A stretch of 64,000 nucleotides of DNA from Amoebidium appalachense (Eukaryota > Protista > Ichthyosporea). Positions 1 to 64,000 of this stretch are shown piece after piece. The notes below the pieces were generated by a model. The model was not told the DNA's origin, did not search any database, and saw only the letters and a list, made by a program, of their open reading frames with translations. The stretch lies in contig CAVNZM010000003.1 in the NCBI GenBank assembly GCA_963693365.1, positions 344,851 to 408,850 on the forward strand. The letters run 5' to 3'. The position numbers were made by a program, and so were the translations under genes. The first letter of the stretch is position 1. Every line of letters begins with the position of its first letter.

Positions 1-50
1 AATAAAACAAACAAAAAAAGCCGGAATATGCATGTGTGTGTGTGACCCAC

Positions 51-6629
<6,579 letters not shown>

Positions 6630-7439
6630 TTTGTTTGTGCTGAAAAAGCAGTGCACACACAAAACTAGATCACTCACACACGAACATGCAAAAAAAAACC
6701 ACAGTATGTAACAGTACAGTACGTGTTAGCCCTTACAGATTCAGACCACGGTGTTTCTAGATGGCCGTGATTCAGACCTAAAAGCCAGAAACCTCGGGTG
6801 TTCGCGAATGCCGCCGGATCGGATTTATTTTTTCGCGCCAAAACACGTCAACGAATCCGAATGACGGGTCCCCCTTCCCCCCCCCTCCCCCCCCCCCCCC
6901 CCCCCCCCCTCCCTCCCCCCCCCGCCCCCCCCCTCTCCCCCCGGGTCCTCTCTCGCCCCCTGCATCCTGGGCCACTACTGTAGGCCCATTGAGCTTGAGT
7001 TCCCTCGCTGTAGCTTCAGCCTGCAGGCTAATAAAGAGCTAATTGCAATACTCTGGTCAGAGCTGTGGAAGACGAGTGTTCGGGAGTGGTAGCCTCACAG
7101 CATAGTATAGGCCTGGGTAGGTGGCCTGGGAAGTTGGCCGCCCGGGCCTGCCCCTGCGCTGCCCACGCGTCCTGCGAATAGACGACCAAGTGGCCACCAG
7201 TGCAGGACAGAACAGATTGCATACTATTACGTACCTACGCTAATATAATTAGAGCTAATGTATTATTACTATAAAAGTAGGAATATACATATTGTTTTAT
7301 CGACACCGGGAACAAGGTGGGGGCAGGGGGGGGGGGGGGGGGGGGGGGGGAGGGGGGGGGGAAGTAACAACAACAAGAACAAAAATGTTCTACTTACACT
7401 GTGCTGACCAACCATCACCTTTGCATTGAAACTCTAGGG

Positions 7440-8828
7440 CCCTCTCTACCTCGGTCAACGCCAAAGGCACCAACCACCACCATATCAACCCAACAATTCA
7501 CCCACGCATATCCAGACCACCGGCACACCGTCATCCACTACTAAACAGTCGTAAGTCAACAGATTTGACTTCAAAACTTTTCTCCACTGAGGCCCCAAGT
7601 CCCCCACACATGTGCTGCTTAACCCCACGACAAAACCACCAGCTATCTCACCAATTTCACACACCACTCCAATTAGAACGACCACGACATTCATTGTTTC
7701 GGCCACTTGGTCTACAGCAAAACCCCCCGTTCAGGCCTAGAACTGCTTTGCAGCATTCTCTAATTAAGCCACCTACACCCACCATAAGTATTCCGGTTAC
7801 CACCATGGATAAATCCCCGGTTACGTCTGTAATCCTGCCCACTAAGGAACATAAAACCTCCACGACAGGCCTTGTTACCAAGTTGGTGAAGCCACTGGTT
7901 ACACTACGTATACGAATGGACTAACTAAGCCCTCCAAACCCTCAACTACGAATGCTCCGCACACATCCCAGGCTACACCGCCTAATTTCCAGTCTCACAC
8001 TCTGCACTCTAAAGCCACCACAATTGCCCGGCTTTCCGGTCTTGCAAACCCACCAATCACATCAACAGGGTTGCACGGGGTTACACCTACTATAGATCCA
8101 GCACTTACAACAACATATATGCACACCAATTCACCTATTCCCTCAAATCATGTTTTGTTCGCTCAGACAACAACATCATCTACACACTGAACTATACCCT
8201 TCACCACAACAACGGTTACTTCCCCTGCAATCCCTCGATAATATGCAATATGATGTGCAGTCACCACAATTGCAGCCTAAGATCTAGCCAAACAGACACA
8301 ACACAGAGCAGGACCATATCCTCGACTCAAGCACATACCACCTCGATCATTTGGCAATCAACCTCCGCCTCGAAACAAAGATTTACGGGGCCTGAAACCA
8401 GACCACAGCTAGCTGCAGGTCGACCTATCTAATGCACCCATTTCCTCGGTCTTATCTTTAACTACGTTGTTGCAGGACACCTCCTTATTGTCATATAGCA
8501 CAACCACATCTACCTTCGCAACTGGGCCAATTCTGCCATCACACCTTCTCTTTCCACCTCCAACAAAAACACCAACAGTAACGTAACCACGAGTGTTGCT
8601 AGTTTTGCTACATATACAAACCAACCGAGTCAAAAAACACCCACGAGCACCAACACTACCCCCTCGATTTTATCTCCCTCGACCTCCATAATCGATAAGT
8701 GTGGTGGTGTGTGCTCACCCAATGCCCAGTGTGGAAGACTCCACTGCGGGTGGGGCTGCATGCCGATGCAACTTGGGGCTCCGTGGCAACGGCGAAAATT
8801 GCACATGTATGGAAACCTCCCTCCCCCC

Positions 8829-8881
<53 letters not shown>

Positions 8882-9123
8882 ATTCTCCCCCTCCTTCCCT
8901 TTACTTAGGGACCGGAGTTTTCTTTAGAATGCTATAAAGTGCATGATCCTGAGTTGTCTGTTTCCGTATCATAGCCAAGTTCGATGAAGTGTTGTTTGTC
9001 TTTCGATTCGTGTGCAGGGACTTATACGGACCCTGACTTGTTCTTGTCAGTTCTCCTTTTTCTGTGTATGGGTACATACTGTACGGATGTGTTCTGAATC
9101 ATAACCGGTACTATGCACACATA

Positions 9124-9189
<66 letters not shown>

Positions 9190-10506
9190 AACACAAACAC
9201 ACACACACACACGCACACACACACACGCACACACACACATTCACACACTGACACACACTGACACACACACACGGTGCATCATACATCCCCTCCCCCCCCC
9301 CCCCCCCCCCCCTCCACCCCTAGCCGCGCAAACCCCAACCACTGAAACGGTGTGTTCCTTTTTCCTGCTTTCGTATGTGGGTGTGTTTGGGGGAAAAGGA
9401 CTTGGTTTAAAGATAATATATCTAAGTTGACATTTAAGCCTATGTCAGCATTGCTATATTGTGACCATCATTGCGAGGTGTTGGTGTTACGTAATATTAT
9501 GGTTGGCTCTGCAGATATACGGTACTTTTACTTAATGTATTGCTTATGGTGATTCAATAGTATGCTCTACATGGCATGATGAAATGATAGCCTGAAAAGC
9601 CGACATTGACGCTAACACACACGAACACCGCCTAGGCCCAACAGCTATTCCAACCGTTCCATTTGGAAACTGTTACACCACGTATGTCAAGTCTTTCAAT
9701 TCATTTACTGGCCCAAGTCAAGCAGTAAACCTGAGCAACGGCCGGTTCGTGGTAGTTCCCCGGCTTAGTAATCTGGCCGCCCCAACCTCCCTGTACGACA
9801 TCTACGCCGTCATATACAACGCTGACATGTCGGGCTTCAAGGACCTCAGGTTGGTAAACACAAACATTAGCGGCAACCAGTCGGCCCCCTCTGTCGCCGC
9901 ATTGCAAGGAGTGAATGCGAGCCGCTGCGCAGATTTTCAAGAGCGATGGGACGAAGGTTGGGTCCGAGATAACGACAGACCCTCTGTCGAGTTCCGTGTT
10001 CTCTCGCCCGAGTCTTGTGGCTATGTCCGACGGAGGATTTGTGTTTGCGTATATACGGTCAACTTAGGCTATACTATCCTGGGTCAGCGGTTTGATGCAA
10101 ATGGAAATGGCATGCGCATGGGCGGCGAAACCGTTCTGTACACTACCTGCCACCAAGGCTCGTGGGCTATGGAGTTATTTGCGCTCAATGCGACAATGTA
10201 CAGGGTGGCGTACATACCCTCCATTACTAACAACCATGTGTTACTGAAAACGGGGTAGAATAAATGTGTGTACATGTTGCAAAGTAGTGGATCCAATCAT
10301 AAATCATGTGCCACTTCGGCTAGACCAATCTTCGTCGTTTGCTATTTGCTCACCAAAATACACATACACACCGAGTCTTCTATCACCATCCATCCTCAGA
10401 TGATCAAATCCACTTGGTTGTTACGTCAAGTTATAGGTAGGACCTCGGTGGTGCCACAGTGCCACTGGTGTGCGCATGCGCGCCTGCGTGACCGTGTGTG
10501 TTCAAG

Positions 10507-10542
<36 letters not shown>

Positions 10543-10581
10543 GAACTTATTCAACAACTTGCTTGTGTGTGTGACAAAACG

Positions 10582-10615
<34 letters not shown>

Positions 10616-11290
10616 TTCTGTGTGTGTGCGTGCCCTTGTATTTGTGTGATTGTACATGTGCTTGAGTGTGTGTACAGTTGTTTGCTGGTGTCTGCTTTCA
10701 ACATTAATGCCTCCGTGACCCTTCTCCCCCCGGGCCCCCCTTTTATCCCTAAGCCCTGCTTCACCTCTGATCTCTCCCTCCGAGGCCTCCCCCCCCCCCC
10801 CCCCCCCCCCTCCCCCCGCCCCCCGCGGCCGTCCTCCAGCTGCAGTCCCCCTGTCTTTCAAATTGTGTCTTTGTTGGGTTCCCCAGAGACCGGCCACCCT
10901 TTTGGGAACCCAGCGCTCCTCGACCTGCTATTGGCCTTGGATGAAGTGCGAAACCGCGCCAACGACATGGACATCACCTTCGAGACCATTGACGTAAGTT
11001 CACCCCCCCCCCCCCCCCCTCCCGGGGGGGACCTACCATCCCACTAAAGTGGTGGGTCCCCCCTCCCCCCGGAGGAGTACCGGTGGGGACCCACCACCAA
11101 TATGGTCAATTTAGGGAGGAGGGGGGGGGGGGGTTGCCTCGAGCAGGTGGGTCCCCAGGGTGGGGGGGGGGGGGGGGGGGGGAGGGGGGAGACCCACCAC
11201 CAGGCGGGACCTCAATACTTATTAGTGCCTATGTAGGACCTGGTAGAGCAGTTGCTATTTTGCAGATACTATTAGCCATTGGTATGCTAT
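7440..11290 (+). pseudogene. Degenerate secreted/cell-surface protein locus: Thr/Ser/Pro-rich mucin-like stalk, EGF-like domain and further extracellular exons
   Basis: 7440-8700 encodes T/S/P-rich peptide fragments broken by stops and frameshifts. 8700-8805 reads CGGVCSPNAQC / EDSTAGGAACRCNLGLRGNGENCT (EGF-like, one extra base) then a gtatgg donor. ORF 9749-10258 has several N-x-S/T sequons. An exon-like piece at 10861-10993 ends in gtaagt, followed by a hydrophobic piece (RAVAILQILLAIG). Confidence 0.45.
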
Positions 11291-12341
11291 GCGTAAATTA
11301 TCATTAGTTGTGGCCTTACAAACCTATGTTAGCCAAAGTTCTGAATGTTGGCTTTTGCCCGGATGATTATTGGTGCAGCAAACTGTGTCCAGTATTAAAA
11401 ACGGCCGGTACATGTGTATTGTAGCATCCCACAATCAAGCAGTAGAAAGGACATTTTGCCAGCAGCTATCAGGCTGTGGCCACTCAAATGAGTGACCTCC
11501 CCACCTTGCCCTCTGCATGCAAGTGTATGTGTGCAGCCCGTTTACTCGCGTGTCACAGTGGCTGGCGTGTAAATACACCAGTTGGGGGTTAAACAAAAAA
11601 CAGGGGAGACCCTGAAACCTCTTGCTTAAACGTTGTGCAGCTACTGTACCGCAATCAGCTTATCAGAGTAGTTTGCGTGCAAACTAGCCTGTGACATAGA
11701 CTCTGCTCCCCCCCCCCCCAAAAAAAAGTTGAATTCAAATTAAACCTGCAATCTCATGATAAATGGCATGAAATGACCGTGGTCACAGTGTACTGGGGCC
11801 GGGTATAGAGACAAATAAATATGAAAATTTATTGGTTTGGTAGCTCCGTACGCGATTACTCAACACATATCAAATGCGTAATCAGCGTTTTCAACATAGC
11901 CTGCTACTAGTATCATTATGGTCCCAGCATAAAGTACAACGAATCATATATAAAGACTCTGTTGGTATACGTAGATTATAAAAAGAATCCCTTGAAAAAA
12001 TTATTCGTGGTTAAAGTGGATGGTCCTACTAATTAAAGTGAAGTGGATAGATTTGGCTCGCAAGGTTCACTAGTGCATTAGGGTCCACGTAGGACTTTCT
12101 CATGACGTCATATTGACGTTAATGCTAGGGCATATCACCAGTGATGTAAGTCTATATATTTGGCTTTCTCGAAATAGCGTTGCTTGTTTAGATATCTCGC
12201 AGTTACGAATGCAACCGAATCGTAGAGAAATTTTGAACATATTCGTTTAAAAGAGAGTATATATGTACATAGAAAAGTGGCCGGGAGTAAGGGATAAGGG
12301 CTACACCATGGGCGCTCTACTGACAATATCGAACCCTGTAT

Positions 12342-12538
12342 TCAAGCCCTCCACACCACTCCACAGCGCATGCGCTGCCTCTGCACAGCCAATGATAGAG
12401 CTTCTTTGAGTCTACCCTCGTCCAACCAAATGGTCCCGTTCGGCCTGAAATGATACGATTGGTTAATGCATAACATTTTATTGCAACTTTTTCAGGTAGC
12501 CTCCCCCCCTCTCCCCTTCCCTGCCCTCCTCCCTCCCG

Positions 12539-12619
<81 letters not shown>

Positions 12620-12935
12620 GTTCAGACCCAGTAAGATTTACCAAACGATTATTGGTCCAATTCTTCTCTGAGACATGTACATGATGGTGACCACCGAGTT
12701 ATGCATGTACACCAAACAAACTATATCTTCTTGTTGCTTCAACGTCTCGTGTGAGTTCAAAGCTTTAATTAAGAGCATAATGTTGCCGGCAAATAAGAGC
12801 ACGGGGAATTGAAGATATTGCTAAGTTGAGGGGGAAGGGATGAAGATGATGAAGGGTGTGGGGTTATCTCCCTCCTACTGTGTGGGAGTTTCAATTTCTC
12901 TTCTCTCTTGCTCACACTCTCTATATCCCCCCCCC

Positions 12936-12969
<34 letters not shown>

Positions 12970-13212
12970 GCAGCGCGCGTTTCTTCCCCTCAGATGCAGA
13001 CCGCTCACACAGACATGCATCCATTAAAAGATGGAAAAAAGTATATGGAAGAACCCTTCCGCAGATGTGTTATCCTTATCTGGTTTATGCACTTGCCTTA
13101 TTTGGTGGCCTGCACTGGCTCTGTAGATCACATCGATCCCCTCAAACCCCCGTGCCAACTGCTCCGGCCCACCCTCGGGGGATTTGTCTGAGAGTTCAAG
13201 TACAATGGTGTT

Positions 13213-13307
<95 letters not shown>

Positions 13308-13904
13308 GTGTGTGTGTGCGTGTGTGCGCGCGTGTGTCTGCATGTTAGAGAATAAAAAAAAAATTGAACAGGTATATGTGTTGTAGATGAATCTTCTAAA
13401 CCCCCTTCTTTGTTAGACTATTTTGCCTGCACATTGTAGAGAAGGAGAGGTGGGGAAGGGGCAGGATATTTGTTGAAGACAACACACGGAAAAAATTTGT
13501 TTTTTGAGTTTTCCATTTGTGTGCCTGTTGATGTGTCGCTGGGAAGAACAAAGAGAGCGAGAAAGGGGGAAAAGGGGGAGCGCAGGAGCAAAAGTGCTTC
13601 AGGTGAGATGAAAGGGGCTAAGAAAACGTAATAAAAAAAAACAAAAAAAAAAGGGAAAACAGTTAAATGAGCACTCACCTTGTCGCCATGGCCACCCAAT
13701 CGCTATGAAACCCGGGTAACGTTACCACCAACCCCGCACCGGCCAAAATTCTAGCAAAATCCTTGGGGTGGTTGGTGGGTCCCACGTGAAGAAGGGTGGG
13801 TGGGGGCATGTGGTGGGCGGAAAGAACTCGAAGGAGGGTCGGGTGGGTGGGAAGGGCACTGGGGATGGACTCTGTGTGTGTTTGGTAGGGGGGGGGGAGG
13901 GGGT

Positions 13905-13991
<87 letters not shown>

Positions 13992-14405
13992 TGGGTGTAT
14001 GTCTGTGTGTGCGTGTGTGAGTGTGTGTGAGTGTGTGTGAATGTCTGTGTATGAGTGTGTGTGTTCGTCGGAAAGGAAGGGAGGGGAAAGGGGTGTTAGA
14101 AGTTCGATAGCTGCATGGTAACAAAAAGAGAATGGGGGAAGCCAAAATATTGCAGGGGGAAAAACGAAAAAGTACCTGCGAGGCCACTTAATAGTGAGAT
14201 AGATATGTGAGCCTCGTTGATGATCCCTCCCCCCCGCCCGCCCTCCCGCCCTCCCCCTCCCCCTCTCCAAAAAAAAGAGGGGTCATAAAATCCCAACCCT
14301 TCAAATAATCACGCCCACCTCCCTACCTCTCGGCGCAACTTTTTAAATCAAACGTTTGGTCACTCCTTTGGCCATCTACAGTCGCTTCGAGTCCCTTCCA
14401 CCCCG

Positions 14406-14447
<42 letters not shown>

Positions 14448-15940
14448 ATAAATAAATAAAAAATAAACAATCGCTTCGAGTCCCTTCCCTCCCCCCCCCC
14501 CCCCCCCCCAAAAAAAAAAAAAAAAAAAAAAAACCTCTCCATCGGCACCCCCTACACAATAATACTAATAATAAGTCCCCCCCCTCCCCCCATTCCCTTT
14601 TAAAAAAAAGAAAGAAAGAAAGAAAAAGTAAAAAGAAAAGAAAAGAAAAGAAAAGAAAAGAAAAGAAAAGAAAAGAAAAGAAAAGAAAAGAAAAGAAAAG
14701 AAAGAAAGAAACTCACCTTGTGCATGCAGTATGACTGTCTTAGGGAATGGACAGTTTCCCTCTGGCATGTCTTTTGGCAAAATGCGCTTGTGCATGTGTG
14801 TGCGCCATGTTCTCGCATGCTGGGGGCTGAAGAAGAGACGATGCGATTGGCTGGGATCCACCTATCAGATCGACCCAAAACAGTCAGTTGTGCGTTTTGG
14901 ATTCGCTCATGTTTACTTCGAATGATGATCAACAGCTTTGGAGTTTCATTTTTGCCCTGACCAAACCTGCACCTTCCCCCCCCCCCCCCCCCCCCCCCCC
15001 CCTGGACTCTTCAACGAACCAGCCACTGCCCCAGTTACACACAATATAAACACCACTTATGCAAACACACACCTCTCTCGATAAATAATACTTTTTCTGT
15101 CAATACATTTACTCTTCCTGCTCTGCCTGGATAGAACCATCAGGCCCGTAGTAAGCCGAACAGTTCACCCGATTTATGTATCTATTTTCACACATCCTCC
15201 TTCGCCATCCCCCTTCCCCCCTCTCCTTCCCCCAATACCATGCAACCCTCTCCCCCGCTCCCTCTACAATACACACACGCGCACGCACACACGCACGCAC
15301 GCACGCACGCGCGCACACACACACAGACACACACACACTCTACACTACTCTGCCCCCCATTCTTTCTCCTAGGAAAGAACCAAGAAGAAAAACGAAAACA
15401 AGAACGTACAACCCGCACACCACTACGAAATTTCACGGAAAATTCAAGGATTTCAGGCAACACCACCCACCTGCACAAGCCGCTCGACGCACACCAACCC
15501 ACTCCCCAAATCTTTGATCTCGTCTGCAAACACCGATTGGTTCATGGCGCTCTTGCCTAATATGGAAGGTATCACGTGATCCTCAGCCAATGGCCGGTCC
15601 ATATTCGCGCTGATGACGTATCTGGGCGAGTGTGTGCCTTTTTCCTAATATGGGAATTGTTAGAGTTAACACGTGGCATGCATTCGGGAAAAATCTGCCA
15701 CACGTGGTAGTTTGATGCATTGTAGATGATGTATTTCCCGGGGATGTTTTGGTGATGGTGGTAGTGGGGTGGTGGAGAAGTGGTGGCTTTTTCGTTCATA
15801 ATCACCCGTATTGGCTCCCCCCCCCCCCCCCCCCCCCCCCCCGCCCCTTCCTCGGCCCCCGCCCCCGCCCCTGCTCGCTCCCCATCCCCTCCCCAACTGC
15901 CACCCACAATCACCACACGCCCCTTCAACGCCAAGTGCTA

Positions 15941-15976
<36 letters not shown>

Positions 15977-16036
15977 CGCGCACACGAGTGTTTGCACACG
16001 TGTGTACTTGTGTGTGTGCACGCGCGCGTGTTTTTA

Positions 16037-16091
<55 letters not shown>

Positions 16092-17175
16092 GCGTGCGCG
16101 CACATGAGTGTTTGCACGCTTGTGTACTTGTGTGTACTTGTGTGTGTGTGTGTACGCGCGTGTGCACGCGGGCGTGTGTGTGTGCGCGCACATGCGTTTC
16201 CTAGTGTTTTTGTGTGTGTAAGTGTGAGTGTGTGTTCAACAGTGGTATTTGTGTGCAGGTATGGAAGGTTTGTGTGCACACAACACAGGTTCCTTATCGT
16301 ATGCCTAAAATTGTTTGAATTCTTGGAGATTCGTCCATGGCTGTGTGTGTGTACATGTGTGCTGGTGTGTGTGGGGGGGGGGGGGGGGGGGGGGGGAGGG
16401 GGGAGGACTTGCATTGTTCAAATGGAAGAAATGCAAGAGCTGCCGCAGAATCGCAGGGTCATTTCTATTGGTTGCCGTCAGCCAATAAGCTGCGCCCTCG
16501 CCACCGGCACTTACATTCCTCTGTCGGGCCTTCTCGGGCCCCCACACCTCCAACGGCTTATTGCCGCTGAACGCTGCATACACCTTCCATATAAGGAATC
16601 GAATCACGTGTACTACTCTGCCCTTTCTGCCTCTCTACCTCTCCCCCCCCCTCCCCCCCCACCCCCCCCCCCCCCCCCCGCTCCCTCTCCCTTCCCTGCA
16701 ACCTACCCTTCGATATGGTGTCAGACTAGACGGAGTTGGTGCAATGCCTCTAAGGGCTTTTAGAAAGCCCCCGCCCCCCCCCCCCACCCACTCCTCCCCC
16801 GCCCCCTCCCCCCTCCCCCCCCCCCCCCCCCTCTCATTCAGTCACACTATAAATATAATGCATGTGAACTCTTCGTTCAAATACATCAAGACGCTGTTGA
16901 CTATGTCATGCACGTGCACACGAAAACGCACCCATGCCCTCCCCTCACCACCTCCCCCCCCCTTCCCCACGCACACACGCGCACATGCACACACACGCAC
17001 ACGTGCAACACGCACACGCACACGCACACACACACACATATACACCGACCCCTCCCCCCTCTCCCCCTTCCCTCCCCCCGCCCCCTCTCCCCGCCCCCCT
17101 CCCCCCCCCCCCCTGGTCCCGCTTCTCCCCTCCACACGCACGCACATGCACATGCACATACATAACACCCCCCCC

Positions 17176-17206
<31 letters not shown>

Positions 17207-19114
17207 ACCTTTCAGCAGCTTGCATTGGTTGACCAGGTATTCCGGACACTTTGAATTTCCGCCAGTCGCAACTTCAGTTTTCAGGCAACACTCCCGGATT
17301 ACCGTCACATCGTCTCCCTCTTTTGCCAACAGTACCGTCCTATCGGAGCCCAAACACACATTTTGGTGCTCGAAAATATGCATGCCCGTTCTTAGCCGAA
17401 CAAACGCGCTGCTTCCCAAATTTGGCAACTCAACCGGAGCCATCATTTCTGATTGGTTCATTTTGTCCTCTTCTTCTCCGCTTTTCAACCCACGCGCCGG
17501 CGTTGGTTTTCTCGCGGTTCTTTCCAGAACTTTATTTGCGTTCGTTACCGCTACGTTTGTCGTTATTCTATTGGTTGTTTGCTTTTCACTTTCCGGCGTT
17601 TCCGAATTTGGCATTAGCCCCTCCGTGGATGTCTCCGATCTTATCTGATCGAAGTAATCGTCTTCATCCTCATCGGTCGTGTCAGCTTCGTCTCCCTCTC
17701 CCTCCTCCCCCTCTTCCTCCTCTCCTCCAATCCCTTTGGCTTTTCCAGAAATCTCCGTGTTCTCACTTACCACCGTGGTACTCTCCTCATTCCTTATTTG
17801 GGAAAAATATGTGTCCTCGTCATTCGCCTGATCTGATTGGCTATCTCCCTCATCCTCTTCACCCTCCTCCTCTCCCTCCTCTTCGTCTACGGGACTTTCA
17901 ACTTCGTTTTTCGTTTTCGATTCTGTCTTTTCCAATTCATTTCCGATTGATTCCTCCGTGTTTTCTAGGTTGGGGACATCCGCGCCAGTGCGAGCACTCA
18001 AACTTGGAACGGCCATTTGCGGGACCTCCAAAATCTGCCATGCAAGTAATGAGTATGTACCCTGGATACTTCTGTGTGTGTGCATGTGTTTTTGCGGGCA
18101 GTGAGGAGGGGGGGAAGGGAGGGGGAGGGGGGGGGGGGGGGGGGGGGTATAGAGAAAATATACGACGACACAAGTAATAGTGCAGTGTGAATGTAGGAGA
18201 ACCACACGGGAGAAACTCAAAAATCACACGACACACCCACCCCACTCTGCGCCCCACATACCACCAAACACCTGCTTACGCAACAAAACGGATGCAACTC
18301 ATACTCGCTAACCCCCTCCCCCCTCCCCCCCACCGGCACACACACACAAACCCCTACCCTCGCTATATACTTTCTGTCACGGGCCTTGGAACATTTGGAT
18401 GATCCCCATTGAAATGCATTAGGCCGAGAGTTTGCACTTACACAAAAAGGATCTCGTAGGGAACTCACGCAAAGTGTAGGTTGACACCATAGACAAGAGG
18501 CAGTCCACAGTAGCGGTACTTATTACTTTCAACAATATGAGATTGCACTGTGGTGTGCAGGCAAGGGAGAGTTGGGAAAGGATAGGATTCTTTTTCTTTG
18601 GGGGGTCGGAGGTGGATTGAGGGGGTTGAAGGGTTGGGGGGGGGGGGGTTGCACAAGTTGGGACATAAGGTCCACGTGCCTATATCTTTGTTGCAAAGGG
18701 AGCGCACAGGGGGGGTTTGAAAGGTGAGCTTGTGGGGGGAGCAGGGGTTGAAATTCTTGCCTTTTCAGCTGTCTCTTCTTGCTCACGCTTTTCGCCCTTT
18801 TCCATCCGCAACTGAGAATTGTATTTCCCGTGTACAGTTTGCACTCGTTTTTCTTCTGTCCCTTCCATAAAAAGGTGCGGATGGGTGACTGCGTCTACTT
18901 TTAGCGCCACACTCGTATCAGAAAAGAAAAGTGATCTTCCGGAAAGCTTGTGTATAGAAAACATGAGAAAAACCAAGACAACTGAGAGCAGAAATACACG
19001 TTGAAGTGTGTCAAATTGACGTGAGATACCCCCGCCTTTCGATAATCTGCGGGTGCTAACGGGAAGGATCCCCTGCATACTGGAGCTCCTACCTAACATC
19101 TTGCCCACTGCCAT
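12342..19114 (-). CDS. Type II membrane glycosyltransferase-like protein (GT61/DUF563-like), multi-exon, with an acidic stem
   Basis: N-terminal tail plus a single TM ([15 protein letters not shown]); long acidic exon ~18040-17209. Catalytic-like exons: [10 protein letters not shown]; [22 protein letters not shown]; [11 protein letters not shown]...PKTVILH; [28 protein letters not shown]|[30 protein letters not shown]; terminal [33 protein letters not shown]. The motif order matches the GT61 fold. Some internal exons are uncertain. Confidence 0.55.
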
Positions 19115-20087
19115 GTTTAGGTGTAGTTGTATTAGACGGTGTGTGCAAACGGTGAATGGGGTGTCTAACAAAGCGCTTATAATTCAAAAATCATGTTTTA
19201 TAGTACCACTGGTAATAGGGGTTTTTTTAGAAAAAGGAAGACGAAGTCAAACTTATTGGTGGGCCTCAAAGCGGATAGACGCCAGAAGTGAATATTGGTG
19301 CACACATGCACATGAGGATTCAACTTGGAGAAGCGGTGGTCGAAAAGGTGCTTATCAAGAGACGGCAGTTTTTGCATATGACAACTAGGGGGTACTATTC
19401 AAATCGCTGTGTAAATATACTTTGAAATGGGTGTGCTATGGAGTGCTGTCTCAGTATGATTCAAGAAGTTACTGAATGAATGATGAGTGTGTCATGGTAT
19501 GTACATACAATAGGTAATTTGCTCTGTTCGCTTTATCACCGAAGAAGCCTTCAAAGAAGGCTGTCCTGTTTTAGTCTATAGAACGATGGCCAATCGGCGC
19601 AGCCTACGGCACAAAAAATGCAAGGCATATAATTGGCTCGGAACGCACACCTAAAGAAGTAGCCAATCGGTGGCGACATCGTTTGATGCCCGATCTGCCA
19701 GTTCTATCAAATCCGTTGCAGCGCGGGCCAAAGTTGAACAGTCCTGAGTTCTGTCCTGACTCCTGAGTGAGGCGGAGCCGAGTCGGAAGGCGCAGCATGC
19801 GCGAAATTTTGGGAGAACGTTGGCATCAAGCCTGTTTCTCCGTATTTATCCCTGCTGCGTTTAGTTGGGCTTTTCCCGCACTGATCACCTAACCGGATAA
19901 CCTGGATAGACCGGCTAAGCCAATCATGATGGCACAGTTGAGCCCATAACGTTATGCAGTTGCAGCCTCAAGCAAGGCCTTCTTATCATCTCTCTAGCCT
20001 CTTTCCCAGAGAAGTTGGGGCCTTGTGTAGTCTCCGGGTTGTCTCCGAATCGTTGAACTTGCACTACATGTTTCAACCTTTGCAAAC

Positions 20088-20141
20088 CTCTCTCTCTCTC
20101 TCTCTCTCCCCCCCCCCCCCCCCCCCTCCCTCCCTCCCTCC

Positions 20142-20181
<40 letters not shown>

Positions 20182-20263
20182 CCCCCCCCCCCCCCCCCCT
20201 CTCTCTCCTTCTCTCTCTCTCCCTCTCCCTCCCTCCCGCTCTCTTTCTCTATCTATCTATCTA

Positions 20264-20315
<52 letters not shown>

Positions 20316-20377
20316 GCCTCTCTCTCTCTCTCTCTCTCTGCCTCTCTCTCTCTCTCTCCTCTCTCCCTCTCTTTCCC

Positions 20378-20430
<53 letters not shown>

Positions 20431-20505
20431 TTCTCTCTGTCTCTCCCCTTCACTCGTTCACTCACTCATACACTCACACTCACACACACACACACACACA
20501 CACAC

Positions 20506-20570
<65 letters not shown>

Positions 20571-20667
20571 TCTCTCTTTCTCTCTCTCCCTCTCTCTCTC
20601 TCTCTTTCTCTATCTCTGTCTCTATCCCCCCCCCCCCCCCCCTTACCCACCCATCACCTACCTTATC

Positions 20668-20701
<34 letters not shown>

Positions 20702-20760
20702 TTCCCCCACCACCTTCTACCTTTACTTCTCTTTCTTCCTCGCTCTCCAAACCTCCCTTC
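20088..20760. repeat. (CT)n/(CA)n/poly-C low-complexity tract
   Basis: Directly visible. ORF 19954-20850 is an artefact of it. Confidence 0.95.
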
Positions 20761-21381
20761 CCTCTCTATCCATCGCTCTCGGGGCTCAGGATCCCTCCCC
20801 TTTCCTCAGGTAGAGTAGTCTTTCTCTCTCCATATCTAGTCTCCCAGTAGTCTCACACGTAAACAAGCTATACTTATCACAAAACATCTATAGTGAACAC
20901 CCTCCTTATCCCCCTCCTCACCCCGTTCCCAACAGTATATGATAACAACGCACAGCTCCTAAATATTTTTTCTCATCTCTTGAGGTGTGCCACGGGACGT
21001 GGTGGAATGTATTCAGGATTTATTTATGAGCCATGACCCAATCAAATGTTTTACGTGCAAACCACATATAGCTATATTTTGATTTTCAAATAAACGCGAC
21101 CAATCACGTCGATCTTCTTTGAGCCACCTGCCAGCAGTGCGCCTGATGTCACACCCGGCGTCCCGGACTCGCGGCCTTGATTAAGGGATACGGGATCGGC
21201 GATTTTGAGTGGTCCCCGATTTCTTTCTGGCGCCGCCTTTTTTCCCCCTGATTACGTAACGCGTTGCTACGCACCCACACCGTACAACGAGTTTTGTGTT
21301 CGCACGTTAACGCAGAGGGCGCACAACCCGAAAGAATTTTTTTCATGAAAAGAAACTACTTTGAATACATGCACTTTTACC

Positions 21382-22471
21382 ATGGGTGTGCAGGGCTTGC
21401 TCCCAGCACTCGGCATTAGTGCCGAAAAAGCCACAGATGTTACTGCAGAGTTGCAACGTGGGGTAGTTGCTTTTGACGGGATGGTGCAGGTCCACAAGTC
21501 CTTTTCAGTTTTCGCTGACACAGTAGCCAAACAGCAAATAGATGACAAAAAAGTCACAGACGACACATATGCAGCTATTGCAAATCACTTTATGTCCAAA
21601 GTTAATACGTATAGGCTAGCAGGGGTCCAGCCACACTATGTGTTTGATGGGCGCAGATTGAAAGAGGGAAAACTAGTTGATAACGACCGTGCAGAAAAGG
21701 TGGTCAAAGCCCGCCAAGAAATAGCCACAAAAAGAGAGAAACAGGAGGAAGTAACTAAAAACAAATGGAGAAGCGCTGCAGAGTTAGATAACAGAGTTTT
21801 ACATGCAATCATCCTTAGACTGAAAGATGAGAATGTCGATTACACAGTAGCTCCATACGAAGCAGACCCCCAGCTTGCCTATGATGGCACGTACCGGTTT
21901 GGCACACACTGTTGTCACTGAGGATGCCGACCTTCTTCTGTATAACATCCCGCGGGTTGTATACAAACTGCGCATTGCGGATGCGGCGGTCATCCCTGGG
22001 ACCGCTAATGCGGTGCGCATTCCCAAACTGTACGGAGTGATTGTAACCCCCGCCGATGTTTTTACCAGAAGCACAAAGTACAACTTCGACGGATGGGATA
22101 TAGAAATACTGCGTTATTTTGCTATTGTGAATGGCTGTGATTATGTGAAAAAGCTCAGGGGAATTGGCATGGGCACTTTGCACGCAGCTGTAAGTGAGGC
22201 GTGCCGGGCCTGGGGACGCGAGGGAAGGCCGGTAGCTGCGGGGGTTGTGTTCACAGATCTGCTCCAGCATATCCAACGGGTCAGAAAGGGGAAAAGAGGG
22301 AAGGAAAAGCCCGTTAAAAGCACAGAAAACAAGCAGGGTGGGGACGAACGGGCAGGAAGAGTCGAAATCGGACGGAAAGGAGGTGAAGCAGTGGAGGAAG
22401 AGGTTGAGTGGTGGGATCTTGAATACGAACATGGAACGTATGAAAACGGGGCTGAGGTGATGAGGTTATAG
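21382..22471 (+). pseudogene. Exo1/XPG (FEN1-superfamily PIN + H3TH) 5' nuclease, intronless, frameshifted at ~21883
   Basis: MGVQGLLPAL start, VAFDG, HYVFDG..K, VAPYEADPQLAY, then after one extra base MARTGLAHTVVTEDADLLLY, AIVNGCDY, LRGIG. All canonical acidic catalytic motifs of Exo1/FEN1/XPG are present. The C-terminus degrades after ~22460. Confidence 0.85.
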
Positions 22472-22773
22472 AGATGCAATGATGAGGGTGAAGAGGTTAT
22501 AGAGATGCAATATGCAGATGGTACGAAAAAGAGGCGGATAGTAGGACCAAGTGTAGAAGAATTGGCCCAATCATGTAGTACAAGCCTGACCTTGTAGGGC
22601 TCCGTGCATTTGTACAGCAAATAGACCCTACTGGACACAAGTATAGTTTTACCTGGAATGAAAAGTTTATGGTGCAAATGTATCCATCATACAGGGCAGA
22701 AAACCACAAAAAGTGGAAGAAGAAGAAGTGAACACGAACACTGAAAATGCAACTGAATGATTCTGTTTTCCTT

Positions 22774-22806
<33 letters not shown>

Positions 22807-22833
22807 TTTACGTTATCTTTCATAATGTGTACT

Positions 22834-22889
<56 letters not shown>

Positions 22890-23136
22890 GTGATCTTCTG
22901 ACCGATCTAGTGAACCTATAATGAATGAATGAAGACCGTGTGTCAAATCTGAGAGCAATGTACCAGACCCTGGTGCCTGCATATGTTTCCTACCCCCCCC
23001 CCCCCCCTCCCCCCGGTCCCTCCTCCCCCCTTGGTGTTTGCATACGTGCCTACCTGCCCCCCCCCCCCCCCCACACACACACACACACGTGTGTGTGTGG
23101 GGGGGGGGGGGGCGTGCATGCGTGCGTGTGTGCAAA

Positions 23137-23171
<35 letters not shown>

Positions 23172-23362
23172 TTCCGTGTGTGCGTGGTTGTGTGTGTGTG
23201 TGAAGGGGGGGGAGGGGGGGGGGGGGGGGGGGGGAGAACGACTCAAGGTTGTACTTGGCACACAAATACATAATAATTTCAATTATTATTATTATTTTCC
23301 TATACAGGAAAAGTGGAGCCCTACTGGCCGAATACATACATGCAAGCATTCATTCATATTTT

Positions 23363-23445
<83 letters not shown>

Positions 23446-23488
23446 CAGAGAAGGGGGCTTTAGGGAGAGGCAATCGAAAACGAAAATT

Positions 23489-24325
23489 CTACACCATGCT
23501 TTTGGTGTGCCCGGGCCCCACCATATCCTTATATAGTGGCTCTTGCATGTTACACAAGAAAGCCACAGCCTTAGCTACCATCCAATGGGTGCCTACCATC
23601 GACATCTGCACCTGATTGCTAAACAGCCGATAATTTTTCATGCGCCCAAAAGCCCTCTCACTGCTCGTCTCCCCCCGCTCCCTCGCTCGTTTCCGTGTTT
23701 GCTCATTATCTGAGGCATCCATTCCTACAGCTTGCATATGACTATTGGCCCTTTCCTCCCTCAATAGCTGTACCTTCTCTCTGTACATCGGGTCTAGTTC
23801 CATTCGGATGGGACATGCATCCTTTGTTAATTTCAGTTTTCCATTCTTAGCAGTAATATCATCATCGGTGAAATGTGCCTCGCATACAACCAGTTGCTTA
23901 AGGATAGCCAGTGGCCAGGGGACTTCCACCTTCGGTTGCCCCCGTTTCCTCTTTGGTTGTGGTTCTTGTGCCGACTACTCAGCTGGCACAGCCGAGTCAT
24001 TGGCATTTTCGGATTGTGTGTCAGCTGTGTGTGTCTCAGTAGTGGTTGTGTCTGTATTTACGTCTGTCCCATCCGAGGCCTTTGGCCTTGTGTCTGTGTG
24101 TGTGTCTGGGTCGGGGGGTGCTTGCTTTGTGTGTTCTGCTATTTGTTTCCGCTCATACTTTGTTTGCTCCTGCCTGCCTATAGCATTTAACCAAGCATGC
24201 CTCCTAGCCAATACATTTGGTTTGCATCCATATGGAACAGTAAAATGCTTTATCTTCCTGGTAGGATCTTTGGGAGAGACTGTTTCTTCGTCATTTTGGC
24301 AGTAGTTAGCCGCGCAAGTTGGCAT
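23489..24325 (-). pseudogene. THAP zinc finger fused to the C-terminal fragment of a Harbinger/ISL2EU-type (DDE_Tnp_4) transposase
   Basis: MPTCAANYC..HFTVP..RRHAWLNAIGR..[Thr-rich insert, in-frame TAG at 23975-23977]..VVCEAHFTDDD..KLTKDACP is the THAP C2CH pattern. ERAFGRMKNYRLF..AVAFLCNMQEPL matches the tail of DDE_Tnp_4 transposases. The two ORFs are in the same frame. The first two catalytic Asp regions are missing. Confidence 0.75.
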
Positions 24326-24748
24326 TGTGAGTGCCTAACATATATAGTTAGAAAACAACCCGCCTTCATGAAAAATGTGCAGCGCAGTTTTGTCCGGACA
24401 CGTGTGTGGCATGCCGTGTGTACATGGTATAGCTCGGCCACACGATCTTAGGTGCCCAATATGCAGATCAAGCCCACTCAATCCAGATAGATATCGATCT
24501 GAGCGGCGCCAGAAAGTATTCGAGCCGCGCGATCCCGTATCCCTTAATGTCACGGCTTAGCCCGCCTGTCGGATAGTCTAAAATGTATACCCCTGGTTTG
24601 TTTTTTTACGTCATGGCAAATTGCTTTATACTACAACCGTGCGTCATTTTGAAAAGACTATACATGTCAGCTGTTGTTTGTGTAAGGCTGCAAGTTCCGG
24701 TTTTTCGTGCCAGCAGTCCAGGAAAAAAAACACAGCCAAGCAAGCAAC

Positions 24749-25950
24749 ATGTTTCTCTCATCAGCCCTCCGCCCGTCCGTGTGTGCGCGCGCACTAGCCT
24801 CGTCCGCCGTGCGTGTGTGCACGCGCACACTCGCCACCGCCCTGGGGGGGAATCAACACCACCAAGTACCCCATTCACGACCCCAACTCTGCCGAACGCA
24901 AAGCCCTTGTAGAAAGATCTCGCAAAACACTTCTCGAGAAGGGAGTAGTCACCTTCCCCAACTTCATCACCCCGGAGGCTGTAAATTATTGTGCAACTGA
25001 AGCGTTCACAAAGGCACCACACGCGTACGCCACCGATGACACGCACAACGCGTACCTTCTACCTGGGGAGGATAAGTCACTCCCTGCGGACCACCCACGA
25101 AACATGCAGATGAGAACACGTGTTGCAAGCACCGCTTATGATGAGCTGGATACTCAGGGCACGCTGAGACAGCTGTATGATGGGCCCCACTTGGTGAGTT
25201 TTGTGGGAGATATTCTCGGAAAGAAGGATTTCTACCGTTTGGCGGATCCCCTGGGTGCATGTTCGGTCAACGTTTTCAGGCCTGGTAAGTGCATGTGCTT
25301 GATCATGTTTGAGGGTGTGTACTTGAATTGTTGTGTTTTTTCTGCTGTTAATGTGCTTCTCACCGCTCGTCTCCTTTTTCTCATTCTTCTACGTTCACGC
25401 GCTCTCCCTTCTCTCTGCCGTCTCTCCACATGATCTCTCTTCCTTTCTCCCTCCCCTCCCTCCCTCCCCGCTTCCCCCCATACACACACACACACACACA
25501 CACACAGTCTGTCTTCACCCCGGCCCACCACCCTCTTTTTCTCTCTTTCTGCCTGGCTTTCCGTCTCTCACCCCCTTTCTGTCTTTGCCCATCCCCTTCC
25601 CCCCCCCCCCCCCCCCCCCCCCCCCCTTATCCCCACACAACCCACCCACCCACCCACCCTCGCGGCCTACACCACCCCTCCTTACCTTTCAATGGTATCC
25701 TAAATTTGCTTTGGTTGGGATTATGGCCGTCAACAGAGGACCTACGGTGCATTCATGTTTTCCTTTCGGACGGAGAGGGGGGGGGGGGAGGGGGGGGGGA
25801 ACGGGGTCCAGATATGAATTACTGCAGAGATCATTCCCCCTTATTAGCACGACCCCATTCCACTTATAATTGACGTCCATCACTCTTACCTCCTCATCCC
25901 CTCTCCCCTTCTCCTTCCCCCCTCCCCCCCCCCCCCCCCCCCCCCCCCCC

Positions 25951-26000
<50 letters not shown>

Positions 26001-26319
26001 CTGGTACCACTCGTACCACTTTGACGAGACAGAGTTCACCACCACACTGTGCCTTCAGGCTGCCGAGGATGGGGGAGACTTTGAGTTTATCCCCCACCTG
26101 CGTACCTCCAACAAGGAATTTGTGGTGGATAAAGTTGAGGCGGCACTGAGGGGGGAGATAAAGCCACAGAAACTGGAGTTTGCCCCAGGTAATGGGTGTG
26201 TGTGTGGGGGGGGGGGGAGTATGGGTTTGGGTGGGTGGTTGTGTGGGAGGAGGGGGGGCAGGGGAAGTGTACCTGAATGCGTGTATGGGTGGGGAGGGGG
26301 GCCGGGTATGGGTGTGTGT

Positions 26320-26372
<53 letters not shown>

Positions 26373-26938
26373 GACAGCGGTGGTGAATGGGGGGAGAGGG
26401 GTTTTTTTTTTTTTTTTTGGGAGGGGGGGGGGGGGTTCGTTTCTGCCTGGAAGGGCGCTTGATGAGGGTATTGGATGGCTGTATGCGCCGAACCGGCACC
26501 CCGGGGGGAGGGGGGTGAGGGGGATTGATAAGAGGCGGTGCATGTTCCTGTCTTTTGCCCTTTCCTCATTCCTACCACCTTCCCCCCCCCCCCTCCCCCT
26601 CCCCCGGAACCCGCTTCCCTGGTATGCTAGTATGCTACCCTGAGGCCCACATTTTATACTTCTTCTCCTGGCCTTCTACCCGTTCTGAAATAACCACTCT
26701 CGCCCACATTCTATATATATATATACACCGGTTCTAAATATAGCCTTGGCCCACAGGTACTCTCAGTATCTTTGCCGGCCGCTATGCTCTTCACCGGGTG
26801 ACGGAGGTGAAGGGATCACGTGACCGGCTGGTGGCGGTGCTGTGTTTTGCCCAGGAGGAGGGTAAAATGAACAGCCCGGAGGTCCAAAAGTTGTTCTGGG
26901 GCAGGTCTATTCAGCCGGAGCAGGCAGCTGCTGCATAA
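24749..26938 (+). CDS. Fe(II)/2-oxoglutarate dioxygenase, BesD/HalD/ArpA-like family (HxD hydroxylase type), with an N-terminal mitochondrial-type presequence
   Basis: Exons 24749-25284, 26000-26188 and 26757-26938 with GT-AG sites. Motifs: YPIHDP, HPRN, LYD, YRLADPLGACSVN, YHFD, AEDGGDFEF, GTLSIFAGRYALHRVT, RLVAVL, FWGR. The presequence MFLSSALRPSVCARALASSAVRVCTRTLA is R/S/A-rich with no acidic residues. One extra G in the G7 run at ~24844-24850 shifts the frame (probable sequencing error). Confidence 0.85.
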
Positions 26939-27298
26939 TATCATAAATTTAAGTGGGTGTTCTGACCAGTTATAAACATGCATTTTACAATTTAAATGTA
27001 ATGATGGTCCTTGTGTATAGTCGGCTTGGTAAAGGTGTTGTGCTTTTTTTTGTGTTTGCAGAGATGGCATGTCGTTGCTTCTTGCGTGGTGTGCTGTCAT
27101 AATAGCCCTATGGGGGCTTGTTGGTGATATCACGGTAATACCTTACACACTATTATAATTACAGTTAAACAAATTGCATCATACGTAGGATAAAACCTTG
27201 TACATATGCCTTCAAAACAGGGAGCTCCTTTTATTCTTTCCTTTTGCAAAAACATAAAACGTTTCTCGCCTAGCTTACCACTATAAAATACAAACCGG

Positions 27299-27336
<38 letters not shown>

Positions 27337-27883
27337 GCCCTGTTTGGGAGGCTTCTTCCCTTTGTGGCTGGCTGAATCCGAATGTGCAAAGATTTTTTGT
27401 CGGGGTTCTTTGCTCGTGGCATTCTTTAACATCTAAGCCAGCATTTCTCGATGATGCATTAATATGGCAATTGGTGATGCCCAAAATAGGACATTGTCAG
27501 ATTGCACCATAAGTAGGCAAAGTCCGAAGTCAGTCGACGTCATGCGGTTGTGTTGCCGGCTTAGGCATTAATCTGTCTTGCACATGTGCTGAGAATGTTG
27601 AGGGATTAAAGACGCTTAATGGTGCTCTGTGCATGATTATATATGGTTATCCATCTGTAATCATTAAAGAGCGCCCACACGGGTGTGGTCAACACGTGAT
27701 TCTATTTTGGTCTGTCGCGTGTTATGTGTGTGCCCGTTACACTTTATTACATGTCTAAACCACTAACCCATTGCATCAATTTTATTTTTTTGTCGACCTG
27801 TTTTGTATGTATTGCTTTCATTATTGTATCTCCGCCTTTTTCAGACTATCACATCTCCGTGCCCCCTGTCCCTCCAATTAGCA

Positions 27884-28140
<257 letters not shown>

Positions 28141-28623
28141 CCGTCTATCACTCTCGAGCTCTCCCCCTCTGATTATCCCCCCCCCCCCCCCCCCCCCCCC
28201 CCGGGCGTGTCCCGGGCGCCATTAATATGATAACAGTTGCCGCCCGGAAAAGCTAAGAATATGCACCACAACCACGTTTTGGGGGGGACATCTGAATTAA
28301 TGCATATGGCGGCGTGAAGTTTTTAGCAACCTGAGCAGAATGGTTTCCATGTTTAAAGTGAACACAACCGCTGAAGTTTAATTAATGTGCCATCTCGCAG
28401 CCCCTTGCATCTAAATATGACGGCTACTCGGTTGTACCGGGGTGTGTCAATGCGTAGTGCTTCATAAGTATATAAAATGTTTGTATTATGTGATTCAATA
28501 TGATACATGTGAGCAAAAGAACCCCGAGGATGCCATGCGGAACAATAGTAGACCTTAGGGGCTTTTTTAAATTCGTAATATATGGGGAGTGGGGAGAGTA
28601 ATAATTATCGACGTCCCACTGGG

Positions 28624-28670
<47 letters not shown>

Positions 28671-28800
28671 GGGGGGGGGGGGGGAGGGGGCCCCGAAGGG
28701 GAGAAGGGTGGGGGAGGGGGAAGGCACCTCCTCCGCGGGGTGGGTGGGTATCCTCCCTTCCCCCGCCTCCCCACGTTAGCTGCAAGGGCGGGTGCGTGCG

Positions 28801-28845
<45 letters not shown>

Positions 28846-29104
28846 ACTCCCTCCCCCCCAATATTAATGATTGCCAAACACTGTACATTTCTTTCGACCC
28901 ACCGGTTACCGTAACGGTCAACTATTACAAAACTAGCCACGCATCATATTGCGCATGCTCACCCTTGCAGTGCTCGTGTGGCACTACGTGTCCGTGTAGT
29001 GGGGAGTAGTGTATGTGCACGTGTCGTCACTGTGTGGTGTGGGTGAGTGTTGACATGATCCGAGGTTCCTGTCAATGGCATCACTGGTGGTTTGTGCACC
29101 TCGT

Positions 29105-29188
<84 letters not shown>

Positions 29189-29229
29189 CACATGACGTTG
29201 TGTGTGCAGGCACGTGGGGTGGGGTGGGT

Positions 29230-29307
<78 letters not shown>

Positions 29308-30186
29308 GGGACATATGACAGGACTGGGTTCCCCCCGGACTGTGTAGCACGAGTTTCAGCGAGTCCGACTAGTTTATAGCTTCATCGTTAACGGTTTGGG
29401 AGCTTGTGTGGTTAACCACTGCGAAATCATGGCACTCAGTATTCATTATGATATGATCAGGTTATATAATACATATTGATTCCATTTGCCCGCCATGGCA
29501 GCCTGCGGAATCCGGGGGGGTCACGGTGGGTTCCTTGCAATTGGAGGGGGGTGGGTGGCCATGGGTGGGTGGGGAGGGGGGGGGGGGGGGGGGGAAGCCT
29601 CAGGGGGGCTTTGGTGGGTGGCGGGTCCCTCCCCTAATCCCTTCTTTCCCTGCTTTTCTGCGCATGCTAGCCGGAGCCTCAGGGGGGGACCCACCTGTTC
29701 AAAGAGGGGTCCGGGTGGGGGGTCCCCCTCGAGATCCCCTTCCCCCCCCCCCCCCCCCCCCCCCCCCCAGCCAGATAGTCTCTTCTATAGCTATCCTCTT
29801 CACGCTTTAAACCCAAGAATCCCTAAAGTCGTGCAGTCAAGGCTAATAATAAGGGCCCGGGTCACCTTTTCATTTTTGTAATGTTGTAGTATGTTAAGTT
29901 TCTTCTTTTTAAAGTTTTTGCAATATTTCCATTAACACCATATATAGCATGAGAGCACCGTAGGCTAATTAGTGCAGGTAGAAAATGAATGCCATGCATA
30001 CAGATGCCGTCCGCCATCAGACGCCATTATGAGGGGGTGAGTGGGTGGGTTGGGGGGGGGGGGGGGGGGTTTGAATGCGTCAAAAAGTACGCTTAAGAAC
30101 CCCCCCCAAAACATGGTCGCGGTGCATGCATATTCTGAAAGTTTTTGCATGGCCGCTATCATATTCTTGAATGGCACGGGAGCCTC

Positions 30187-30219
<33 letters not shown>

Positions 30220-30348
30220 GGGGGGAGGGGGGGGGGGGATCCGGGGAGGGGGAGAAGGGGGGAAGGGACGGGGGAGACATGCAGAGGGGAGGGTTGGGGT
30301 GTGTGTACATGTGTTGAGGGGGGGAAGGGGGGGGGGGGGGGGGAGGGG

Positions 30349-30422
30349 GCATGAGTATGCATGATCCAGCCAAGTTTCTAGGTCATTGCATGAGTATGCA
30401 TGATCCAGCCAAGTTTCTAGGC
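30349..30422. repeat. Two-copy tandem duplication (gcatgagtatgcatgatccagccaagtttctagg)
   Basis: Directly visible; MSMHDPAKFLGH occurs twice in ORF 30351. Confidence 0.85.
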
Positions 30423-30648
30423 CATTCCGCCAAAAATCTGGCTGCGCATGCGGTGCATACCAGTCTTAGAAAAAAACGGACTTGGCCGCTAGCATATTCT
30501 TATTGGCGGGTATTCTTAATGGTGGACGGTATCTGTGTGACCGAAAATGCCGCACTGCAGTTGGTTTGTTTTGTTAGTCGCACACTTTCAACACACACAC
30601 ACGTGCAAACACACACGCACACGCACACAAACACGCACACACACACGC

Positions 30649-30685
<37 letters not shown>

Positions 30686-30777
30686 CGCGCACACACACAC
30701 ACACACACGCACAACAATGTTTGACTTCAGGCACTTTCATCAGCTACAAAGATTAGACCCCCCCCCCCCCCCCCCCC

Positions 30778-30820
<43 letters not shown>

Positions 30821-30998
30821 GGCTGGACGTCCGTCCGTAATACCCGTAACCAGATATGGCAACCGGATGTACGCAGGATACAAATAACTGCAACAGTTTA
30901 TTAACTCTTTAAATGCTATCTCATCATATTACTAAATATGGGCATGTCACATTACGCATATTTGTTTCTAACCTGTACACACTGACGCCTCATAATCA

Positions 30999-31071
<73 letters not shown>

Positions 31072-31114
31072 AAAGAAAGAAAAGAAGGGAAAAAGCCGAC
31101 AAACCAAGTAAGAA

Positions 31115-31637
31115 ATTTTTTATTTTTATAATGACTTTATTGATATGCTCATGAAAGAGAAGCAAGCCGGAGATATCACAGATATCTCAGAGAAGAAAAT
31201 ACAAAAACCCCTACTCACGGATACGGAGGAGATAACGACTCAAATAATCATACACCCTAGAAAACTCGTTAAACATACGGTGGTTTAACAGATAGTCAAT
31301 AGAAGTCATATCTGGATTATCTAAATAAGCTAGTCTTCGAATTTCTAACGGAAGAATCTGAGATAAATAAATACATTTATCTAGATGTTTGCGAGAAAAA
31401 GGTTCTGCACAAAAGTGACACAAACATTTATGGAAACTAAGGTTACAACGCCAATATAAACATTCCCAAGCAATATCAGATATGCTCATGAAAGAGAAGC
31501 CGGAGATATCACAGATATCTCAGAGAAGAAAATACAAAAACCCCTACTCACGGATACGGAGGAGATAACGACCCAAATAATCATACACCCTAGAAAACTC
31601 GTTAAACCTACGGTGGTTTAACAGATAGTCAATAGAA
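31115..31637 (-). mobile_element. 3' end of a non-LTR retrotransposon, two 5'-truncated copies in tandem
   Basis: Minus ORF 31211-31489 has CLYWR..CHFCAEPFSRKHLDKC..SIDYLLN, a C-terminal CCHC-type knuckle like those ending LINE ORF2 proteins. The ~160-bp 3' segment is duplicated (31142-31303 and 31479-31637). It ends in aataaa and an A-rich tail on the minus strand. Confidence 0.6.
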
Positions 31638-31714
31638 TGTTTGCCCCCTAAACCAATGCGGGAATGGAGAGCAAAAATCGAAGTAAGATGGATCAAACAA
31701 AAAAGCCGAACGGG

Positions 31715-31751
<37 letters not shown>

Positions 31752-32311
31752 AAGAAGAAGAGAAAGTATTTATCTATGTTCCCATATTTTCTCAACTTTG
31801 CTCCCCACTCGAAAAACGTCTAAAAATATAAAAACACCCACGGAGCAAAATTTTAACGGGCAAACAAATTTCCCCAAATCAAGTGTCGCATCTTCAAGAA
31901 TTGCACTCGACACGCAAAACGCCTAAATACGATCTACCACACCCTAATTTCAAAATAATCCAAAACAAAAGAAAGAAAAAATGACAGGGTAAGGCAACCG
32001 TAAATTTTTAAGTCTTTTATAAATCATTCAATATGCACAATTGGGTTTTTAGAAAGTCGAAAAGGGATAACGGCGTACAGGTGCGCGGTGTTTGGAAAAA
32101 AGGGGGGTCGGGAAAAGAAGGGGATTACTTTTCGTATTTGCAATCTCTGCCTGAAAATTCCGTTTGTGGTTCCCCCGAGAGATGATTTTTGTCAACGATC
32201 GGGGAGGAAGATGGCATCAATTCATTCATGGATAGGATGAGAGGCAGAGATTCACATCATGGAAAAGGCTAATCGAGTCTAATCGGATGGTGATCGGTGG
32301 CCCCGATTGGT

Positions 32312-40676
<8,365 letters not shown>

Positions 40677-42964
40677 GTCACAGACCAGAACAGGAAAAAA
40701 GCCTAGCTGATGAACATGGTCTGAACGTTGTGCGCTTCTTGCTTAATTTCCCGAAGTTTAAAAGTTGACTATTGGTTGGGAAGACACAGCTCAATGCAGA
40801 ACCTACACCGCCTTCGTATTGTTTAAGGTGGCACTGTCAAGACATATTATAGTTACCAGGGCGTTTTTGTTGCCGTGGTTTGTGGGGCACGGCGTATGAT
40901 GACACGGTGCCCCCTTTGAAGATGTGAGGAGAAGTGAAGAGGGCAAGCGGCAGTGTTTTGTGTTGTTTTTACACGAGCGATTGGTTCCTAAGGTGACATA
41001 AAGAGCTGTAAAAACTCTCCTTCGCGAATGTTCCCTTCTCTCTCTCCCTCTCAGGCTCGAAACTTTTATGCACTTACTTCCCCTGCCAAGTCTTCGAATT
41101 TTGACCAACTACTGAAACGAGAACGACGTACAGAGTTTTCGACCACACTGCACCCCAGGCCTAAACACTCTGTAAATGCCTGCACATATGCCAAACAAAA
41201 AACAAATAAACAAAAAAGTCAAGTCGTGTGTCGGTTGGTGCGCAAAGTAGTGCACGTGCGAAAAAGGATATACAGTCCTATTTCCTCCGCCTGTTACAAC
41301 TGTTACAACTCTCCAGTCGATGTTTCAACGTTCCAACCGTTTCAAAGCGTCATGTAAACAGCACACCATACAAAGGAAGTGTACGCACACGCCAGGCACA
41401 CAGACAGAGACAGGCACACACACATGCGCGGACACTTTGACAGCTTTCCTTTTTCCGTTCCGAGTGCGCGCGAGCAGGCCCGTGCAACTTCAGCAACGTT
41501 TGCCACCACTGAGCCTTTCGAAGGTGCTGGAAAGGCGAACGACATCTATGATGGGGAACTGATGGGGGGGTGCTTTCAGAAAGTCTGACATGGTAATAAA
41601 TGTATATAAACTTTAACTTTGCTTTTATGCTAAACAGACAAATTGTATCTACTCTATAAATACATAATAACTAATAAAATTAATATATGTGCAATAAAAT
41701 ACCACAAAGAAGAATATAAAGCTCGAAAAAACATTTACCTAAATTAGTGCTGCCTCAAAAGAACAATGAACCCCTGTTAGTTCCAAAGTTTCGAAGAGCC
41801 GTATGCGATAGTTCTATTGGCCTAAACGGCATCACACTGTATCTCCTTATACCTAGCTTTCTACATGATTGTATTTTTTCCACAATTTCCTTGAAGCAGC
41901 CATATCGCAATGATTATTTACTAATGCATAAACCCTTTTGAAAGGACAAAAAATGAGATCAAAAAATGTCTCAAGCAGTGACGCGCTTCAAGCATAGTTA
42001 ATCAATAAAATCAATGTATTTGCGCTGTTTGTGTTTGATATTAAACAAAACATCAAGACAAAAAACCGCTGTATGAGGAGTGACCTATCTGTTTATTCAT
42101 GAGGTTAGGGGGAAAGTTGCCGGGCCACACTGCAGGTCAGTGAGTCAGTAGCGGCTTAAGTTTTGTGCACGTGTGACACCAGTTATGTACATACGTAAGG
42201 CACTCTATCGTTTAGCAGGGGCGGCACCCCTAGCCTATTGTAGATGTTGGCTTGTTCACACTGGACACACTGGATAAACAGTTAAAACGGCACACCAGGG
42301 TACTCCGAGGCCACGCGTCGTGTGTGAGGAAGCTTAAGCACAAGAAGCCCGATTCCTTGGGCTCATATATTGAAACCTCCATGCTCCAGGGATGCCTGCG
42401 GCTTCCTAGCATGTCCAGGAACGCTGGCGAAGTTTAAGTCTCAAACCCACCCCAAATCTTCAAAACGGCAAGTATATGATAAAAACGATGCCTTTTACTA
42501 CAGTAGTCAAAATATGATGCAGACACATGGGGACGACCTCGGTCATTAAGGGATAAAGTCAAAACAGAGCCGCCATGATCATCCAGAATCTATCGACTAG
42601 AGAAAAATGTTGCGCGCAAGGCTTTCAAAAGTCACCCGTCCGTAGCTGGTGTTTTAGGTGACTCGTGTTGGCAGGCCGAAAACTCAGACCGGTCCCCCTT
42701 TTCCAACTTTTACCTCATTTTTTCCCCTCTGAAAAGGCCCCATGCCTTCCCTTCAGGACCATCCCACCCCAGCCCCAGTCGTCCCCTTCCGAGTTCTCAC
42801 AAATCTTGCTCGGGCCCTCAGCCATCCCCCGGCCGCGGCCGCAGGCTCCCGGACCTCACGCGCCTTTTCCTCTCTCTATTTTCTCTCTTCTCTCTGGCTC
42901 CCTTTTTGTGTTTCTATCTCTCTCCTGTCTCTCTCAGAGTCTTTTTTCTCTCACAGTTTTCTGT

Positions 42965-43206
<242 letters not shown>

Positions 43207-43868
43207 CCCCCCCTGCCCTGCTCCCCACCCTTTTACAAACACGAGCACCGTCACGGTGTATGCTCCAACACCCTAATACTGCCTGTTCTCCTTGATCTCT
43301 GGTGTCCGTAAAAAGGGACCAAGGCCCCAAAATTGTAGCTGAAATGGACCCTTTGGCGGTGCATATAATTTCAGTACACCGCCTCTGCATAAGCTATCCA
43401 CAGCCTATGTGCAATTGCATTACGTGTATGCACGTGCATGGCCACAGTGGCCAAGCACATATGTGGATACCATGGTGCGTGCATGCAGTGGCAGTAGCAC
43501 AGAGGTTGCGGCTTGTTACGAGTGTTTCTACATATCTTGCATTTGTTGAGCGATAACGTTAGTGGGTTGCTTGTTGTCTGAGGGTGCTCGGTAGCGTGCT
43601 TCCTCCTTTTCCGACCCTTGTGTGTGGCGCCGGGTGGATCGGAAACGTGCCAATTAGGCAAGCTATGATAGGGTGGCTGGCAGGTGAACCTGGCTCAAGG
43701 ACATCCTACAAGAGCAACATGTACATTGTTGGAAGACTTACGTAGAGACTTTCACCCGGAGATATTTTTATATCCTTGCTGAGTTATTAGTAAGGATGTT
43801 CAAGCTTGCGTTGTACCGGCAATATTGAATGCGATCATTCGCTTCTCAGCTGCGTATCAATGATTTCA

Positions 43869-43906
<38 letters not shown>

Positions 43907-44140
43907 ACAACACCCCTCCCCGCTCCCCCCAACCCGCCTCCTTGCAATACCCATTGATTCAGGTGAGCCAGCAGGTCAGTACATTTGCGCTAATAATGTG
44001 ACCTCCACATATGCGTACGTATTGCCCGCACATATGCGTGGGTCACGTTCGCCTGAGACTTGAACAACTGAGCGAAGCCGCCACAGCCCTCAGGCTGGCC
44101 TGCACATGCGCGCGCGTGAAGGGAAAGCCTTGCACCAAAA

Positions 44141-44207
44141 CGTGAACAGCCAATCATTGCACACCACATATGTGATTGGCTGTTCACGCACCATAGCCCA
44201 TATTTGG
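44141..44207. promoter_or_regulatory. Putative vinculin promoter module: 16-bp perfect inverted repeat with two CCAAT boxes, plus a CArG box
   Basis: cgtgaacagccaatca (44141-44156) and tgattggctgttcacg (44173-44188); CCATATTTGG (44198-44207) fits CC(A/T)6GG. About 330 bp upstream of the ATG at 44535. Confidence 0.5.
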
Positions 44208-44534
44208 AAGGTATTTTTCAGCCCTTGAGCTCAAGCGTCAGGCCAGTCAGGCCCAGTGCAGCCAAAAACCTGTCACCGTGTCTTTCTAAGTTGCATTTTC
44301 TTTGGCGTATACAGGATTTGTTGTCATCAGTGTAGGAAGGGCAAAAAGGAAAAAAGAAAGAGAAAACAAAGGACTGTAATCTTCTTTTTATAATAGGAGT
44401 CAGCGGTTACCTGAAATCTGCTCTGTAAACACCTGGTTCGTCGTTACTGAGCTAGATCCACCAGCACCCTTAGCGTTCACACAGCATAAAACCCAACCCA
44501 CATCCTTCTATACCACGGTGGTATTCTTCGCAAG

Positions 44535-56311
<11,777 letters not shown>

Positions 56312-57406
56312 TTGAAGCGGTGCGTGTGTGTGTGTGTGTGTGTGTTAGTGCATTACATGTTAGTGTTTAGGTTAGTGTTTTTATGGCAAATCTTTTTAAC
56401 GCCCGATTTCTACACGTCACCTGTTTCTTTTTCCTTTGTTTTTACAGTAGAATTCGTATACTCTACTGATTCCTATGCTCTCGTATACTCTCCTTTTTCC
56501 TATGCTCTTGTTTTTACCCGGCTTCATTACTGTTCAAGACTATCCACTTGTACGTTTGTGTCACTTTCCTATTCCTACACTCGACCTTATTTTTTGTTCT
56601 GTTTCGGAGTCACATCTTATTCCTATGCCACACTCAGAATCATTAATGCTCCCCCCCCCCCCCCCCCCCGGGGGGGGGGGGGGGGGGGGGGGGGGGAACT
56701 TAGATGGACAGGCTTCGTTTTTGAAATTTATTAGCAATGCCACATGGGAAATCGGAAAGCCTTCGTGCCATGTCGGAATACTGAGGCAAAACAAACCAGA
56801 AATCTAAATGCGAAAAATGAAATTTGACCGGGCCCTGGTGGCCATAAATGCATAAATATATAACGTTTAAAACTGATTGGTTGCTTTATAAGAATATAAT
56901 TAACCTACGTTCAAAACGATAAAGTCACATCAGCGATTTGGCGTGCATACACGTGCGTTTTCGTGCACGCGTTTGATCACTTGTGCCTATGTACATGTGA
57001 ACCAGTGGCGGGTGGAAAAAAAAAATTGCCTTTGACTGCCACCAGAAAACACAATCTACATTTCACTACTTAATATATTCTTATCTTAGGGCACTCATTA
57101 TCATATATATACGGTTGCTTGGATGTGCACTATACCACCACACGGCTAAAGTTCTGATCAACAAGGTACAAAACATGTACATACATGTGAATATATGGGC
57201 ACGTGCGTGGTTACACGTGTGTGTGCATGCGCATGTGTGTGCACTTGTATGTGCTCATAGGCATGTGTATAGCCAAGAGTGCCCGTGTGGATATATGTAA
57301 ATGTGCACATGTATGCTTGCACGTGTGTGATTGTGTGCACGGGAGTCCACGCATATCTGCACGTGTACATTTGTGCACATGCAATGCGTATTTGTGTGTG
57401 CACATG

Positions 57407-62296
<4,890 letters not shown>

Positions 62297-62440
62297 CTGC
62301 GGGATCACCACGATCAGATTAGATCAAATCAAGGTTAAATGCAGATTGGATGCAGATTAGATAACGGATGACTCGTGGTTATATGTGCGTGGTAGAGAAC
62401 CGAATAACAGGGGGGGGGGGGGGGGGGGGGAGGGGGGAGG

Positions 62441-62886
62441 GGGGGTAGATGCAGTACATAGTACGACATACACACTCACGGGGGGTAGATGCAGTACATA
62501 GTACGACATACACACTCACGGGGGGTAGATGCAGTACATAGTACGACATACACACTCACGGGGGGTAGATGCAGTACATAGTACGACATACACACTCACG
62601 GGGGGTAGATGCAGTACATAGTACGACATACACACTCACGGGGGGTAGATGCAGTACATAGTACGACATACACACTCACGGGGGGGTAGATGCAGTACAT
62701 AGTACGACATACACACTCACGGGGGGTAGATGCAGTACATAGTACGACATACACACTCACGGGGGGTAGATGCAGTACATAGTACGACATACACACTCAC
62801 GGGGGGTAGATGCAGTACATAGTACGACATACACACTCACGGGGGGTAGATGCAGTACATAGTACGACATACACACTCACGGGGGG
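62441..62886. repeat. 40-bp minisatellite (gggggtagatgcagtacatagtacgacatacacactcacg), about 11 near-perfect copies
   Basis: Directly visible; no unique spacers. Confidence 0.97.
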
Positions 62887-63550
62887 TTGTTTGTGTTTTA
62901 ACTTCTATGGGGGAGAGGGGGGAGGAGGGGGGAGGAACCCCCCCCCCCCCCCTTCCCCCCCCTCCCCCCCCCCCTCCCCTCACCCACCCCCCCCCCCCCC
63001 CTTCTTGCACACACTAGCGCGCGCGCGCGCCTACACACACTCAGACACACATACACACTGACACGTACACGCGCACGCGCACACACACAAACCCAGAGAG
63101 AGAGAGACGCATGTGTGCACATCCACACGCACACATACATAGCCATACATTACTCATCCACACGAACTATTACATATACGGGTGCGCGCACACGCGCGCG
63201 CGTGCACACACACACTTAATCACTCACTCACTCAACACACACGGCCACACACCCACGCTCACAAGCATGCACACACCCTCACAAGCACATGCACACATAA
63301 ACACGCACACACACATGCACACACACACATAAGATGGCAAGAAGTGCAACTAGAACGCTCCGTGCCCTCATTCACACTGGTGAGTGGAAAGAATATTAAG
63401 ATTGCAATCAGAGGGTGGCTCCCAGCCACTGTTCCCTCAACCTGCTAATCACGACACTCTCGGCATTGGCCTCATAAGGTGCCATGATAATCGGCCAATC
63501 ACCAATGCATCTATATTTAGCCATGCCCCAACCAACCAATCCCCTTGCAG

Positions 63551-63646
63551 TGGTTCATGTTCATCCGCATCGAGTTTCTGCCCCCCTACATCCCATCGGA
63601 GGAGGAGAGGGCTGACCCCATTCTCTATGCAAACAACGTCAGACAC
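63551..63646 (+). CDS. Internal exon of a lysophospholipid acyltransferase (LPCAT1/2/LPEAT-like)
   Basis: ttgcag|WFMFIRIEFLPPYIPSEEERADPILYANNVRH|gtgagc, phase 0-0. Matches the LPCAT motif EIEFLPVY.PSEEEK..P.LYA.NVR. Confidence 0.8.
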
Positions 63647-63733
63647 GTGAGCAAACCAAATCCCCCCCCCCCCCCCCCCCCCCCCACATACACACATCAC
63701 CTCCACCACAACTCACCACACACAACACAACGT

Positions 63734-63769
<36 letters not shown>

Positions 63770-64000
63770 AATAAGGCATGAGAGGAGAGAACGTGGAACA
63801 GTCAATCCATATATGTGGAAAAAACACTAGGTATTATAAAAGTATTCAATATTCATAACCAAATATCTACTACCAAAATAAAGCTTGAGTGTTGGATGGG
63901 ACTGATTGGGATTTGTAAAGAAGGCATACACAAAACAGGAAAAAAAAAGGGGGGGGGGGGAAGGGGGGGGGGGATTAGTAGGATGTTTGGTAAGTAAGTA

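Follow-up and report, generated by a model that had tools for sequence, protein, structure and literature searches.

A defective transposon copy in Amoebidium appalachense from a multi-copy family that pairs a THAP–DDE-type transposase with an EXO1-like nuclease

Results

Ends and gene layout of the element

The window analysed here, a 64-kb stretch of the Amoebidium appalachense genome, holds a defective transposon copy of 3,359 bp at positions 21185–24543. Its terminal inverted repeats (TIRs) are the 14-bp sequence GGGATACGGGATCG, which starts with GGG, at 21185–21198 on the forward strand and the reverse complement of the same sequence at 24530–24543 on the reverse strand; the two match perfectly and have no further copies within the window. 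TTAA lies directly outside both TIRs (21181–21184 and 24544–24547). The window has 149 TTAA sites, and among pairs of sites 60–20,000 bp apart, facing 14-mers with at most three mismatches were found at four, of which the pair at 21185/24543 alone has none. The symmetry of the ends extends outward by five further bases, ATTAA on the left (21180–21184) and TTAAT on the right (24544–24548), and both flanks are common to other copies; within them TTAA is the candidate target duplication, a duplication of AT or none at all also being readable.

Further inside, a 14-bp subterminal motif at 21223–21236 (forward strand) has an inverted partner at 24503–24516 (reverse strand), and these likely represent putative binding sites of the THAP-bearing transposase. 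An 11-bp motif likewise occurs on the nuclease side (21339–21349, forward strand; 33 bases upstream of the nuclease ATG) and on the transposase side (24365–24375, reverse strand; 40 bases upstream of the transposase ATG), and is a possible shared expression signal or may be due to chance. The nuclease gene on the forward strand and the transposase gene on the reverse strand converge, separated by a spacer (22732–23488) with many simple repeats that resembles host introns. The arrangement reported by an earlier sequence-only reading, two tail-to-tail open reading frames (ORFs) within TIRs and TTAA flanks, thus stands, with perfect 14-bp ends and TTAA adjoining both. Vinculin-like exons in the window are in keeping with a holozoan host, and the Amoebidium genome is described as consisting of transposable elements to about 50% (a section of PMC11244446).

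An intronless nuclease core of the EXO1 type

The nuclease core (21382–22471, forward strand; ATG at 21382) is free of introns and belongs to the XPG/FEN1 superfamily: it contains XPG_N (Pfam E 1.5e-5, above the cut-off), XPG_I (E 4.8e-5, just below the cut-off) and the GCDY motif of an H3TH-type hairpin. Equivalents of EXO1 residues D30, H36, D78, K85, R92, E150, D152, D171, D173 and D225 (alignment numbering) are kept, and we take their catalytic roles to be those of EXO1. All seven acidic active-site residues and the K85, R92 and H36 equivalents are therefore intact at approximately 29% identity to human EXO1, which bears out the description of the gene as an intronless Exo1/XPG-type nuclease with its catalytic motifs. 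The closest solved structures for both halves are those of human EXO1 (E 9e-9 and 4e-5; PDB 3qe9, 5v07 and others), FEN1 structures match far worse (E 0.004 or weaker), and matches in a structure and sequence atlas returned the XPG family and nothing beyond it. A probable distal tail (22478–22731, forward strand) provides 82 open codons up to a stop at 22729–22731 if five bases at 22574 are skipped; these five bases are missing from the contigs of three (X1, X2 and X5) of the four public sequencing runs that were compared with the window (X1, X2, X5 and X13).

A search of 1.84 billion protein representatives placed first among the best 150 matches listed a transcriptome product of Amoebidium parasiticum (P0010; 97% identity, 126 aa) with the same frameshift as this copy, and the remaining 149 were 27–41% identical. 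In a trimmed alignment the nuclease was 23–33% identical (median 29) to 192 EXO1-like rows, which had a median identity of 38% among themselves. Since, apart from the same-family P0010, the best 150 matches reach 27–41% identity, the nuclease is, judged by these identities, not a recent EXO1 retrocopy or processed copy. The finding that would have undone the earlier reading, a near-identical processed EXO1 present in this copy alone, was thus not made, the gene being, by contig depth, not restricted to this copy (see below).

A transposase remnant and its longer relatives

The transposase remnant (23489–24325, reverse strand; ATG at 24325) comprises a THAP finger, a coiled region and then the last DDE helix alone. 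The finger residues are C4, C9, C148 and H151, with a low-complexity insert splitting the finger, and Pfam recognizes THAP (E 7e-8, 33.6 bits versus a cut-off of 23.9) when the stop at 23977–23975 is read as Gln. DDE_Tnp_4 is matched by the C-terminal tail only, below the cut-off (E 3e-4), in agreement with the proposed combination of a THAP domain with the C-terminal helix of a DDE_Tnp_4 transposase. The profile comparison proposed earlier therefore yields XPG_N, XPG_I, THAP and a sub-cut-off DDE_Tnp_4 tail, and no Pfam match to YqaJ in the second ORF up to E 1. No SWIM finger is visible in this copy, and the remnant had no match among longer proteins or plasmids.

Contigs of run X2 depart from the window at 23658/23659 on both sides, for at least 255 bases, and the 30-base overhangs, read by eye, continue as an open frame on either side. 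One of them ends in R-x-H-V-E at the catalytic Glu that the window copy retains (by eye, over 30 bases), and an R(3)E spacing of this kind is the motif given for PHIS transposases in a section of PMC4122938. From this two-sided divergence into open frame it follows that longer family copies exist, continuing into the DDE motif that is absent here, and that the DDE core of this copy was, as the junction reads, removed by a deletion at 23658/23659 that kept the frame and has 2 bp of microhomology. Intron loss was rejected as the source of the gap: the missing part does not begin with GT and is coding on both sides.

Lesions of the window copy

The nuclease frame is shifted by a single additional base at 21883. 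X1, X2 and X5 lack this base in their main contigs, and X13 and P0010 have it, so that an assembly error was rejected as its source. The transposase stop at 23977–23975 is CAG in all four runs compared. At 22456–22511 (forward strand) a 25-nt duplication with 31-bp spacing marks a rearrangement junction, and at 22478 a copy in X13 is connected to different sequence of at least 255 bases; the nuclease gene is thus also internally deleted or rearranged near 22455–22478. Together with the deletion of the DDE core, the frameshift, the stop and this rearrangement confirm that the copy is defective. In X13 the frameshifted nuclease is itself amplified, and P0010 is a transcript of it, so that an inactive nuclease can travel with the element.

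A young family that carries the nuclease in most copies

The stretch or part of it occurs in 20 of the 24 runs listed, and at least half of its words in 16; no RNA run is among the listed runs that contain it. In X1 the contig depth was 979 over the nuclease and 959 over the transposase, relative to 30–37 over the flanks (approximately 33 times the left flank), and this equality places the nuclease in the bulk of family copies. The element stood at approximately 64 times the left flank in X2 and 9 times in X5, values that are contig depths rather than copy numbers; the left flank was uncovered in X13. In X1 and X2, contigs run from either flank into the element, and an X5 contig skips it, showing the locus to be empty in that isolate. 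Among the loose ends listed, at least five other terminal flanks were found: at the left end two positions in X2 and one in X13 (loose ends at 21173, 21178 and 21180), and at the right end two in X13 (loose ends behind 24548 and 24549). The window differs from the main contigs of X1 by one change in 900 bases and by five in 864, indicating that this multi-copy family is young. Equal depth of nuclease and transposase, the other flanks and the empty locus agree with the earlier notion of a transposon family rather than a one-off capture, and we are highly confident that the nuclease gene belongs, family-wide, to a PHIS-type element as a gene of its own.

Readings of the target site

ATTAA or TTAAT was read on each of the seven flank sides observed, and in X5 the family contig stops at the final T of TTAAT (24548). 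Somewhat better than an even chance is given to a duplication of TTAA within A|TTAA|T, with ends starting GGG and one TTAA at the empty site. A duplication of AT, for which the ends would begin TAAGGG as in a 2-bp duplication of the ISL2EU type, is rather unlikely, and a blunt, Spy-like insertion without duplication, with the empty site TTAATTAA, slightly more so; a 3-bp duplication is contradicted by the difference between the left TAA and the right TTA. The search for empty TTAA sites suggested by the sequence-only reading succeeded in part: the empty X5 allele does have one TTAA, but it lacks 11–16 flank bases, is approximately 5% diverged and carries other indels, and is therefore not decisive for the duplication, no clean empty site having been found.

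The same pairing in an unrelated contig

EXO1-like genes beside or fused to transposases were sought by an EXO1 motif scan of metagenome contigs (45 of 64 parts covered; best 80 of 387 confirmed) and of genome contigs (two loci). Most of the 80 metagenome loci look like ordinary EXO1. Their 710 ORFs showed no DDE-type motif beside EXO1 (regular expressions and tblastn), and 20 of the 97 neighbouring ORFs, scanned with Pfam, contained no transposase; at three divergent loci (L012, L078 and L082) the contigs stop before any partner gene position. Among the 82 loci a transposase was found at one, L081. This contig of 5.5 kb is assigned to a bacterial metagenome-assembled genome, in which it is likely a eukaryotic contamination. 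A single frame of about 1,514 codons here joins XPG_N and XPG_I to DDE_Tnp_4 (E 8.5e-27), and its C terminus aligns with that of the window transposase (27% over 45 aa; pairwise E 0.003). The proposed linkage thus recurs, as a fusion, in a different organism. THAP-like and SWIM-like motifs were seen, by eye only, between the EXO1-like and DDE_Tnp_4 parts. No TIRs are visible on the 5.5-kb contig, and the only DDE_Tnp_4 match in the L081 genome is L081 itself.

In the protein P0005, an EXO1-like core precedes motifs resembling SAP and SWIM (by eye; Pfam gives no support). Pfam scans of 68 of the 156 protein matches listed no THAP, DDE_Tnp_4 or SWIM among their families, and a fusion profile search of proteins of 1,435–4,095 aa returned one XPG match. 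The N-terminal half of the nuclease alone had no match in viral or metagenome contigs, nor did the EXO1 alignments, P0005 or the DDE region of L081 match viral contigs.

Nuclease trees, which are unrooted, have long branches and were built without FEN1, GEN1 or XPG, grouped the window nuclease with L081, P0005 and divergent rows under LG+G4 (43 rows, P0086 included; support 95/94, from a bootstrap not fully settled). A C20 mixture on 26 rows recovered the same split (96/92), with four other long-branch EXO1s outside the divergent group, and forcing the window nuclease together with three fungal-type EXO1s was rejected (p-AU 0.004; 22 rows); the divergent group minus the window row gave p 0.45 in the AU test. 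Seven of the nine rows of that group were picked after a first tree, the window nuclease is 27–30% identical to it versus a median of 29% to ordinary EXO1, and the split, being unrooted, may merely separate ordinary EXO1 from all fast-evolving rows. A common origin of transposon-borne EXO1-like nucleases is plausible from these trees.

Discussion

A possible role for the nuclease in transposition

The explanation that we favour, and hold to be moderately likely as a whole, is that the element is a defective copy of a young, ISL2EU-like THAP–DDE family whose EXO1-like 5' nuclease likely aids transposition. That the nuclease serves transposition is probable; that it does so specifically by cutting a 5' strand or 5' flap is given slightly less than an even chance. 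DDE systems free the 5' strand by hairpinning, by a second hydrolysis or through a partner nuclease such as TnsA of Tn7. EXO1/FEN1-fold enzymes cut 5' flaps and nicks, and such a fold would thus suit the 5'-strand step. In the proposed sequence of events, longer copies would supply the THAP–DDE transposase in trans, which would bind the ends, nick the 3' (transferred) strands and join them to a target of the ATTAAT type; what still ties the element to donor DNA, the non-transferred 5' strand or a 5' flap, would be left for the nuclease to cut. TnsA does the equivalent job in Tn7, and the unrelated YqaJ exonuclease may do so in animal ISL2EU elements. The L081 fusion, as predicted from its single frame, suits a nuclease acting inside the transpososome.

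A broader and more tentative version proposes a sister lineage of ISL2EU that is ancient and spread across eukaryotes, with an EXO1-derived 5' nuclease as an obligate second catalytic subunit of the transpososome, encoded separately here and fused in L081. This would be a eukaryotic cut-and-paste system with two nucleases, in the manner of Tn7, and in this host possibly the first PHIS group to duplicate 4 bp, TTAA. Alternatively, the nuclease could act after excision, resecting the donor break in the 5' to 3' direction and promoting homologous gap repair from the sister chromatid, by which copy number would rise. Long-range resection is the host job of EXO1, to which the nuclease is nearer than to FEN1, and the copy bears two internal deletions of a kind typical of aborted gap repair, one of them accompanied by a templated duplication; the flank bases missing from the empty X5 allele could be read in the same way, but given its divergence and other indels that gap need not be a footprint. 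The host, moreover, presumably already has resection enzymes, and the fusion of nuclease and transposase in L081 suits the transpososome instead, so that we regard a post-excision role as fairly unlikely.

More doubtful still is that an old EXO1-like gene, captured or viral, is carried passively without a role, as might be suggested by the amplified and transcribed frameshifted form and by the many endogenized viral and transposable-element genes of Amoebidium genomes (a section of PMC11244446). Against this, all catalytic residues are kept at approximately 70% divergence, the main contigs are in frame in three of the four runs, the same pairing is fused in the unrelated contig L081, and searches of viral contigs gave no relative.

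Under the favoured explanation, YqaJ and XPG/EXO1, two unrelated folds that are both 5'-directed, occupy one slot beside a like transposase, which suggests that a 5'-strand step is required there, a notion testable with a well-understood catalytic mutant. Since the family looks recently mobile and its host, an animal relative, is likely culturable, an active copy may be recoverable. The element also calls for caution with 'exonuclease 1' annotations that are multi-copy in protists, as these can be transposon genes.

Comparison with known systems

In Tn7, cleavage is divided between a DDE enzyme for the 3' strand and a second nuclease, TnsA, for the 5' strand; TnsA/TnsB are a model of function only, being bacterial and, for TnsA, of a restriction-enzyme fold, and no homology is claimed. 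Human EXO1 shares the XPG_N/XPG_I core and the catalytic residues, and differs at approximately 30% identity from the transposon nuclease, which is intronless, lies within TIRs and is multi-copy.

In the available sections of PMC9587614, Kolobok elements (KolobokE, KolobokD) have TTAA flanks, RR..YY ends and lineages set by often-swapped accessory nucleases, a pattern that the TTAA flanks and GG..CC ends here would fit; their transposase is, however, of the hAT/P/MuDR type with C/DxxH, and the accessory nucleases described there are lambda-exo, DEDDh and His-Me, none XPG-fold. No clean empty site supports the flank likeness and the C/DxxH region is deleted in this copy, but the retained tail matches DDE_Tnp_4 and the DDE_Tnp_4 protein of L081, and the R(3)E spacing is that of PHIS transposases (a section of PMC4122938); a Kolobok rather than a PHIS origin is thus extremely improbable. 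PIF/Harbinger and Nuwa were set aside on the differing left TAA and right TTA and on a second ORF that encodes a nuclease, not Myb/SANT. Spy, the sister of ISL2EU with a strict palindromic A/T target, would be compatible with a blunt TAA|TTA insertion (sections of PMC4122938 and PMC11304231); membership was rejected, the parts describing Spy giving mostly a single ORF with an HTH and no THAP and an AAA|TTT target, against two ORFs, THAP and TAA/TTA flanks here.

An XPG, EXO1 or FEN1 nuclease in such an element was not found described in the full-text literature searched, ISL2EU together with XPG included, in line with the earlier statement that no described family is known to use a FEN1/Exo1-fold nuclease; supplements, Repbase or Dfam may hold the architecture. 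The available sections of PMC9179366, PMC12730594, PMC5718144 and PMC11304231 contain no such pairing, and the accessible parts of the literature yielded no statement on the job of the ISL2EU exonuclease.

The transposase appears to resemble ISL2EU best, and not Kolobok. As described in sections of PMC4482050, PMC4122938 and PMC9179366, ISL2EU elements likewise have two ORFs, one for a THAP-bearing DDE_Tnp_4-type transposase and one for an exonuclease, with short TIRs starting GG (PMC4482050) and an AT-rich palindromic target context. The THAP feature is present here once the stop is taken as Gln (the four runs all have CAG). Of the DDE_Tnp_4 core, the last helix (sub-cut-off, E 3e-4) and, in the 30-base overhang of longer copies, R(3)E were seen, but not the HTH or either Asp residue. 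The flanks differ, AAT/ATT there and ATTAA/TTAAT here: if the ends are taken to start with GG, the flanks are AA/TT and not the AT of A|AT|T, and AT fits only with ends starting TAAGGG. The host differs also, a unicellular holozoan as opposed to the 25 families of Han et al. 2015, all of them animal in the part describing them. Because YqaJ is absent and the duplication is no clear match, formal membership was rejected and the element is not filed as ISL2EU. What sets the element apart, as read from the predicted proteins, is an EXO1-type nuclease of the XPG fold in the second ORF, where the animal ISL2EU relatives carry an unrelated YqaJ nuclease of the PD-(D/E)xK type.

Nuclease genes possibly related to the window element

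An EXO1-like nuclease is fused to a DDE_Tnp_4 transposase in an intact 1,514-codon frame (L081:822-5366) on L081, a 5.5-kb contig that is filed under a Planctomycetota MAG and probably represents eukaryotic contamination of that genome record. Divergent EXO1-like genes on three further short contigs (L082:1960-3882, L012:247-2127 and L078:474-1292) share the L081 side of the unrooted tree, and L082, like L081, is filed under a bacterial MAG; these genes are probably additional TE-borne nucleases, with no partner visible on the short contigs.

Genomic context of the transposon

Sequencing run X5 contained another deletion form of the element's transposase gene, in which 516 bases are skipped (window 23627-24144). 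A gene with introns (24750-26160), which has the transposon carrying the EXO1-like nuclease (21185-24543) approximately 200-300 bp upstream, resembles by eye a 2-oxoglutarate/Fe(II) oxygenase; a Pfam scan of two of the gene's exons gave no match. Elsewhere in the window are a DnaJ gene exon encoding the central zinc-finger domain (39059-39649, minus strand) and vinculin-family exons (55060-56308; E values of 9e-8 and 2e-3, both under the cut-off), the latter being consistent with a holozoan host. Apparently placed inside an intron of the vinculin-like gene is a second TTAA-flanked element (54510-55082), whose 565-bp interior is CpG-rich (observed/expected ratio of 1.3) and contains no long ORF; with ends of the form CCCC..GGGG, paired at 14 of their first 16 bases, it looks like a piggyBac-type MITE.
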